Assembly (NCBI GenBank): GCA_963675495.1 | Contig: OY776215.1 | Coordinates: forward strand, 1,792,001 to 1,856,000 | Direction of reading: 5' to 3' | DNA length: 64,000 nt | Source: an uncultured Methanolobus sp. | GTDB lineage: Archaea > Halobacteriota > Methanosarcinia > Methanosarcinales > Methanosarcinaceae | Shown: one piece after another, positions 1 through 64,000 of the stretch | Position numbering within the stretch: the stretch's first letter is position 1 | Layout: each line of letters starts with the position of its first letter | The notes under the pieces: generated by a model | Databases searched by the model: none | What the model saw: only the letters and a program-made list of their open reading frames with translations | Told to the model about the DNA's origin: nothing | Position numbers and translations under genes: made by a program

Positions 1-1284
1 CCGGTTCTTTACACGGCGCGCGATACCGTCATAGGACGCTTCGTGTATCTTGCCACTTTCCACATAATAGTCTCTTGTGACATCATCACCAATGAAGTCT
101 ATGAAACCGCCGTATGTGTGCTGAGTGCTCTTCTTGAAGAAATCATCAAGCAGCAGGTCAACTCCCACATATTGCAGCTCTGTCATGCCCACAGGTGCGA
201 TGAGCCATGAATTGTTGCGTACCATCTCAAAAGGAATGGTGAACTCGATCTGCTCAGCCCTTGACCTGCCTGTGTAGCCCTCACCATCAACCTTTGCCAC
301 AAAGGTCTTCGTGTTCTTACATGCGCCGAAATTGACCTTTTCAGCACTGAACCTGAAGTCATCATCGTCTGTGATCTCAGGATTATCCTCAAATATCTGT
401 GAATACTCGTCCTGCGGGTCCATTATTACAAGACAGGGATTTCTCTTCTCTTCAGAACCACGAAGGTTGTAACGGTTGTTCTCACTCATGAACTGGCGCA
501 GGATGTTCTTTGTAAGGAAGGTCTTTCCAGTACCTGTGCTGCCGCAGACCAGCATATGCCTGAATATCAGTGGGTCTCCCATGGAATAATCATTCCTCAG
601 GTAGTAAGGAACCGTGGGTGGTACTGCATGTGTCTTGACAAGTTCGCCGCCAACACTCAGGTGTCCCATGAAGATACCCTCTTCAGGAATATTGAGACCT
701 GTCTGTATCTTCTTCTTCTCGGTCACAGGCAGTATTGGAGTGTTAGGTCGGGGTATCCTGTCGCTCATTCTCCTGGCAAGTATTCCTTCCTTGTCATTTG
801 GTTCATAGAGGATGCATATTGGATCGAGGAAAGCCAGAAACTTGTAATCCACCTCATCAGTAGTATTGGACTGAAGCATCCTGCGGGAATGTATCTCAGT
901 GGCATCATCAACCGCAAACTCTTGCAGGTACTGGAGTTTCCATATCCTTGCGAAAAGGTCCTCATCTCCGTATGGTACGATGACGTATGTTCCAAGTCTC
1001 ACTTTCTGGCGGTGGGATGTAGTGATGTAGCCTGTTATTCTCGCTCCGGCTTCTGTGATCTCCAGAGGGTCTATGCCTGTGGTTATTATCCCAAAAGCCC
1101 CATCTGAAACACCGTTCTTCTTATTCTGCAGGACCGTTGTCTCAGGTTCGAAGTCCTCAAACAATTCATCTGTTCCGTCTCCGGCAAGAGAAATCTCAGT
1201 TTTGATTTCTTCATTGATCCTGTCTGTTTCATCGTTCCTGTCTTTTGCAAAAGAAAGTATGTCCTCATCTCTCATCCTGTTCAT
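1..1284 (-). CDS. herA: HerA-like ATPase/helicase (partial, runs off the window start; not in the ORF track)
   Basis: Manual translation from ATG 1284 or 1275: MNRMRDEDILSFAK...IFRHMLVCGSTGTGKTFLTKNILRQF (Walker A with the HerA-type RH-x-L-V-x-G-x-TGTGKT). Overlaps the stop of the NurA-domain gene. Confidence 0.85.
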   Translation of the reverse strand, partial: MNRMRDEDILSFAKDRNDETDRINEEIKTEISLAGDGTDELFEDFEPETTVLQNKKNGVSDGAFGIITTGIDPLEITEAGARITGYITTSHRQKVRLGTYVIVPYGDEDLFARIWKLQYLQEFAVDDATEIHSRRMLQSNTTDEVDYKFLAFLDPICILYEPNDKEGILARRMSDRIPRPNTPILPVTEKKKIQTGLNIPEEGIFMGHLSVGGELVKTHAVPPTVPYYLRNDYSMGDPLIFRHMLVCGSTGTGKTFLTKNILRQFMSENNRYNLRGSEEKRNPCLVIMDPQDEYSQIFEDNPEITDDDDFRFSAEKVNFGACKNTKTFVAKVDGEGYTGRSRAEQIEFTIPFEMVRNNSWLIAPVGMTELQYVGVDLLLDDFFKKSTQHTYGGFIDFIGDDVTRDYYVESGKIHEASYDGIARRVKNR

Positions 1285-2548
1285 CCCACCTTGTGTCATT
1301 ATATGTAGTATCTATTTTTGAATTCCTGAACCTGTCTATGATATGTCGTCTTTCAGACACCGGTATCTTTGCTATGGAATCTGCTTTTGACAGGGTCTTT
1401 GGTATTCCGCCCAGTGCCAGGTCGTAGAGCACTTTTCTTGTTATTCGGTTCCGCAGTTCTTCGTTCTTTATCAGTCCGTAAGGGGATTCTATCTTAAAAA
1501 TTGTGCTCAGTTTTGGGACATATGCCATGAAGAAACAGAGAGCATAATCTTCCGCCTCAAATTTCCCGCTGGCCAGCTCTGCAACCAGGGGAGAAGTTGA
1601 TTTGAGCATTTTTTCGTAGAACTGGTTTGGCTGTGCGAACCAGTTGGTGTAAGTGATATACTTATTTGCCTCTTTTTTCTTCATTCCCGATCTTTCAAGG
1701 GACAGTGCATTCTTGAAGAACTGGGCATCCACAAGCCAGGGAAGGTCAAGTTCAGGATCCTGTTTTTTAAGTGCCAGCATTATCTGCATATCCTCGGGGT
1801 TCTTGACAAAACCTACAAGAGGTTTCATGTTCTCGATATGATGGTCCACTATGTCAACATAGTTTTGAATTATTTTGATGCTGCTTTCATCAATGCGTAT
1901 GTTCACATCCCCGGAATCAACGACCATCCAGTACATGACCCTTTTTGGATAGATAGGACCATCCATTATGAAAAAATCCTCATTTTCAATACTGTCAAGC
2001 ATCCAGAGTATATGCTCGGATTCACAAAGATAAAGGGCTACATCGTGCAGTATATCCGTGACCTTCTTATTTAGCAAACCGGGCTGGATACGGATTATTT
2101 TTTTCCGTCCCATATCATTGTCAAATGATTCCCAACCGTTGCTGGTACTCAGGTATATTTTTTTGCTTGCCGTGTAAGCTGCTGCCACTATGGTTCGTTT
2201 GCTGTGTATATCAAGGTTAGTAGGAGTGCTTGCCATTGCACAGTGGCAGAGGTCAACATAAAGTCCGTTATCGAATGTTTTTGCAGTTGTACTGCCGCTA
2301 TCACATGAGTATGTTTTCGGGAAAGGGTCCTCTGATCGTATCATCCTTTCAATGTTTGCTTTTCCACGCCTGACAGGTCCTATTGATCTTAGGACTATCT
2401 TCCCGTTGTATTCCAGTTTTCTGAGATGCTCAAAGATATTCTTTACATTTTCAGCGTCATCACATTCATTTTCATCTTTTTTGAAACAGTTGTCAATACG
2501 GTCAACTATCTCGTGTATCTCTTTTATGTGAATAGGCTCAAGGGTCAT
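1265..2548 (-). CDS. nurA: NurA-domain nuclease
   Basis: SCDSGS and FIMDGPIY acidic motifs, GFVKNP, C-terminal GIPKTLSKADSIAKI. Coupled to herA. Start taken at MTLEPIH (2548); the ORF track extends to 2647. Confidence 0.8.
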   Translation of the reverse strand: MTLEPIHIKEIHEIVDRIDNCFKKDENECDDAENVKNIFEHLRKLEYNGKIVLRSIGPVRRGKANIERMIRSEDPFPKTYSCDSGSTTAKTFDNGLYVDLCHCAMASTPTNLDIHSKRTIVAAAYTASKKIYLSTSNGWESFDNDMGRKKIIRIQPGLLNKKVTDILHDVALYLCESEHILWMLDSIENEDFFIMDGPIYPKRVMYWMVVDSGDVNIRIDESSIKIIQNYVDIVDHHIENMKPLVGFVKNPEDMQIMLALKKQDPELDLPWLVDAQFFKNALSLERSGMKKKEANKYITYTNWFAQPNQFYEKMLKSTSPLVAELASGKFEAEDYALCFFMAYVPKLSTIFKIESPYGLIKNEELRNRITRKVLYDLALGGIPKTLSKADSIAKIPVSERRHIIDRFRNSKIDTTYNDTRWDEQDER

Positions 2549-2839
2549 GGAGTAGAATAGTATCTGAATGATAATATTATTTTGTATTGGATTCTGATTA
2601 TTTTGAATCTTCTTATTTGTAAAAATCAATCTAATTTTGCCTTTCAAATTATATCCAAAACAATATATATGCTGGATGAAAGTGGTTCAAATATTTAAAT
2701 TAAATTAAATTGATTACAACTAAAGACAATTTTTTAAAAACCCTTAAATAGTAGCCATAATAAGAACTATGCACATATATAAAGGTCTTCAGCAGTTATT
2801 GCTGAAGTCATGTTGTTATTTATTTAAGAGGTTGTAGTT

Positions 2840-4777
2840 ATGGAAGGTTATGAAATATTCTTGTTATTAATGGCAGTCTACGTACTCGGACTGATTGGTG
2901 TAGGATTGTATTTTACAAAACGTCAGAAATCCGTAACTGATTTCTGGCTTGGAGGTCGCAAGACCAGTGCATTGGGTGTTGGCTTTTCAGCAGCATCTTC
3001 GTGGATGACCGCTGGAGGCATCCTGGCAGTTATTGGATTTTATATGCTGCTGGGAATGGGTTCTATATGGGGTTTTGTAGCTCCTAATATCCTTGCTTTG
3101 CTGCTTATTGCTTTGCTTGTGGGTAAGATAAAACATCTTCCTGCTATTACTCAGCCGGAATTGCTGGAACAGAGATACAGCGGTGCTCTGCGTGGGCCGA
3201 TAGCATTGATCATTGCTATTGTTATGATTCTCTTTGCAGTGGCTGATATTAAAGGTCTGTCACTTGTACTTGAGATATTCTTTGGCCTTCCTCCAATATA
3301 TGCTGCAGCTATTGTAGCCATTGCAATTTCTTTATATGTTACTCTTGGTGGTTTCTCTGCTGTTGTATGGACCGATATGATCCAGTTTGTCCTGCTGGCA
3401 ACATTCTCTATTGCCATGGCACTCATCGTTGTGAGCGCTGCAACTGCAGGAACTGATGAAATTGTCTCTGTTAGCTCATCTGACCTTTTTGGAAGTGTTC
3501 CGTCTGAATGGTGGAACCCGATGATCATAGGTCTTCCTGCTATACTGATCTTCATCTTCGCGATCATACCCGGCTGGGTAACGGAACAGGACCCTTGGCA
3601 GAGGGTCTGGGCTGCAAAGGATGAGAAGTCTGCAAGGAACGGTATGATTCTCGGTTCTTTCCTTATTTTCCTTATTTTTGGTATTGCATGTACCATTATA
3701 GCAATAGGCCTGAACCATCTCTACCCTGAGATACCCGCCTCTTTTGCCGATATAGGTATGGGTGCAATGGCTATGGCTGAGCCGGCATTGCTGGTCTTCA
3801 TAGTAGAAAATCTATCGCCTCTGGGACTTGGTCTGGCAGGTGTCGGTCTTGCTGCAGCTGCTATGTCTTCTGCAGATACCTTTGCAACATCCGGTGGTTC
3901 CTGTCTTTCAAGGGACATCTACCAGAGATACATAAAACCTGATGCTACCATGAAGGAAATGCTGGCTATAAACAGGATCAGCGTTCTAATCATTGTAGCT
4001 GGTGCAACCTTCTTTTCCTTCTACATCCAGGGGATTATCGATGCCATCCATATTGCAACTTTTATTGCAAGTGCATCCTACTTCTTCCCTCTGATGGGAG
4101 GTCTGTTCTGGAAGCGTGCAACCAAGGAAGGTGCATTGGCAGGACTCATTGTCGGTGCTGTTGTACAGATAGGACTTACTATCATCGATGTTACCAATAC
4201 TCCTCAGTTCGCACCTGCATACCTTGATGGTATTCACCCATTGCTTTCAAACCACGGAGTTATCGTGGGAATGCTGCTCAGCGGAATAGCTTTCTTCGGT
4301 GTATCCTTTGCAACAAAACCATCCAGCACTGTAAATCTTGCTCCGTTCTTTGCAGATGAAGCAGAGAAACTTAAGGAAGAGGCTATGGTGGTTGATGAAT
4401 CCGATCCAGATTACAAAAAGCTTCTTACAACTATCGAAAAAGAGGTTAATGGAGACCGTGCAATTGTAAAACTGAATCTGGAGGCATCTGCAACTATCAA
4501 CTGGGCCAAGTTTGTAAATGAGCTCAAATCCACTCACCCTTCCTGGGTAACACCAACTGGTAGAGATTCTGTTTACAGGTTGACAAAAGCGGATATGCTT
4601 GCCTGTGTATCACTTACCAGAGGAAACAATGAGAGAGAGATATGGTTTGCATCAGAGCCATTGGCAGCTGATCTTGACCTGAGCACAAAGGAGTTCCTGG
4701 TAGCTTTCAAACAGGTTTCAGAAGCACTTGGTAACATTGGATTGCTGATGACCCTGCCATCCGGGGACAACTACTAA
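2840..4777 (+). CDS. Sodium:solute symporter (SSS family) with soluble C-terminal extension
   Basis: About 13 hydrophobic segments, DFWLGGR, YVTLGGFSAVVWTDMIQF, WQRVWAAKDEKSAR, AAAMSSADT. Confidence 0.9.
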   Translation: MEGYEIFLLLMAVYVLGLIGVGLYFTKRQKSVTDFWLGGRKTSALGVGFSAASSWMTAGGILAVIGFYMLLGMGSIWGFVAPNILALLLIALLVGKIKHLPAITQPELLEQRYSGALRGPIALIIAIVMILFAVADIKGLSLVLEIFFGLPPIYAAAIVAIAISLYVTLGGFSAVVWTDMIQFVLLATFSIAMALIVVSAATAGTDEIVSVSSSDLFGSVPSEWWNPMIIGLPAILIFIFAIIPGWVTEQDPWQRVWAAKDEKSARNGMILGSFLIFLIFGIACTIIAIGLNHLYPEIPASFADIGMGAMAMAEPALLVFIVENLSPLGLGLAGVGLAAAAMSSADTFATSGGSCLSRDIYQRYIKPDATMKEMLAINRISVLIIVAGATFFSFYIQGIIDAIHIATFIASASYFFPLMGGLFWKRATKEGALAGLIVGAVVQIGLTIIDVTNTPQFAPAYLDGIHPLLSNHGVIVGMLLSGIAFFGVSFATKPSSTVNLAPFFADEAEKLKEEAMVVDESDPDYKKLLTTIEKEVNGDRAIVKLNLEASATINWAKFVNELKSTHPSWVTPTGRDSVYRLTKADMLACVSLTRGNNEREIWFASEPLAADLDLSTKEFLVAFKQVSEALGNIGLLMTLPSGDNY

Positions 4778-4790
4778 GTATATATGTCTT

Positions 4791-4835
4791 CTCTGGAGTA
4801 AAATCCAGAGCAACTTCTTTTTATTTATTTTTTAC
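4791..4835 (+). terminator. Hairpin plus T-tract after the symporter gene
   Basis: CTCTGGA-gtaaaa-TCCAGAG followed by T-rich runs. Confidence 0.5.
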
Positions 4836-4946
4836 TCTCATTTTTGTATTAATAGAATCTCAATTTTTACATATTTATTCATTTTTTACATATTATACAA
4901 ATATAATTTTCAGAAACTATATCTATTCTAAAATCCATGTATACTT

Positions 4947-5261
4947 GTGGTACGTATGGAATTGAAAAACCCTATTTTAGACATTGACGTTAATGAAGAG
5001 AATAGGGCAAAAATTCAACCTTTAAAGGATGGTTTTGAAGAACTGACCCCTGAAGAAAGGTTTGATGTTGTGGAACTTCAGAACATAATGCTTCAAAAAG
5101 TTTCCAACCACCGTGAGAAGTATGGGATGCCAAAGACCGGGCAGAAAGCTGAAAGGGATGCAAATGAGATAATCTCCCACATGTCATCAAAGTCTCTTGA
5201 TTATTCCCAGGCATGCATTAATTATTATGTTTCAAAGATCTCTTCTGCTATGAAGAAATAG
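4947..5261 (+). CDS. Hypothetical protein
   Basis: 104-aa ORF with normal composition between AT-rich spacers. Confidence 0.6.
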   Translation: MVRMELKNPILDIDVNEENRAKIQPLKDGFEELTPEERFDVVELQNIMLQKVSNHREKYGMPKTGQKAERDANEIISHMSSKSLDYSQACINYYVSKISSAMKK

Positions 5262-5384
5262 AATCGGTACTTTTGCCAGTTATTTTTATTTCATTTTCAT
5301 ATTTTATTCATTTAGGTTTTGGATAAATTCACATCCTGTCATCACTCAAAACTTATAAGTGAAATACAGGACAATAATGCTGGC

Positions 5385-6419
5385 ATGGCAGAGATAATCT
5401 TTGATGATATTGGCAGTTTTCCTCTTCCGGCAGGAACATCCAAAGACTGGATGCTTGGGAAATTTTTCGAAAAGAAGAATGATACGGAACTATTTAAGGT
5501 CATAAATGATGCTTTCATGAAGAAAGTAGAGGCTGGTGTGGAAGTACCTACCTATCCGCAATATCAGGATATGAACGAGCAGTTCCTGTCCATCATCAGA
5601 GATCCTAATTGTACCGAAGAACCATTCAAGGTAAAAGTCTCCGATGCTCGTATCATTGAACTCGAAGCCATTGAAACCGTTGCCAAAGCCTACAGGGAAG
5701 AGAACGATGAAAAGCTTGATGTGCGTGTTTGTGTTACCGGACCCCTTGAGCTTTATCTCAAGGAATTTGGCGGAACCGAGTATGTTGATATACTGAATCT
5801 GTTTGGAGAAAGTGTTGATCGTTTCGTGAAGAACTCACTTTCAGGTGCAAAGAACTTTAACATAAGGACCGTTTCCATTGATGAACCAAGCATAGGCATT
5901 AATCCACAGGTAATGTTCTCAGACAACGACCTCATAAAAGCCATGGACATTGCATGCAGCTCCGCAAAAAAAGCTGGTTGCGATGTGGAAATTCATCTTC
6001 ATTCACCCCTTCATTACACACTTGCATGCCAGACTGAGAATATCAGTGTCATTGGTGTTGAATCCGCAGCAACTCCCTCCTACCTTGACCTGATTGACAA
6101 AAAAATCCTTGAAGATGCCGATTCTTATCTCAGGGTTGGAATTGCAAGGACAGATGTCTTCAACCTTGTCGCTGTGCTCAACGACAAATACAACACCAAT
6201 GTCTGGAAAGAAACCCAATATTTCCCTGAGATTATAAATGATATGGAAACTCCGGCAGTCATCTCAAAGAGACTTTCAAAGGCATATTCCATGTTCGGAG
6301 AGACCGTCAAATATGCAGGTCCTGACTGTGGTCTGGGTTCATGGCCATCCCAGGAGATAGCAGCGCAATTACTGAGTAATGTTGCAGAGGGTATAGCTGA
6401 TTTCAAGAAAGGTCTTTAA
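5385..6419 (+). CDS. Core (single-barrel) MetE-like methionine synthase, MesA type
   Basis: DDIGSFP start, VTGPL, SIDEPS, IHLH zinc ligand, GPDCGLG. Start taken at MAEIIFDD. Confidence 0.85.
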   Translation: MAEIIFDDIGSFPLPAGTSKDWMLGKFFEKKNDTELFKVINDAFMKKVEAGVEVPTYPQYQDMNEQFLSIIRDPNCTEEPFKVKVSDARIIELEAIETVAKAYREENDEKLDVRVCVTGPLELYLKEFGGTEYVDILNLFGESVDRFVKNSLSGAKNFNIRTVSIDEPSIGINPQVMFSDNDLIKAMDIACSSAKKAGCDVEIHLHSPLHYTLACQTENISVIGVESAATPSYLDLIDKKILEDADSYLRVGIARTDVFNLVAVLNDKYNTNVWKETQYFPEIINDMETPAVISKRLSKAYSMFGETVKYAGPDCGLGSWPSQEIAAQLLSNVAEGIADFKKGL

Positions 6420-6443
6420 GACCACCACCTTTCTTTTTTTTAT

Positions 6444-7478
6444 TTATAATTCCAGATCTATGATTGACGGCAAACTATCGTCAAGCACCTGCATAACTCT
6501 GTCAACAATACCCAATGTCACATAAGTTTCAATATATGCCGCAACAAGCAGAGTCAGAATAATAATCCCTAACATTTTCCAGATATATCCTGACCGGATG
6601 TAATCCTTTGTCGTACTAAATATATATGCAGCATCTTTTTTTAGGCTCTGAATGTCATTCCCATTGAATAGTTCTTTATCGACTACATCGTGGGCCTGGA
6701 TGTATGCGAAGCGGTATCCAAGAGCTACTGCCACAAGGATTGCAGGAATTTCGATGATACCATGAGGAACTATGGAAATAAAGAAGTAGATCACATTGTA
6801 GAATAGGCCAATGAGGATACCTTTCATTCCAAACAACTGGGATCCAGTCATAGCCCCGTTAAAAGTGAAGAATGCAAGAAGAATACCCATTAAAAAACCA
6901 TTTACCATCAGTATCATAAGCGGCAAAGTATATGGAATCATGTAGGCAAACATTCTGTACTCATCTTTTCCGTAACCACAATACTGCCAGATAGTGTTTT
7001 TTTTCTCTTGATTCTCTTTTTCTATGGAAGAGAAATTCCTGTCTACTATTGTTGTTATTTTAATCAGTAAACGGTTCAATGGCATTAGAAGTCTCTCAAA
7101 GAAGATAGAAAAACGGGCATAATGTTTGTGTTCTGACCGGATGTCTATGTCACTTATCAGCATTTGGTGTACCAGCATGAAAAGTCCTGTGCCAATTACA
7201 GCACAGGAAACTGCAATGCTGTTAAAGATAAAAATAGCCCACATTGGGTTTATGTAATTTGAAGTAACAGCTACTTTGGCTGTTGCCGCAGAAGCTGTGC
7301 TGATAATTACCTCACTCACAGGTTCTGGTTCTGCGAATACTAGCATCAGTATATAGGCAAATATGCCTATAATAAATGCAGAAGCCACTGATAACATGAA
7401 TACTCTGGCAGACCATTTCAAATCATTGGCGCTGATATTGAATCTAGTTCTATCTTTTATATTGTTCATTTGAAGCAC
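6444..7478 (-). CDS. Stage II sporulation protein M (SpoIIM/DUF95) family membrane protein
   Basis: IFIFNS, IVPHGIIEIPA and LLVAAYIETYVT motifs. Confidence 0.8.
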   Translation of the reverse strand: MLQMNNIKDRTRFNISANDLKWSARVFMLSVASAFIIGIFAYILMLVFAEPEPVSEVIISTASAATAKVAVTSNYINPMWAIFIFNSIAVSCAVIGTGLFMLVHQMLISDIDIRSEHKHYARFSIFFERLLMPLNRLLIKITTIVDRNFSSIEKENQEKKNTIWQYCGYGKDEYRMFAYMIPYTLPLMILMVNGFLMGILLAFFTFNGAMTGSQLFGMKGILIGLFYNVIYFFISIVPHGIIEIPAILVAVALGYRFAYIQAHDVVDKELFNGNDIQSLKKDAAYIFSTTKDYIRSGYIWKMLGIIILTLLVAAYIETYVTLGIVDRVMQVLDDSLPSIIDLEL

Positions 7479-7578
7479 ACGTTTGGTTAGTTTTTATACG
7501 TCGATGCATTGAAATACTTTAGATGTAGTATAATTATAATACTATATTACTGTTCATTATTTATGGGAAGTATTATCA

Positions 7579-8322
7579 ATGCGAATACCTACAGGGATTG
7601 AGGGATTTGACGATTTGGTCCAGGGCGGCTTTCTTTCAGAGAGAGTTTATGTACTGAGCGGTCCACCGGGAAGTGGAAAAACAACATTTGGAGTTCAGTT
7701 TCTCGCACAAGGGGCTGCAATAGGAGAAGTGGGATTATACGTAACTTTACTTGAATGCCCACAGAACATTATCAATGACATGTCTAACTATGCTATGAAT
7801 GTCATCACACTGATAAAAATGAAGAAACTTTTGTTTGCAGATCTTGGCCCACGTATGGAATATGGGTATATGGATGAGATCAATGAGTTTATAACAACGG
7901 ATTATAATATTAGCAAAAGTTCGACTGAAAGTGAGGCTCCATCTCCTTCAGTTGTTTTTAAGGAAATAGCCGCTTATGTTTCAGAGTATGATGTAAAACG
8001 TCTGGTCATTGATTCGGTATCTGCAATTCGGTTCACTTCTAAAGATCTGTCCCTGCAGGAAAAAGAGATGAGCAGGTTCATACGTAATCTTAAGAAATTA
8101 GGATGTACAACAGTATTGCTATCCGAAATGACAGACCCAGGTGCTTATTCTACAGAGCAGTTTGCTGCTCATGGTGTAGTTTTCATGCATAATTTCCTTT
8201 ATGATAAGTCCATGACCCGTGCTATTCAGGTTATTAAGATGCGTGGTACAAAACATGATTGTAACATGCATAGCGTTTCATTCACTGAAAAAGGGTTGAA
8301 AGTAGAGGGCTATCTTGAATGA
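7579..8322 (+). CDS. RAD55/KaiC-like single-domain ATPase
   Basis: RIPTGIEGFDDLVQGG, GPPGSGKT, RLVIDS, IKMRGT. Confidence 0.9.
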   Translation: MRIPTGIEGFDDLVQGGFLSERVYVLSGPPGSGKTTFGVQFLAQGAAIGEVGLYVTLLECPQNIINDMSNYAMNVITLIKMKKLLFADLGPRMEYGYMDEINEFITTDYNISKSSTESEAPSPSVVFKEIAAYVSEYDVKRLVIDSVSAIRFTSKDLSLQEKEMSRFIRNLKKLGCTTVLLSEMTDPGAYSTEQFAAHGVVFMHNFLYDKSMTRAIQVIKMRGTKHDCNMHSVSFTEKGLKVEGYLE

Positions 8323-8325
8323 TGG

Positions 8326-8844
8326 TTGTTTTTTATGGTAAAGATCTTTAAGAAAAAAGAAGAGAAAAAAACTCTTCCTGAAGAAGGCAAGGTCCAGCTT
8401 GCAGACGCATCCCGCAGGTTGGGTTTTGAAGTAGGTTACCATCATCACTCTGAAATTGGCTGGGTCCAGGAAAAACTATCACAAATATACAGGTTCGCTG
8501 AAGAATACGACCTCAATGATTTTGTAAAAGAACAATACAATAGTGGTAAAGAGGAAGGTTCCAAAGCAAAGGAAAGGGTTACTAAATCAGAACTTTCCAG
8601 AAAAAGCGTATCAAATAAAGTTGAACAACTTTCTGCTATTTCAATTGACAGAACAAAAAAAGACCATAGGAATTCAAATATTGGTTCAGGCTATAAAAGA
8701 TTCAATGTTGCACTTTCCGGTTCTTCTGATATGATTCGCCAACCAGGTCTTGTAGACCTGCCAGACAATATAGAGCGCCCAAAATCTATAGATAGGCCTT
8801 CTTTTTTAGATGGTGCCAGACATCTGACACCTAAAAAGAAATAG
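8326..8844 (+). CDS. Hypothetical protein, probably co-transcribed with the KaiC-like ATPase
   Basis: 172-aa ORF starting 3 nt after the ATPase stop. Confidence 0.7.
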   Translation: MFFMVKIFKKKEEKKTLPEEGKVQLADASRRLGFEVGYHHHSEIGWVQEKLSQIYRFAEEYDLNDFVKEQYNSGKEEGSKAKERVTKSELSRKSVSNKVEQLSAISIDRTKKDHRNSNIGSGYKRFNVALSGSSDMIRQPGLVDLPDNIERPKSIDRPSFLDGARHLTPKKK

Positions 8845-8864
8845 GAGTATTTATTGAAAAGGTA

Positions 8865-9902
8865 TTATTGTTCATAGCCAAAAGCAATGAACCTCTGTTT
8901 TTCATCAAGATTTGCAAAGATAAATCTGTCATCTTTGCTGTAGGCAACTTCCTTTGACCCGGATAATTTCAAGGTATATTCTTTTCCCGGACTTGCCTTT
9001 TCAACTTTATTTTCACCTTCAGTTATTTCCATAACTTTTACAGGTGAAGACTGGAGTCCAACATAAAGATGTAGCATATCACCAAGATTGAATTCTTTTG
9101 CCAGTGGTGAAAGAGTACATTTCAATATGAAATCTGTTGCAACAGTTTCTTCCTGTGAAACTATAAAGCCCCGGTCAATGTCCTTTGATTGTATACCTTT
9201 GAGGGCAAGCCCTACTCTTGCACCTGCAGGAGCAGATTTGACATCTACATCATGCATCTGTATGGATCTGATCTCCAGTTCCTTTTTGGTTGGGTATGCT
9301 ATCATCTTGTCCTTTGCGTTAATGGTTCCCTGTGTCGTAACTCCAAGCACAACACATCCGATACCGGTAACATTGAAGGACTGGTCTATTATTATACGTG
9401 GGCGCAGGCTGTCAAGTTCTTTCAGGTCTTCGGCTGCCCTGTCACCAACTGTGAATATGAGTTCTTTTAGCTCTTCCATGCCTTCAAAAGAAGTAGTGGA
9501 TATGGAAATGTAATCCCAGTTCTCAAGTGCAGTTCCTGTTGTAATTTTCTGTAACTTGGCCTGAAGCTCTTCCTGTGCAAGAGGATATGAAGTATCAGAT
9601 TTTGTGAGAACAACAATACCATGTTTATATTTCATCAGGTCAAGTGCAATGATACATTCTGCAGCCAGTGGATCAAGTCCTGTTGGAGGTATGCATAAAA
9701 GAGCGACATCAGAAAGGTTAAGTGCTGTAACCAATGCTTTTACAGACGCCGGATAACCGGTAGCATCAATGGTTGTGAGTATCCTGTCGTTCTTGGCATA
9801 ATCATACATTGTGACATCTGTAACGTTACTTCTCTTTCCAAGTTTTCCGGCAAGCGTGGTCTTACCGCTTTGCTCACTTCCGATGATAGTAATCTTTGTC
9901 AT
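8865..9902 (-). CDS. SelB-like/EF-Tu family translation GTPase
   Basis: GSEQSGKTT P-loop, LTKSD, IDQSFNVTGIGCVVLG, IRSIQMHD, GARVGLAL. Confidence 0.85.
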   Translation of the reverse strand: MTKITIIGSEQSGKTTLAGKLGKRSNVTDVTMYDYAKNDRILTTIDATGYPASVKALVTALNLSDVALLCIPPTGLDPLAAECIIALDLMKYKHGIVVLTKSDTSYPLAQEELQAKLQKITTGTALENWDYISISTTSFEGMEELKELIFTVGDRAAEDLKELDSLRPRIIIDQSFNVTGIGCVVLGVTTQGTINAKDKMIAYPTKKELEIRSIQMHDVDVKSAPAGARVGLALKGIQSKDIDRGFIVSQEETVATDFILKCTLSPLAKEFNLGDMLHLYVGLQSSPVKVMEITEGENKVEKASPGKEYTLKLSGSKEVAYSKDDRFIFANLDEKQRFIAFGYEQ

Positions 9903-9955
9903 ATAGGCACCCTTTTTGTGGTTTACGAATTAATCTATTCAGATATATGTCTTTT

Positions 9956-11125
9956 TCACGACCACAACTGTCCCTCTAACATTGCAAGGGTCTTATCATT
10001 TGTGCTCTTGTTTACCTTCCGGATGTTGATGACATACTCATCACCATTTTTCTCAGATACCTCAAAGGCAACATAAAGACCGAACCTTTGAAGGTATGAA
10101 CTGAATTTGTGGATAGTTTCCCTGTCTCCTACTCTTATCTTGAAATCATCGGAGATCCGCTGACCTGCCTGAACCTGAGCTATCGTCTTTTTCATCGGGG
10201 TGAGTAAACTTTCCCCAAGCCTGAGGCATCTTTTCTGGAAATTTTCCTCATTTTCTTCCCATTCGTAAGACTGGAACCCCTCACGTACAACTCTGGAGAA
10301 GAGGAAATCCCGCCCTGTTTCATTATAAAATTTGAATGCATGGTGCAGGTCAGAACAATTACTTTCTGAACATGTGTATTTTATTGGTTGCAATACCATC
10401 TCCGGATCTTTGATAACGACGCCTTCATGTCCCTTTTTTCCAAGTTCTTTGATAATTTCTGTTATCTTTTCAGGTGCTTCACTGATGCTGAATTCACCAA
10501 ATAAAATAACTTGATCAAAATCATATTCCTCTGCCAATTCTCTCCTCTTGTGGACTGGCAAGGCTTCTCCTGAATCCTTATACCTCATGTCAAAAACAAA
10601 AAATTTCAGGGATTCGATATTGTAGACATATTTTTGTACATATGGATTTTCAGGGCCCACCATTTCTCCATATACGATGATATCAGGGTGATCTAAGAAG
10701 AAATCCCTTTTGAGGAATTTCTGTACCCTTTCCGTAGAATAAGGGCAAACATGGCCGCTACGGGTAAAAGCAATGAGCTTGCTTTTGTAGTCGATAACAC
10801 GGACATTATACCCGTTCATTTTCTCTTCAACAGCTACAGAATCGATTTCACCGAACTTTTTCTTTACTGCAGGTCCAAGGAGCATTGCTCTATTAATCTT
10901 GGGAAAACCCCTTATGAGTTCAAAGGAGCCAGATTTATCAATTAACACGGTTCCGTCTTCAAGATTTGGTACGTGTCCTTCAAATCTATAAATATTGTTG
11001 TATTCATCCCAATTTTGTTGCAGGTTCCTCTTTTCAACAAGTTCTTGAAGTCTGGAAGGCGGAAGCTCCAAAAAGTCTGCCGCCTTCTCGATATCAAGTT
11101 CTATCTTTGGGTAAGATTTCATCAC
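9956..11125 (-). CDS. ATP-dependent RNA ligase, Pab1020/Rnl3 family
   Basis: RGFPKI, EEKMNGYNVR (motif I), GEMVGPENPY, EGVVIKD. Confidence 0.9.
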   Translation of the reverse strand: MMKSYPKIELDIEKAADFLELPPSRLQELVEKRNLQQNWDEYNNIYRFEGHVPNLEDGTVLIDKSGSFELIRGFPKINRAMLLGPAVKKKFGEIDSVAVEEKMNGYNVRVIDYKSKLIAFTRSGHVCPYSTERVQKFLKRDFFLDHPDIIVYGEMVGPENPYVQKYVYNIESLKFFVFDMRYKDSGEALPVHKRRELAEEYDFDQVILFGEFSISEAPEKITEIIKELGKKGHEGVVIKDPEMVLQPIKYTCSESNCSDLHHAFKFYNETGRDFLFSRVVREGFQSYEWEENEENFQKRCLRLGESLLTPMKKTIAQVQAGQRISDDFKIRVGDRETIHKFSSYLQRFGLYVAFEVSEKNGDEYVINIRKVNKSTNDKTLAMLEGQLWS

Positions 11126-11140
11126 CAGACACCTGGTTCT

Positions 11141-11923
11141 TTACTGTGCCATTCCTCTGATAATGCTCCTTCTGGTTATTAGCCCAACCATCTGACCTTC
11201 AAGGTTGATAACGGGCAGCCCTCCAAGATTCTCTTCAAGCATCATTTTTGCTGCATCGGTTGTCGAGGTGTTTGTGTAAACTGTTTTTACACTCATCTTT
11301 ATAATATCTTCGACAATGAGATTCTTTATACGGGAGTCCTGTTTACTACCTTCGACCAGGTCACGGAAAGAGCGCATGGCTGTTGCAATATCCGTTTCTG
11401 TTACAATTCCAACAAGTTTGTCACCTTCGATGATAGGTATTCTTCCAACGTTGTTGTCAAGCATAAGCCGTCTTACATGGCTGACACGGTCCGCAGGACT
11501 TGCTACAATAGGATTCTGTTGCATTATCTCTCCGGCATACCCGGTGAAATTGTTGTTCTTGAGTATCTCGTTAGGAGTTACCCAACCAAGAATCTTGTCA
11601 TTCTCCATAACAACTATCACTCCTCCGTTTTTTATCATCAGCGTGATAGCATCGGCTGCTTTCGTATCCGGCAGTACTTTTGTGAAATTATCTGATATTG
11701 CCGTTGCAACATGCAGGGAAGAAGCAGGCTTACTTCCTTTTTTACGAGTTCCGAGTTCCCTTGTAATATTTCTCATGGTAAGTACGCCAAGCAGCTTATC
11801 ATCGTGTCTTACCAGAAGACGCCTTGTACCTTTCTTGTCCATAATGTCAAGTGCATGGGAAATGGTGTCTGATTTATCTACTACCAGTGGTTGTGCCATT
11901 ATATCCTTTACTTCCATTGTCAT
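11141..11923 (-). CDS. CBS-domain protein (4 CBS)
   Basis: Repeated VKDIM...[13 protein letters not shown] motifs. Confidence 0.9.
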
Positions 11924-11962
11924 TCCTCTGATCTTTGTTTCGCTTTTCTGGTTATTCGATGT

Positions 11963-12802
11963 TTACTGTACTGCTTTAAGTATCTCTCTCCTGCTGATAA
12001 GGCCAATGATTTTCCCATCATTAACAACCGGCAGGGCAATAGTGTGCTCTGAGAGCATCATCTTTGCTGCATACACCGCCTTGTTTTTGATATCTACAGA
12101 TGGTGGAAGTTCTGACATTATATCTTCAGAAACAAGAGGAACTTCTTTCACGTAGCGATATTCCTTCTGACCGGCAGGAGTTGAACGCCTGGTCATCTTT
12201 ATGCTCTTTGATGGAAGTTTTCCTTCGTTGTCAGCCATGATATTGAATGCTACATTGCTTGTTGTTATCATGCCAACAGCTTCATCAGCGTCATCTGTAA
12301 CGATAACACGGTTTGTCTTGTTCTCCTCCATTTCATGGATCACATGGTTGATGGTGTGATGTCTGTGGACAAACACGATATCTTCTGTCATTATTTCAGA
12401 AATTTTAGTTTTCACATCCTGCTCAGAGAAGTATTTTATAATGTCAGTTCCAGTTACTATGCCAACTACTTCCCTGTTCACTACGGCCAGTGAGTTTATA
12501 CCATTCTCTATCATCAGGTCGATTGCCTGGGTCACAGAAGCACCCGGGTATATTGTGATAGGGTTTTCATGCATAACCATGCTTACAGGAATTTTATCTA
12601 TTGGTCTTCTCCTCCACATGGGTTCAGCTTGAGCAAGCCTTTTTCCAAGGTCTGTCTTTGTAAGAATACCAATCATTTCTTCATTCTGAGCAACCACCAG
12701 GGTGCTGATCTTGTGCTTAAGCATCAGGTTTCTTGCATGCGCTACGGTTTCTTCCGGTGCTATGGTAAAGACCGGTGAACTCATAATGTCTTTCACATTC
12801 AT
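11963..12802 (-). CDS. CBS-domain protein (4 CBS)
   Basis: MNVKDIMSSPV, GILTKTDL, GIVTGTDI. RBS GGAGG upstream. Confidence 0.9.
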   Translation of the reverse strand: MNVKDIMSSPVFTIAPEETVAHARNLMLKHKISTLVVAQNEEMIGILTKTDLGKRLAQAEPMWRRRPIDKIPVSMVMHENPITIYPGASVTQAIDLMIENGINSLAVVNREVVGIVTGTDIIKYFSEQDVKTKISEIMTEDIVFVHRHHTINHVIHEMEENKTNRVIVTDDADEAVGMITTSNVAFNIMADNEGKLPSKSIKMTRRSTPAGQKEYRYVKEVPLVSEDIMSELPPSVDIKNKAVYAAKMMLSEHTIALPVVNDGKIIGLISRREILKAVQ

Positions 12803-12829
12803 GTTGTTCCTCCTTTTTGGAAGCTTGAC

Positions 12830-13476
12830 CTTTCATCAGGACAAGCCTGCAGGACATCTTTAATCTATTATCCATCAAAGAACTCATCATTACCAGTTTT
12901 AGTGGATCGATGTGCTCTTTTCGTTTCTACTCATATACGTGTCTGTGAATCTGTTCATGTTTTCTGAAAACAGACCCATCTATCATTTTTTCATGAAAGT
13001 CACATTTGTGACAATTCCCGCTTGCAATCGGGTTTTCTTTTCCACCTCCTAATTAACTTATAATATCAGCTGATATGGTTATACCATCTGATTTGATCAT
13101 AGTAAGCACTGAAGTTGTAAGCAATCCAGGGTCTTTTTTCTGGAATCCCATTATCTTTATTTCCAGTTCATTGACCTGATATTTTATTATCAATTTAAAC
13201 CACTATATTCCACAACATCACAAAATTACAGAGAATATGTTCTTAGAATCTCCATAAGTCTTGTGAACGATATCCATGCCTCATGGTAAACCACACTACG
13301 CCTGCAAGTGCAAGATCGCACTTTCAAAACCCTGATAATGTGCAATGCCTGTTTGTAGCAACAGTAGATCCAGCAAACACAAAACCCCGGTTTTTAATCA
13401 CTGTTCCCAGCTTTAATCCAGGCGTTGCTTTGAAAGTCGATACATTTCTTTTTTTAAGATATATCGGGACAGACAT
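12830..13476 (-). pseudogene. Highly degraded CBS-domain gene remnant
   Basis: GGTGA RBS with ATG at 13476. One frame (13160-13041) reads IKIMGFQKKDPGLLTTSVLTMIKSDGITISADIIS*LGGG, resembling the IKIM...GIITSxDIIDFLGGG motif of archaeal 4-CBS proteins. Lies inside a CBS cluster. Boundaries approximate. Confidence 0.5.
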
Positions 13477-13524
13477 TTATTTCACCAACTTGAAGCGTTC
13501 TTAATAAGATGACAAGTCAAAGGA

Positions 13525-14133
13525 CTAGTCATAGTAACCTTCTTCCTCTTTACAATCTTCACACAGAATCAATTCGTTAACATTCGTCAGGCTGTCGACA
13601 AAAGCTCCACAACGTTGACATATACCACGTTCAAGCTCCGGTTCCTGACTATATTTTTTCTCATGATGCAGTTCGATCAGACCTTCCAGAATAGTGTTCA
13701 GACCTGGAGCAATAGCTATTATGTCCCTGTCAGTTACCATTCCCACTATTTGGTCGCCTTCCATCACAGCAAGCCTGCGAATATTGGATCTCACCATCAT
13801 TTCAGCAGCTTCGATTATATTTGTAGGGGTTTTTGTTGCTATGATCGGAGTTGACATTATCTCTCTGGCAGTCATTTCTGCCGGAAGTACATTTTTGACA
13901 ACAGTCTTGGTTATTATGTCACGTTCAGTTATGATGCCAGTACTATCACCGTCTTCAATTACGATGATGCTACCTGTGTTGCTTCTCGTCATTTCCTTTG
14001 CAACATCAAGAACACTAGCATTGACATCAATGTCAAAAATTTCCTTTGACATTATTTCCTTGACCGACATCTCATTCTGAATCTCCATTATGGAGACATC
14101 GGTTTCCATATCATCCTGAACTTTCAAGACCAT
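13525..14133 (-). CDS. CBS-pair protein with C-terminal CxxC...CxxC zinc ribbon
   Basis: GIITERDII, GMVTDRDII, GICQRCG...LCEDC. Confidence 0.9.
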   Translation of the reverse strand: MVLKVQDDMETDVSIMEIQNEMSVKEIMSKEIFDIDVNASVLDVAKEMTRSNTGSIIVIEDGDSTGIITERDIITKTVVKNVLPAEMTAREIMSTPIIATKTPTNIIEAAEMMVRSNIRRLAVMEGDQIVGMVTDRDIIAIAPGLNTILEGLIELHHEKKYSQEPELERGICQRCGAFVDSLTNVNELILCEDCKEEEGYYD

Positions 14134-14361
14134 AAGATGTACCTCAGAATCCTGGATTAAAGGAATCGATTACCCATAGTCCACTAAATAAAATGTTACT
14201 TTTATTGTATAAATAGGTGTTCGTAGATTTTTTAATATGATTTGCATGCTACTGATAATAGCATCAGGCAAGTCATTATAATAAAAAAGAAAAGATTCCG
14301 GAACAATTCAAAGTGAATTTGCCGGACATCTAATGAAAGTATTAATGAAAGTATTAACTAT

Positions 14362-15489
14362 TCACCGAACTATGATTCTTGTCCTGTTTCCTGCACTAAG
14401 TTCTATTTCATCATTGAATCCGGATTTAGAGAATGCATCAATTATTTCTACAGCCATATCGATATCAAGCTCTTCTACAAGGAGAGCATGGTCACCCCAT
14501 AATGCAATACGTATCCTTCCGCTGTCATCTGAGACATAGATGTTTGAAACCATATTCACAGTCCCATCGTCACGATCGAATTCCCTTAGTTCCCCAAGGC
14601 CTGACACCTGTCCTGATATGGAGTATGATTCTCCTGGTATGATATCAGCTATTGATGTGAAATCTTCCTTAAACTCGACTTCATCCTCTATTTTTCTGAT
14701 AGTACTGCGATTTCCAACCTGCATTTCTACCTGCTGGTTGAAGTTGTTCTCCTTTGCGTACCCATTGATTATTTCTACCGAATCATCTGTCTGGAGTTCT
14801 TTTGTAAGGTCTGCAGTTTCATCCCAGAGTGTTACTCTTATTTTGCCGGTTTCATCACCGATCATAATGTTTGCGACTTTTCCGACAGTACCATCTTTTT
14901 TGTTGAATGTCCTTATATCAGCTATATCAAGGATCCTGCCGCGAATGTTGAGGTCACCCATTCCACTTTTGATATCTTCTATCTTTTTTGAATCGATGCG
15001 GGCTTCTACTTTTTCATCTGTTTCACAAAGAACACCGTTGTTGCCTATATTCACTTCAATGCCGGAATACCCTTCCTTGACGTAGCCAGCTACCTGGTAA
15101 TTCTGGCCAACTTCAATATTTCCTGTCTTCACAAGATCTGCCCTGTCATCCCATAGTGTCAGGCGTATTGATCCGGTTTCGTCTGCAACAATGATGTTTG
15201 CAACTCTGCCGACGGTGCCGTCATTTCGGTTGAATTCCTTTGCAGGGAAAACAGACATGACCTTTGCAATGAACTTGACATTACCACTGCTTGGAGTTAT
15301 ACCTGATATTTTCTGTAACTGGTTCTCTCCGGTGTCACTGGCTCCATGGTCGTGAGCCACAAGCATGGCGGCGGTCCTGACGTCACAGAGTCCGCTCATT
15401 TGTTCTACTTTCTCTTCAACTTCACGCGTAAAATCTTCTTTACTGATGACGCCGCCGAGCTTTTCATATATGTCATTTATCTCATCCAT
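14362..15489 (-). CDS. rpa: Replication protein A (three OB folds)
   Basis: Three repeats of FxRxDGTVG...DETG-IRxTLW. Confidence 0.9.
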   Translation of the reverse strand: MDEINDIYEKLGGVISKEDFTREVEEKVEQMSGLCDVRTAAMLVAHDHGASDTGENQLQKISGITPSSGNVKFIAKVMSVFPAKEFNRNDGTVGRVANIIVADETGSIRLTLWDDRADLVKTGNIEVGQNYQVAGYVKEGYSGIEVNIGNNGVLCETDEKVEARIDSKKIEDIKSGMGDLNIRGRILDIADIRTFNKKDGTVGKVANIMIGDETGKIRVTLWDETADLTKELQTDDSVEIINGYAKENNFNQQVEMQVGNRSTIRKIEDEVEFKEDFTSIADIIPGESYSISGQVSGLGELREFDRDDGTVNMVSNIYVSDDSGRIRIALWGDHALLVEELDIDMAVEIIDAFSKSGFNDEIELSAGNRTRIIVR

Positions 15490-15686
15490 GATAATACCCT
15501 GAAAACTGAATTGAATATATTAAAATCATCCATCTACTTTTCAACTAGTCTAGTATTCTCTTAGATAATTAATCTAACGAAGATGTTTATAAAAATCCTG
15601 ATATTTTGATATTTTAGAAATTATATTGTAATTATTCCGTTATTTTAATAAGATATATTAATTATAAGATGTATTTGCAAGATATC

Positions 15687-16322
15687 ATGATCCGTAAATG
15701 TAAAGAGCATGGCTATTTCAGGGGAGAGATCTGCCCTGATTGTGGAGAAGAAGGACGTTATGTGCTGGATGATGATCGGGAAGAGAGACTTGGAAGGTTT
15801 GTTTCCGGTGCATTGAGACACTTCCCTGGAGATGTGGGTATTGAAATGGACTCTCTGGGTTGGGTAGAGCTGGGTCAACTCTGCGATGTCATGAAAAAAC
15901 GCTACAAATGGGGAACAATGGAACGTCTGATCTCACTTGTTGAATCTGACAGGAAAGGGCGGTATGAGATAGAGGACAATTTCATAAGGGCAAGATATGG
16001 ACACTCTGTAGATGTGGACCTAATATCTGATTACCCTGAAAATGATTTGCCTTACCTCTACTATGGTGTCAGTCAGGAAGAGACGGATATGTTGCTTGAC
16101 AATGGTATTTTCCCTATCAGGCAGTGCTATGTACACCTTAGTACCTCATTTGAAAAATCAAAGGAAGCCGCTTCGGTTCACACGGATAACCCTGTTATTA
16201 TCGAAGTGGATGCTAATGCTGCGCAGCAGGATGGGGTCGATATTGTTACCGTAAATACTGACATTGTCCTTGCAAGGGGAATTCCGCCGGAATATCTCAG
16301 TGTTGTAGAATCTGAGGATTGA
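15687..16322 (+). CDS. kptA: RNA 2'-phosphotransferase (KptA/Tpt1)
   Basis: GALRHFP, KGRYE, IRARYGHS, YVHLS, N-terminal CxxH...CxxC. Start taken at MIRKC. Confidence 0.9.
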   Translation: MIRKCKEHGYFRGEICPDCGEEGRYVLDDDREERLGRFVSGALRHFPGDVGIEMDSLGWVELGQLCDVMKKRYKWGTMERLISLVESDRKGRYEIEDNFIRARYGHSVDVDLISDYPENDLPYLYYGVSQEETDMLLDNGIFPIRQCYVHLSTSFEKSKEAASVHTDNPVIIEVDANAAQQDGVDIVTVNTDIVLARGIPPEYLSVVESED

Positions 16323-16325
16323 TCC

Positions 16326-17321
16326 TCATTCTACGGACATTTCTATCAGGCCTTTGTTTTCATTGATTATGAAGTGTACATCAAGCAACTGTTCGGTCAC
16401 ATGGATGTTTGTCAGGCAATGCGGTGTAAGCTTTCTTGTTGTGAATGACCCGCTTTTGGCAAGCCCCATGTAAGGTATTAGCTGATCAGCCAGATGAATA
16501 TCAACAGCTGCCTGGGAGTTCAGTTCATCAAGCAACATACGGGCAGCTAGGCTACCTACTTTTTCTGCAGGTGTTCCTTTTTTCCCCGTGTTTACCGATC
16601 CCATGAGTCCTGACCATAATGTGATTCCACTTCCAGTTGAGTGATAATTTTCTGTTTCAATGTCTATATGTGCGCTTGTTCTATGCTCTTCCAGAACTTT
16701 CTGCGCAGAATCAGCCTGCTTTTTTGCGACATGTTCAGGGAGGTTAGAACAATGAGATCTACCTTGTATGTTCCTTTTAAGTGCTTTAAAATCATATCCT
16801 TTCAATTTGGAAGGGTTGATCTCTATTTCTGCCACTCCTTTGCCTTTCGGGTAATACCCACGTTCAATAAGTCTTATATTTGCTTTGTACCCCATTTTTG
16901 ACAGAGCCTTTAATGTCAGTTCTTTCAAGTAGTCTATTGATGGCGACCATGCAACATCGGTTCCCCCGGTTATTCTCAGTTTTGTCCTTTCAGGAGAATA
17001 AGCGGCTATTGGCATGATGGACTGCATGAGCAATGGAATACTTCCTGCAGTTCCAATATGTATGTCAGTTTCAACCTCCCTTATTTCCGATGGAGAAAAG
17101 TATATCTGGGTGGAGCCCGGAAAAAGTCCCTTGATGTTGGCATCGCACATCATGGCAACAGTTTCAATTGATTTGAGATGCTGGGGTTTTAGTCCTTTTT
17201 TTGGACGATTATGGCGTATGTTCTTTATCACGATATCTTCTTTGATGATAGTTGACAGGGCAACTGCTGTCCTGAGTATCTGCCCACCGCCTTCTCCGTA
17301 GGAACCATCTATTTCTATCAT
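16326..17321 (-). CDS. rtcA: RNA 3'-terminal phosphate cyclase
   Basis: IDGSYGEGGGQILR, GGTDV, RGYYPKG, HLADQL, HCLTN. Confidence 0.95.
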   Translation of the reverse strand: MIEIDGSYGEGGGQILRTAVALSTIIKEDIVIKNIRHNRPKKGLKPQHLKSIETVAMMCDANIKGLFPGSTQIYFSPSEIREVETDIHIGTAGSIPLLMQSIMPIAAYSPERTKLRITGGTDVAWSPSIDYLKELTLKALSKMGYKANIRLIERGYYPKGKGVAEIEINPSKLKGYDFKALKRNIQGRSHCSNLPEHVAKKQADSAQKVLEEHRTSAHIDIETENYHSTGSGITLWSGLMGSVNTGKKGTPAEKVGSLAARMLLDELNSQAAVDIHLADQLIPYMGLAKSGSFTTRKLTPHCLTNIHVTEQLLDVHFIINENKGLIEMSVE

Positions 17322-18688
17322 TTTCTTATTTTACGCATCTTTTTCAATGATCCCTTTGCAGCAAAACTAACGGGGTCTATAAGCATTGATACAGGTGGAG
17401 CGTAGCAGGTCTCAATGTTTGCCAGTTCATCAACAGTTGTTCTTTTTTTGATGGCAAGTGTGAGTGCATCAATACGTTCTTTTACTCCTTCTCCACCAAC
17501 CACCTGGGCACCAACGAGACATCTTTCACTGAATATGAGTTTGATGAAAAGTTTGGTCCCACCAGGGTAATAATCTGCTCGTGTGGATCCAGTTGCCAGT
17601 CCTGTTACTATTTTAATGTTATTTTCCATTGCATCTTTTGATGTGATACCTGTAGTTCCAACTTGTAATTCTCCTATGACAGCTATCCAGGGGTTAAGAA
17701 TGGGGCCAAATTCACCGGGACTTGAAGTAAGATTGTTCGTTATGACTCCTGCCATTCTTCTCGCAGTACTTGCAACCTGGCTTAGCATCGCTTTTCCTGT
17801 GACTAATTCATGGACCTCGACGCATTCACCCCCGCAAAAGATATCCTGGTGGTATTTACCTCCAACAGATGGGTGCAAATACTTGTCCACAATTATTCCT
17901 CCGGTGTCTCCTATGTCAATTCCTGCATTTGAAGCCAGTTCATTCTCTGGTTCAACTCCTGTGGATAATATTACAAGATCTGCCGGAAATTTGGTAGAAG
18001 CAATTGTAACGGACTCTACATATGTTTCCCCATTTATTGATTCAGGTATATTTGCTGTTATGACTTTAACTCCCAAAAGCTCAAGATGTTCCTTCACTGA
18101 TTCCGCCATGTCCGGGTCAATGTTATGTGAGAGGATCGATGAACTTCTGTTGAGAAGAATGGTGTTTATGTTCCTCTGGGAAATGGCTGCTGCGAGTTCT
18201 GCACCAATGGAGCCTCCTCCAATTATCACAACACTTGATGCCTCAGCAAGTTTTTCTTCTATTTTCATGGCATCAGATAGTGTTCTTAGGGTGAAAACAT
18301 TTTTAAGTGAGGTTCCCTGGATGTTCTCGGGGATCCTTGGTTTGCTGCCTGTAGCAATAACAAGTTTGTCGAAGTGATATTCCTGCCCGTTGGAGCTAAT
18401 GGTATATCCTTCAATGTCAATAGAGTCTACTTTGCTTTCAAGTAGAAGGTCTATTCCCATATCTTTAAAGAACTTATTATCTCTCAGGATCAACGATTTG
18501 AAACCCTTGATCTGTTTCCCAATTACAAAAGGCATTCCACATTGGCTATATGCTGTGTGTTTATCTTTGGAGAACACAGTTACAGAATAGCTGCTGTGGC
18601 GGGTAAGGCTTGTAGCCACAGCCATTCCTACTGCACCACCGCCTATTATGATCACATTTTTGTCATCGTTCATCTTTTTTTCTCGCAT
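17318..18688 (-). CDS. FAD-dependent NADH oxidase / CoA-disulfide reductase family protein
   Basis: IIGGGAVG, YSQCGMP single redox Cys, ATGS, IGGGSIG, CYAPP. 4-nt overlap with rtcA. Confidence 0.85.
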   Translation of the reverse strand: MREKKMNDDKNVIIIGGGAVGMAVATSLTRHSSYSVTVFSKDKHTAYSQCGMPFVIGKQIKGFKSLILRDNKFFKDMGIDLLLESKVDSIDIEGYTISSNGQEYHFDKLVIATGSKPRIPENIQGTSLKNVFTLRTLSDAMKIEEKLAEASSVVIIGGGSIGAELAAAISQRNINTILLNRSSSILSHNIDPDMAESVKEHLELLGVKVITANIPESINGETYVESVTIASTKFPADLVILSTGVEPENELASNAGIDIGDTGGIIVDKYLHPSVGGKYHQDIFCGGECVEVHELVTGKAMLSQVASTARRMAGVITNNLTSSPGEFGPILNPWIAVIGELQVGTTGITSKDAMENNIKIVTGLATGSTRADYYPGGTKLFIKLIFSERCLVGAQVVGGEGVKERIDALTLAIKKRTTVDELANIETCYAPPVSMLIDPVSFAAKGSLKKMRKIRK

Positions 18689-19288
18689 ATTCCTCTAAAA
18701 GCTTATCTGGATATTAATCCTATTCCCCGGGTAGTTTATGCCTAAATCAAATTTACTTGTTTTATTACTTTTAACTACCTGGCTCAATATCAACCCATAA
18801 GTTTATAAAACTTTGAATTATATTACTTAACGTAATCATCATTATGATTACATTAATACTTGAAAACAAGATAATACAGATACTACGAACAAAGGTATCT
18901 TTCAACAATACAAATTTAGTTATTCGTAATCACTACAGATTCAATAGGAATCATCTACCGATTAGGTATTCGTTAACCACTAAAAAGTGCTTAACAGGTC
19001 AAAAGCTACAAGTATTCAATGAGGGATTTGGAAATAATGCTTATTGACCACTGTCAGCAACAGCTTGAGTAGCATGCTTGCATTGTATGCAAAGTGTATA
19101 GTTACTGCTGTGCTTAGCTTGGCGTTGGTTTGGATTAAGTGAAATTCTTCATGTTTATTCATTGAATTTTTAGTTTTATATTTCAGGCCTTTCGACAAGA
19201 TGATGAAGTCTTGCTAGTTGTTGCCTATTTTCTATTTTTGTGTTCCGAATTGTTCTGGTATCATCATACAAAAATTCGGAGAATCATC

Positions 19289-20698
19289 ATGCAAAATGCA
19301 GATACTACTAAATATATAATTCATTCAAAGATAGTCGCAGATGGAATAATAGAACGTCCTGATATAGTCGGAGCTATTTTTGGCCAGACTGAGGGTTTGC
19401 TCGGTTCTGACCTTGACCTTCGTGATCTTCAGAAAACAGGGCGAATAGGAAGGATCGAGGTTGTTGTCAATGCAAAAGGAGGTAAGACCAGAGGAACTAT
19501 TCTTATCCCATCAAGCCTCGATAAAGTTGAGACCTCTATCCTTGCAGCATCTCTGGAAACCATAGACAGGGTCGGACCTTGCAGTGCGAAGATCGAGATA
19601 ACTCATATTGAGGATGTTAGGGCAACAAAACGCCAGCAGATAATTGAAAGGGCAAAGTTCATTTTCACCGGTATGTTCGACGAGAATCTCCCTGAATCTC
19701 AGGAGATAGCTGATGAGGTACGTCAGTCCGTAAGGGTTGAAGAAATGCAGTATTTCGGTAAAAACAAAGTTCCATGCGGTCCTGCAGTTTTTGAATCTGA
19801 TGCAATTGTCGTTGTTGAGGGTCGTGCAGATGTTCTTAACCTGTTGAAATACGGTATTAAGAACACTATTTGCGTAGGTGGTACCAATGTTCCTCCTGAG
19901 GTTGCAGAGCTTACTAAGAAAAAGGAGACAGTGACAGCTTTCACAGATGGTGACCGAGGAGGAGAACTTATCATCAAGGAACTGGTCCAGGTCGCAAACA
20001 TCGACTACATTGCAAGGGCACCAGATGGTAAGGGTGTAGAGGAACTGGTGCAAAAAGAGATTGTAAGGTCTCTAAGGCAAAAAGTTCCAGTTGAGCAGGT
20101 AATTGACAAATATGTTGTCAAGGACCAGGTACCTCTGAATGAGAATGCTCGTGGTCCACGTCTTCCACAACGTAAGGAAAGAAGACCTGCTCCTGAGGTC
20201 AAACGCGTTGGTGCCTCAAAAGTCCAGAGAACGCCCAGGGAACCACGTGAAAGAGACACACGTGAAAAAAGTACACGCGAAAGAGACACACGTGTCAGAG
20301 ACGCACGTAGCAGAGACACACGTGGCAGGGATACGAGAACAAAAGAACCACAGCAGGAACCAAAGAAGGAGCCAGTTGCTGTTCAGAAATCAAAAGTTCC
20401 GGTGTCTCCTGAAAACAAAAGATTCAAGTCTCACGCAGATGATCTTCTAGGCACATTCAGTGCACGTTTCCTTGATGGAGGGGATAATGTTGTTAATGAA
20501 ACAGCAGTTCGTGATCTTGTCAGTACTCTCAAGGATTACAAGGACGAAGTGAAAACAGTCGTTTTTGATGGTGTTATCACTCAGAGGATCCTTGATATTG
20601 CTGTAGATAAAGGCATAGAGCGTTTGATAGGTGCAAAAGTAGGTAGTGTGACCAAGAGACCTGCTTCTGTTAAAGTGCTCACAGCTGGGTCTTTATAA
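19289..20698 (+). CDS. dnaG: Archaeal DnaG (TOPRIM) protein
   Basis: KYIIH...[34 protein letters not shown]. Start taken at MQNADTT. Confidence 0.95.
20249..20338 (+). repeat. Six degenerate in-frame 15-bp tandem repeats in the dnaG linker
   Basis: gaaagagacacacgt / gaaaaaagtacacgc / gaaagagacacacgt / gtcagagacgcacgt / agcagagacacacgt / ggcagggatacgaga, encoding (x)RDTR units. Confidence 0.85.
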
Positions 20699-20705
20699 TT
20701 TTGTG

Positions 20706-20740
20706 TACTGTGCTTGCGCACAGTATATTTATTTTTGATT
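20706..20740 (+). terminator. Hairpin plus T-tract after dnaG
   Basis: TACTGTGC-ttgc-GCACAGTA followed by T-rich sequence. Confidence 0.5.
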
Positions 20741-20959
20741 CAATATTGATTTTCTATTAGTATGTTCTTTTTTTATTTACTCGTGACCATGGTTATTTAT
20801 CATGGTTAATCATTGAAATTAAACAGCAAAGTTTATATGCTTAACTCACGGAAATGACTTCCGTGGGAAATGCCTTTATTTTGAAATTAACCAAATAGCA
20901 TTAGTGCATTATTTAAACAGTGCACAAAATAGCAAAAACAATTTAATTTTAGGTATAGG

Positions 20960-21253
20960 TTGGTTGGTATGCACAAAGATGAATTGATACAATTGCACAC
21001 ATTGATGGCTCAAATAAAAAGACACTTTGAACACATGGGAATAAATGAATCGTTTGACGGATATGATTCGTTATCTATAAGTCCCCTGCATGTTCACAGG
21101 AGCAAGGCTGAACACAAACATGCTATCTTTGTCCTTGGGAACGATATAGCAGCTTCACTATCACAGGATGATATATCTGGTATAGGGAGAACTTCAGAGC
21201 GAATGCATGAACTTGCTATACGTGCAAGTGGGCACGTAGCCAATACGAATTAA
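20960..21253 (+). CDS. UPF0058 family metal-binding protein
   Basis: MHKDELIQLH...ISPLHVHRSKAEHKHAIFVLG. Likely start 20969. Confidence 0.85.
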   Translation: MVGMHKDELIQLHTLMAQIKRHFEHMGINESFDGYDSLSISPLHVHRSKAEHKHAIFVLGNDIAASLSQDDISGIGRTSERMHELAIRASGHVANTN

Positions 21254-21768
21254 ATATAGTCTTGAAGCCTGAAAGCATGTTTCTTTCCTGATAACGCAGG
21301 TTCATTTGTGTTATTCAGGAAAGTAGCATTAAATGGAGTAAGACGTTTTTTCATTATTATTCCGTCCTCTCCATCAGAGTAGTACCCATGCTCTATCCAG
21401 CAGGGAATGAACTCCATACGTTTGTAAAATTTCTGGGCCCTGATATTTGTGATCCTTACTTCCAGACTTGCATAATGCAGGAACTTCCTCATAAAAACAG
21501 GAAGAATGGCGTTCATGAGCTTAGCTCCAATGCCCATGCTTCTGAATCCATCTCTCACAGCGAGTGAAAATATTCTTCCCTCGCTGGCTGACAGTTTATA
21601 TCCTACTATAAAGCCCACTATATAGCCATTATATTCGGCAACAAGGAATCCTTCACTGTTCATCTCATAGAAGTTCATGTAAAGGAATGGATTATGTTCC
21701 GAGAAAGCCTCTGATTCTATTTCGAGAACCTCTTCAAAATCAGAAGGTTCAAAGTTTCTTACTATCAT
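21250..21768 (-). CDS. rimI: RimI/Ard1-type N-acetyltransferase
   Basis: SLAV...RSMGIGAKL, LEVRITN, YYSDGEDG. Confidence 0.85.
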   Translation of the reverse strand: MIVRNFEPSDFEEVLEIESEAFSEHNPFLYMNFYEMNSEGFLVAEYNGYIVGFIVGYKLSASEGRIFSLAVRDGFRSMGIGAKLMNAILPVFMRKFLHYASLEVRITNIRAQKFYKRMEFIPCWIEHGYYSDGEDGIIMKKRLTPFNATFLNNTNEPALSGKKHAFRLQDYI

Positions 21769-21794
21769 TTTCCTTAAAGCACAATGTATGTGCC

Positions 21795-23636
21795 TTATTT
21801 AATTTTTTCAACATGACGCAGGTCTACCGCAACCCCGCGGCTGGCTTTCTTCATCTCATCTCCGCTCATGGCTGCTCTTCCAACCGCGATTGCGTCCTTG
21901 CCGCAGACAAGTACTTCATCGGTAGGCCTTATCAATGGATCAGCATCCATTACTCCGGGTGCAAGAAGTGAGCCACGTGGGACGAAGTCATCTATCTTCA
22001 CGATATATTTGCCCTGTTCCATCATAGCTTTCACGCCTTCAATGGTAATTGCGAGGGTGCCGTATTGGGGGATCAATGTGGTTAGCTGCTTCTTTCCCAT
22101 GAATACCTGGTGTTTAGGGAAGGGGCCTTTGATAATTGAACCCTCGGGCACGAGTATTTGTCCAAATCCTTTTCCAAACTGGTAATCTGCAACAGCTTTC
22201 ATAAGGTCTTTTTGTGTCTGCTCATGGCCTCTTTTTCTTCCGGTGCAAAGTCCTGACATCGTTTCACTGAGGTTTTTCAGTGATTCAGGTGATGTCACAT
22301 TACCACTACTGGTGTAGATGATATCTATACCAAGTTTTTCCGCCACCATTTCGCATATATGGCGGTATGCATCCTCAACATGTGCAACGATCGATGTATA
22401 TTGATGCTGTGACAGGTATTCTTCGAGACATGATGCTACCCACTGTTTTTCTTCAGCATCCCAGTACCCGGTCACTGTCGTGTCATAGTGTGATGCAGGG
22501 TATGTCAGTTCAAGTTCCCTTGGTACGATTCCAAGCGGTGATGTGATAATGACCTCATGAACGTATTTGCGGCTCTTTCCAAGTGCATTGATGAATCTCC
22601 AGTGAGAATTGGATGTGGAATATGGTTTCTTGGCAGAGCATGGCAGGAGCAGAAGTACATCTTTTTCCGGTGGTGTGTATCTTTCCTGTATCCTTCTGGC
22701 AAATCGGACAATTTCTACTCTGTTCTGCGATTCACCACAAGTTGCGATAAGCGAGTTTTTCCTGGCAATGGTGCTCTGACTTTCCATATAGTTATACTCT
22801 GCATCCGTGAGTCGCATAAGGGCGGTAAGCCAAGGTCTCACTCTGCATTGTCCTTCTATATACTCACGTAGCATTCCTGAGCGTATCTTCTCCCTGACAA
22901 GGGCCGCTTCAGCTTCCATAGCATTGATGTTGTGCTTTTCTATAATTGAAGCACGGCTCTTCTTATCCATTTTGACGAGGTTGGCTAAATCAGTTGATGA
23001 ACATGCACTGCATCTGCAGGGTAGTTCTGCCAGTGAATCGAGATAGAATTGCCCTGCGTTAGTGAAATATATGTCATTGTGTGCAGCAACTATGGCTTTT
23101 GTATTGTCAAAGATATCAATACCAAGATAGGCTAGCATTGCAAGGTTTTCAGGGGTGCATATATTGGGTGTGTAGACAGCTGTATCAGGTGCTATCTCAC
23201 TTTTCATCTCAACAAGCGTGTTGATCATACGTCTTGCATTGTTCTCAAAACACCCTGCTCCCTCCATTACATAGAGGTCACTTTTCTTTACCTTTTGTCC
23301 GGGTATGTAAATGCTTCCTGTGGCACCGCTAGCTTCAATTTCTGATTTTTCTGCAAGTTTTAATGCAAGGTCATGCGGTGCATCAGGTGTGAGATCCTGG
23401 TGAGGAAGTATTATCAGGACATCTTCTCCATAATCCTGTCTTATTTTCTGGTAATATTCTTTACTTTCTTCCAGATCGCTGTATTTCCAGAGAGAGCCAC
23501 CATCTATTATCAGACTTTCAGGGGAACCAAGGCTTATTGTATCTATTATGAAAGGTGTTCGGATGGTTTCCTTCAGGAGAAGTTTTCCTATCCTTGCAGC
23601 ACCATCTCGCTGCTGTACCTCAAAGTATCGTGTCAT
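21795..23636 (-). CDS. arcS: Archaeosine synthase subunit alpha (TgtA2) with PUA domain
   Basis: RDGAARIG, LLPCSAKKPYSTSNSH, TSPLGIVPRELE, C-terminal PUA (APGVMDADPLIRPTDEV). Confidence 0.9.
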   Translation of the reverse strand: MTRYFEVQQRDGAARIGKLLLKETIRTPFIIDTISLGSPESLIIDGGSLWKYSDLEESKEYYQKIRQDYGEDVLIILPHQDLTPDAPHDLALKLAEKSEIEASGATGSIYIPGQKVKKSDLYVMEGAGCFENNARRMINTLVEMKSEIAPDTAVYTPNICTPENLAMLAYLGIDIFDNTKAIVAAHNDIYFTNAGQFYLDSLAELPCRCSACSSTDLANLVKMDKKSRASIIEKHNINAMEAEAALVREKIRSGMLREYIEGQCRVRPWLTALMRLTDAEYNYMESQSTIARKNSLIATCGESQNRVEIVRFARRIQERYTPPEKDVLLLLPCSAKKPYSTSNSHWRFINALGKSRKYVHEVIITSPLGIVPRELELTYPASHYDTTVTGYWDAEEKQWVASCLEEYLSQHQYTSIVAHVEDAYRHICEMVAEKLGIDIIYTSSGNVTSPESLKNLSETMSGLCTGRKRGHEQTQKDLMKAVADYQFGKGFGQILVPEGSIIKGPFPKHQVFMGKKQLTTLIPQYGTLAITIEGVKAMMEQGKYIVKIDDFVPRGSLLAPGVMDADPLIRPTDEVLVCGKDAIAVGRAAMSGDEMKKASRGVAVDLRHVEKIK

Positions 23637-23722
23637 TGCTGTCTAATAGGTGTAGTCAGATGTAAATGTTTGCCTTTACCAAAAAGTATAAATCTTACTA
23701 TCTCAGTTAAAAAATCGATTCA

Positions 23723-25105
23723 ATGCAAAAATCCGATTTACTTAAAAATCTGCAGGAAATAGTTGGGAACGAAAGAGTTTCCGCGTCGTCTGCAGAGCTT
23801 TACTGTTATTCATGCGATGCCTCTCAGGTAAGGGGTATGCCTGATTTTGTTGTCAGGCCAGTAAGTACTGAACAGGTTTCAAAGATAGTCAGGCTTGCAA
23901 ACAAAGAAGAAATTCCTGTAACCTCACGAGGTGCAGGTACGGGGATGGCCGGTGGAGCTGTGCCACTCGAGGGTGGCATTGTGCTTGATATGTCATCTAT
24001 GGACAGAATTCTGGAAATGGACCTCGGTAACCTTCAGGTTACAATTGAACCTGGTATTATTCAGGAGAAGTTGAATGAAGCGCTTGAACCATATGGTTTC
24101 TTTTTTCCTCCTGATCCGGGAAGTTCTGCAATGTGCACACTTGGTGGCCTAATAGCCAATAATGGAAGTGGAATGCGTTCGGTTAAATACGGTACCACCA
24201 AAACCTATGTGCTTGGGCTTGAGGTCGTAATGGCAGACGGTACAGTCATCAATACCGGTTCCAAAGTGACAAAATCAGTTGCTGGTTATTCATTGAACGA
24301 TCTTTTCATAGGGTCTGAAGGAACTCTTGGGGTCATAACAAAAGCGACGTTGAAAGTCAGGGCGCTGCCAAAAGAACGTTCTGTTCTGCTTGCATCCTTC
24401 GATGACCCGGAACATGCAGGTCAGGCAGTTGTCAAGGTTCTATCTTCCGGCTTAATTCCTTCCGCATGCGAGATACTGGACAGGAACATAATCGAGGCTA
24501 TAAACACCTATGACCCTCATATAGGACTTCCAAAGGCAGGTGCCATTCTTATGTTCGAAGTAGATGGTACTGATAATAGTGTTCGTGAAGGTATTGAGAT
24601 GATAAGGGACATATGCAGTTCCCTTGCAACCAGTATAAGGGCAGCTTCGGATAAGAAGGAAAGAGATGAGATATGGGCTGCTAGAAGACTTGTCGGTGCT
24701 GCAGTTTCCAGGCTTGATCCGCTTCGCACTCGTGTTTATCTTGGCGAGGACATTGGAGTCCCTATTAAAGAGTTGCCTGGAATGTTGCATAAGATACGCG
24801 AGATATCCGAAGAGTTCGATCTGCCGATAATGACCTATGGGCACATCGGTGACGGCAACCTCCACACTGGTATGTGTATTGATATGCTTGACGAAAAGCA
24901 ATGGGATAAACTAAGCAAGGTCGCAGACAAGATACACCGCACAGCCATTGGTATTGGTGGAACTGTCACTGCTGAGCATGGAGTTGGCAGTGCAAGGGCA
25001 GAGTACCTTGAACTTGAGCTTGGTAATGCCCTTGATGTAATGATATTGATAAAGAAAGCTCTTGATCCCAAAGGAATACTTAATCCAGGGAAGATGGGGG
25101 TCTGA
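23723..25105 (+). CDS. FAD-linked oxidoreductase, GlcD/D-lactate dehydrogenase-like
   Basis: RGAGTGMAGG, PPDPGS, GSEGTLG, GHIGDGNLH, EHGVG, LDPKGILNPGK. Confidence 0.9.
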   Translation: MQKSDLLKNLQEIVGNERVSASSAELYCYSCDASQVRGMPDFVVRPVSTEQVSKIVRLANKEEIPVTSRGAGTGMAGGAVPLEGGIVLDMSSMDRILEMDLGNLQVTIEPGIIQEKLNEALEPYGFFFPPDPGSSAMCTLGGLIANNGSGMRSVKYGTTKTYVLGLEVVMADGTVINTGSKVTKSVAGYSLNDLFIGSEGTLGVITKATLKVRALPKERSVLLASFDDPEHAGQAVVKVLSSGLIPSACEILDRNIIEAINTYDPHIGLPKAGAILMFEVDGTDNSVREGIEMIRDICSSLATSIRAASDKKERDEIWAARRLVGAAVSRLDPLRTRVYLGEDIGVPIKELPGMLHKIREISEEFDLPIMTYGHIGDGNLHTGMCIDMLDEKQWDKLSKVADKIHRTAIGIGGTVTAEHGVGSARAEYLELELGNALDVMILIKKALDPKGILNPGKMGV

Positions 25106-25107
25106 AA

Positions 25108-26166
25108 ATGAGCGAATCTGATATGCGTTCAATACTAAAATGTATCCGTTGCGGTACATGTCGTTCAATATGTCCTGTTTTTGATGTTATTGGCTGGGAA
25201 TCAGCCAGTTCCCGCGGACGCATGCTTGTAGCCCATGGTATTTCTCAGGGAATGGAAGTTGACGAGAGTGTTTTAGATAGTCTTAATACCTGTACTACAT
25301 GCGGACTCTGTGAGCAGATGTGTCCTTCCGGAGCGTCTCCTGTCAAGGTTGTAGAAAACTTCAGGCACCAGCTTGTGCTTCAGGGTAAGATGACCGATGC
25401 ACAGAAGAAACTGCGCTTTGAGGCTCTGGATAAGGGCAATCCTCTTGGTGAAGCAAAAGATAGGATGGCATGGCTTGGAGACTCTAAAAATGATGTGACA
25501 GAAAAGGCAGATTATGTCTTCTTTGCAGGCTGTTTGGCTTCATACAGGTATCCTGAACTCACAAAGAGGACCTTTGATATTCTGAAAAAGTACGGTGTTA
25601 CTGTATTGCAGGAAGAAGTATGTTGTGGCTCTCCGCTTCTGAGGACAGGTTCTGATCCATCTGAACTGGTATCAAAGAACCTGGAGCAGATCAAAAAGAT
25701 AGGTGCCCATACAATAATCACTGGTTGTGCAGGATGTTTCACAACACTGAAAAATGATTATCCGGGTGATGTGAAAGTTGTTCATGTTGTCGAGTTCCTT
25801 GCAGACCGTCTTGCAGAGCTGGATCTGAAGAAATTGGATCTGAAAGTTACCTATCATGACCCCTGCCACCTTGGAAGATGTAATGGGGTGTTTGATGCTC
25901 CAAGGCAGATAATAGAATCCATTTGTGACCTTGAAGAAATGAAGAGCAACAGGGAAAAGTCCAAATGTTGTGGTGCAGGTGGCGGAGTACTCAAAGGTTA
26001 TCCTGAACTTTCACTTGAGATCTCAAAGAACAGGGTCGAGGAAATTCCAGAAGACGTGGACTATCTGGTGACTGCATGTCCCCTTTGCCGTACAAATCTC
26101 AAACGTGGCGGTCCAAGGGTCGATGTGCTGGACATAATCGACTTGCTGGAAATGGCTATGGAATAG
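25108..26166 (+). CDS. Fe-S oxidoreductase, GlcF/HdrD-like (CCG domains)
   Basis: Two CxxCxxCxxxCP motifs, two CCG motifs, YHDPCHLGR. Confidence 0.9.
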   Translation: MSESDMRSILKCIRCGTCRSICPVFDVIGWESASSRGRMLVAHGISQGMEVDESVLDSLNTCTTCGLCEQMCPSGASPVKVVENFRHQLVLQGKMTDAQKKLRFEALDKGNPLGEAKDRMAWLGDSKNDVTEKADYVFFAGCLASYRYPELTKRTFDILKKYGVTVLQEEVCCGSPLLRTGSDPSELVSKNLEQIKKIGAHTIITGCAGCFTTLKNDYPGDVKVVHVVEFLADRLAELDLKKLDLKVTYHDPCHLGRCNGVFDAPRQIIESICDLEEMKSNREKSKCCGAGGGVLKGYPELSLEISKNRVEEIPEDVDYLVTACPLCRTNLKRGGPRVDVLDIIDLLEMAME

Positions 26167-26178
26167 CCATTTTAGTTT

Positions 26179-26535
26179 TTATTTTTTGAATTTTTTAAAA
26201 CGGAGGGCATATTTTGATACCTTTTGCAGTTTTCTGTTCAAAGCCAAAGCAACTACTACACCGATCCCTCCAAATCCTGGTATTGGAAAGTTAGGAACAG
26301 CATCTGAGTTTCTCCAGTATCATCCTGCGTGCTTTTTAGATCAGGCTCTTCATATCCGTTCATTTTCCTCAGTTCAGCGTAGTTAATGTTAAGCCTCTTG
26401 CTTACAAGATCCGTTGGATATCTTCCACCATCAATATCTGCTCACATGGCTTCGCAGACAATTGAAGAGCCATACTCCTGGCAGTATATTTTGTAGATTG
26501 ATGAACTGTTCAATTTATCAGAGAGTATACTTCAT
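26179..26535 (-). pseudogene. 3' remnant of a PGF-CTERM surface protein gene
   Basis: One frame ends NSDAVPNFPIPGFGGIGVVVALALNRKLQKVSK...* (PGF at 26272-26280). The upstream acidic linker YEEPDLKSTQDDTGE is in another frame and there is no intact 5' part. Confidence 0.5.
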
Positions 26536-26790
26536 GTTCTTCTGTAGAAAGCAAGAAATTATTGTTTTTTGATTGTTGTTCAGTCCAATCGTGAATGTTG
26601 AGCCATGGTAAATGATTTTGTTCTTGCTCCATCTCAGTGTCCTGGGTGTTATTTGATGCGTATGGTATCGTTATTTTGAAAGCATTAAAAAAATAAACAG
26701 GATACTAATATAAGGAATCAATTGAATATTATGTTGTTACCGATGTACATCTTGTTTTGTCAGTATTTCGACAATTGAAGATTCTAAGGG

Positions 26791-29700
26791 GTGAGCATTA
26801 TAGTCACGAATGAGAATAGTGCAAGCAAAGAGCAAACACAATCGTCAAAAAAGAAAAATATCCCTGCTAAGGCAGATGAGTCTTCAAATGTCTTCTATCA
26901 TGGCAAATTTCCTGTTGTAGGTATTGGTGCGTCAGCTGGCGGGCTAATTGCATTGGAGGATTTCTTTTCAGCGATGCCTGCAGATACCATCCAGGGGATT
27001 GCCTTTGTTGTAGTACAGCACATGTCACCCAACCACAAAAGCATGCTTTCCGAAATTATCAGGCGTTTTACAAAGATGCAGATATATGATGTCAAGGACG
27101 GAATGGGTGTCATGCCTGACTGCATATATATTATCCCCCCCAATCAGGATATGATCATTATGGACGGCATATTGCACTTATTGGAGCCGTCTGAGGCGCA
27201 TGGACATCGTATGCCAATCGATTCCTTCTTCCATTCTCTGGCATCAGATCAACAGGAGTGGGGCATTGGTATAGTGCTCTCGGGTACCGGTAGTGATGGT
27301 ACAGCCGGAGTGAGATACATCAAGGCAGAAGGTGGTATGGTAATGGCACAGAGTCCGCAGTCCAGCGAGTATAATGGCATGCCTCTCAGTGCTATTGACA
27401 CAGGTCTGGTGGACTATGTACTGGAGTCGGCAGAGATGCCAGCTCAACTCCGCGATTATGTATCCCAGATCGATGTGTCCAACTCATCTGAAGAAAAGCC
27501 ACGCACAACTCATAAAATTGAAGAAACAATGCAAATTATCTTCAATGAACTGCTCGTCCAGACAGGTCATGACTTCTCGCAATATAAACAGAAGACATTG
27601 GACCGTCGTATAAAGCGTCGCATGGTCGTCAACAACATCAGGCGTGTGGAAGGGTACGCACACTACCTACAGCAAAAACCGGAGGAAGTGCAGGCACTTT
27701 TTCGTGATATTCTGATAAATGTCACAAATTTCTTCCGCAATCCCGGGGTCTTTGAGGTATTTCAGGAGCAAGTAGTTCCGAAACTCTTTGAGGGCAAATC
27801 CCCCGGCACACCGGTGCGTATCTGGGTTGTAGGTTGCTCCACTGGTGAAGAGGCATATTCTATCGCTATCCTGATCCATGAACATATGGAAAAGTTAAAG
27901 CAGATTTTTGAAATACAGATATTCGCCACCGACATTGACAGTAGAACGATTGAGCATGCTCGTAAAGGCGTTTATCCTGGCAACATTTCTTCCGATATCT
28001 CCCCTGAAAGACTAGAGCATTTTTTTACTCATAATTCCGAGGCGAATACTTACTCCATCCAGAAAAATATCCGTGACATGATTATTTTTTCCGAACAGGA
28101 TGTAATCCAGGATCCGCCGTTCTCCAAACTTGACCTCATCAGTTGTCGTAACCTGTTAATCTATATGAATAAGGAAATGCAGAAAAGTCTTATTCCTATG
28201 TTCCATTATGCACTGAATCCTGCCGGATTTCTTTTGCTTGGTTCTTCCGAAAGCATTGGGGAATTCTCAATGTTCTTTGATACCTTGGATAGAAAATCTA
28301 AATTGTATCAAAGCAAGGCTGAAATTGGTGAATATGGCCATTCGCTAGGTAAATTTTTTCCGTTCCCTGTAGGAATCGAAACACCTCTTCGTTCTTCCGA
28401 TAAATATGCCGGTGAAAAAAAATTCAAGATGCGTGAACTGGCTGAAAAGAAATTGCTGCAACAATATGCTCCGGCAGGTGTGCTTATCAACGAACGCGGT
28501 GATATCCTCTATCTTCATGGGCGTACAGGTCTGTATATTGAAATGCCCCCTGGTGAACCTGCTTACAACATTCTGAAGATGGCTCGTGAAGGGCTGCGTT
28601 CGCCACTGAGCGCTGCCTTGAGTAAAGCAATAGTAAGCAAAGAGCAGGTAACACGTTCCGGAGTCAGAGTCAAGACCAATGGCAACTTTACGACAATCAA
28701 TCTGACGATTCGACCTGTGGAAGAGTCTACTGATCAAAATTTGCTCATGGTTACTTTTGATGTCCCGCCAGAATCCGAACAGAAAGCAGGTCAGGTGACT
28801 GGAGATTATATTGTTGGGGATACATCAGATGATGAAGAAAGCGTTTCATCTCTCAAAGAAGAACTGAGGACCATGGAAGAATATCTCAGGGCTTCTAATG
28901 AAGAACTGGAAGTTTCCAATGAAGAGCTGAGATCCTCTAATGAAGAAATGCAGTCAATGAACGAGGAACTGCAATCCACCAACGAAGAACTGGAAACTTC
29001 CAGAGAAGAATTACAATCTGTCAACGAGGAACTATCCACTGTAAATAATGAACTTCAGGCCAAGGTTGCAGAACTTTCCGAGACCAATGACGATATGAAC
29101 AACTTGCTGGCTTCTACGGGTGTGGGAATTGTATTTGTGGACAATCAGTTACGTATCCAGCGCTTTACCCCTGCCGTCACAAAAGTTATGAACCTGATTC
29201 CTTCGGATGTGGGAAGGCCTATAGAGCATACCGTTTCCAATTTTTCAGGGTATAATCGCCTGATAGCGGATATACAGTCTGTACTTGACAACCTGGTTCC
29301 TCTGGAGACAGAAGTCCATACAAACAGTGGCGAGTGGTACACTATAAGGATGCGTCCCTACCGAACAATGAAAAACACTATTGAAGGTGTAGTTGTTACA
29401 TTCCAGAAGCAGACAGATCTTTTACGTCGCCTGGCTGCGGTGGTACGTGACTCACTTGATGCTATAGCCTTGCAGGATAAGGATGGTCATATCCTCGCGT
29501 GGAATCCTATGGCTGAGAAAATGTATGGTTGGAGCGAAGCCGATGCGTTGAATATGAATGCCAGCAGTATGGTCCCAGAAGATAGAATAGAAGAATCCAT
29601 GGACATTATGAAAGAACTTGTTAAGGGTGAGGTCCCTGAACCTTACCAGACACAGAGAATCACCAAAGAAGGGCGCATCCTGAATGTATGGGTGATAGCA

Positions 29701-29808
29701 ACTCCCCTGGTTAACGAAGATGGTGAAGTGTATTCGATCGCGACTACTGAGCGGGAGATTAAATCAGGAAACACTCATAAAGAGAACAATAGAACTAAAT
29801 TTCAATAA
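26791..29808 (+). CDS. CheB methylesterase-CheR methyltransferase-PAS fusion protein
   Basis: VVGIGASAGG, VQHM, LSGTGSDG (CheB); INVTNFFR, GCSTGEE, ATDID, CRNLLIY (CheR); NEELQS heptads; C-terminal PAS (WNPMAEKMYGWS). Confidence 0.9.
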   Translation: MSIIVTNENSASKEQTQSSKKKNIPAKADESSNVFYHGKFPVVGIGASAGGLIALEDFFSAMPADTIQGIAFVVVQHMSPNHKSMLSEIIRRFTKMQIYDVKDGMGVMPDCIYIIPPNQDMIIMDGILHLLEPSEAHGHRMPIDSFFHSLASDQQEWGIGIVLSGTGSDGTAGVRYIKAEGGMVMAQSPQSSEYNGMPLSAIDTGLVDYVLESAEMPAQLRDYVSQIDVSNSSEEKPRTTHKIEETMQIIFNELLVQTGHDFSQYKQKTLDRRIKRRMVVNNIRRVEGYAHYLQQKPEEVQALFRDILINVTNFFRNPGVFEVFQEQVVPKLFEGKSPGTPVRIWVVGCSTGEEAYSIAILIHEHMEKLKQIFEIQIFATDIDSRTIEHARKGVYPGNISSDISPERLEHFFTHNSEANTYSIQKNIRDMIIFSEQDVIQDPPFSKLDLISCRNLLIYMNKEMQKSLIPMFHYALNPAGFLLLGSSESIGEFSMFFDTLDRKSKLYQSKAEIGEYGHSLGKFFPFPVGIETPLRSSDKYAGEKKFKMRELAEKKLLQQYAPAGVLINERGDILYLHGRTGLYIEMPPGEPAYNILKMAREGLRSPLSAALSKAIVSKEQVTRSGVRVKTNGNFTTINLTIRPVEESTDQNLLMVTFDVPPESEQKAGQVTGDYIVGDTSDDEESVSSLKEELRTMEEYLRASNEELEVSNEELRSSNEEMQSMNEELQSTNEELETSREELQSVNEELSTVNNELQAKVAELSETNDDMNNLLASTGVGIVFVDNQLRIQRFTPAVTKVMNLIPSDVGRPIEHTVSNFSGYNRLIADIQSVLDNLVPLETEVHTNSGEWYTIRMRPYRTMKNTIEGVVVTFQKQTDLLRRLAAVVRDSLDAIALQDKDGHILAWNPMAEKMYGWSEADALNMNASSMVPEDRIEESMDIMKELVKGEVPEPYQTQRITKEGRILNVWVIATPLVNEDGEVYSIATTEREIKSGNTHKENNRTKFQ

Positions 29809-30580
29809 TAGGCACTGACTGCCGCCTATAATAATCGAATAATTCTTTGCCCCACTCAAGAGCAGCAGGACCTGAAAAGGATATACTTTTGTTATCAGAC
29901 ACATTTTCCAGTGTAAATAATCTGAATTTAATGGATTGGCCGGCTACAGTAAAAGAAGTGAACCCAGGACTTTCAGGATACAGGTATAGGGAGATAAGGT
30001 CCAGGTTTATTAGTTCTTTAAAGTCATCATAGTATTCCTGTTTAGCCTTTTTATAAACTTCTTGAGTCATAATGACTGATACCTCTGTAACATGATCTGT
30101 CATCTGCACATAGAAATCGTTAAATCCAGGATGGAGGGCTGATGTGATCTCTAACCACACATGTGATTCCAGGGCTTTTCCAAAAAAATCCTTATCTGTG
30201 TCATAGAAATCCTCCATAGGCATATCAATAATTTCACATTTCCCGATGTTTGATAGTTTATTTAAAAGTAATGGAGGAATGAAATTTATAAAATGTGTCC
30301 CAAAATATTCATAATTTCCACCAAACATATCGGCAGTAGCCAGAAAAGATACCATTTGCTCAACGATCAACTTTCCGATTTGTGTCAATTCATAAGTATC
30401 CTGGGACTTAGATATAAGATGATTTTCTCTAAGTATCTTTATCTGGGGAAGCAACGCTGGTCTGCTAGTATCCAGTAACTCAAGGAGCGCTTTCATTTCC
30501 ATTTGACCTTCCTGCAATAGCAAAAGTACGTTTTTCCTCTTGTCGGATGCAAGTAGTACATCAGTAATTTTTTTCCCCAT
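29795..30580 (-). CDS. Winged helix-turn-helix transcriptional regulator (Methanosarcinales ArsR-like family)
   Basis: SDKRKNVLLLL...LPQIKIL...YELTQIGKLI and C-terminal ALEWGKELFDYY. Start taken at MGKK. Confidence 0.85.
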   Translation of the reverse strand: MGKKITDVLLASDKRKNVLLLLQEGQMEMKALLELLDTSRPALLPQIKILRENHLISKSQDTYELTQIGKLIVEQMVSFLATADMFGGNYEYFGTHFINFIPPLLLNKLSNIGKCEIIDMPMEDFYDTDKDFFGKALESHVWLEITSALHPGFNDFYVQMTDHVTEVSVIMTQEVYKKAKQEYYDDFKELINLDLISLYLYPESPGFTSFTVAGQSIKFRLFTLENVSDNKSISFSGPAALEWGKELFDYYRRQSVPIIEI

Positions 30581-31005
30581 TAAGTTAATCCCCACGATAA
30601 GAAAGGCGAGATTAGATGACATTCCCAATAAATATTGTTAGGGTATGCTGTATAAGTATATAGTATATTATAGGTCAATTTTCAGTTAGCTTTTTAGAGC
30701 AGAATCTTTTTGCCTGAAACGATGATGGAAGTTTTTCTGTTTTTGATTAAACATCTTTCATCCATTTTGTAACAGGCCTGCCAAACATTCTCATTTATGC
30801 TGAGAACAGAATTTACCAATTCAGTAGGTACATAAAAAACAAAAAGCAAGCTGACAAAACTCGCTTTGAATATTATTTGTACCTTCTACTGATGTACGGT
30901 ACTAAATGTACACAATAATTATGCGAACGAATTAAAAAATAAAGATTTTGCCTCACTCTATCCTCTTAATGTTTGAGGATTGCATGAGACAGTTCCAAGT
31001 GTTCT

Positions 31006-32859
31006 TTACCATCCATTATTTCCTTGCTTCTTCTTACCTATAAGGCAATTCCATGAGTTACCAACAAGATCAAGCCTATTGGCACGTTTCAGTCCTTCAT
31101 ATACAAGATTATAGTTTCCAGGCTCCTTGTAATGTAACATTGCTCTCTGGATACTCTTTTCTTTTTGAGAGGTAGCCACATATATTTTCTTCCCGGTGAA
31201 AGGGTTCAGCCCTGTGTGGAACATACATGTTGCAGAAGTCATGGGGGTAGGTGTGAAATCCTGTACCTGTCTGGTATATCGTCCTGTGTCTCTTATGTAT
31301 TCTGCAGTTTCGATCATATCATCAAGAGTACACCCAGGGTGACTTGACATAAGGAAAGCCACAAGGTATTGGTCTTTTCCAATCTTCTTATTTACTTCCT
31401 TATACTTTTGCTCAAACCTCTCAAAGACTTCCCTGGCAGGTTTCTTCATTACAGTGGTCACACTGTCGCAATAATGCTCGGGTGCAACCTTTAACTGCCC
31501 GCTGACGTGGTGAGCACAGAGCTCTTCCATGTACTGCTCATCAAGCAACGCAAGATCATAGCGTACGCCGTAACCCACAAAGACTTTTTTGATACCTTGT
31601 AGGTTCCTGAGCCTGCGCATTAACTCTATGAGTTTCTTGTGGCTGGTGTTAAGCGATGGGCAGGCTTTAGGGTGAATGCATACTTTGTCCTTGCATACTC
31701 CCTTCTCTTCCCAGTTCTTACAATCCATTCCATACATGTTGGCAGACGGACCGCCAAGCCCGTTGATAATGCCCTTGAATCCTTTTATGTTTTTGAAACC
31801 TTCCGCTTCCCTTAGTATGGACTCAATACTTCGGCTTCGTATCATTCGGCCCTGGTGCAGAGCAATGGCACAGAATGAGCATGCTCCAAAACAACCTCTA
31901 TGTGTGGTGATGGAAAATTTAACCAGATCACTGGCAGGAATAATTTCCTTATATGAAGGATGTGTTTCACGTGTGAATGGAAGTTCATATACATGGTCAA
32001 GCTCCTCCTGCGTAAGGGGATGCATTGGTTTGTTCTGTATTATCACGGTTTTTGGGTGAACCTGTATAATATCATGGCCGCGTATGTGGTCCTGCTCCTC
32101 GTAGACCGTTTTGAATGTTTTTGCGTAGACTTCCTTGTTCTTTGAAACTTCAATATATGGGGCGATCTCTATGCGGCCCTTGAGCAGTTCATCACGGTTT
32201 TCTTTCCACGTTTTGATATCCATCTTCCAGACGGTCCCGTCAATATCGTTGATCTCTGATACGGGGACGCCTTTGTTGAGCCTGTCTGCTATCTCAAGTA
32301 TCTGGATTTCTCCCATGCCGTAAACAATGAGGTCTGCAGGTGCATCTGCAAGGATGGATTGGCGAACTTTGTCAGACCAGTAGTCATACTGGGCAAAACG
32401 ACGAAGAGATGCTTCAATGCCACCGATCACTCTGGGGGTGTCTGGATATGCCTCTTTCAGGCGGTTGGAATAGACGATACTCGCCCTGTTTGGCCGAAGT
32501 CCTGCCTGATTTCCCGGAGAGTATGTATCATCATGGCGTAATCTCTTTGAAGGGGTGTAGTTGCTGACCATTGAGTCAGTGTTCCCTGCACTAATGGAAA
32601 AGAGCAGGCGTGGTTTTCCAAGTTTCTTGAAATCTTCTACGCTATCCCACTTTGGCTGTGCAATGACTCCTACCCTGTAGCCTGCATCTTCTAGTACTCT
32701 GCCTATGATACTTGTTCCAAAACCGGGGTTGTCAACATAGGCATCCCCTGTGATAATGATAATATCAAGTTCATCCCAGCCTTTCTTTTTAGCTTCTTCA
32801 AGACTCATGGGCAGAAACTTAGAGGAATCAGCTATTCTGTTTTTCTTATTATGTTTCAT
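31006..32859 (-). CDS. YgiQ/UPF0313 family radical SAM protein
   Basis: TGDAYVD, GGIEASLRR, HRGCFGACSFC, GGPSANMYG, QDFTPTP. Confidence 0.9.
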   Translation of the reverse strand: MKHNKKNRIADSSKFLPMSLEEAKKKGWDELDIIIITGDAYVDNPGFGTSIIGRVLEDAGYRVGVIAQPKWDSVEDFKKLGKPRLLFSISAGNTDSMVSNYTPSKRLRHDDTYSPGNQAGLRPNRASIVYSNRLKEAYPDTPRVIGGIEASLRRFAQYDYWSDKVRQSILADAPADLIVYGMGEIQILEIADRLNKGVPVSEINDIDGTVWKMDIKTWKENRDELLKGRIEIAPYIEVSKNKEVYAKTFKTVYEEQDHIRGHDIIQVHPKTVIIQNKPMHPLTQEELDHVYELPFTRETHPSYKEIIPASDLVKFSITTHRGCFGACSFCAIALHQGRMIRSRSIESILREAEGFKNIKGFKGIINGLGGPSANMYGMDCKNWEEKGVCKDKVCIHPKACPSLNTSHKKLIELMRRLRNLQGIKKVFVGYGVRYDLALLDEQYMEELCAHHVSGQLKVAPEHYCDSVTTVMKKPAREVFERFEQKYKEVNKKIGKDQYLVAFLMSSHPGCTLDDMIETAEYIRDTGRYTRQVQDFTPTPMTSATCMFHTGLNPFTGKKIYVATSQKEKSIQRAMLHYKEPGNYNLVYEGLKRANRLDLVGNSWNCLIGKKKQGNNGW

Positions 32860-32868
32860 GATGTATCC

Positions 32869-33504
32869 TTACAATATACTTTTTGACATGCGGAGGGAAA
32901 AACCGATCTGTTTGTTCACGTCATTTGAGGTAACTTCCCCATGCCCCGGGTAAAGTGTCTCGACATCAAGCTTCACAAGCTTGTTGATGGATTCGGTCAG
33001 TTGTGAGCGGTTGCCGCCTTCAAAGTCTGTGCGTCCTATGCTTCCGCTAGGAAACACTGTGTCACCGGAAAAGAGACCCTTTGAATTTGATTCATACAGG
33101 CAGATGCCACCTGGTGTATGCCCTGGGGTGTGAATGACCTCCAGCTCTTCCTCGTTACCTATGGGTATCCTGTCATCTTTGCTGAGCAGTATATCAGGTT
33201 CAATGGACGGAGCTTTATATCCGAATAATGCAGCAGCAGTTACATTGTCATTTTTCAGTAGGGGGGCATCATCCACATGGATTGCTATTTTTGCACCGCT
33301 CAGGCGTGCTATTTCCAGTGCTGATGCTGTATGGTCGTAGTGGCAGTGTGTGAGTATTATCAGTTCAAGGTCCTTTATGTCTATGTTTTTCTCGATCTCT
33401 GCGACCAGCCCTTCTGTGTTCATTCCCGTATCAATCAGGACTTTTCCATTGATCAGATATGAGTTGGCATCGTAAAGGCCCGTATTGAAATGTTTGACCT
33501 GCAT
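32869..33504 (-). CDS. MBL-fold metallo-hydrolase
   Basis: THCHYDH, HTPGHTPG, SGDTVF, PGHG. Confidence 0.9.
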   Translation of the reverse strand: MQVKHFNTGLYDANSYLINGKVLIDTGMNTEGLVAEIEKNIDIKDLELIILTHCHYDHTASALEIARLSGAKIAIHVDDAPLLKNDNVTAAALFGYKAPSIEPDILLSKDDRIPIGNEEELEVIHTPGHTPGGICLYESNSKGLFSGDTVFPSGSIGRTDFEGGNRSQLTESINKLVKLDVETLYPGHGEVTSNDVNKQIGFSLRMSKSIL

Positions 33505-33535
33505 GTTTATTCTCCCTTAGAAAAAAGGAATGGAT

Positions 33536-34294
33536 CTAGAGCTCAAATGCCCTTCGGGTATTTCGCATTGTCGCCATGGCTATTTCAGTTTCTTCTATCC
33601 CTTTTAGATGTGCTATTACCGGAACCGAATCAAGGACAAATGCCGGTTCGTTCCTGCCTTTTCTCGGGGAAAGGTAGGGGCTGTCAGTTTCTATAAGCAT
33701 GTTGTCAAGAGGCAGGTTCTGAGCTATTGATTTGTGGTGTTCTGAGAAACATACAAGTGTTGGCACTGATACGTAGTGCCCTGCATCAACTATGTTCTTC
33801 ATGGTTTCAAGTGAGCCACCATAGCAATGAAAGATCACTCTGTCAAGGTCTTTGGTCATTTCAAGTGCAAGGTCTTCGCCATCCCTTCCGTGTATTATCA
33901 GGGTCTTGTTGTACCTGTCTGCAATTTCGATGACCTGTCTGAACACATCTTCCTGTCTTTTCCTTCCGGCGTCGCTCGTGCAATAGTAGAAATCAAGCCC
34001 TGCTTCTCCGACTCCTATGGCCTTGTCTATGTTGCGCTCTATCTGTGATAGTATCTGCTTTATTTTTGCGTCATCTGCATTAGGTACCATCTGCGGGCTG
34101 AGTCCAAGCGTTGCATGAATGAATTCATATTTTTTTGCGAGTTCAAGAGAATTCGAATTCGTTTTGTAGTCTATGCCGGAGTTTATCATCTCAACTACGC
34201 CGCTCTTCCTTGCCCTCTCAATTGTCTCAGGCCTATCCTTATTGAATTTGGGGAAATCAAGATGACAATGGGAATCTATTACTTCATAATTCAT
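33536..34294 (-). CDS. tatD: TatD family hydrolase
   Basis: IDSHCHLD, GEAGLDF, FHCY, ETDSPYL. Confidence 0.9.
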   Translation of the reverse strand: MNYEVIDSHCHLDFPKFNKDRPETIERARKSGVVEMINSGIDYKTNSNSLELAKKYEFIHATLGLSPQMVPNADDAKIKQILSQIERNIDKAIGVGEAGLDFYYCTSDAGRKRQEDVFRQVIEIADRYNKTLIIHGRDGEDLALEMTKDLDRVIFHCYGGSLETMKNIVDAGHYVSVPTLVCFSEHHKSIAQNLPLDNMLIETDSPYLSPRKGRNEPAFVLDSVPVIAHLKGIEETEIAMATMRNTRRAFEL

Positions 34295-34423
34295 ATGTAT
34301 TCAATTCTGGTCTTATTATATAGATATGAACCTGTTCTGAGGATTGGTCCAAAAAAAGATGCTTCGGAAACTAACGAAGATAAAAAAAGTAAAGAACCGT
34401 GATCTTACGGTTCTTGTATTTGT

Positions 34424-35965
34424 TTATTCCATACTCCAGAGTTTCTTCTTTTCAAGAAGTATGTTGATTGCTGTGATGAGTGCGTCCACAGATGCCGTGG
34501 CAATGTCTGCACTTGCTGATTGCGCACTGACCACCCGGCCATCTTCGTCTTCTACAGAGATCGTTACTACTGCCAGAGCATCGCTTCCGCCTGTAATTGC
34601 TTCGAGGCTGAAATCACGTACTTTGACCTTGGTGTATCCCCCGATCATCTGTTCAACTGCATTTAGGGCAGCATCTATTGGTCCCACGCCATAATTAGAG
34701 GCAACAGCTTCCTCATCGCCAATCTTTGCTCTGACTACAGCAGTTGGTGTCGTAAGATTACCTGTCATCACCGAGAATTCTTTTAGGATTATGGTCTCGT
34801 TTCCGAGGTTCCTTCCAAGGACGGCAGATGCAACAGCATGAAGGTCTGCATCGCATATGCGTTTGCCTTTGTTAGCTATGTCCTTGATCCTGATAAGTAT
34901 CTCGTCGAGTTGTTCTTCGGTGGTTTCGACACCCATATCTTCCAGTGACTTCTTGACAGCATGCTTACCTGCATGTTTTCCTATTACTATGCGGCGCTTG
35001 TGACCTACCATTTCAGGGGTCATTATGCCGGGTTCAAAAGTATCGGATTTCTCAAGTACTCCGTGGGTGTGTATGCCGGATTCATGGGCGAATGCATTAT
35101 CACCGACGATCGGGGTATTTGCGGGCATGTGTATGCCAGTGTAATTCTCGACCATCTTGGCGGTTTCAAGCAAGTACTCTGTCTTGATATTTGTCTTTGC
35201 TCCGTATATGGATTGCAGACACATCACTACTTCAGCGAGATTTGCATTGCCTGCACGTTCTCCAAGGCCATTTACGGTTACCTGTATCTGGCTGGCACCG
35301 GCTTCTACTGCCATAAGACTGTTTGCAACGGCAATTCCAAAGTCATTGTGACAATGGACGTCAATTGGTATGTTTACTTCGTTGTTGATGTTTTTCACAA
35401 GCTGGTACATTGAGGAAGGTGCCATTATGCCTACGGTGTCTGGTACGTTTATTATGTCGCATCCTGCTTCTTCTACTGCTTTGTATACTTCTATCAGGTA
35501 ATCAAGGTCGGTTCTGGTAGCATCCATGGCTGAGAACATGCATTTTGTTCCATGGTCCTTGATGTATTCAACGGCATTTACTGCCATTGCGACGACTTCT
35601 TCCTTGCTCTTCTTAATAGTATGTATTCTCTGGATGTCGGAGGTTGATACAAATGTGTGTATCATGTCAACATTACAATCTATGCAGGCGTCCAGATCTT
35701 TTGTAAGGACGCGGGCAAGACCACAGACATCGAGACTCAGGTCTTCGTTAGCTATGGCTCTTACATTTTGCCTTTCGCCATCCGAGGAGACTGGGAAACC
35801 AGCTTCGAGCACATCAACACCAAGTTTGTCCAGTTGCCTGGCAATCTTGAGTTTTTGCTCGTTAGTTAGTGATACGCCGGGTGTTTGTTCACCGTCGCGC
35901 AGTGTCGTGTCAAAAATAGTCTTGTGTGTGTTTATTAGCGGTTTATCGCTGTAAAAAGCGATCCC
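34424..35965 (-). CDS. 2-isopropylmalate synthase / (R)-citramalate synthase family with C-terminal allosteric domain; start unresolved
   Basis: The frame is open from 35965 (after TGA 35968-35966) and reads ...[19 protein letters not shown] upstream of the ORF-track start. Also [27 protein letters not shown]. No ATG/GTG/TTG precedes the DTTLRDGEQ motif in this frame. Confidence 0.9.
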
Positions 35966-35996
35966 TCAGTTGTGCGGTTGAATTCATATTAATCAT
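35943..35996 (-). CDS. Short leader ORF ([17 protein letters not shown]) overlapping the synthase frame
   Basis: ATGs at 35996 and 35987, stop TAA at 35945-35943. Offset by one nucleotide from the synthase frame and lies just downstream of a TATA box. Confidence 0.55.
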
Positions 35997-36014
35997 TCCG
36001 GCTTGTAGTCTATG

Positions 36015-36022
36015 TTATAAAA
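36015..36022 (-). promoter_or_regulatory. TATA box for the leader ORF/synthase transcript
   Basis: TTTTATAA on the minus strand about 28 nt upstream of ATG 35987, consistent with a near-leaderless mRNA. Confidence 0.55.
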
Positions 36023-36082
36023 GACTTCCGTATAATTCTCACTTCCTATTGTCATGCGTTAAGGTGTAATAACTTACTCCTC

Positions 36083-36268
36083 CGCAACCTTTTTATATTA
36101 GCCTTGACTTGTAGGGGTGCTCTCACTGAGCCCAATGATGCGGCCAACGCATCAGGAAAATATGCTCTGTGGGAACAGATCGATGAAGTACTAATTTCAT
36201 TTCATCAGGCAGGTGTTACAAAGGTTCCTTCTTTGTCTTCGAATCTCTTGATTCGGAAGGTATATATA
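36083..36268 (+). promoter_or_regulatory. Tandem rRNA operon promoters
   Basis: cgcaacctTTTTATATT (36083-36099) and cggaaggTATATATA (36254-36268), BRE/TATA-like elements upstream of 16S. Confidence 0.5.
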
Positions 36269-36367
36269 GGATGGTGACCTTTGAAGGAGTCCGCGTGAAT
36301 GCGCGAAAACACTTACAATCACCGCCTTTTATTAAGTGGAGGCAAGAGTTCTTTCTTGTCTGACGTT

Positions 36368-36402
36368 GGATTTGGCAGTTCGATTAATTCTGACCGGTAG
36401 TG
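36368..36402 (+). other. 5' strand of the pre-16S bulge-helix-bulge processing stem
   Basis: ggatttggcagtt-cgat-taa-ttctgaccggtagtg pairs with 38035-38070 (cactaaccggtcagaa-atcg-aaa-aactgtcagatcc). Confidence 0.75.
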
Positions 36403-36532
36403 TACAATATACTACCATATAAGGAATTAATCAACTAATGTGCAAAGTAAAGAAATTCTCTAGTGAGAGTTCTTTCCTAAAAATTCCTTAAATGACTTCC
36501 AAAATGCATTAAACTTTTGTGTGAGATCAACA

Positions 36533-38007
<1,475 letters not shown>

Positions 38008-38111
38008 AAGCAAGATGGACACAAAGTCCATCACCACTAACCGGTCAGAAATCGAAAAACTGTCAGATCCGAGAAAAATTACATGGATTCACTGTAAAAG
38101 GGGTCCAAGAG

Positions 38112-38184
38112 GGGCTTGTAGATCAGTTGGAAGATCGCCGCCTTTGCAAGGCGGAGGCCTTGGGTTCGAATCCCAACAAGTCCA
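38112..38184 (+). tRNA. tRNA-Ala(TGC)
   Basis: Acceptor stem GGGCTTG/CAAGTCC, anticodon arm CCGCC-TTTGCAA-GGCGG, T-loop TTCGAAT. Confidence 0.95.
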
Positions 38185-38315
38185 TTATTAGTGCACCTGA
38201 AGAGTAATTTCTTCGGGGAAGGATGAAGTGGCTGAAGCAACGACAGCTGCAATGAGATCGTGTATATGCATGCATATATCAGACGCTCACTGGACAAAGT
38301 GAGATGGACTCTGGT

Positions 38316-41226
<2,911 letters not shown>

Positions 41227-41330
41227 GTCCGTCTTGCTTTGTCCAGGCGAAATCTGATATGTGCATGTTTAATATACGCAATCTTATGGTAAAGTATAAA
41301 TTCAATGGATTCAATCATAAATCGCTCATT

Positions 41331-41402
41331 GCCAAGGTGGCGGAGCGGCTACGCAATCGCCTGCAGAGCGATTCCATTCCGGTTCGAATCCGGACCTTGG
41401 CT
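41331..41402 (+). tRNA. tRNA-Cys(GCA)
   Basis: Acceptor stem GCCAAGG/CCTTGGC, anticodon arm ATCGC-CTGCAGA-GCGAT, T-arm TCCGG-TTCGAAT-CCGGA. TATA-like aagtataaa about 30 nt upstream. Confidence 0.95.
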
Positions 41403-41428
41403 TTACCATTTACAATTCATCATGAGAG

Positions 41429-41553
41429 AGATTGGCGGCCATAGCGGCGGGGCAATTCCTGTACCCATCCCGAACACAGAAGATAAGCCTGCCAGCGTTC
41501 CTTACTGTACTGAAGTATGAGAGTCTTCGGGAACTCTGGATCGCTGCCAACTC
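41429..41553 (+). rRNA. rrf: 5S ribosomal RNA
   Basis: TGGCGGCCATAGCGG...CCCATCCCGAACAC...GCTGCCAA with terminal helix. Confidence 0.95.
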
Positions 41554-41710
41554 ACTCAACACTAACTACTAACTTTCTTTTTCTACAATGATTTTAACTT
41601 GAACTAATCTATTTTTTTTCTGGTATTATTGATTCTTACAATCTTTTATTGCTTTTTTGATTGTAAGAAAAGCAATTCTAAAGTAACATGGAACTATCCT
41701 TCATAAAGGA

Positions 41711-42091
41711 GTGTTAATCATGGGAAAGAGAAAGATTATTTTTGTTTATAATGCCGACAGTGGAATTTTGAATTCGATAGAGGATTATGTTCATAAGATC
41801 GCTTCCCCGTCTACATATGCTTGCAACCTTTGTGGTCTTACATACGGGAACGTTGGGATGAAAAGTGACTGGAAGCAATTTGTTTCAGGACTTAAATTTC
41901 CGGTAGAATTTCTACACAAGGACGAATTCCTTGAAAAATATGACATTGAAAATGTTTCATTTCCATGTGCTTATATTGAATCAGATAATGAAACCGAGCT
42001 TCTGATAAGTTCTGATGAGATGAACTCTCTTGAGACACTTGATGATTTAATGTCACTGGTATCTCTGAAGCTGGCAGATATTCCTGATTGA
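41711..42091 (+). CDS. Conserved hypothetical protein
   Basis: FVYNADSG...YACNLCGLTYG...EFLHKDEF. RBS AAGGAG upstream. Confidence 0.75.
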   Translation: MLIMGKRKIIFVYNADSGILNSIEDYVHKIASPSTYACNLCGLTYGNVGMKSDWKQFVSGLKFPVEFLHKDEFLEKYDIENVSFPCAYIESDNETELLISSDEMNSLETLDDLMSLVSLKLADIPD

Positions 42092-42977
42092 ATTTGCTTA
42101 TTAATATGAATCCTTTATTTTCAATCAGATCTTTTTTGAGTTTGTTCAGATTTCAAAATTCATTGTTTGGTGCCCTTACTATATTCTTATCAGGAATTCT
42201 ATCATCTGATATCTCTGGATATACTTCTGAATATATTATGGCTTCAATATATGTTGTTTTTCTTGGAATGCGTTCCTTCGCTGTAAACGACTATTTTGAT
42301 TTTGAGATCGATAGGGTAAATGGTAGGACTGACAGGCCTATTGCACAGGGTACAATTAAGAGAAAAACTGCTTTGTATGTGGGTTTGATGAGTCTCATTC
42401 TTTCTTTTTTAATGTCCCTGGGACTTGATCATATTGTTTCTTTACTCCTGATATTCAATGCAGTTGTTTTTTTCGCGTACAGTTATTACTTGAAAAAGAT
42501 ATTCTTAGTCAAAAATATCATAATGGCATATGGTTTCCTTTCCATGATCCTTGTTGGAACGTTAATATCGGATTATGTAATAGAGGCATTGATTTTCTAC
42601 TATGCAATAATGGGCTTCATCGTTGGACTTGCTTTTGAGATTATGATCGAATCAGGGATATGGAAGGCGACAGGCAATTTGGTGTACAAACCCTTGTGTT
42701 GAGGACGTCACCAGGATTTACAGCTTCAGTTTCTATTACTCTGTATGTATTGGTCATGCTACTCGATCCACTTCCATATTTTGTGAATATAGATCCTCTT
42801 CTTTATCACGACTCCCTCTTTATGATATTGATAATGCTTCCTGTGATTCTTTACATCTTTATTTCAAAATCCCTGCTTAGGGACATGTCAAAAAATAATG
42901 TTGGCAGATTAAGAGAAAGAACTATTAATGTAATGCAGCTTGGTTCACTTGCATATTTGCTTGGTTATCTTTTGTAA
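42088..42977 (+). pseudogene. UbiA-family prenyltransferase (DGGGP synthase-like), frameshifted
   Basis: NDYFDFEIDRVNGRTDRPIAQG in the first ORF. The second Asp motif (IMI-D-IRDMEGD) is broken by a 1-nt deletion at about 42650 (ATC GA- ATC AGG GAT ATG GAA GGC GAC) and continues in ORF 42660-42977. Confidence 0.8.
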
Positions 42978-43212
42978 TTTTATCCTGCAAGCGATATGAC
43001 ATTTTGGAATATTTAGTATCAGACTACAGTATTGCCATGCAAAAAAGGTAATTGTAAAGCACTTTTCTATTTTTATTCACGCATGTTCTATTAGTTTAAT
43101 AATATACTCAAAAGCACCTATATAACATAAGATCTTAAAACCATTGTTTCTCTCTTGTTCAATAAATGAGGCTCAATAGACCTCATTTTATTTTTTTGCT
43201 TTTAATTGTGTT

Positions 43213-44592
43213 TTATTGAAAAAGATTCCCCCATCCCTGAACAAGTATTATCAGAACAACAATAGGCAATATGTATCTTGCATATGGACTGACCCATTCA
43301 GGTATTTTCTTTCCTCTGCCGGTATTTGCCTCTTCTATGAAATTATTCCATCCCCATCCAATTTTCAATGTACAGAACATAACTATTGAGAGAGCTCCGA
43401 TTGGGAGAATATTGTTACTGAATATAAAATCTTCAAGATCCAGTATTCCACTACCAGGTCCAAAGGGTTGTATGCTACTTAGTGGCCCAAAGCTAAGTGC
43501 ACATGGCAGCGAAAGAATAAAGATTCCAATAGCATTAAAAAAGGCTGCTTTTTTGCGCGTCCATCCCCATTCATCAATTGTGAATGCCATTATATTCTCA
43601 AAAATAGCTATAACTGTTGACATTGCAGCAAAAGAAAGGAACACAAAGAAAAGGAAGCCCCAAATTATTCCTCCAGCCATCTGGTTAAATATGTTGGGCA
43701 GGGTCACAAAAATGAGTTCAGGGCCTGAACCTGCATCAATTCCAAAAGCAAAAGCTGCAGGGAATATAATAAGTCCTGCAAGCAGAGCAATAGAAGTGTC
43801 CAGTGCAACCACATTGATCGATTCTCCGACAAGGGAACGCTCCTTTCCAATGTAGCTGCCAAATATTGCCATTCCTCCTGCACCTGCGCTTAATGTAAAG
43901 AAAGCCTGTCCCATGGCCGCATAAACCGCTTCCCTGCCTATCAGACTGAAATCTGGTTTCAGGTAGAAGTCAATTCCTGCAGATGCTCCCGGAAGAGTGA
44001 CAGATTTAAAAACAAGGATCAGTAATATTATAATCATCCCAGTCATGAGATTTTTACTAACCTTTTCAGCACCATTCTGAAGCCCCTTTGAACAAACCCA
44101 GAAACCAATGACAACGACAAGAGCCATCAAGGATACTATTTCTAAAGTGTTACTGAGGAATGTCCCGAAAAAGTTACCGACTTCCTGGGGCGCAAGTCCA
44201 CTGAAACTACCGTTGATCGAGTAATATATGTATGCAAGTCCCCAGCCTGCCACAGTGGTGTAAAACATAACGAGCAGAACATTTCCTATAATGCCCATAT
44301 ATCCGAATATATGCCATTTGCTGCCCGCAGGTTCCAGTTTTCTCATGGCGCCTGCAATGTTCAGTTTCCCTGCCCTTCCAATGGAATATTCCATAAGGAG
44401 AATGGGAAATCCCAGCAGAATGAGAAATGCAAGATAAATAAGGACAAAAGCAGCTCCTCCATATTTTCCTGTAATATAAGGGAAACGCCATATATTGCCA
44501 AGACCGATGGCACATCCTGCTGATATTAGCAGAAATCCTATTCTACTGGCCAGTTGTTCCCTTTCTACGTTGCCTTTTTCTTCTTCTGCCAT
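43213..44592 (-). CDS. Sodium-dependent transporter, NSS/SNF family
   Basis: GCAIGLGNIWRFPY, GGAAF, GQAFFTLS, GPELIFVTLP. Confidence 0.95.
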   Translation of the reverse strand: MAEEEKGNVEREQLASRIGFLLISAGCAIGLGNIWRFPYITGKYGGAAFVLIYLAFLILLGFPILLMEYSIGRAGKLNIAGAMRKLEPAGSKWHIFGYMGIIGNVLLVMFYTTVAGWGLAYIYYSINGSFSGLAPQEVGNFFGTFLSNTLEIVSLMALVVVIGFWVCSKGLQNGAEKVSKNLMTGMIIILLILVFKSVTLPGASAGIDFYLKPDFSLIGREAVYAAMGQAFFTLSAGAGGMAIFGSYIGKERSLVGESINVVALDTSIALLAGLIIFPAAFAFGIDAGSGPELIFVTLPNIFNQMAGGIIWGFLFFVFLSFAAMSTVIAIFENIMAFTIDEWGWTRKKAAFFNAIGIFILSLPCALSFGPLSSIQPFGPGSGILDLEDFIFSNNILPIGALSIVMFCTLKIGWGWNNFIEEANTGRGKKIPEWVSPYARYILPIVVLIILVQGWGNLFQ

Positions 44593-44773
44593 TGATGTTA
44601 TCTCTCATTTACATATTTATATAATAATATTAATGCATTTTAGTGAAGGTGATTATTACTTATATTTGTTCTTCATACTGTTTCTGTATCACTTAATATG
44701 TTGGAGTTCTAGTGGAAATAATTATACGTATAGCAGCCAATATTCATAGAAATATTATACTGTGGGGAATCAA

Positions 44774-46210
44774 ATGAAAGAATACGATCTTATTGTAATA
44801 GGCACAGGCTCCGGGATGAATTATGTTACTGCAATGATGGATGCAGATATCGAAATGAAAGTTGCTCTAATTGATAAAGATGAACCGGGAGGAATTTGCC
44901 TTACCAGGGGCTGTATCCCATCAAAGATGCTTCTTTACCCCGCAGAGCTTGTAAGGGATATTGGGCAGGCGGGTAATTTCGGTATCAAAGCATCAATTGA
45001 AAGTATTGATTTCAAGTCAGTGATGGACAGGATGCGCAATTCAATATCAGGAGATATCGAAAGTATCAGACATGGCTATACTCATATTCCCCGAATGGAT
45101 TTCTACAACGAGAAAGCTGAGTTCGTTTCTCCCTATACTATGAAGGTTGGAGAGGAGACAATCAGCGCAAAAATGATCTTTTTGTGTACAGGTTCAAAGC
45201 CTGCAATACCTCATGTGAAAGGACTGGATTCGATCGATTTTCTCACAAGTGATGCAGTTCTGGAACTGAATGAACTCCCGGAGAGCCTTGCTATCATTGG
45301 AGGAGGATATATTGCTGCTGAATACGGACACTTTTTTTCAGCCATGGGTTCCAAAGTCACTATAATTGGTAGGAATGCTCAGTTCATTCCGGAAGAGGAA
45401 CCGGAAGTTTCTGTACTTGCAAAGAAGATGATGTCAGAGTACATGGAAATCCTCACCGATTATGAGGTTGTGGAAGCAAAATCTTCATCAGAAGGCAAGA
45501 CTGTGATTGCAAAACATCGCCAGACAGGTGAGGAAAAAGAAATTACAGCTTCTGAGATACTTGTTGCCACCGGCAGGAGTCCTAACACTGATATACTCAA
45601 ACCCGAACTAGGAGGAATTGAAACTGATAAACATGGTTGGATAAAGGTTAATGAACACCTTGAAACTTCCATGAAGAATATCTGGGCATTCGGCGATGCA
45701 AACGGAAAATACCTGTTCAAGCATGTTGCAAACCATGAATCGTCAGTTGTTTACTACAATGCTGCCCTGAAAAACAAGGTAAAAGTGGATTATCATGCAG
45801 TTCCACATGCTGTATTCTCCTATCCTGAGATATCAAGTGTCGGGATGACTGAAAAACAGGCCACTGCTGAATATGGGGATGACATCATGATTGGTTTCTA
45901 TCGTTTCCAGGAAACTGCAAAAGGAGTGGCAATGTCTCTGGGTGATGAGTTCGTGAAAGTCATCTTTGAGGGACAAACACAGAAGATTCTCGGTGCTCAC
46001 ATAATTGGCCCGGAAGCTTCAGTTTTGATTCATCAGATAATCCCACTTATGTATACAGAAGGCCAGGATGCCAGTCCGATAATGTATGCAATGGATATCC
46101 ATCCCTCACTTAGTGAGGTAATTAAAAGAGCATTCTATTCAAGGATGCCTGCTACTGAGTACCATATGATAATGCAGGCTTATGGACTTGAAGATGCAAA
46201 AGAACAGTAA
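44774..46210 (+). CDS. Dihydrolipoamide dehydrogenase-like pyridine nucleotide-disulfide oxidoreductase
   Basis: YDLIVIGTGSG, GGICLTRGCIPSK, IGGGYI, HPSLSE. Confidence 0.85.
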   Translation: MKEYDLIVIGTGSGMNYVTAMMDADIEMKVALIDKDEPGGICLTRGCIPSKMLLYPAELVRDIGQAGNFGIKASIESIDFKSVMDRMRNSISGDIESIRHGYTHIPRMDFYNEKAEFVSPYTMKVGEETISAKMIFLCTGSKPAIPHVKGLDSIDFLTSDAVLELNELPESLAIIGGGYIAAEYGHFFSAMGSKVTIIGRNAQFIPEEEPEVSVLAKKMMSEYMEILTDYEVVEAKSSSEGKTVIAKHRQTGEEKEITASEILVATGRSPNTDILKPELGGIETDKHGWIKVNEHLETSMKNIWAFGDANGKYLFKHVANHESSVVYYNAALKNKVKVDYHAVPHAVFSYPEISSVGMTEKQATAEYGDDIMIGFYRFQETAKGVAMSLGDEFVKVIFEGQTQKILGAHIIGPEASVLIHQIIPLMYTEGQDASPIMYAMDIHPSLSEVIKRAFYSRMPATEYHMIMQAYGLEDAKEQ

Positions 46211-46259
46211 AAATAGTATGAGAGAACAAATGTTCTCTCGAATTCATTTATTTTTATTT

Positions 46260-47150
46260 TTATTCCTGGGTTCCAAGAACTTCACTTATCTTTTCCGGGT
46301 TTTCGGCAAGCCATTCAGCCGCTGCTTCATCCGGTGTCTGACCTCCATCAATAGCGATCATTAGTGATTCTATATCTGCAAGGTCCATCTCAAAGTTCTG
46401 GATCAGCTGGTAGAATTCAGGGTTATCTTCTTCAAATCCTGCTCTGGTAAGAATTACAAGATCGTCAGTTTCTCCGTAGATTCCCTGGGTATCTTCAAGG
46501 AACTTAAGGCCCTCTATACGGGCAAAACTCCAGTGTGGTCTCCAGAGGGTAACAACTACCCATTCTTCGTTGCGAACCTTGCTCTGAAGTTCTGTGACCA
46601 TTCCCACAGTGCTGCTTGAATAAAGTTCAAAACCTTCAAGCTCATAGTCTACAATACAGCTTTCTGTGTTCTGCATTATGCCTGCACCAGGTTCAATACC
46701 ATTGATTGTACCATCAAATTTATCGGCATTTTCCTGAAGCTCTTCGATGGTGTTAATTGGTACGTAATCAGGAACAACAAGTCCGCACTTTGCGCCGCTA
46801 GCTACAACCTGTGCCTTGTTAAGCTCGTCTCCGTACTGCTCCCAGTAAGGTGCCTGGGTTGCCGGCAGCCATGCATAGATAAGGACATCGATATCTCCCT
46901 GTGCAGTAGCTTGGTAAAGACCGCCGAGATCTGCAGTAATGGTTTCGTATTCATATCCTCCTTCGTCAAGGATGTGTGTGAATATGGCTGCACCAGCACG
47001 TGAATCATCCCACTGGATGACTCCAATCGTTACAGTTTCCTGTGTTGTTTCTTCAGTTGCCCCGTCTTCAGCAGGTGAGGTGCATCCTGCACTCAGCAAG
47101 GCGATTGCTACTATAAAGCATCCTAATATTTTCAAAAGATTATATCTCAA
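46260..47150 (-). CDS. Glycine betaine ABC transporter substrate-binding lipoprotein (second copy)
   Basis: Lipobox LSAGC, AWLPATQ, GIEPGAG, LWRPHW. Confidence 0.9.
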   Translation of the reverse strand: MRYNLLKILGCFIVAIALLSAGCTSPAEDGATEETTQETVTIGVIQWDDSRAGAAIFTHILDEGGYEYETITADLGGLYQATAQGDIDVLIYAWLPATQAPYWEQYGDELNKAQVVASGAKCGLVVPDYVPINTIEELQENADKFDGTINGIEPGAGIMQNTESCIVDYELEGFELYSSSTVGMVTELQSKVRNEEWVVVTLWRPHWSFARIEGLKFLEDTQGIYGETDDLVILTRAGFEEDNPEFYQLIQNFEMDLADIESLMIAIDGGQTPDEAAAEWLAENPEKISEVLGTQE

Positions 47151-47219
47151 GCTATCACTCCTTTTTGTTCACAAATAAATATAGCTGGAAAAAAATAAAA
47201 ATGAATAAGAGTTAGACCC

Positions 47220-48107
47220 TTATTCAGCTCCAATCCATTCATTTACTTTTTCAGGATTTGCATCTACCCATTTCTGAGCAGCTTCTTCTTCTGACATACC
47301 GCTTACAAGGTCTGACATAACAGACTGGATATCGTCATGGGTCCACTGGAACCTTCCAATGATCTCATAGAGTTCAGGGTCATCTTCTAAGAGACCTACT
47401 CTTGCAAGGGTTTCAACATGGTCTGCTTCACCAAAAATTCCATTTGGATCTTCAAGGTATTTCAGGTCAAAGCTGTTGAATGTCCAGTGTGGTGACCATA
47501 ATGTGACAACAGTCCATTCTTCGTCATCTATTGAACTCTTAAGGTCAGCTGCCATACCTGCACTGCTGCTTGCAATAAGCTCGTAATCAAGTCCGTATTC
47601 CTCGATTGCAGTTTCTGTTGTTGACATGATTCCTGCTCCGGGATCGATACCTATGATCTCCCCATTGAACTGTTCTTTGTTTGCATTGAGCTCTTCAATT
47701 GAATCAATGGTAACATATGCTGGAACAACAAGTCCTATGCGGCAGTCTTCAAGGTTCACTGCGACACTATCAATGTCTTCTCCGTATGTTTCCCAGTAGT
47801 TCTTCTGGGTCTGGGGAAGCCATGCAGATGTTGTAAAATCGAACTGGCTGTCTGCAAGTCCCTGGTAGAGTGCACCTGCATCCACAGCGATAATCTCTAC
47901 ATCATAGCCTGCCTCTTCAAGGACAAGTTTCATGACATTGGTACTGGCTATCTCGCCATCCCAGAGAACATAGCCGATAGTTGCTTCCTTTGTAGTAGCT
48001 TCTTCTGTCCCTGTATCTCCGGTTGTATCCTGATCAGCACATCCACTTACCATGACAAGCATGGCAAGCATTATGATTACTGAAAGGATTTTTATTTCTC
48101 TTTTCAC
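47220..48107 (-). CDS. Glycine betaine ABC transporter substrate-binding lipoprotein
   Basis: Lipobox VSGC, AWLPQTQ, GIDPGAG, LWSPHW. Confidence 0.9.
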   Translation of the reverse strand: MKREIKILSVIIMLAMLVMVSGCADQDTTGDTGTEEATTKEATIGYVLWDGEIASTNVMKLVLEEAGYDVEIIAVDAGALYQGLADSQFDFTTSAWLPQTQKNYWETYGEDIDSVAVNLEDCRIGLVVPAYVTIDSIEELNANKEQFNGEIIGIDPGAGIMSTTETAIEEYGLDYELIASSSAGMAADLKSSIDDEEWTVVTLWSPHWTFNSFDLKYLEDPNGIFGEADHVETLARVGLLEDDPELYEIIGRFQWTHDDIQSVMSDLVSGMSEEEAAQKWVDANPEKVNEWIGAE

Positions 48108-48170
48108 TTTATCACAACACTTAGTATATATTATAAAAAGACCACAAAGGTCTGTAAATATTGATGTATG

Positions 48171-49013
48171 TTATTTCTTAGGTGTAAGACCCTGTGTCAG
48201 TCTGTCAAGTACGATTGCAATAATAACAATTGCAAGACCAGCTTCAAATCCTTGGCCGATATCTACTCTCTGGATGCCTACAAGTACCTGATATCCAAGT
48301 CCTCGTGCACCGATCATAGCTGCAATAACAACCATAGAAAGCGAGAGCATAATACACTGGTTTACACCAGCCATGATTGTCGGGAGTGCAACAGGCAATT
48401 CCACTTTGAACAGTTTTTGCAACGGTGTTGTTCCAAACGCATTTGCAACCTCGTTCAATTCAACAGGAACCTGTCGGATGCCGAGGTTGGTAAGGCGGAT
48501 AGCCGGTGGCATTGCAAACACTATTGTTGCAACAAGGCCGGGAACATTACCCAATCCGAAAAATATCACTGCAGGAATAAGATACACAAAAGAAGGCATT
48601 GTCTGCATGAAGTCAAGTATTGGTTTAACTATATGGAACGCAGTTTCATTCTTTGCGCTCAGGATGCCGGTTGGAATACCTACCAACAGAGCCACAAGGG
48701 CAGATGATAACACAAGGGCTATGGTTTCCATGGAAAGTTTCCACAGGTCCATATTCTCTATGAGCAAAAACCCGATCGCGGTTCCGATTGCAAGTCTAAG
48801 GTTCTTTTTTGAAACAAAATAAACAAGGATAGTAACGATAAAAATGAATGCAATAGGTGGTAAGAATAATAGTATGTCCTTGAATCCGGATATGAGAATA
48901 TCTATGAATTCACTGAAGATATCCATCAAAAACCCGAAATTATCATTCAGCCAGTAAACACTTGACTCAACAGTTTCCCCTATTGGAAGTTCAGGTAAGG
49001 CCATTCGAATCAT
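48171..49013 (-). CDS. Glycine betaine ABC transporter permease (ProW/OtaB-like)
   Basis: LDFMQTMPSFVYLIP, EVANAFG, AGVNQ. Likely start 49004. Confidence 0.9.
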   Translation of the reverse strand: MIRMALPELPIGETVESSVYWLNDNFGFLMDIFSEFIDILISGFKDILLFLPPIAFIFIVTILVYFVSKKNLRLAIGTAIGFLLIENMDLWKLSMETIALVLSSALVALLVGIPTGILSAKNETAFHIVKPILDFMQTMPSFVYLIPAVIFFGLGNVPGLVATIVFAMPPAIRLTNLGIRQVPVELNEVANAFGTTPLQKLFKVELPVALPTIMAGVNQCIMLSLSMVVIAAMIGARGLGYQVLVGIQRVDIGQGFEAGLAIVIIAIVLDRLTQGLTPKK

Positions 49014-50199
49014 CCTCCTTTATGGCCAGAGCACCAAGGATGCTACCTCTGACAATAACACCTATTATCTTCTGATTATCATTTACAACTGCCAGTGGAA
49101 AATTACTTTCTGTCATCATCGGGATTATGTCCATTATTGGCAGGTCGGGAGCTACGATTTGCACGTCTGTTATTAACACATCATGCAATGTACTCTTGTC
49201 CTTAACAGCCTGGACAGCATCATCAATGAGAAGTATTCCTTTTATTTTCTTTTCAGGATCAACTACAAATATGGATGATATTCCGTGTTTTTTCATCAGC
49301 TGCATTGCAACTTTGAGCCCGGAATTAATAGATACCACAGGTTCAGGTCGTTTCATAATATTCTCTGCTGTGAGAATTTTTGTCCTATCCACACCGGCAA
49401 CGAATTCTGATACATAGTCATCTGCCGGGTTTGTGAGTATTTCCTCTGCAGTTCCTATCTGGGCGATAACTCCATCTTTCATAATTGCAATACGGTCACC
49501 TAGTTTCAAGGCTTCATCCAGGTCGTGTGATACAAAAACAATAGTTTTTTTGAGTTTGTCCTGAAGTGCGATCAATTCATCCTGCATCTCAGATCTTATT
49601 AGCGGGTCAAGCGCACTGAAGGCTTCATCCATCAACAGGATATCGGGGTCAGTAGCAAGAGCCCTCGCAAGTCCTACCCGTTGCTGCATCCCTCCGCTCA
49701 ATTGCGATGTTTTGCTTGATTCGTACCCTTTAAGACCCACTTTGGAAATGGCTTCTTCAGCTTTGACATGTCTTTCTTCTTTTGGCATGCCCTGTATCTC
49801 AAGTCCGAAAGCTACGTTATCAATAACAGTTCTATGAGGCAGAAGGGCAAAACCCTGGAAAACCATGCTCATTTTTTTTCTTCTGGCTTCTCTTAACTCT
49901 TTTTCATTCATTGTGGCAATGTCATCACCATCGATGAGGATATGGCCGTCGCTTGGATCAATAAGACGGTTCAAGCAGCGTAAAAGAGTCGATTTTCCTG
50001 AACCTGACAGTCCCATAAGTACGAAAGTTTCACCTTCGTAAACATCAAAACCTACTTTGTAAAGACCGACTGTTTGCTTTGTCCTTTCAAAAATTTCCTG
50101 TTTTGAGATTCCTTCCTCTATTAAAGAGATTGCTTTATGAGGGCTTTTGCCAAATATCTTAACAAGGTTGCGGACTTCTATTTTCTTTGGTCTATGAAT
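48991..50199 (-). CDS. Glycine betaine ABC transporter ATP-binding subunit with CBS pair (ProV/OtaA-like); probable ATT start
   Basis: GLSGSGKS, LSGGMQQR, DEAFSALD. The frame continues upstream of the ORF-track start as IHRPKKIEVRNLVKIFG...GETFVLM, bounded by TGA at 50211-50209. RBS GAGGT (50210-50206) lies 6 nt before ATT 50199. Confidence 0.9.
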   Translation of the reverse strand: MHRPKKIEVRNLVKIFGKSPHKAISLIEEGISKQEIFERTKQTVGLYKVGFDVYEGETFVLMGLSGSGKSTLLRCLNRLIDPSDGHILIDGDDIATMNEKELREARRKKMSMVFQGFALLPHRTVIDNVAFGLEIQGMPKEERHVKAEEAISKVGLKGYESSKTSQLSGGMQQRVGLARALATDPDILLMDEAFSALDPLIRSEMQDELIALQDKLKKTIVFVSHDLDEALKLGDRIAIMKDGVIAQIGTAEEILTNPADDYVSEFVAGVDRTKILTAENIMKRPEPVVSINSGLKVAMQLMKKHGISSIFVVDPEKKIKGILLIDDAVQAVKDKSTLHDVLITDVQIVAPDLPIMDIIPMMTESNFPLAVVNDNQKIIGVIVRGSILGALAIKEDDSNGLT

Positions 50200-50478
50200 T
50201 GTAATACCTCAATTTGAAAGAAGATTATTTAAAATTATTATCTTTTAGTTTGACTGGACAACCCTATATTAATGTATCGTTTCATTATTGAAAAAAAACG
50301 GTCTATTTTGGTTTATTTTTAAAAATAAACCCTAGTTATATCTTTTATATTATAATTATATATTAGGCATTCAAGACAGATGTAAAGTATCTTTAACTTC
50401 CAGTTATTTTTGAGAAACGATAATAGCTCTAATTTAAACAAAAAGAAAAAGAGGGATATTAATCCCTTAAAATATTAT

Positions 50479-52050
50479 TTAGTCATTCTTTTTACTCCGG
50501 GATTTTGATTTATTGTCTTTAAAAGCATCCACTGCATCCTGTGGGAGATAGAACTTGTCATCTTCGCTTAATTCTTCATTTCCGTCACTCATTGGAGCAG
50601 CCACAACAATACCTTTAAGGTCGTGTTCCTTACCTTCGACCCTGAGTATGTCCTTGTTAATAGGAAGTTCACCTATGATGTCTCCTGTATCGATAACCAG
50701 GACAGGGTTTTCAGGGTCTGTTAGATCAAGTGACCATTCATCTTCCTTAAAAGCATCATTGATCTCTACAAAGAGTTCCTCTCTGACGTCATCAAGTTGG
50801 AAACCGAATACATCTGCGACATATGTTGCAAGTTCTGTGTTGTCAAAAAGGCCTATTGGTCTGTTTGGACCGTATGACCACAGAGGTACGTCTCCACCAG
50901 CGTGTCCACCTGTAGTCCATCCGATTTCGACAGTGCCTTCTTCACCCATAAGTGGATTTAAAAGTTCTTCTACTGTAAGATCTGTGTAGGATGTACCATA
51001 GTTTCCGATTGTCATGCCACCGGTGTTGTGGTCAGGGAAGACAATGACTAATGTATGTCCGTCCTTTTCAGCGAAATCCACAGCAATCTCAACGGCTTCA
51101 TCGAATGCGAGGAAATCAGTGACCATGTACACAGGATCGTTAGCATGTCCTGCCCAATCGACCTGACTGCCTTCTATCATAAGGAAGAATCCGTCTTTAT
51201 CCTGTGAAAGAAGTTCTATTGCTTTGTCGGTCATTTCTGCAATTGAAGGCTCTTCAGTATCATCACGTGTCATATCAGGCTGCATATGCTTGCTTGCGAA
51301 CATTCCCCAGGCTTGTCCTGATTCAAGAGCATCCATTTCAGTTTCTGTGGTAACGAACTGATAACCTTCATCAAGGAGCACTTCTTTGAGGTTTTCACCA
51401 TCGTTTCGGCTGTTGTCAAGGTATCTCTCGCCACCTGCAAATACTACATCAATATCCTGATAGACGATGTGTTCCATGATTTCACTGTCCATTCCTCTGT
51501 CATGGACATGTACTGCATAGGCTGCAGGTGTTGCATGTGTGATGCTGGATGTTGCTACGAGACCTGTTGCCTTTCCTTCAAGTTTTGCACCTTCAAGTAC
51601 AGTTGCAAGTGGTGCATAAGGTTCAGCCATCTCATTTTCGTCATATATTGAAAGCAGGTCTTCTGTCCTTGGTCCGACACCTAGGAATCTGACAGTTGTC
51701 TTTTCACCAGTTGCAAAGGCTGTTGCTGCTGCAGCAGAGCCGGTGATGACTGAGTTTGCCATGTTTGTGGATACCATTCCGCTAACCATGTTGTCAAGCT
51801 GGAGTTCTTCTCCACTGTACCATCGTGCAAGGGTCTGGATGTTCTGATCACATCCGTCAGGTACCATTACAATTACGTTCTTGATTCCTTTATTTGAGTA
51901 TGAGTTACCTGTGTTCCTGTAGTCATCATCATTCCACTTGTTGTCGGTGCTTTTACCAGCCATTGCAGAAGCGGTGCTTCCAAAGACCAGTAATCCTACA
52001 ACAATAAAAACAAACAAAAAATTCTTTCTTTTATCCATAGTATCATCCAA
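50479..52050 (-). CDS. Secreted alkaline phosphatase (PhoA-like)
   Basis: Signal peptide, KNVIVMVPDG, TGSAAAATAFATG (catalytic Ser region), THATPAA, EGSQVDWAGHAND, DHNTGG, GHAGGDV. Confidence 0.9.
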   Translation of the reverse strand: MDDTMDKRKNFLFVFIVVGLLVFGSTASAMAGKSTDNKWNDDDYRNTGNSYSNKGIKNVIVMVPDGCDQNIQTLARWYSGEELQLDNMVSGMVSTNMANSVITGSAAAATAFATGEKTTVRFLGVGPRTEDLLSIYDENEMAEPYAPLATVLEGAKLEGKATGLVATSSITHATPAAYAVHVHDRGMDSEIMEHIVYQDIDVVFAGGERYLDNSRNDGENLKEVLLDEGYQFVTTETEMDALESGQAWGMFASKHMQPDMTRDDTEEPSIAEMTDKAIELLSQDKDGFFLMIEGSQVDWAGHANDPVYMVTDFLAFDEAVEIAVDFAEKDGHTLVIVFPDHNTGGMTIGNYGTSYTDLTVEELLNPLMGEEGTVEIGWTTGGHAGGDVPLWSYGPNRPIGLFDNTELATYVADVFGFQLDDVREELFVEINDAFKEDEWSLDLTDPENPVLVIDTGDIIGELPINKDILRVEGKEHDLKGIVVAAPMSDGNEELSEDDKFYLPQDAVDAFKDNKSKSRSKKND

Positions 52051-52352
52051 CCTTTTTCAAGGCTTAACGGCTGGATTTTGGGTTATGCACATTTATATTT
52101 TGTACCAATAATATATATATGCAAAATTGTAGTTCTATTTATTGGTAGGTCTATATATGTACAAAACAAATGCAGTAACTCTGCACATTTCTATTATTCT
52201 ATATTTGAATAGTAGGCGTAAAAAAAATCAAAATAACTTATGGTTTCCTAATATTGTGTACTACAATACTTACAAGTGTAACAGTAGTACCATATTTAAA
52301 AAACCCGGTTTTGCGAAACTATCAGTTCATCAAAGAAGAATAACTATTGATT

Positions 52353-52862
52353 TTATTTGAGCTCATTAATAAGGTTCACTGCTTTTTGCAGGATAAAAAC
52401 CTTATCTTCATTGTCCACTTTCGAAGTGTAGACTATTACATAATCAAGCTTGATGTCATTTTCTCTATCAATGGTCATTGCATTTCCGTTCGCAGGAATC
52501 TCCGCAAGTATATCATTGTATGTAATCATCAGGACTGGATTATCCGAATTCTTGTTGTCAAGTTCCCACATTCCCGGGAAAGCCTCTTGCACGTCAATAA
52601 ACAATTCTTCATTCACGAACTGTAGATTATCTTCATTGTATAATTGTGTCAGTGTCCAAACACTCTGAGGGCAATCTTCAGGTACGATGACTACAATATT
52701 TCGAACTTCGTCATCTTGCTTTTCACTAATATACTGGTTGATGTCCCATCCCTTTTTTTTGACCTCATCGGCCATGACAGAGGCAGCACTGGCAGTGAAC
52801 AGTATTCCTACAACAACAAAAGCAAACAAATAGTTTAGTCTATCATCCATATTTCCAACCAA
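52353..52862 (-). CDS. Internally deleted paralogue of the adjacent alkaline phosphatase (signal peptide, first strand and C-terminal domain only)
   Basis: N-terminal half aligns with phosphatase residues ~1-85 (RNIVVIVPEDC vs KNVIVMVPDGC). C-terminal half aligns with the last ~95 residues (VNEELFIDV...NPVL vs VREELFVEI...NPVL). Confidence 0.75.
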   Translation of the reverse strand: MVGNMDDRLNYLFAFVVVGILFTASAASVMADEVKKKGWDINQYISEKQDDEVRNIVVIVPEDCPQSVWTLTQLYNEDNLQFVNEELFIDVQEAFPGMWELDNKNSDNPVLMITYNDILAEIPANGNAMTIDRENDIKLDYVIVYTSKVDNEDKVFILQKAVNLINELK

Positions 52863-53041
52863 GCATTTTTAAGGTTAACTACCTGGATTTTGGACTATGT
52901 GTATTTGTACTTTATACCAATAGAATATGTAGTCAAATTTACTATTATCTTTCTTGACTGTGTATATAGTTCTAATGAGCTTTATTTGTCCTATAGATTT
53001 CTATAGTTACAATGAAACTTAAAAAATAAATATATAAGTGT

Positions 53042-53818
53042 TTATGCTTTTCTTATATTACTGTAATACATACACTCATCACTAGTAAACAGTGGCATTT
53101 CAATGTCATCTTCAACTATCTGAACAGGTGCACCTCTTACAAGTACTGCAGGCACGCTTTCTCCTGCTTCTCCCATTAGTAACTGGGCAGCAGACACAAG
53201 ATTGTCCGCTACTGCTTTGCGGGTAATTGTCATTTCTTTTCCAAAAAGGTCAAGTGTACCTCTGGCATCCTCAACAGGAACCATTCCGGATGTTCCAAGA
53301 GCAATACCAACACATCCAAGTCGCATAGGTTGCGTGCGGCTATCACCAACGACAACTCCTATTTTACACCTGCAACGTTCTTCTATTTCCCTGCGAATCC
53401 TCCCTGCACTCTGCTGTGCATTTTCCGGGAGTAAGACTACATATCCATCCGGTGCATTCGAGGCATCTATTCCTGCATTGGGTGCAAGTGTACCTTTTGT
53501 TATAGTAAGTGCAGCTCCCGGAACACCACCGAATATCTCATCACATTCCTGAAGTATGAGTTCCATTTCCCGTGAGTCAAGCTGGTACTCCTCTGCAAGT
53601 TTCTTTGCTTTATCTCCGGGTTTTACGTCTGCAAGACGAACCAGACGCTTCTCAGACGTTGCCAGCGGTGATTCGGCAATGATAAGAATATCATGATTCT
53701 GGAATTGCATTCCATGTTTCTCCAGGGAATCCATTATAATCTCTGAAATATTGTCTCCTGGCTTAATGAGTGGGGTTTTTATACCAAACATCTGCAATGA
53801 TGGAAAATCAGCTTGCAT
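53042..53818 (-). CDS. cofE: Coenzyme F420-0:L-glutamate ligase (CofE) family protein
   Basis: PLIKPGD, NAGIDASN, DSRTQPMRLG, DLFG, GEAGESVP. Confidence 0.85.
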   Translation of the reverse strand: MQADFPSLQMFGIKTPLIKPGDNISEIIMDSLEKHGMQFQNHDILIIAESPLATSEKRLVRLADVKPGDKAKKLAEEYQLDSREMELILQECDEIFGGVPGAALTITKGTLAPNAGIDASNAPDGYVVLLPENAQQSAGRIRREIEERCRCKIGVVVGDSRTQPMRLGCVGIALGTSGMVPVEDARGTLDLFGKEMTITRKAVADNLVSAAQLLMGEAGESVPAVLVRGAPVQIVEDDIEMPLFTSDECMYYSNIRKA

Positions 53819-53982
53819 TATTTCTCTCCATTATAATCGTTTTTGTGATATTAATTGTGTAGTAATTCATACTTATGGAAGACGGGCATCTGTTACGTGT
53901 CATTATCCCCATGCCGCCGTTGGCAACTTCATGCATTTTTTGTGTGGGGATACCATCTTTTGATCAGTCAATTTGCTTTTAA

Positions 53983-54867
53983 TCATTGGTCGTTCTTCCT
54001 GATTCCGGCCATTTCAAGTATTTTGGGTGTATTGTCATGTTTGCCAATAGGCATAATATGAGTGCCACGACAGAGTTTCCTAAGTTCGGTAATAGTTTCT
54101 GCACAGATGGAAATACCTTCATCGATTGGTTTTTCAGCCAGTTCGATCCTTCCTATTATCTCATCAGGTACATTGATACCGGGGATATTCTGGTTCATAA
54201 AACGTGCCATCTTTGCAGATTTGAGTGGAATTACTCCGGCAATTATAGGGATTTCAATATCACCGATTGATTCCATGAATGTTTCAAATTGTGCTGTATC
54301 ATAAACTGCCTGTGTCTGCATAAAATCGATTCCTGTTCTTGTTTTTTTACGCAGCTTCATCATCTGTGCCATCTTTGAAGAATCAGTGTTAGTAACTGCA
54401 CCTACAACAAAACCCGGTGGATTATCAATTTCGTTCCCAGCAAGATCATATCCTTCCTTCATTTTTTTAATAATGCCAAGAAGTTGTACAGAATCCAGGT
54501 CATATACCGGCTTGGTCTTGGGATGGTCGCCCTTTGTTGTGTGGTCACCTGTCATAATGCAGATATTCTTGATGCCCATCGCATATGCTCCAAGCAGGTC
54601 GGATTGCAGTGCAAGCCTGTTCCTGTCCCTGCATGTGAGTTGCATTATAACTTCATGATCAGCATCCAGCAGTGCTTTGCTAACTGCAAGTGGACTCATA
54701 CGCATGATTGCTTTCTGGTTATCGGTAACATTGAGGGCATCAGTCCAGTCCCTGATAAGTTGTGCATCGGCAAGAGTTTCGCTTAGGTCTGTTCCTTTAG
54801 GGGGGCTGACCTCTGCTGTAATTAGAAAATCGTTTGATGTGAGTTTGTCTTTGAAGGTCCGGGACAT
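53983..54867 (-). CDS. metF: Methylenetetrahydrofolate reductase (MetF-like)
   Basis: ITAEVSPPKG, NVTDN, LTCRDRNRLALQSDLLGA, TGDH, QTQAVYD. Start taken at MSRTF; the ORF extends to 54903. Confidence 0.85.
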   Translation of the reverse strand: MSRTFKDKLTSNDFLITAEVSPPKGTDLSETLADAQLIRDWTDALNVTDNQKAIMRMSPLAVSKALLDADHEVIMQLTCRDRNRLALQSDLLGAYAMGIKNICIMTGDHTTKGDHPKTKPVYDLDSVQLLGIIKKMKEGYDLAGNEIDNPPGFVVGAVTNTDSSKMAQMMKLRKKTRTGIDFMQTQAVYDTAQFETFMESIGDIEIPIIAGVIPLKSAKMARFMNQNIPGINVPDEIIGRIELAEKPIDEGISICAETITELRKLCRGTHIMPIGKHDNTPKILEMAGIRKNDQ

Positions 54868-54899
54868 CGGAGAATTATATGTGTGTCTGGGTTTTAAAA

Positions 54900-55571
54900 T
54901 CATCGCAGCAGGGAATCAAGTTTGTCTTTTAGGAGGATGTATTTCTGCTCGTTTTGAGGGTAGAGTTTTATCTCTCCGGGGTTGATGTCTATCTTGATGA
55001 TTTTTGGATAATGAGACATTTGATATGTACTGTAAAAAAGTATTGTAAACAGCAGAGTGGGAAATATTGACATTGCGATATTTGTTGCGTTTTCTATTCC
55101 GTATGATTCTATCATCCTGTAGTTCTCACCCACAATCATCATTGTCAATATCAGTATCATGAAACTCATTATTATCAAATATGCTTTCCTGTATTTGTAT
55201 ATGATATTGTTGAAATTTGAGATGCTGATTATTTTCTCCACAGGTATTTTTGCTTCCCTGAAAAATGGTTTTTTAACTGTCAGTGCATCATTGTGAATCG
55301 ATATTTCATAACGTGTCAGCACATAAAAAACAGTTAACATCATAACAATAGTCAAAATAACACTAAGGTATGTCCAGATGCTTCGGTATAAATGATCGAT
55401 AAAAGAAGTGATAATGAACACTACCATCATAGCTATAATAGTGGCCATGAATTGAAAATCAACCATATGGAGGGGGACTTTCATTTTGATAGTATCTTCT
55501 GATTTATTCTGCTTCATTGTTTTTTGAGGAGTTTTGGATTTTGCTAAATAGGCTTCATTTTCTGGAATCAT
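54900..55571 (-). CDS. Hypothetical membrane protein (about 4 TM)
   Basis: Two pairs of hydrophobic helices separated by a short beta-rich segment. Confidence 0.65.
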   Translation of the reverse strand: MIPENEAYLAKSKTPQKTMKQNKSEDTIKMKVPLHMVDFQFMATIIAMMVVFIITSFIDHLYRSIWTYLSVILTIVMMLTVFYVLTRYEISIHNDALTVKKPFFREAKIPVEKIISISNFNNIIYKYRKAYLIIMSFMILILTMMIVGENYRMIESYGIENATNIAMSIFPTLLFTILFYSTYQMSHYPKIIKIDINPGEIKLYPQNEQKYILLKDKLDSLLR

Positions 55572-55640
55572 TGAATTTGCCTACACATTTTTTCAATCAT
55601 CGTTCTGAATTCTTCGCATTTCTCTGATTTTGATTAGACT

Positions 55641-56123
55641 TTAGTAATTAAGATCCATCTTCCCAAACTTGATCTGCCTATTCACTTCCTGAACCGGCAG
55701 AAGATAGCCATCAACTAAGTCCAGTTTAGGATTGTCAGGGTCAACTCCATATTTTGAGATATAATCGTTTCTTGCATCTTCTATTATATCGATCATTTCC
55801 TGCTCACTGATTATTATGTCGTAGTCCATTCCTTCCACCATGCCTGAATTTGGGACTCCTTTTTCAGTGACTACGACTATTTTATCTCCGCTAAGAATTG
55901 TTCCATTGAGGTAATTTGGTAGTTCTCCCCTTGCAAATTTCAGGTCATTCTCTGTGATATCGTATTTATCGTAAAGAGCCTGGAGCTCTTGGTCTGAATA
56001 GTGCAATTCTTTTTTTGTTGACTGGCCGGAAATGACTACCAAGCTTAGAAGGAGTACGATGGCAACAAAAGCGATTATTTTGTGTGTTGTGTTCATGCCG
56101 ATTTTCCTTGCTTGTTTATCCAT
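55641..56123 (-). CDS. Hypothetical secreted or membrane-anchored protein
   Basis: N-terminal hydrophobic helix followed by an acidic soluble domain. Confidence 0.7.
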   Translation of the reverse strand: MDKQARKIGMNTTHKIIAFVAIVLLLSLVVISGQSTKKELHYSDQELQALYDKYDITENDLKFARGELPNYLNGTILSGDKIVVVTEKGVPNSGMVEGMDYDIIISEQEMIDIIEDARNDYISKYGVDPDNPKLDLVDGYLLPVQEVNRQIKFGKMDLNY

Positions 56124-56347
56124 ATCTTAGATCAGGATACAAGATCATGTGAACTTCGTTATGGCAAAGTTTATCCGTACCTTAGCTTTGGTACATTGCT
56201 TTTCCATATATCTTATAATATTTATGTGCGTTTAACTAACAATTGTTTATTGCACTATTAAAATTTTATGGCCAAATAGTCCAACTGAAATCTACAGTTT
56301 TAATTTTCAAGAAAGAGTAAGTTTTGAAAACTTTGAACTACTAACTA

Positions 56348-56551
56348 CTAGTTATTGAGTAAATATACAAGCAAGCTACCTATCACCCATCCAAGTGGGT
56401 AGAGTATAGCTCTTTTAGGTGTTTGATTTAATTCCCCTAGTGTTTCCCACAAACCTCTGTACTTGTGTGCTTTATACTTTTTAAGATAAAAAGGATATAG
56501 TGCTACAAATGTCATGATAGTGGTGCTAACTATTACTGTTCCTGTATTCAT
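56348..56551 (-). CDS. Small 2-TM protein, paralogue of 57944-58147 (candidate immunity/accessory protein)
   Basis: Shares LYPFYLKKYKxHKYRGLWETxGE with the paralogue; 42 of 60 aligned residues identical by hand count. Confidence 0.75.
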   Translation of the reverse strand: MNTGTVIVSTTIMTFVALYPFYLKKYKAHKYRGLWETLGELNQTPKRAILYPLGWVIGSLLVYLLNN

Positions 56552-56769
56552 GATTTTGCCTTTCTTTTCCCTATTAGTACCATCCCTATGACAAACCCAA
56601 TTCCAACAAGAATTCCAGTACGTATTCCATTCATTAGATTATGAGACAGGTATCCTAATAATATGCATACAATAAGGATTGTAATGAAATACAAAAATCG
56701 TTCTTTTATCAGAGTTTTTTCCATCTTAATCATCTTTCTCATTTCCATTAATCTTAAAGCTGGATTCAT
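56548..56769 (-). CDS. Small 2-TM protein with basic C-terminus
   Basis: Two hydrophobic helices, ends GKRKAKS. ATGA overlap with the next gene. Confidence 0.65.
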   Translation of the reverse strand: MNPALRLMEMRKMIKMEKTLIKERFLYFITILIVCILLGYLSHNLMNGIRTGILVGIGFVIGMVLIGKRKAKS

Positions 56770-56784
56770 TGTATCACGTATCTT

Positions 56785-57837
56785 CTAGATCAATATCCAC
56801 AATCCAAGTAAAATTAGAACAATTCCGCTAACCAGTTTTACATGCTTCCGATAATCACGTATGCTTTTTGACAAGGTGTATCCTCCTATCAATCCAACTC
56901 CAACAAAAGGTGTCAATACACCTAAACTAAAAACAAGTAGTAAAGACAAATCACCTATTGTTCCCTGACTAACTGTTTTATTTAATAGAACTAAAAGCAT
57001 GGGTAAAGTACATGGCACTTTTACTAAAGAAAATAGTACTCCTAATAAAAATAATCCTCCTACTGTGCTAGCATGCTTTCTAGCAGTGTTATGAAAAAAG
57101 TCCTCCAGTGACAATGGTGCTTTTAAAAGCCCTACCAAATACAATCCAATAACGATAACTATGATTCCTGTAATTGAAGAAAAAACTTCGATGTTTGGCA
57201 TTGATTTTTTGAACACGATTAATCCAATACCTATCAAAAGATACGAAGTAACTAATCCAATACCAAATATAGTTGCCCTTGTTATTCCATTGCGGACAGA
57301 TTCACTGGTACCCGCGGTAAAACTTAAAAGAAATCCAAGTATTGCCATTAAACAGGGGGATAAGCCTGCAAAAAGACCCAATGAGTATGCAAATGGAATA
57401 TTCAAATTTGCACTAATGAATTCATCATCATGTTCGTTTTCTTTTATGTTTTTGATTGTGGACTCTGAAATATTTTCCTTATTATTTAGGTACTCATTTA
57501 TTGATTTTTTTATTCTATCTTCATTAATTTCGTCTTTGGGGATTTTTGTTTCATTATTTATGACAATAGCTGGCACTTCACGAAAATCATATTGTTCCCA
57601 TCGGTTAAATCCTTCAACAGTCATTACATCAGTTCTTATGATATGTATTTTTTCGTATTTTGCATCTATTTGATTAATTACAACGTCAATTTTTTGACAA
57701 TCATTGCACCCAGTTTGATAGAAGTATTCAATATCAACTGATTTTGCAAATGCAGGGGAAATTCCAGATATAAGCACTAATAAGATTAAAAAAATTAAAC
57801 CAAATTTATTCACCTCTATCATTTTTTTTATCTCCAT
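56785..57837 (-). CDS. Thioredoxin-like domain fused to CcdA/DsbD-type membrane domain
   Basis: Signal peptide, YQTGCNDC (CxxC), EVPAIVIN (cis-Pro loop), then GLSPC and KVPC conserved cysteines in a 6-TM domain. Confidence 0.85.
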   Translation of the reverse strand: MEIKKMIEVNKFGLIFLILLVLISGISPAFAKSVDIEYFYQTGCNDCQKIDVVINQIDAKYEKIHIIRTDVMTVEGFNRWEQYDFREVPAIVINNETKIPKDEINEDRIKKSINEYLNNKENISESTIKNIKENEHDDEFISANLNIPFAYSLGLFAGLSPCLMAILGFLLSFTAGTSESVRNGITRATIFGIGLVTSYLLIGIGLIVFKKSMPNIEVFSSITGIIVIVIGLYLVGLLKAPLSLEDFFHNTARKHASTVGGLFLLGVLFSLVKVPCTLPMLLVLLNKTVSQGTIGDLSLLLVFSLGVLTPFVGVGLIGGYTLSKSIRDYRKHVKLVSGIVLILLGLWILI

Positions 57838-57943
57838 GTACTAATATCGCATTAACAAGCTAGCAAAGCTACTGCTATTTTGCTTTAATATCTTTCTGAT
57901 AGCAGCTTAACAATAAAAATATTAATCCACTATGTGTGTAAAT

Positions 57944-58147
57944 TTATTTATAATATGCACTAAGTAAGGTACATATAAACCACACAAGTGGAAAGATAAT
58001 AGCATTTTTAGGTGTCTTGTACATTTCTCCTATAGTTTCCCACAAGCCTCTATATTTATGTCTCTTATATTTTTTGAGATAAAAGGGATATAGTGACAAG
58101 AATGTCAAAATAATAGTACTAACAATCCCTGTTCCTATGTTCGTCAT
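57944..58147 (-). CDS. Small 2-TM protein immediately downstream of the halocin-C8-like precursor (candidate immunity protein)
   Basis: RBS AAGGAG; paralogue of 56348-56551. Confidence 0.75.
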   Translation of the reverse strand: MTNIGTGIVSTIILTFLSLYPFYLKKYKRHKYRGLWETIGEMYKTPKNAIIFPLVWFICTLLSAYYK

Positions 58148-58239
58148 TTAAACGCTCCTTGAATTACAATCATCGAGGAAAAAGTGCTTCATACATGTTT
58201 GGGGTTTATTTTCTCCCTACATGTAAGAAGCATAAGGCC

Positions 58240-59016
58240 TTAATCACAGAATTCCGAACAAATATATTCAACTGAGTTACTGCTTCCAGATTCACAGAAT
58301 ACATAAAAAACTACTGCGCAAACAGCTCCGCATACAGCTACTGCGGGTCCGGTAGTCATTAAGCAAAACATACCACATGTTGCAAAAGCTGTCAAAGTAC
58401 ACCCACTCCCGTATATGAAATCGTATGCCTCATAACAAGTATCACATTCAATGTAACTGTCAGAGGAACTAGATTTTATGACTCCATCGCCTATGACTTC
58501 ACCGTCTATACTGAGTATGCCTGCGTTATTCTCAATCACACTATTTTTATCCATTCCATTAGTAGTTTCAAAGACTTCGGTTTTGATATAATCTTCACCA
58601 TACTCTGTAATAGTATTACCTACAGTTGTTTTATTCCCGCGAGAAATAAATACGAATTTACCTACTGTATCACTATTTTCAGTATTTGCTGGTATTTCAA
58701 TGATTACTATCTCATCATGTTTATTTTCCTTTGGACTAATTTTTTGAACATTTATTTGATTATACTGTAAATTATATTCCTTATCTCGTAAATCTTTGAT
58801 TGCTCGCCTAGCATCTTCATTTAATGTAACTTGCAGCAATCCACTCAATTGTCCCAATCCTTCTTCTGTTTCGATGTTAAACTCATCTAACAAATTACTT
58901 CCATCAATTGTTGATGTGCCTGTTCTAATAGGTACGCATGCTGTCGCAGGCATTACCATTGCAATCATTATAATCATTGCTACTAGTATTGCGCTACATC
59001 CTGATTTTAAAATCAT
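58240..59016 (-). CDS. Halocin C8-like archaeocin precursor
   Basis: Signal peptide ending PATAC, acidic pro-region, Ser linker, then a ~70-aa hydrophobic C-terminal domain with 10 Cys starting CDTC and ending ICSEFCD. Confidence 0.7.
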   Translation of the reverse strand: MILKSGCSAILVAMIIMIAMVMPATACVPIRTGTSTIDGSNLLDEFNIETEEGLGQLSGLLQVTLNEDARRAIKDLRDKEYNLQYNQINVQKISPKENKHDEIVIIEIPANTENSDTVGKFVFISRGNKTTVGNTITEYGEDYIKTEVFETTNGMDKNSVIENNAGILSIDGEVIGDGVIKSSSSDSYIECDTCYEAYDFIYGSGCTLTAFATCGMFCLMTTGPAVAVCGAVCAVVFYVFCESGSSNSVEYICSEFCD

Positions 59017-59021
59017 TTATT

Positions 59022-59280
59022 TCTTACCTCATTTCAGTTTATTTCAAATAAATCCAGAGGCAAGATCACGCAAACTTTAAACAGTATCAAAGCCAACATT
59101 ACTATGCCTCCGGGCGTAAGTGTGGGGTTCAAGTCGATTCTGCAAATTCAGTTTGGACCCCACTCCATAAACATCTATTACTCTCATCATATACATTTAT
59201 TACTACGATGAATATTCATCGATCCGATTAATATTAATCAGTCCGATTAATATTCGCCTTTCTGATTAATGTCAGAAACA
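59022..59280 (-). repeat. Promoter/leader module copy 1 (homologous to 62037-62283)
   Basis: Shared blocks tcttacctcatttc, agaggcaagat, atcaaagccaac, ggggttcaag, tctgcaaattcagtttggacc, catatacattt and the palindrome array. Confidence 0.9.
59206..59277. promoter_or_regulatory. Array of four boxes (consensus GATTAATATTAATC-like) at 19-bp period, copy 1
   Basis: Boxes start at 59207 (GATGAATATTCATC), 59226 (GATTAATATTAATC), 59245 (GATTAATATTCGCC) and 59264 (GATTAATGTC). Directly upstream of the minus-strand TATA-like AAATGTATATG (59198-59188). Confidence 0.75.
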
Positions 59281-59571
59281 AGGCAATCCGTAAATCTGAT
59301 GGTTCCGGGAGTTGCACTATATGCAACACCGAAGCATAAATTTAATATTTGTTGCACATACTATGATTTTTATTGTTAGTTCACTCCTATACTTTATATT
59401 ATCAATATATTTTTCTAGTAAGGAACTTACTTAAAACAGTACTCCATATTTCAAGCAAGGGCGAAGTTAGGGATTTAACTGAACTTTACTTCAGGCAAGC
59501 AAAATACGTAGAATGTTGATTAATCTTCATGAGTAGTTCATCTGCATGAATCTTCAGAATGGTACAAGAAC

Positions 59572-60383
59572 ATGGACTTCCTTGAGATTTACAGAAAAGA
59601 CGGAGATGATGTTCGGGCTATATACAGGTCCAGGCTCATAATTGAGATACTGCTATCATTAAATGAAGGTAGCAAAACGCTTTCTCAACTGCGCGAAATT
59701 ACCGGGAGTTCATCCCAGTCAATAATACCAAATATCAGGAAACTGGAGTCCTGTCACTTGCTAGAGGCAAAGGAAGATGGATATTGCCTGACCCGGCTGG
59801 GAAAGATTGTAGCATTCAGGACCGCAGATTCCTTCAGTACAATTGGAACGATCAATAAGCACAAACTTTTCTGGTCAGACCATTGCCTCGAAGACATCCC
59901 TGCATCATCATTAAATGAGATCGGTGCCTTTACAATTCTGAAATTGTCAATGATACCAATATAGAACTTTTTAATGTATACAACACCAATCTGAAAATCA
60001 TAAAAGAGGCTGAGCGTGTATTCGGTGTATCATCCGTCGTAACCAAGGAATATGCGGATTCTATATCAGAAAAAATATGTGAAGGAATACCTGTCGAACT
60101 TATAGTTCCTATAGATGTTGCAGAACAATTGAAGCAGGAGCCTTATGTGGAAAAGATCAATGCACTAAAAGATTATGAAAACTTCAAATTAATGGTCATG
60201 GATGAACAAATTAGAGTGGGGCTTATTGTCACCGATAAATCTCTCTCATTGGGCCTGTACAAAAAAGACGGTGTGACCTATGACATCGCAAGTGGCATAT
60301 TCAGCTTTGATCCCACGGCGCTTGAGTGGGGAGGGAGGCTCTTTGAGTATTATAGGGCTCGATCAAGGCTTATAATTATGTGA
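59572..60383 (+). pseudogene. Winged helix-turn-helix regulator (same family as 29795-30580), frameshifted
   Basis: N-terminal YRSRLIIEILLSL...YCLTRLGKIV. A 1-nt deletion near 59928 (GCC-TTTAC) breaks EIGA-LYNSEIV. The second frame continues to ALEWGGRLFEYY. Confidence 0.8.
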
Positions 60384-60544
60384 ATGTCACGGCGTTGGTG
60401 GCAAACAATAATAATCGGTATATTGCTCAGTCATGGAAATCATTTACTTTTTCTTTCGTCTTTTGTTTCTTACTAATAAGGATTTCTACAGAGTTCAAAT
60501 TCAAAGAGAACTAACTATCCCGACATTTTGCCTCCGTTCTGACG

Positions 60545-61015
60545 TTAATCAATCAAAAGCAGAATGGAAAGCAATAATATGCCTAAGCAGACTCCAACTA
60601 AAAGCGATGTTTTCGTTCTTATTGATGCAAAGTAGCCAATCAAACCACAAATAAGTGTGAAAGGTGCAAAATCAATTATGGTTTTCCAGCGCAACCAATA
60701 ATTAAGACCTGCCATTACAAATTCTGGGTCAAACAGCTCAAAAAGGATTTCAGCATAAATGGAACTAAGAGGAAATAACAGCACTCCGCATAACGTGGCA
60801 ACAACTTTGTTTCCTGTTGTATACCCATAATAGATTAGGAGTACTGATGGAACGCCGAAAATTAATGTTCTAGACAATTGCTGCAGTTCCATGGATATAG
60901 GCATCATAGTTGGTACTAAAAATAACTTATAACCCACTTCCATCAACGCAGATATAAGTGGAATTAACATTATAATTGCTACTGAGCGAATCAATCTTTT
61001 TTGGTTATCCGTCAT
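60545..61015 (-). CDS. Hypothetical integral membrane protein (4-5 TM) downstream of a secreted protein
   Basis: Strongly hydrophobic 156-aa ORF; RBS AGGAGG. Confidence 0.75.
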   Translation of the reverse strand: MTDNQKRLIRSVAIIMLIPLISALMEVGYKLFLVPTMMPISMELQQLSRTLIFGVPSVLLIYYGYTTGNKVVATLCGVLLFPLSSIYAEILFELFDPEFVMAGLNYWLRWKTIIDFAPFTLICGLIGYFASIRTKTSLLVGVCLGILLLSILLLID

Positions 61016-61080
61016 CTATCCTCCTGAAAAAAGAAAGGTAGCTTGACCACCTTCCAGATTCTATAAGACAGTTCTATTTT

Positions 61081-62031
61081 TTAACTGCCGACTTTATAGA
61101 TACAGGTTGCATCCTCATCATTGAGAGGACTTGCTACGTAGTTATCAAGGTCACGATTATCATATAATACCCACCAATTCGATAGATCGTTATCAAAAAA
61201 GCCAGCAACCAAATCTTCCGCAGGTTCATATTCATCTGCCACATGTGGGAATGAACTGTCATGATGCACATTTGCAACGACGTCACCGTTACTCATCTCC
61301 CATAACCTTGCATGATATCCACCATTTATTCGATATCTATCATCAGCTACGCCGTCATCCAATATCCAATCATCTTCTGGGTCAGACACATACTGGTCAT
61401 ATTCATATGGATTATCAATCCAATCTTGATCAAGTATCCTTGATTTCACTGCACTTTTATCGGTAGATTCCCACGCTAGGTTTATTGGGTCTTCCCTGCC
61501 ATAGTAACCATTATCTTCTGACCATGTCCACTGTGGATACGCATAACCATAATTCCACCAAGTAAAAGGATCAGTTTGACTTGTTATTACTACAGTTTCC
61601 TGAGTTACAATAACCCTTTCATTACCTTCTTTTAAATCGAAAGATTCTTCGTTCAAGACGATGGATTTTCTTTCTTTAGTATCTATAGGAATTTCACTCA
61701 CTTTCGTGAATTGGTTAATCCCAACTTTATTTGCCAAGTTTTCTCCTGTGTATATTTCTTTAATTTGAAGCTGCTCATTTTCATACTTATAAATTTTAGT
61801 TGATGTAATGTTTACAGTATGGTTTTGCATCCACTTTTCAGTCTGTGCTTGTCTCCATAGCTTTGTTTCCTCATCTACAGTAGTTTCTTCAAGCCACTGC
61901 TTGACTTCTTCTGGCATTTGTTGATCCCTTGATGTCTTTTGGACAGCACCCATTGCCGGTGCAATCGCCATGCTCATAAGCAACATTGTCGCAATCAGTG
62001 TGCTCGTCAGAAATTTTACATTTGTTTTCAT
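61081..62031 (-). CDS. Secreted hypothetical protein with Trp/Asp/His-rich C-terminal domain
   Basis: Signal peptide ending PAMGA; C-terminal EDPINLAW...YHARLW...NVHHD...PH motifs. Confidence 0.8.
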   Translation of the reverse strand: MKTNVKFLTSTLIATMLLMSMAIAPAMGAVQKTSRDQQMPEEVKQWLEETTVDEETKLWRQAQTEKWMQNHTVNITSTKIYKYENEQLQIKEIYTGENLANKVGINQFTKVSEIPIDTKERKSIVLNEESFDLKEGNERVIVTQETVVITSQTDPFTWWNYGYAYPQWTWSEDNGYYGREDPINLAWESTDKSAVKSRILDQDWIDNPYEYDQYVSDPEDDWILDDGVADDRYRINGGYHARLWEMSNGDVVANVHHDSSFPHVADEYEPAEDLVAGFFDNDLSNWWVLYDNRDLDNYVASPLNDEDATCIYKVGS

Positions 62032-62036
62032 TTTAT

Positions 62037-62283
62037 CTTACCTCATTTCTAATTCCCTCAAGAGGCAAGATTACGGAAACCTTAAAACACATCAAAGCCA
62101 ACCATAACCTTGCCTTAGGGCGTTCCGGGGTTCAAGCCGACTCTGCAAATTCAGTTTGGACCATACTCCCGAAATATCTATCACTTTCACCATATACATT
62201 TCTTACTGTGACGAATATTCGTCGATCCGATTAACATTAATCAGCCCGATTAATATTCGTCTTTCTGATTAATATCAGAAGCA
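62037..62283 (-). repeat. Promoter/leader module copy 2, including 19-bp-period box array
   Basis: Boxes start at 62210 (GACGAATATTCGTC), 62229 (GATTAACATTAATC), 62248 (GATTAATATTCGTC) and 62267 (GATTAATATC). TATA-like element at 62201-62191. Confidence 0.9.
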
Positions 62284-62321
62284 AAATAATCCGGGATATT
62301 TTTCATGAATTGTAAAATCAG

Positions 62322-62540
62322 GTGTTTGGATCTCAATTTCAAAATTTAGCAACTGGAAATCACAGACAGGTATCTGTCTTCAAAACGGATGTTGGTAAAA
62401 GTGCTATTCACTGGCATATCAACAAATTAAAAGAAGAAAAAGCAATTCGCTGTGAAAAATATGGCAGGTTCAAAAGGTACTATCCTAAAAGCAATTTTAC
62501 AGTAATTGAGGAAAATAAGATTCCGATATTCTCAGAATGA
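62322..62540 (+). pseudogene. C-terminal fragment of a winged helix-turn-helix regulator
   Basis: VGKSAIHWHINKLKEEKAIRCEKYGRFKRYY is a recognition helix plus wing. No recognisable N-terminal part. Confidence 0.55.
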
Positions 62541-63152
62541 TCACTCTGTATCCTCTTCTGCATCCCATACTTTTTCCAGCAGGTCAAGCCTGCCAGCTTT
62601 TTCCAGTTTCTTATATATGAGTTCCCATGCACAATCCTTTTCAGGGTCTACTTCGCACTTCCCGTCAACTGAGCCACCACATGGGCCGTTAAGTAGCTGT
62701 TTTGGACATTGTCCTTTGGGGCAGATGCCACCAAAATAATACACAGTACAATCACCGCACATTGCACATAATTCGGGGATGACTTCTCCCTGCGAACGTC
62801 CTCCAAGGGAATCTGTGTTGTTTGAAGAGTAAACTGGTACTTCTGTCATTCTGGAAACAATAGAAACCCCGCTTCCGCATGCCATCACAATGATCGCTTT
62901 TGCATCCCTGATGACAGGGTTCTTTTCAATGAGTGAATCAAAGGATGTAACACTGCAGGCAGCAGTTGGGAGTACCCAGCCGATAACATGCTTTCCTGCT
63001 TCTTCCAGGCGTTGTTGCATCTCGATGACCTCTGGCTCACCGCCAACATGCTGTTTTGCAGCACAGGTATTGCAGCCGATGATAAAGATATCATCTTCAT
63101 CCTCTAACAGTTTCAATATCTCTTCAAAGGGTTTTGCAGATGAGATTATCAT
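62541..63152 (-). CDS. Methylenetetrahydrofolate reductase C-terminal-domain protein (MetV-like, Cys-rich)
   Basis: IGCNTCA, MACGSG, CAMCGDC...GGICP...CPKQLLNGPCGG...GKCEV...CAW. Confidence 0.85.
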   Translation of the reverse strand: MIISSAKPFEEILKLLEDEDDIFIIGCNTCAAKQHVGGEPEVIEMQQRLEEAGKHVIGWVLPTAACSVTSFDSLIEKNPVIRDAKAIIVMACGSGVSIVSRMTEVPVYSSNNTDSLGGRSQGEVIPELCAMCGDCTVYYFGGICPKGQCPKQLLNGPCGGSVDGKCEVDPEKDCAWELIYKKLEKAGRLDLLEKVWDAEEDTE

Positions 63153-64000
63153 AGTTCCCTCAGGTATCGATGCTCAACATCCATATCATTTTCAAGTGCT
63201 TCTGCTACCATCTCTGCAATAAGTGGCAGATTACGTGCCTGGAACGAGAGCTTGTGGACCAGTTTTTCCAGTTGAAGGACCGTACCTATGATGAGTACAT
63301 CTGTCCTTTCGGTTTCATGAGACACAGCATTACGCTCAAGGGCAGCATCTCCACCTCTGGCAAGTATTTCCTGTTTGATGATCAGAGCCTCGGTGGTGGT
63401 GATGTTGTTCACACGTATCACCTTGCTCACGGTCTTGTTCTTCATGACCTTTGCACCGGTGCCTGTTACTCCAATATTTTTCATAATGTATTCGGCATCA
63501 TCAGGGTGAACGATGTCCATAATGGAGACTTCAAAATCTTTTGATCTAACAGTTTGCTCTTTTTTTCTCATTGCACTTGCAACTTCAACAACGTCCTTTG
63601 TTTCAGTGATGTCATGTGTCCTTATGATGTGAGCACCTTTGTGAACCACGATTGCAGTAGCAGCCAGGCTTCCATATAACCTTTCACTTGCAGGCTTGTG
63701 AAGCACAGCATCGATGCATGATTTCCTCGATATAGCTGCAAGCAGTGGTCTCTGGAATACCTTAAGGCTCTCGAATTGGTCGATGGTCTCAAAATCGAAT
63801 ATCGGATCCTTTTCAGCGATCCATTTTCCTATGGCAGGGTCCAGTATGAGTTTTTCCGTGTCCACTCCTTTGGAAGCAGCCCTGTCAATTATCGTTGCAA
63901 GGCAATTCATGATGGCATCCATACCAATGGGGTCACCGGGTATTTTTTCAGATGCCATAACAACAGCCGGACAATCATATTGAGCCACGACATCGATCAT
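63149..64000 (-). CDS. folP: Dihydropteroate synthase with C-terminal extension (partial, 5' end outside the window)
   Basis: LILDPAIG, AISRKS, ERLYGSLAA, GAHIIRTHD. ATGA overlap with the MetV-like gene. Confidence 0.9.
   Translation of the reverse strand: MIDVVAQYDCPAVVMASEKIPGDPIGMDAIMNCLATIIDRAASKGVDTEKLILDPAIGKWIAEKDPIFDFETIDQFESLKVFQRPLLAAISRKSCIDAVLHKPASERLYGSLAATAIVVHKGAHIIRTHDITETKDVVEVASAMRKKEQTVRSKDFEVSIMDIVHPDDAEYIMKNIGVTGTGAKVMKNKTVSKVIRVNNITTTEALIIKQEILARGGDAALERNAVSHETERTDVLIIGTVLQLEKLVHKLSFQARNLPLIAEMVAEALENDMDVEHRYLREL

Follow-up and report, generated by a model that had tools for sequence, protein, structure and literature searches.

We found that leuA, the gene for 2-isopropylmalate synthase, has no start codon of its own in the genome of an uncultured Methanolobus sp. 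The synthase frame is overlapped at its 5′ end by a short leader ORF in the -1 frame relation. On balance we consider it probable, by a modest measure, that the two frames are joined by a programmed +1 frameshift at UUU-UUA-C, which, aided by an upstream GAGGGAUC element, would raise enzyme synthesis when Leu-tRNA is scarce. All coordinates are given in the window, by which we mean the whole 64,000-nucleotide stretch of contig OY776215.1 that was analysed (positions 1,792,001 to 1,856,000).

The synthase reading frame

On the minus strand the synthase frame is bounded at its 5′ side by TGA (35968-35966), is open from 35965 and ends at 34424; the codons following the TGA are GGG ATC GCT TTT (35956-54) TAC (35953-51). 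The preliminary description had claimed that this TGA closes the frame with no usable start before the DTTLRDGEQ motif, the first one, GTG 35812, being located 3′ of the motif. A start scan detected zero ATG, GTG or TTG codons in this frame between the TGA and the motif, and the position of the GTG was confirmed from the minus-strand sequence and the ORF calls. A protein initiated at the GTG would be devoid of DTTLRDGEQ, which we take to be the catalytic motif of the synthase family. Database gene models of 462-469 aa begin at or near this codon, while the models of some close relatives begin at an ATA (Table 1). By inspection of the minus-strand sequence, no Shine-Dalgarno-like sequence precedes this ATA, which is replaced by CTA in one Methanolobus genome (L021).

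The product of the frame, P0001, scored 738.5 bits against NCBIfam NF002085 (cut-off 517), a profile that does not discriminate between LeuA and CimA, as the citramalate synthase (CimA) paralogue also passes it with 619.4 bits. Homologues of P0001 carry PF22617, PF00682 and PF08502, and its close homologues are named 2-isopropylmalate synthase in NCBI and UniRef. By profile and domains P0001 falls in the 2-isopropylmalate synthase (LeuA) family, with 2-oxoisovalerate rather than pyruvate as the predicted substrate. This choice of LeuA over CimA is based on the database names and on identities to the characterized MJ1195 and MJ1392 (PMC8305020, in the part available). A search of 14 named control genomes gave no loci, thus the characterized M. 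jannaschii enzymes were outside the direct comparison.

Table 1. Features of the leuA locus, in window coordinates
Feature	Positions	Strand	Remarks
2-Isopropylmalate synthase frame P0001	34424..35965	-	513 codons open; post-shift reading would be from 35956
First canonical in-frame start, GTG	35810..35812	-	sole called ORF of the synthase frame is 462 aa
DTTLRDGEQ codons	35885..35911	-	5′ of first canonical in-frame start
ATA codon	35933..35935	-	where the 503-aa RefSeq-type models of close relatives begin
Leader ORF, 14 codons and stop	35943..35987	-	ATG 35987-35985 to TAA 35945-43
Putative hairpin AUCGCU-UUUUAC-AGCGAU	35945..35962	-	shift site in loop; weakly supported
Proposed shift site U-UUU-UAC	35951..35957	-	0 frame UUU (P) UUA (A, Leu); +1 frame UUU UAC (Phe-Tyr)
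GAGGGAUC element	35960..35967	-	last base 2 nt before slip codon
TATA-like box TTTTATAA	36015..36022	-	~20-28 nt 5′ of the two leader ATGs

The leader

The sequence of the leader was as earlier described: a short ORF with a TTT-TTA overlap follows a TATA-like box and begins either at the ATG given in Table 1 or at ATG 35996-35994. It ends with the codons CTG AGG GAT CGC TTT (35957-55) TTA (35954-52) CAG CGA TAA. In relatives a TATA-like box is situated at a comparable distance. Given the TATA-to-ATG spacing and the BRE/TATA-to-TSS distance of 19-22 nt reported for Methanolobus psychrophilus in the available part of PMC5378194, the leuA mRNA is predicted to have a very short 5′ UTR or none, with the TSS placed by TATA spacing.

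We considered 29 typical leuA-type loci picked by protein homology only. In 26 of them the synthase frame has no canonical start, and in 28 an ATG-started leader is present in the same frame relation; the comparison with orthologues proposed in the preliminary description thus returned an out-of-frame ATG leader next to a start-less frame, not a continuous ORF. The leaders of relatives end in ...RD[RC][FLVI]-Leu. The leader stop is three codons from the Leu codon (two codons between) in 28 of the 29 loci, and it follows the Leu codon directly in three leuA-type sequences (L117, L241 and L244).

The candidate hairpin around the shift site is present in the centroid fold (z = -1.2 for the 76-nt region). 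RNAalifold with 16 Methanosarcinaceae sequences kept only three of its pairs, one of which covaries (CG in 8 sequences, AU in 4, UA in 3, UG in 1, broken in 0). A scan of positions 35700-36500 detected no terminator-like sites; a search against Rfam gave no match at the shift site, its matches in the window being rRNAs and tRNAs only.

Conservation of the two-frame layout

The pattern AGGGAT-N25-55-DTTLRDGEQ was found in 256 of the 284 genomes of order Methanosarcinales (163 of 166 when only high-quality genomes are counted) and in 105 of 401 genomes sampled from phylum Halobacteriota. A looser pattern, GATCG-NTT-NTN, matched 162 of the 401 phylum genomes. Reversed-pattern controls produced no matches in any of the three scans; the layout of motif plus synthase far exceeds what chance would give.

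AGG GAT is read in the frame of the leader ATG, 0 to 7 codons from it (8 in the cimA-type leader L037), and this length varies among lineages by whole codons only. On the other side, ten different spacings between the motif and DTT occur (28, 31, 34, 37, 40, 43, 46, 49, 52 and 55 nt), all congruent to 1 modulo 3; indels on either side of the shift site are multiples of three. Synonymous changes are seen as well, at CGN when read in the leader frame and at TAY when read in the synthase frame. Of 122 distinct sequences, 111 have the -1 relation of leader to synthase; the remaining 11 differ only in the position of AGGGAT. Judged by these patterns of variation, leader and synthase look like two coding frames that meet at a single point.

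Among 18 Methanolobus genomes a 27-nt block around the site is invariant except for one position, while downstream of it the third position is variable in 88% of codons. Among relatives, conservation of the site and of the frame relation goes beyond coding needs.

Codons at the proposed shift site and the upstream element

In all 67 leuA-type sequences the codon at the putative P site is NUU, which on a +1 slip could re-pair on UUY; in this window the re-pairing would be UUU to UUU, so that a +1 slip is allowed. The 0-frame codon at the A site is a Leu codon in the same 67 of 67 sequences (TTA in 54, CTA in 6, CTT in 6 and CTC in 1). The Leu identity is kept through these four codons, while the synthase-frame residue varies (Y, L, F, S). 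The suggestion that a tRNA slips by +1 from TTT before TTA, made in the preliminary description, draws support from the constancy of NUU-Leu and of the frame relation. The looser phylum pattern also permitted Val, Phe and Met at the A site; in all 150 matches displayed, counted by eye, Leu or Ile was present there.

Of the Leu codons in 1059 long ORFs of this genome, 10% are TTA and 6.7% CTA. UUA, with a frequency of 8.7 per 1000 codons, is moderately rare rather than extreme, and it is one of the two rarest Leu codons of the genome. There is one gene for tRNA-Leu(UAA) and one for tRNA-Leu(UAG).

The GAGGGAUC element is partly complementary to the 3′ end of 16S rRNA, which in the window reads GGAUCACCUCCU; AGGGAU ends 3 nt before the slip codon. 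AGG GAT is present in every typical locus with no synonymous alternatives, in a genome where AGG accounts for 29% of Arg codons and GAT for 67% of Asp codons. In ordinary genes of this genome AGGGAT plus 4 nt precedes ATG or TTG starts; the spacing at leuA is the normal initiation distance. A histogram of AGGGAT-to-start spacings was uninformative, with in-ORF periodicity, while GGAGG, GAGGT and GGTGA gave peaks as expected. We infer from the constancy of the element and its complementarity to rRNA that GAGGGAUC may serve as a frameshift stimulator.

The citramalate synthase paralogue and exceptional lineages

The paralogous gene for citramalate synthase (cimA) is also without a start and has an equivalent leader; relatives of this paralogue (L002) are named (R)-citramalate synthase. 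The A-site codon in cimA-type leaders is an Ile codon in 39 of 44 sequences (ATT in 37 and ATC in 2), thus either leader carries codons for the end product of its pathway. The idea of leucine sensing, put forward in the preliminary description for leuA alone, gains support from the Ile codon at the equivalent position of the cimA leader. In Methanolobus cimA the slip would be from AUU to UUA, with poor re-pairing.

It is conceivable, with a likelihood that we would put somewhat short of even, that these leaders are ancient single-codon sensors distributed across the phylum, the first enzyme of leucine synthesis being made only by ribosomes that slip at a Leu codon and CimA, the first enzyme of the pyruvate route to isoleucine, only by those that slip at an Ile codon. 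This extension would cover Methanosarcinales, Methanotrichales-like, Methanomicrobiales-like and haloarchaeal families, which have in common a D-[RC]-[FLV] leader and a GAUCG element. The leader may predate the split of LeuA and CimA.

Some lineages depart from the layout. Methanosarcina keeps the leader but has an in-frame ATG 8 codons past the site, and 14 of the 284 order genomes have ATG/GTG-CGA-GGG. In the L030 genome the start is ordinary and the motif is missing; its genus gave only one match per genome in the order scan. As some lineages keep the leader beside a canonical start, the shift would not be required in every lineage, and the leader may have a further mode of action. In ten Methanoperedens cimA loci and in one leuA locus (L080) AGGGAT is displaced by one base; in at least eight of these cimA loci neither alternative frame offers the leader a canonical start. 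One locus, L062, has neither motif nor start. The displaced-motif loci and L062 are not explained by the frameshift model.

Proposed mechanism

The proposed sequence of events is as follows. A ribosome translating the leader would arrive at the site with peptidyl-tRNA-Phe on UUU (35957-55) and with UUA (35954-52), a Leu codon, awaiting decoding in the A site. From this state two paths would be available. Either UUA is decoded, and translation terminates at the UAA three codons away, or the tRNA slips by +1 to the overlapping UUU (35956-54), UAC becomes the next codon and the ribosome enters the synthase frame. The GAGGGAUC element probably pairs with the 3′ end of 16S rRNA, holding or straining the ribosome at the site. 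A shortage of charged tRNA-Leu would lengthen the pause, since UUA has a single tRNA-Leu(UAA) gene and belongs to the two rarest Leu codons; a larger share of ribosomes would then shift, and more of the first leucine-specific enzyme would be made.

Alternative explanations

Among the alternatives the one that fares best, while in our estimate unlikely, is direct initiation in the synthase frame at a non-canonical start, such as AUC 35962-60, AUA 35935-33 or another AUH or CUG codon, with the leader being an ordinary regulatory uORF or irrelevant. NCBI models of close relatives do begin at the ATA of Table 1, and NCBI cimA models begin at ATT or ATC inside AGGGATY (492 aa, M[VI]LFENVRFLDTT). 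Depending on lineage AGGGAU is followed by C, U, A or G, always giving AUN, and where this base is G, in at least three genomes (including L245 and L246), an in-frame ATG results. The synthase-frame residues GI[AVGI] look conservative, and an in-frame CTG is among the options considered for Haloferax volcanii HVO_1510 in the accessible part of PMC8305020. Still, such initiation would leave without explanation the fixed -1 relation of an ATG leader that has its own Shine-Dalgarno sequence or leaderless promoter, the variation of leader length by whole codons, and the junction codon for Leu in leuA or Ile in cimA with its synonymous changes. By inspection, the bases after AGGGAU follow the order C >> U > A, G, which fits pairing with the GAUC of the rRNA and reverses the order of start-codon strength. 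The AUC abuts GGG and has no ribosome-binding site 5′ of it; the substitution in L021 speaks against the AUA, and in the variants shifted by one base the AUU is outside the synthase frame. Besides, a stall at the Leu codon would place the ribosome over the AUC and lower expression upon starvation, the wrong direction.

A +1 frameshift could instead occur at AGG-G (35966-35963), with tRNA-Arg(CCU) moving from AGG to GGG and the product reading ...QLR-IAFYSDK..., the Leu codon being uninvolved. We consider this improbable. AGGGAU is the most invariant element of the locus, re-pairing from AGG to GGG is feasible at all three positions if a G-U pair is allowed, tRNA-Arg(CCU) has a single gene, and the synthase-frame residues GI[AV] are conservative. 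Against such a slip, in L080 and L082-L090, where AGGGAT is located one base further upstream, the frame that it would enter stops after F-L/F-I, while the F-L/F-I codons keep the -1 relation to the synthase. Families f8, f14 and f18 lack AGGG yet retain D-[RC]-[FLV]-L/I. The persistence of Leu through TTA, CTA, CTT and CTC, with a variable residue in the synthase frame, also points away from a junction at AGG-G.

Termination-reinitiation, in which the leader is translated to its UAA and ribosomes restart nearby at a weak codon with no frameshift, appears very improbable. The conserved position of the leader stop in 28 of the 29 typical loci would agree with it, and the leader of Methanosarcina stops a few bases past the in-frame ATG, a layout of the coupling type. 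Yet coupling does not need a fixed frame, and here the -1 relation is nearly constant; the synthase frame is open and conserved (GI.FY) already 5′ of the leader stop, and the stop follows the Leu codon directly in L117, L241 and L244. A stall upon starvation would, moreover, cut reinitiation, again the wrong regulatory direction.

The remaining alternative, a homopolymer sequencing or assembly error, a recent pseudogene or RNA polymerase slippage on the T5 run, any of which could be suspected as removal of one T makes the ORF continuous, is scarcely credible and was rejected: the contigs of all four runs have no indel, 17 of 18 other Methanolobus genomes and hundreds of further genomes show the identical arrangement of frames, the homopolymer is not conserved and no terminator-like site was found in 35700-36500. 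The check over the A5 run of the plus strand (35953-35957) covered positions 35700-36150, where no letters are inserted or deleted in the contigs of any of the four runs, including a 43.8-kb contig of depth 52 from the independent metagenome run X5; being contigs, these carry neither transcript 5′ ends nor strand, and rare variants as well as minor RNA-level variants are invisible in them. In those 17 genomes the open length of the synthase frame is 513 codons exactly. The run is T5, T4C, CT4, GTTC or CTTCTT depending on the family; given this variation a homopolymer error is excluded, and slippage during transcription is unlikely; the T4-to-T5 error raised in the preliminary description is contradicted by the runs and relatives alike.

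Relation to known systems

A known relative in logic of the proposed +1 frameshift is bacterial prfB (release factor 2), with an autoregulatory +1 frameshift at CUU-UGA-C and an upstream Shine-Dalgarno-like stimulator. The two cases share a short 0-frame ORF before a main ORF in the +1 frame, NUU at the P site that can re-pair on UUY, an rRNA-complementary element few bases upstream, and an A-site codon that, if decoded slowly at leuA as at prfB, would report the supply of a factor that the pathway provides. They differ in that the A site at leuA holds a sense Leu codon and not a stop, so that charged tRNA rather than release factor would be sensed, and in that the element at leuA is at normal initiation distance, whereas prfB is driven by a too-short one. 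Also, the leuA case is archaeal, and its product is a biosynthetic enzyme.

Bacterial leu/ilv attenuation relies on a leader peptide with rare codons for the end product, and on ribosome stalling as the signal. The leuA locus likewise has a tiny leader ORF, with a moderately rare codon for its own end product, before a biosynthetic gene, and stalling would again be the signal; however, the regulatory codon is single instead of a run, no terminator/antiterminator was found here, and the output would be a change of frame, not of transcription. With no terminator-like sites and only a weak 6-bp hairpin, leuA would resemble attenuation in logic and would not be a member of the family. Eukaryotic +1 frameshifts at hungry codons include the polyamine-sensing antizyme and yeast Ty1 (CUU-AGG-C). 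In these a slow A-site codon promotes a +1 shift and expression is tuned to the level of a metabolite or tRNA, as proposed for leuA, though they are eukaryotic and use other stimulators. To our knowledge, neither antizyme nor Ty1 senses the codon of an amino acid whose synthesis it controls.

Start-codon problems such as those anticipated in the preliminary description have been reported for a haloarchaeal orthologue set. The available part of the 2021 account by Pfeiffer and Dyall-Smith (PMC8305020) speculates on ribosomal slippage from an out-of-frame ATG and on leucine dependence for HVO_1510 (Haloferax volcanii leuA2), and mentions proteomic peptides located 5′ of the first alternative start, which count as indirect evidence for a trans-frame product. 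By the table of that account HVO_1510 is 47% identical to the characterized MJ1195 LeuA; a usable canonical start is absent in several of its orthologues, which is described as an open issue in a study of 16 haloarchaeal genomes. HVO_1510 belongs to the same enzyme family as Methanolobus leuA and has the same start-codon problem. The part of PMC8305020 available names no site, junction peptide, leader motif, cimA/Ile parallel or wider distribution, nor does it contain the methanogen cases and the phylum-wide scans.

Saccharolobus solfataricus fucA1 is a cellular archaeal gene expressed by programmed -1 frameshifting (PMC1616953). From the accessible portions of PMC1616953 and PMC8211752, it is similar to leuA as a cellular archaeal gene relying on programmed frameshifting and different in the -1 direction, in joining two long ORFs and in having no link to amino-acid supply. 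In the available text of a 2021 frameshifting review (PMC8211752) there is no cellular +1 archaeal case, and the words 'isopropylmalate' and 'leucine' are absent. LeuA, CimA or their frameshifting are not mentioned in the available parts of PMC11456600, PMC10117724, PMC3711429, PMC5378194 and PMC8211752. Our literature search on leader peptides, frameshifting and LeuA/CimA returned no frameshift sensor at a Leu codon and no classical archaeal attenuation.

Implications

Little is known about how archaea adjust amino-acid biosynthesis to supply. If the proposed mechanism holds, leuA would be the first case of a cellular programmed +1 frameshift in archaea, and a rare one in any domain of a 'hungry' frameshift at a sense codon sensing the product of its own pathway. 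If, further, the phylum-wide reading were true, these leaders would be an archaeal counterpart of bacterial attenuation operating by translation alone. As to annotation, hundreds of genomes of methanogens and haloarchaea have leuA and cimA models that are truncated, have arbitrary non-canonical starts or are at risk of being called pseudogenes; auxotrophy for leucine or isoleucine may for this reason be scored in error when metabolism is reconstructed. A direct test is possible in Methanosarcina and Haloferax, for which genetic tools exist and ribosome profiling has been published (PMC11456600 and PMC10117724, in the parts available).

Other occurrences of the motif

A pattern scan of the whole collection returned at least 120 stretches, a number that is no measure of global distribution; it was diluted by bacterial chance matches with ordinary Shine-Dalgarno sequences and ATG starts. 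Within the present genome (G000), a scan for AGGGAT with a long +1 ORF and a short 0-frame ORF produced 12 candidates. No broader regulon was found in this genome, leuA and cimA being the only genes that join AGGGAT to a truly start-less long +1 ORF. Nine of the 12 candidates have ordinary starts, mostly few bases 3′ of the motif. One more, at genome position 2210321 (minus strand), has no start in its first 60 codons; by inspection, its translation resembles a Csl4-type protein of the exosome, the ordinary start of which would be located further 3′.

The leuA locus

Re-reading of the minus strand reproduced exactly the leader, the closed synthase frame and the late GTG of the preliminary description. 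In the 0 frame the leader codons are ATG ATT AAT ATG AAT TCA ACC GCA CAA CTG AGG GAT CGC TTT TTA CAG CGA TAA, and the synthase frame begins TGA GGG ATC GCT TTT TAC AGC GAT AAA. Its product, P0001, is a 2-isopropylmalate synthase (NCBIfam NF002085, 738.5 bits versus a cut-off of 517); the names given to close homologues assign the window to Methanolobus. A divergent rRNA operon (36533-41552, plus strand) neighbours the leuA promoter, across an intergenic region of only ∼530 nt.

The layout resembles, at the level of sequence, two coding frames connected by a +1 shift, with a slip codon (NUU) in the P site and a sensor codon in the A site. The leucine-sensing frameshift proposed earlier was consistent with all comparative tests run, those on reads, relatives and the sensor codon. 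We consider it probable that some +1 frameshift is required for leuA expression in this genome; the full model, with the shift at UUU-UUA-C tuned by tRNA-Leu supply, is only slightly favoured.

Features of the leuA locus and of related loci
Feature	Location	Strand	Remark
Leader	ATG 35996 or ATG 35987 to TAA 35945-43	minus	read from the sequence
Synthase frame P0001	from TGA 35968-66 down to 34424	minus	513 codons open; one base on from leader frame
GTG	35812	minus	first ATG/GTG/TTG of synthase frame, downstream of DTTLRDGEQ
16S rRNA	36533-38007	+	operon divergent from leuA
tRNA-Ala	38112-38184	+	same rRNA operon
23S rRNA	38306-41232	+	same rRNA operon
tRNA-Cys	41331-41402	+	same rRNA operon
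5S rRNA	41431-41552	+	same rRNA operon
Citramalate synthase paralogue	G000:C1:698639-700127; L002:1474-2952	+	493-codon open frame; outside the window
One-base-shifted motif variants	L082-L092 (Methanoperedens cimA); L080 (leuA of G212)		AGGGAT one base further from TTT-ATT-TAA or TTT-TTA

Conservation of the leader

The suggestion that relatives would carry an out-of-frame ATG leader was borne out. Selection by protein homology alone yielded 31 leuA-type genes of the order, and 29 of them share the layout; these have a Leu codon after the NUU codon (29/29), an ATG leader (28/29), a leader stop as the third codon after Leu (28/29) and no canonical start in the synthase frame (26/29). The layout is absent from L030, which has an ordinary in-frame ATG, and from L062, which lacks both the motif and a start.

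Within the order, a strict pattern (AGGGAT joined to codons of DTTLRDGEQ) was present in 256 of 284 genomes (163 of the 166 high-quality ones), mostly twice per genome; in a phylum-wide sample it was present in 105 of 401. The reversed pattern matched none in either set. In families lacking AGGGAT a variant motif takes its place in the same arrangement, the leaders ending in AWDRFL, TDRFI, ADRVL or AYCLL. The looser pattern GATCG-NTT-NTN matched 162 of the 401 phylum genomes (controls, 0), including 12/12 in the sister family of the class, 22/28 in family f18 and 14/25 in a haloarchaeal-sized family. Typical leaders also occur in named Methanoregulaceae and Methanomicrobiales genome records.

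The proposed sensor codon

Of 122 distinct fetched motif-bearing sequences, 111 had the typical register. All 67 long-spacer (leuA-type) sequences have a 0-frame Leu codon after NUU (TTA 54, CTA 6, CTT 6, CTC 1) and 39 of the 44 short-spacer ones, which are the paralogue L002 and its relatives, have Ile (ATT 37, ATC 2); as kin sequences are not independent, these counts speak of maintenance, not of many separate origins. Two short-spacer sequences have Leu; one of them, L125, is leuA-type by its N-terminus. Opposite the sensor codon the synthase frame encodes different residues (Y, L, F, S), the 0-frame residue being constantly Leu. By eye, all 150 looser-pattern matches listed have Leu or Ile there, in a pattern that also permitted Val, Phe and Met. 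TTA (10%) and CTA (6.7%) are the two rarest Leu codons in 1059 long ORFs of the genome, which has one gene each for tRNA-Leu(UAA), tRNA-Leu(UAG), tRNA-Phe(GAA) and tRNA-Arg(CCU).

The junction and the AGGGAT element

AGG GAT always shares the frame of the leader ATG (0 to 7 codons between, 8 in one cimA-type leader), and the motif-to-DTT distance takes ten values (28, 31, 34, 37, 40, 43, 46, 49, 52 and 55 nt), each 1 mod 3; thus, indels on either side of the junction keep different frames. Variation is synonymous in the leader frame at the CGN ahead of the slip codon (CGC, CGT, CGG, CGA) and in the synthase frame at the TAY past it. Within Methanolobus the 27-nt block AACTGAGGGATCGCTTTTTAC[A/G]GCGAT has one variable position, while variation downstream affects 88% of third codon positions. 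In some families a dedicated Shine-Dalgarno sequence (GGAGG or GAGGT) stands 6-8 nt ahead of the leader ATG; in others, including the window, a TATA-like box lies ∼20-28 nt ahead of it.

AGG and GAT show no synonymous replacement in typical loci, though the genome uses other codons too. Eleven sequences (one leuA, ten Methanoperedens cimA) have the motif displaced upstream by one base, with the F-L or F-I codons still -1 to the synthase frame. This argues, on comparative grounds, that AGGGAT works as RNA rather than as the peptide R-D, and that the shift site would be the NUU-Leu/Ile codons rather than AGG-G. The 16S rRNA of the window ends GGAUCACCUCCU; GAGG and GAUC in GAGGGAUC can each pair with this end if one rRNA base is bulged out. 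In ordinary genes of the genome AGGGAT is followed by 4 nt and a start codon, and standard motifs peak at the matching distance. By analogy with the prfB stimulator, we infer that AGGGAT may be a ribosome anchor; the upstream position is alike, but the leuA element sits at normal initiation spacing and is not strained.

Exceptions and alternative explanations

Methanosarcina leuA (L093, L094, L240) retains the leader, motif and UUU-UUA, and has an in-frame ATG eight codons past the shift site; its longer leader (MDVNTERRDRFLHRIHAE) terminates a few bases downstream of this ATG. This layout looks like termination-reinitiation coupling, which may be a second route to the enzyme. Fourteen of the order's 284 genomes combine an in-frame ATG/GTG-CGA-GGG with a retained leader ATG; the motif is missing from L030, whose start is ordinary and whose genus has only one strict-pattern match per genome. 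Not every lineage therefore needs the shift, and the leader may serve another purpose as well. At least 8 of 10 shifted Methanoperedens cimA loci lack a canonical leader start in either alternative frame, and the leader ATG of L085 sits in a frame requiring a -1 or double +1 shift.

Translation of leuA from a non-canonical start is rather unlikely. Public models of both enzymes (P0002-P0241) do start at ATA, ATT or ATC in part; their N-termini are inconsistent, many (462-482 aa) beginning inside or after the catalytic motif, with occasional in-frame MRGIVFY forms. In the leuA-type L062 (G023, from a family of the same order) a GAGGAG Shine-Dalgarno-like sequence precedes ATA GTA ATC in frame.

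The T4-to-T5 assembly or sequencing error once offered as an alternative is ruled out by contigs of four public runs free of indels over 35700-36150 (at contig level, where minor variants could remain), by an open frame of exactly 513 codons in the best match of 17 of 18 other Methanolobus genomes, and by a T-run that is not conserved (T5 in Methanolobus; T4C, CT4 or GTTC in other families of the order; CTTCTT further out). One of the four, an independent metagenome run, gave a 43.8-kb contig (depth 52) with three substitutions in total over the same interval, none listed at the shift site.

Contigs of run X4 break and overlap beside the shift site (35935-35989), as pieces 35751-35963, 35935-35988, 35959-35989 and 35960-36110 with depths of 422 to 2988; the other three runs span it unbroken. 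Branching of the assembly graph, at transcript ends or at a minor variant, could produce such breaks; contigs do not distinguish the two sources.

Earlier reports

We found no literature on frameshifting of these enzymes in methanogens. The consulted portion of a 2021 review of archaeal recoding (PMC8211752) covers the fucA1 -1 case, viral cases and a suggested magnesium chelatase case, and does not contain the words isopropylmalate or leucine; in the consulted main text of a genome-wide frameshift survey from 2013 the enzyme is not mentioned. The expectation of start-codon problems in orthologues was met by section 3.2(f) of Pfeiffer and Dyall-Smith 2021 (PMC8305020), which describes major ones in the HVO_1510 set, with peptides detected upstream of Met-93, and names as options an in-frame CTG or, with ribosomal slippage, an ATG out of frame. 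Slippage and a dependence on leucine have thus been printed as a haloarchaeal speculation; the shift site, the leader motif, the cimA isoleucine counterpart and the spread through methanogen orders were not found in print.

The cimA paralogue

By database names, relatives of L002 are (R)-citramalate synthases and those of P0001 2-isopropylmalate synthases. In the part of PMC8305020 consulted, the two haloarchaeal proteins show corresponding identities to the characterised enzymes MJ1195 (LeuA) and MJ1392 (CimA), and disruption of the CimA-like gene is reported to cause isoleucine auxotrophy. The paralogue has no canonical in-frame start and bears the same AGGGAT leader, in which Ile codons (ATT ATT) replace the Leu of leuA; its counterparts elsewhere in the order and outside it are alike. 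In this genome the 0 frame of the paralogue is GTG AGG GAT TGT ATT ATT CGA and the synthase frame TGA GGG ATT GTA TTA TTC. Haloarchaeal cimA-type genes keep the rare UUA, preserving UUU-AUU. In Methanolobus cimA the P-site codon is AUU, whose re-pairing on UUA would be poor; the shift may occur at the second AUU instead, the A site then holding a stop or CGA codon.

The presumed 5′ UTR of Methanolobus cimA contains a conserved stem-loop with a CUGC...GCAG core, ∼12-15 nt ahead of the leader (L002:1440-1465 and the corresponding positions of L043-L057); one of its pairs covaries (CG in 7, UA in 5, broken in 3).
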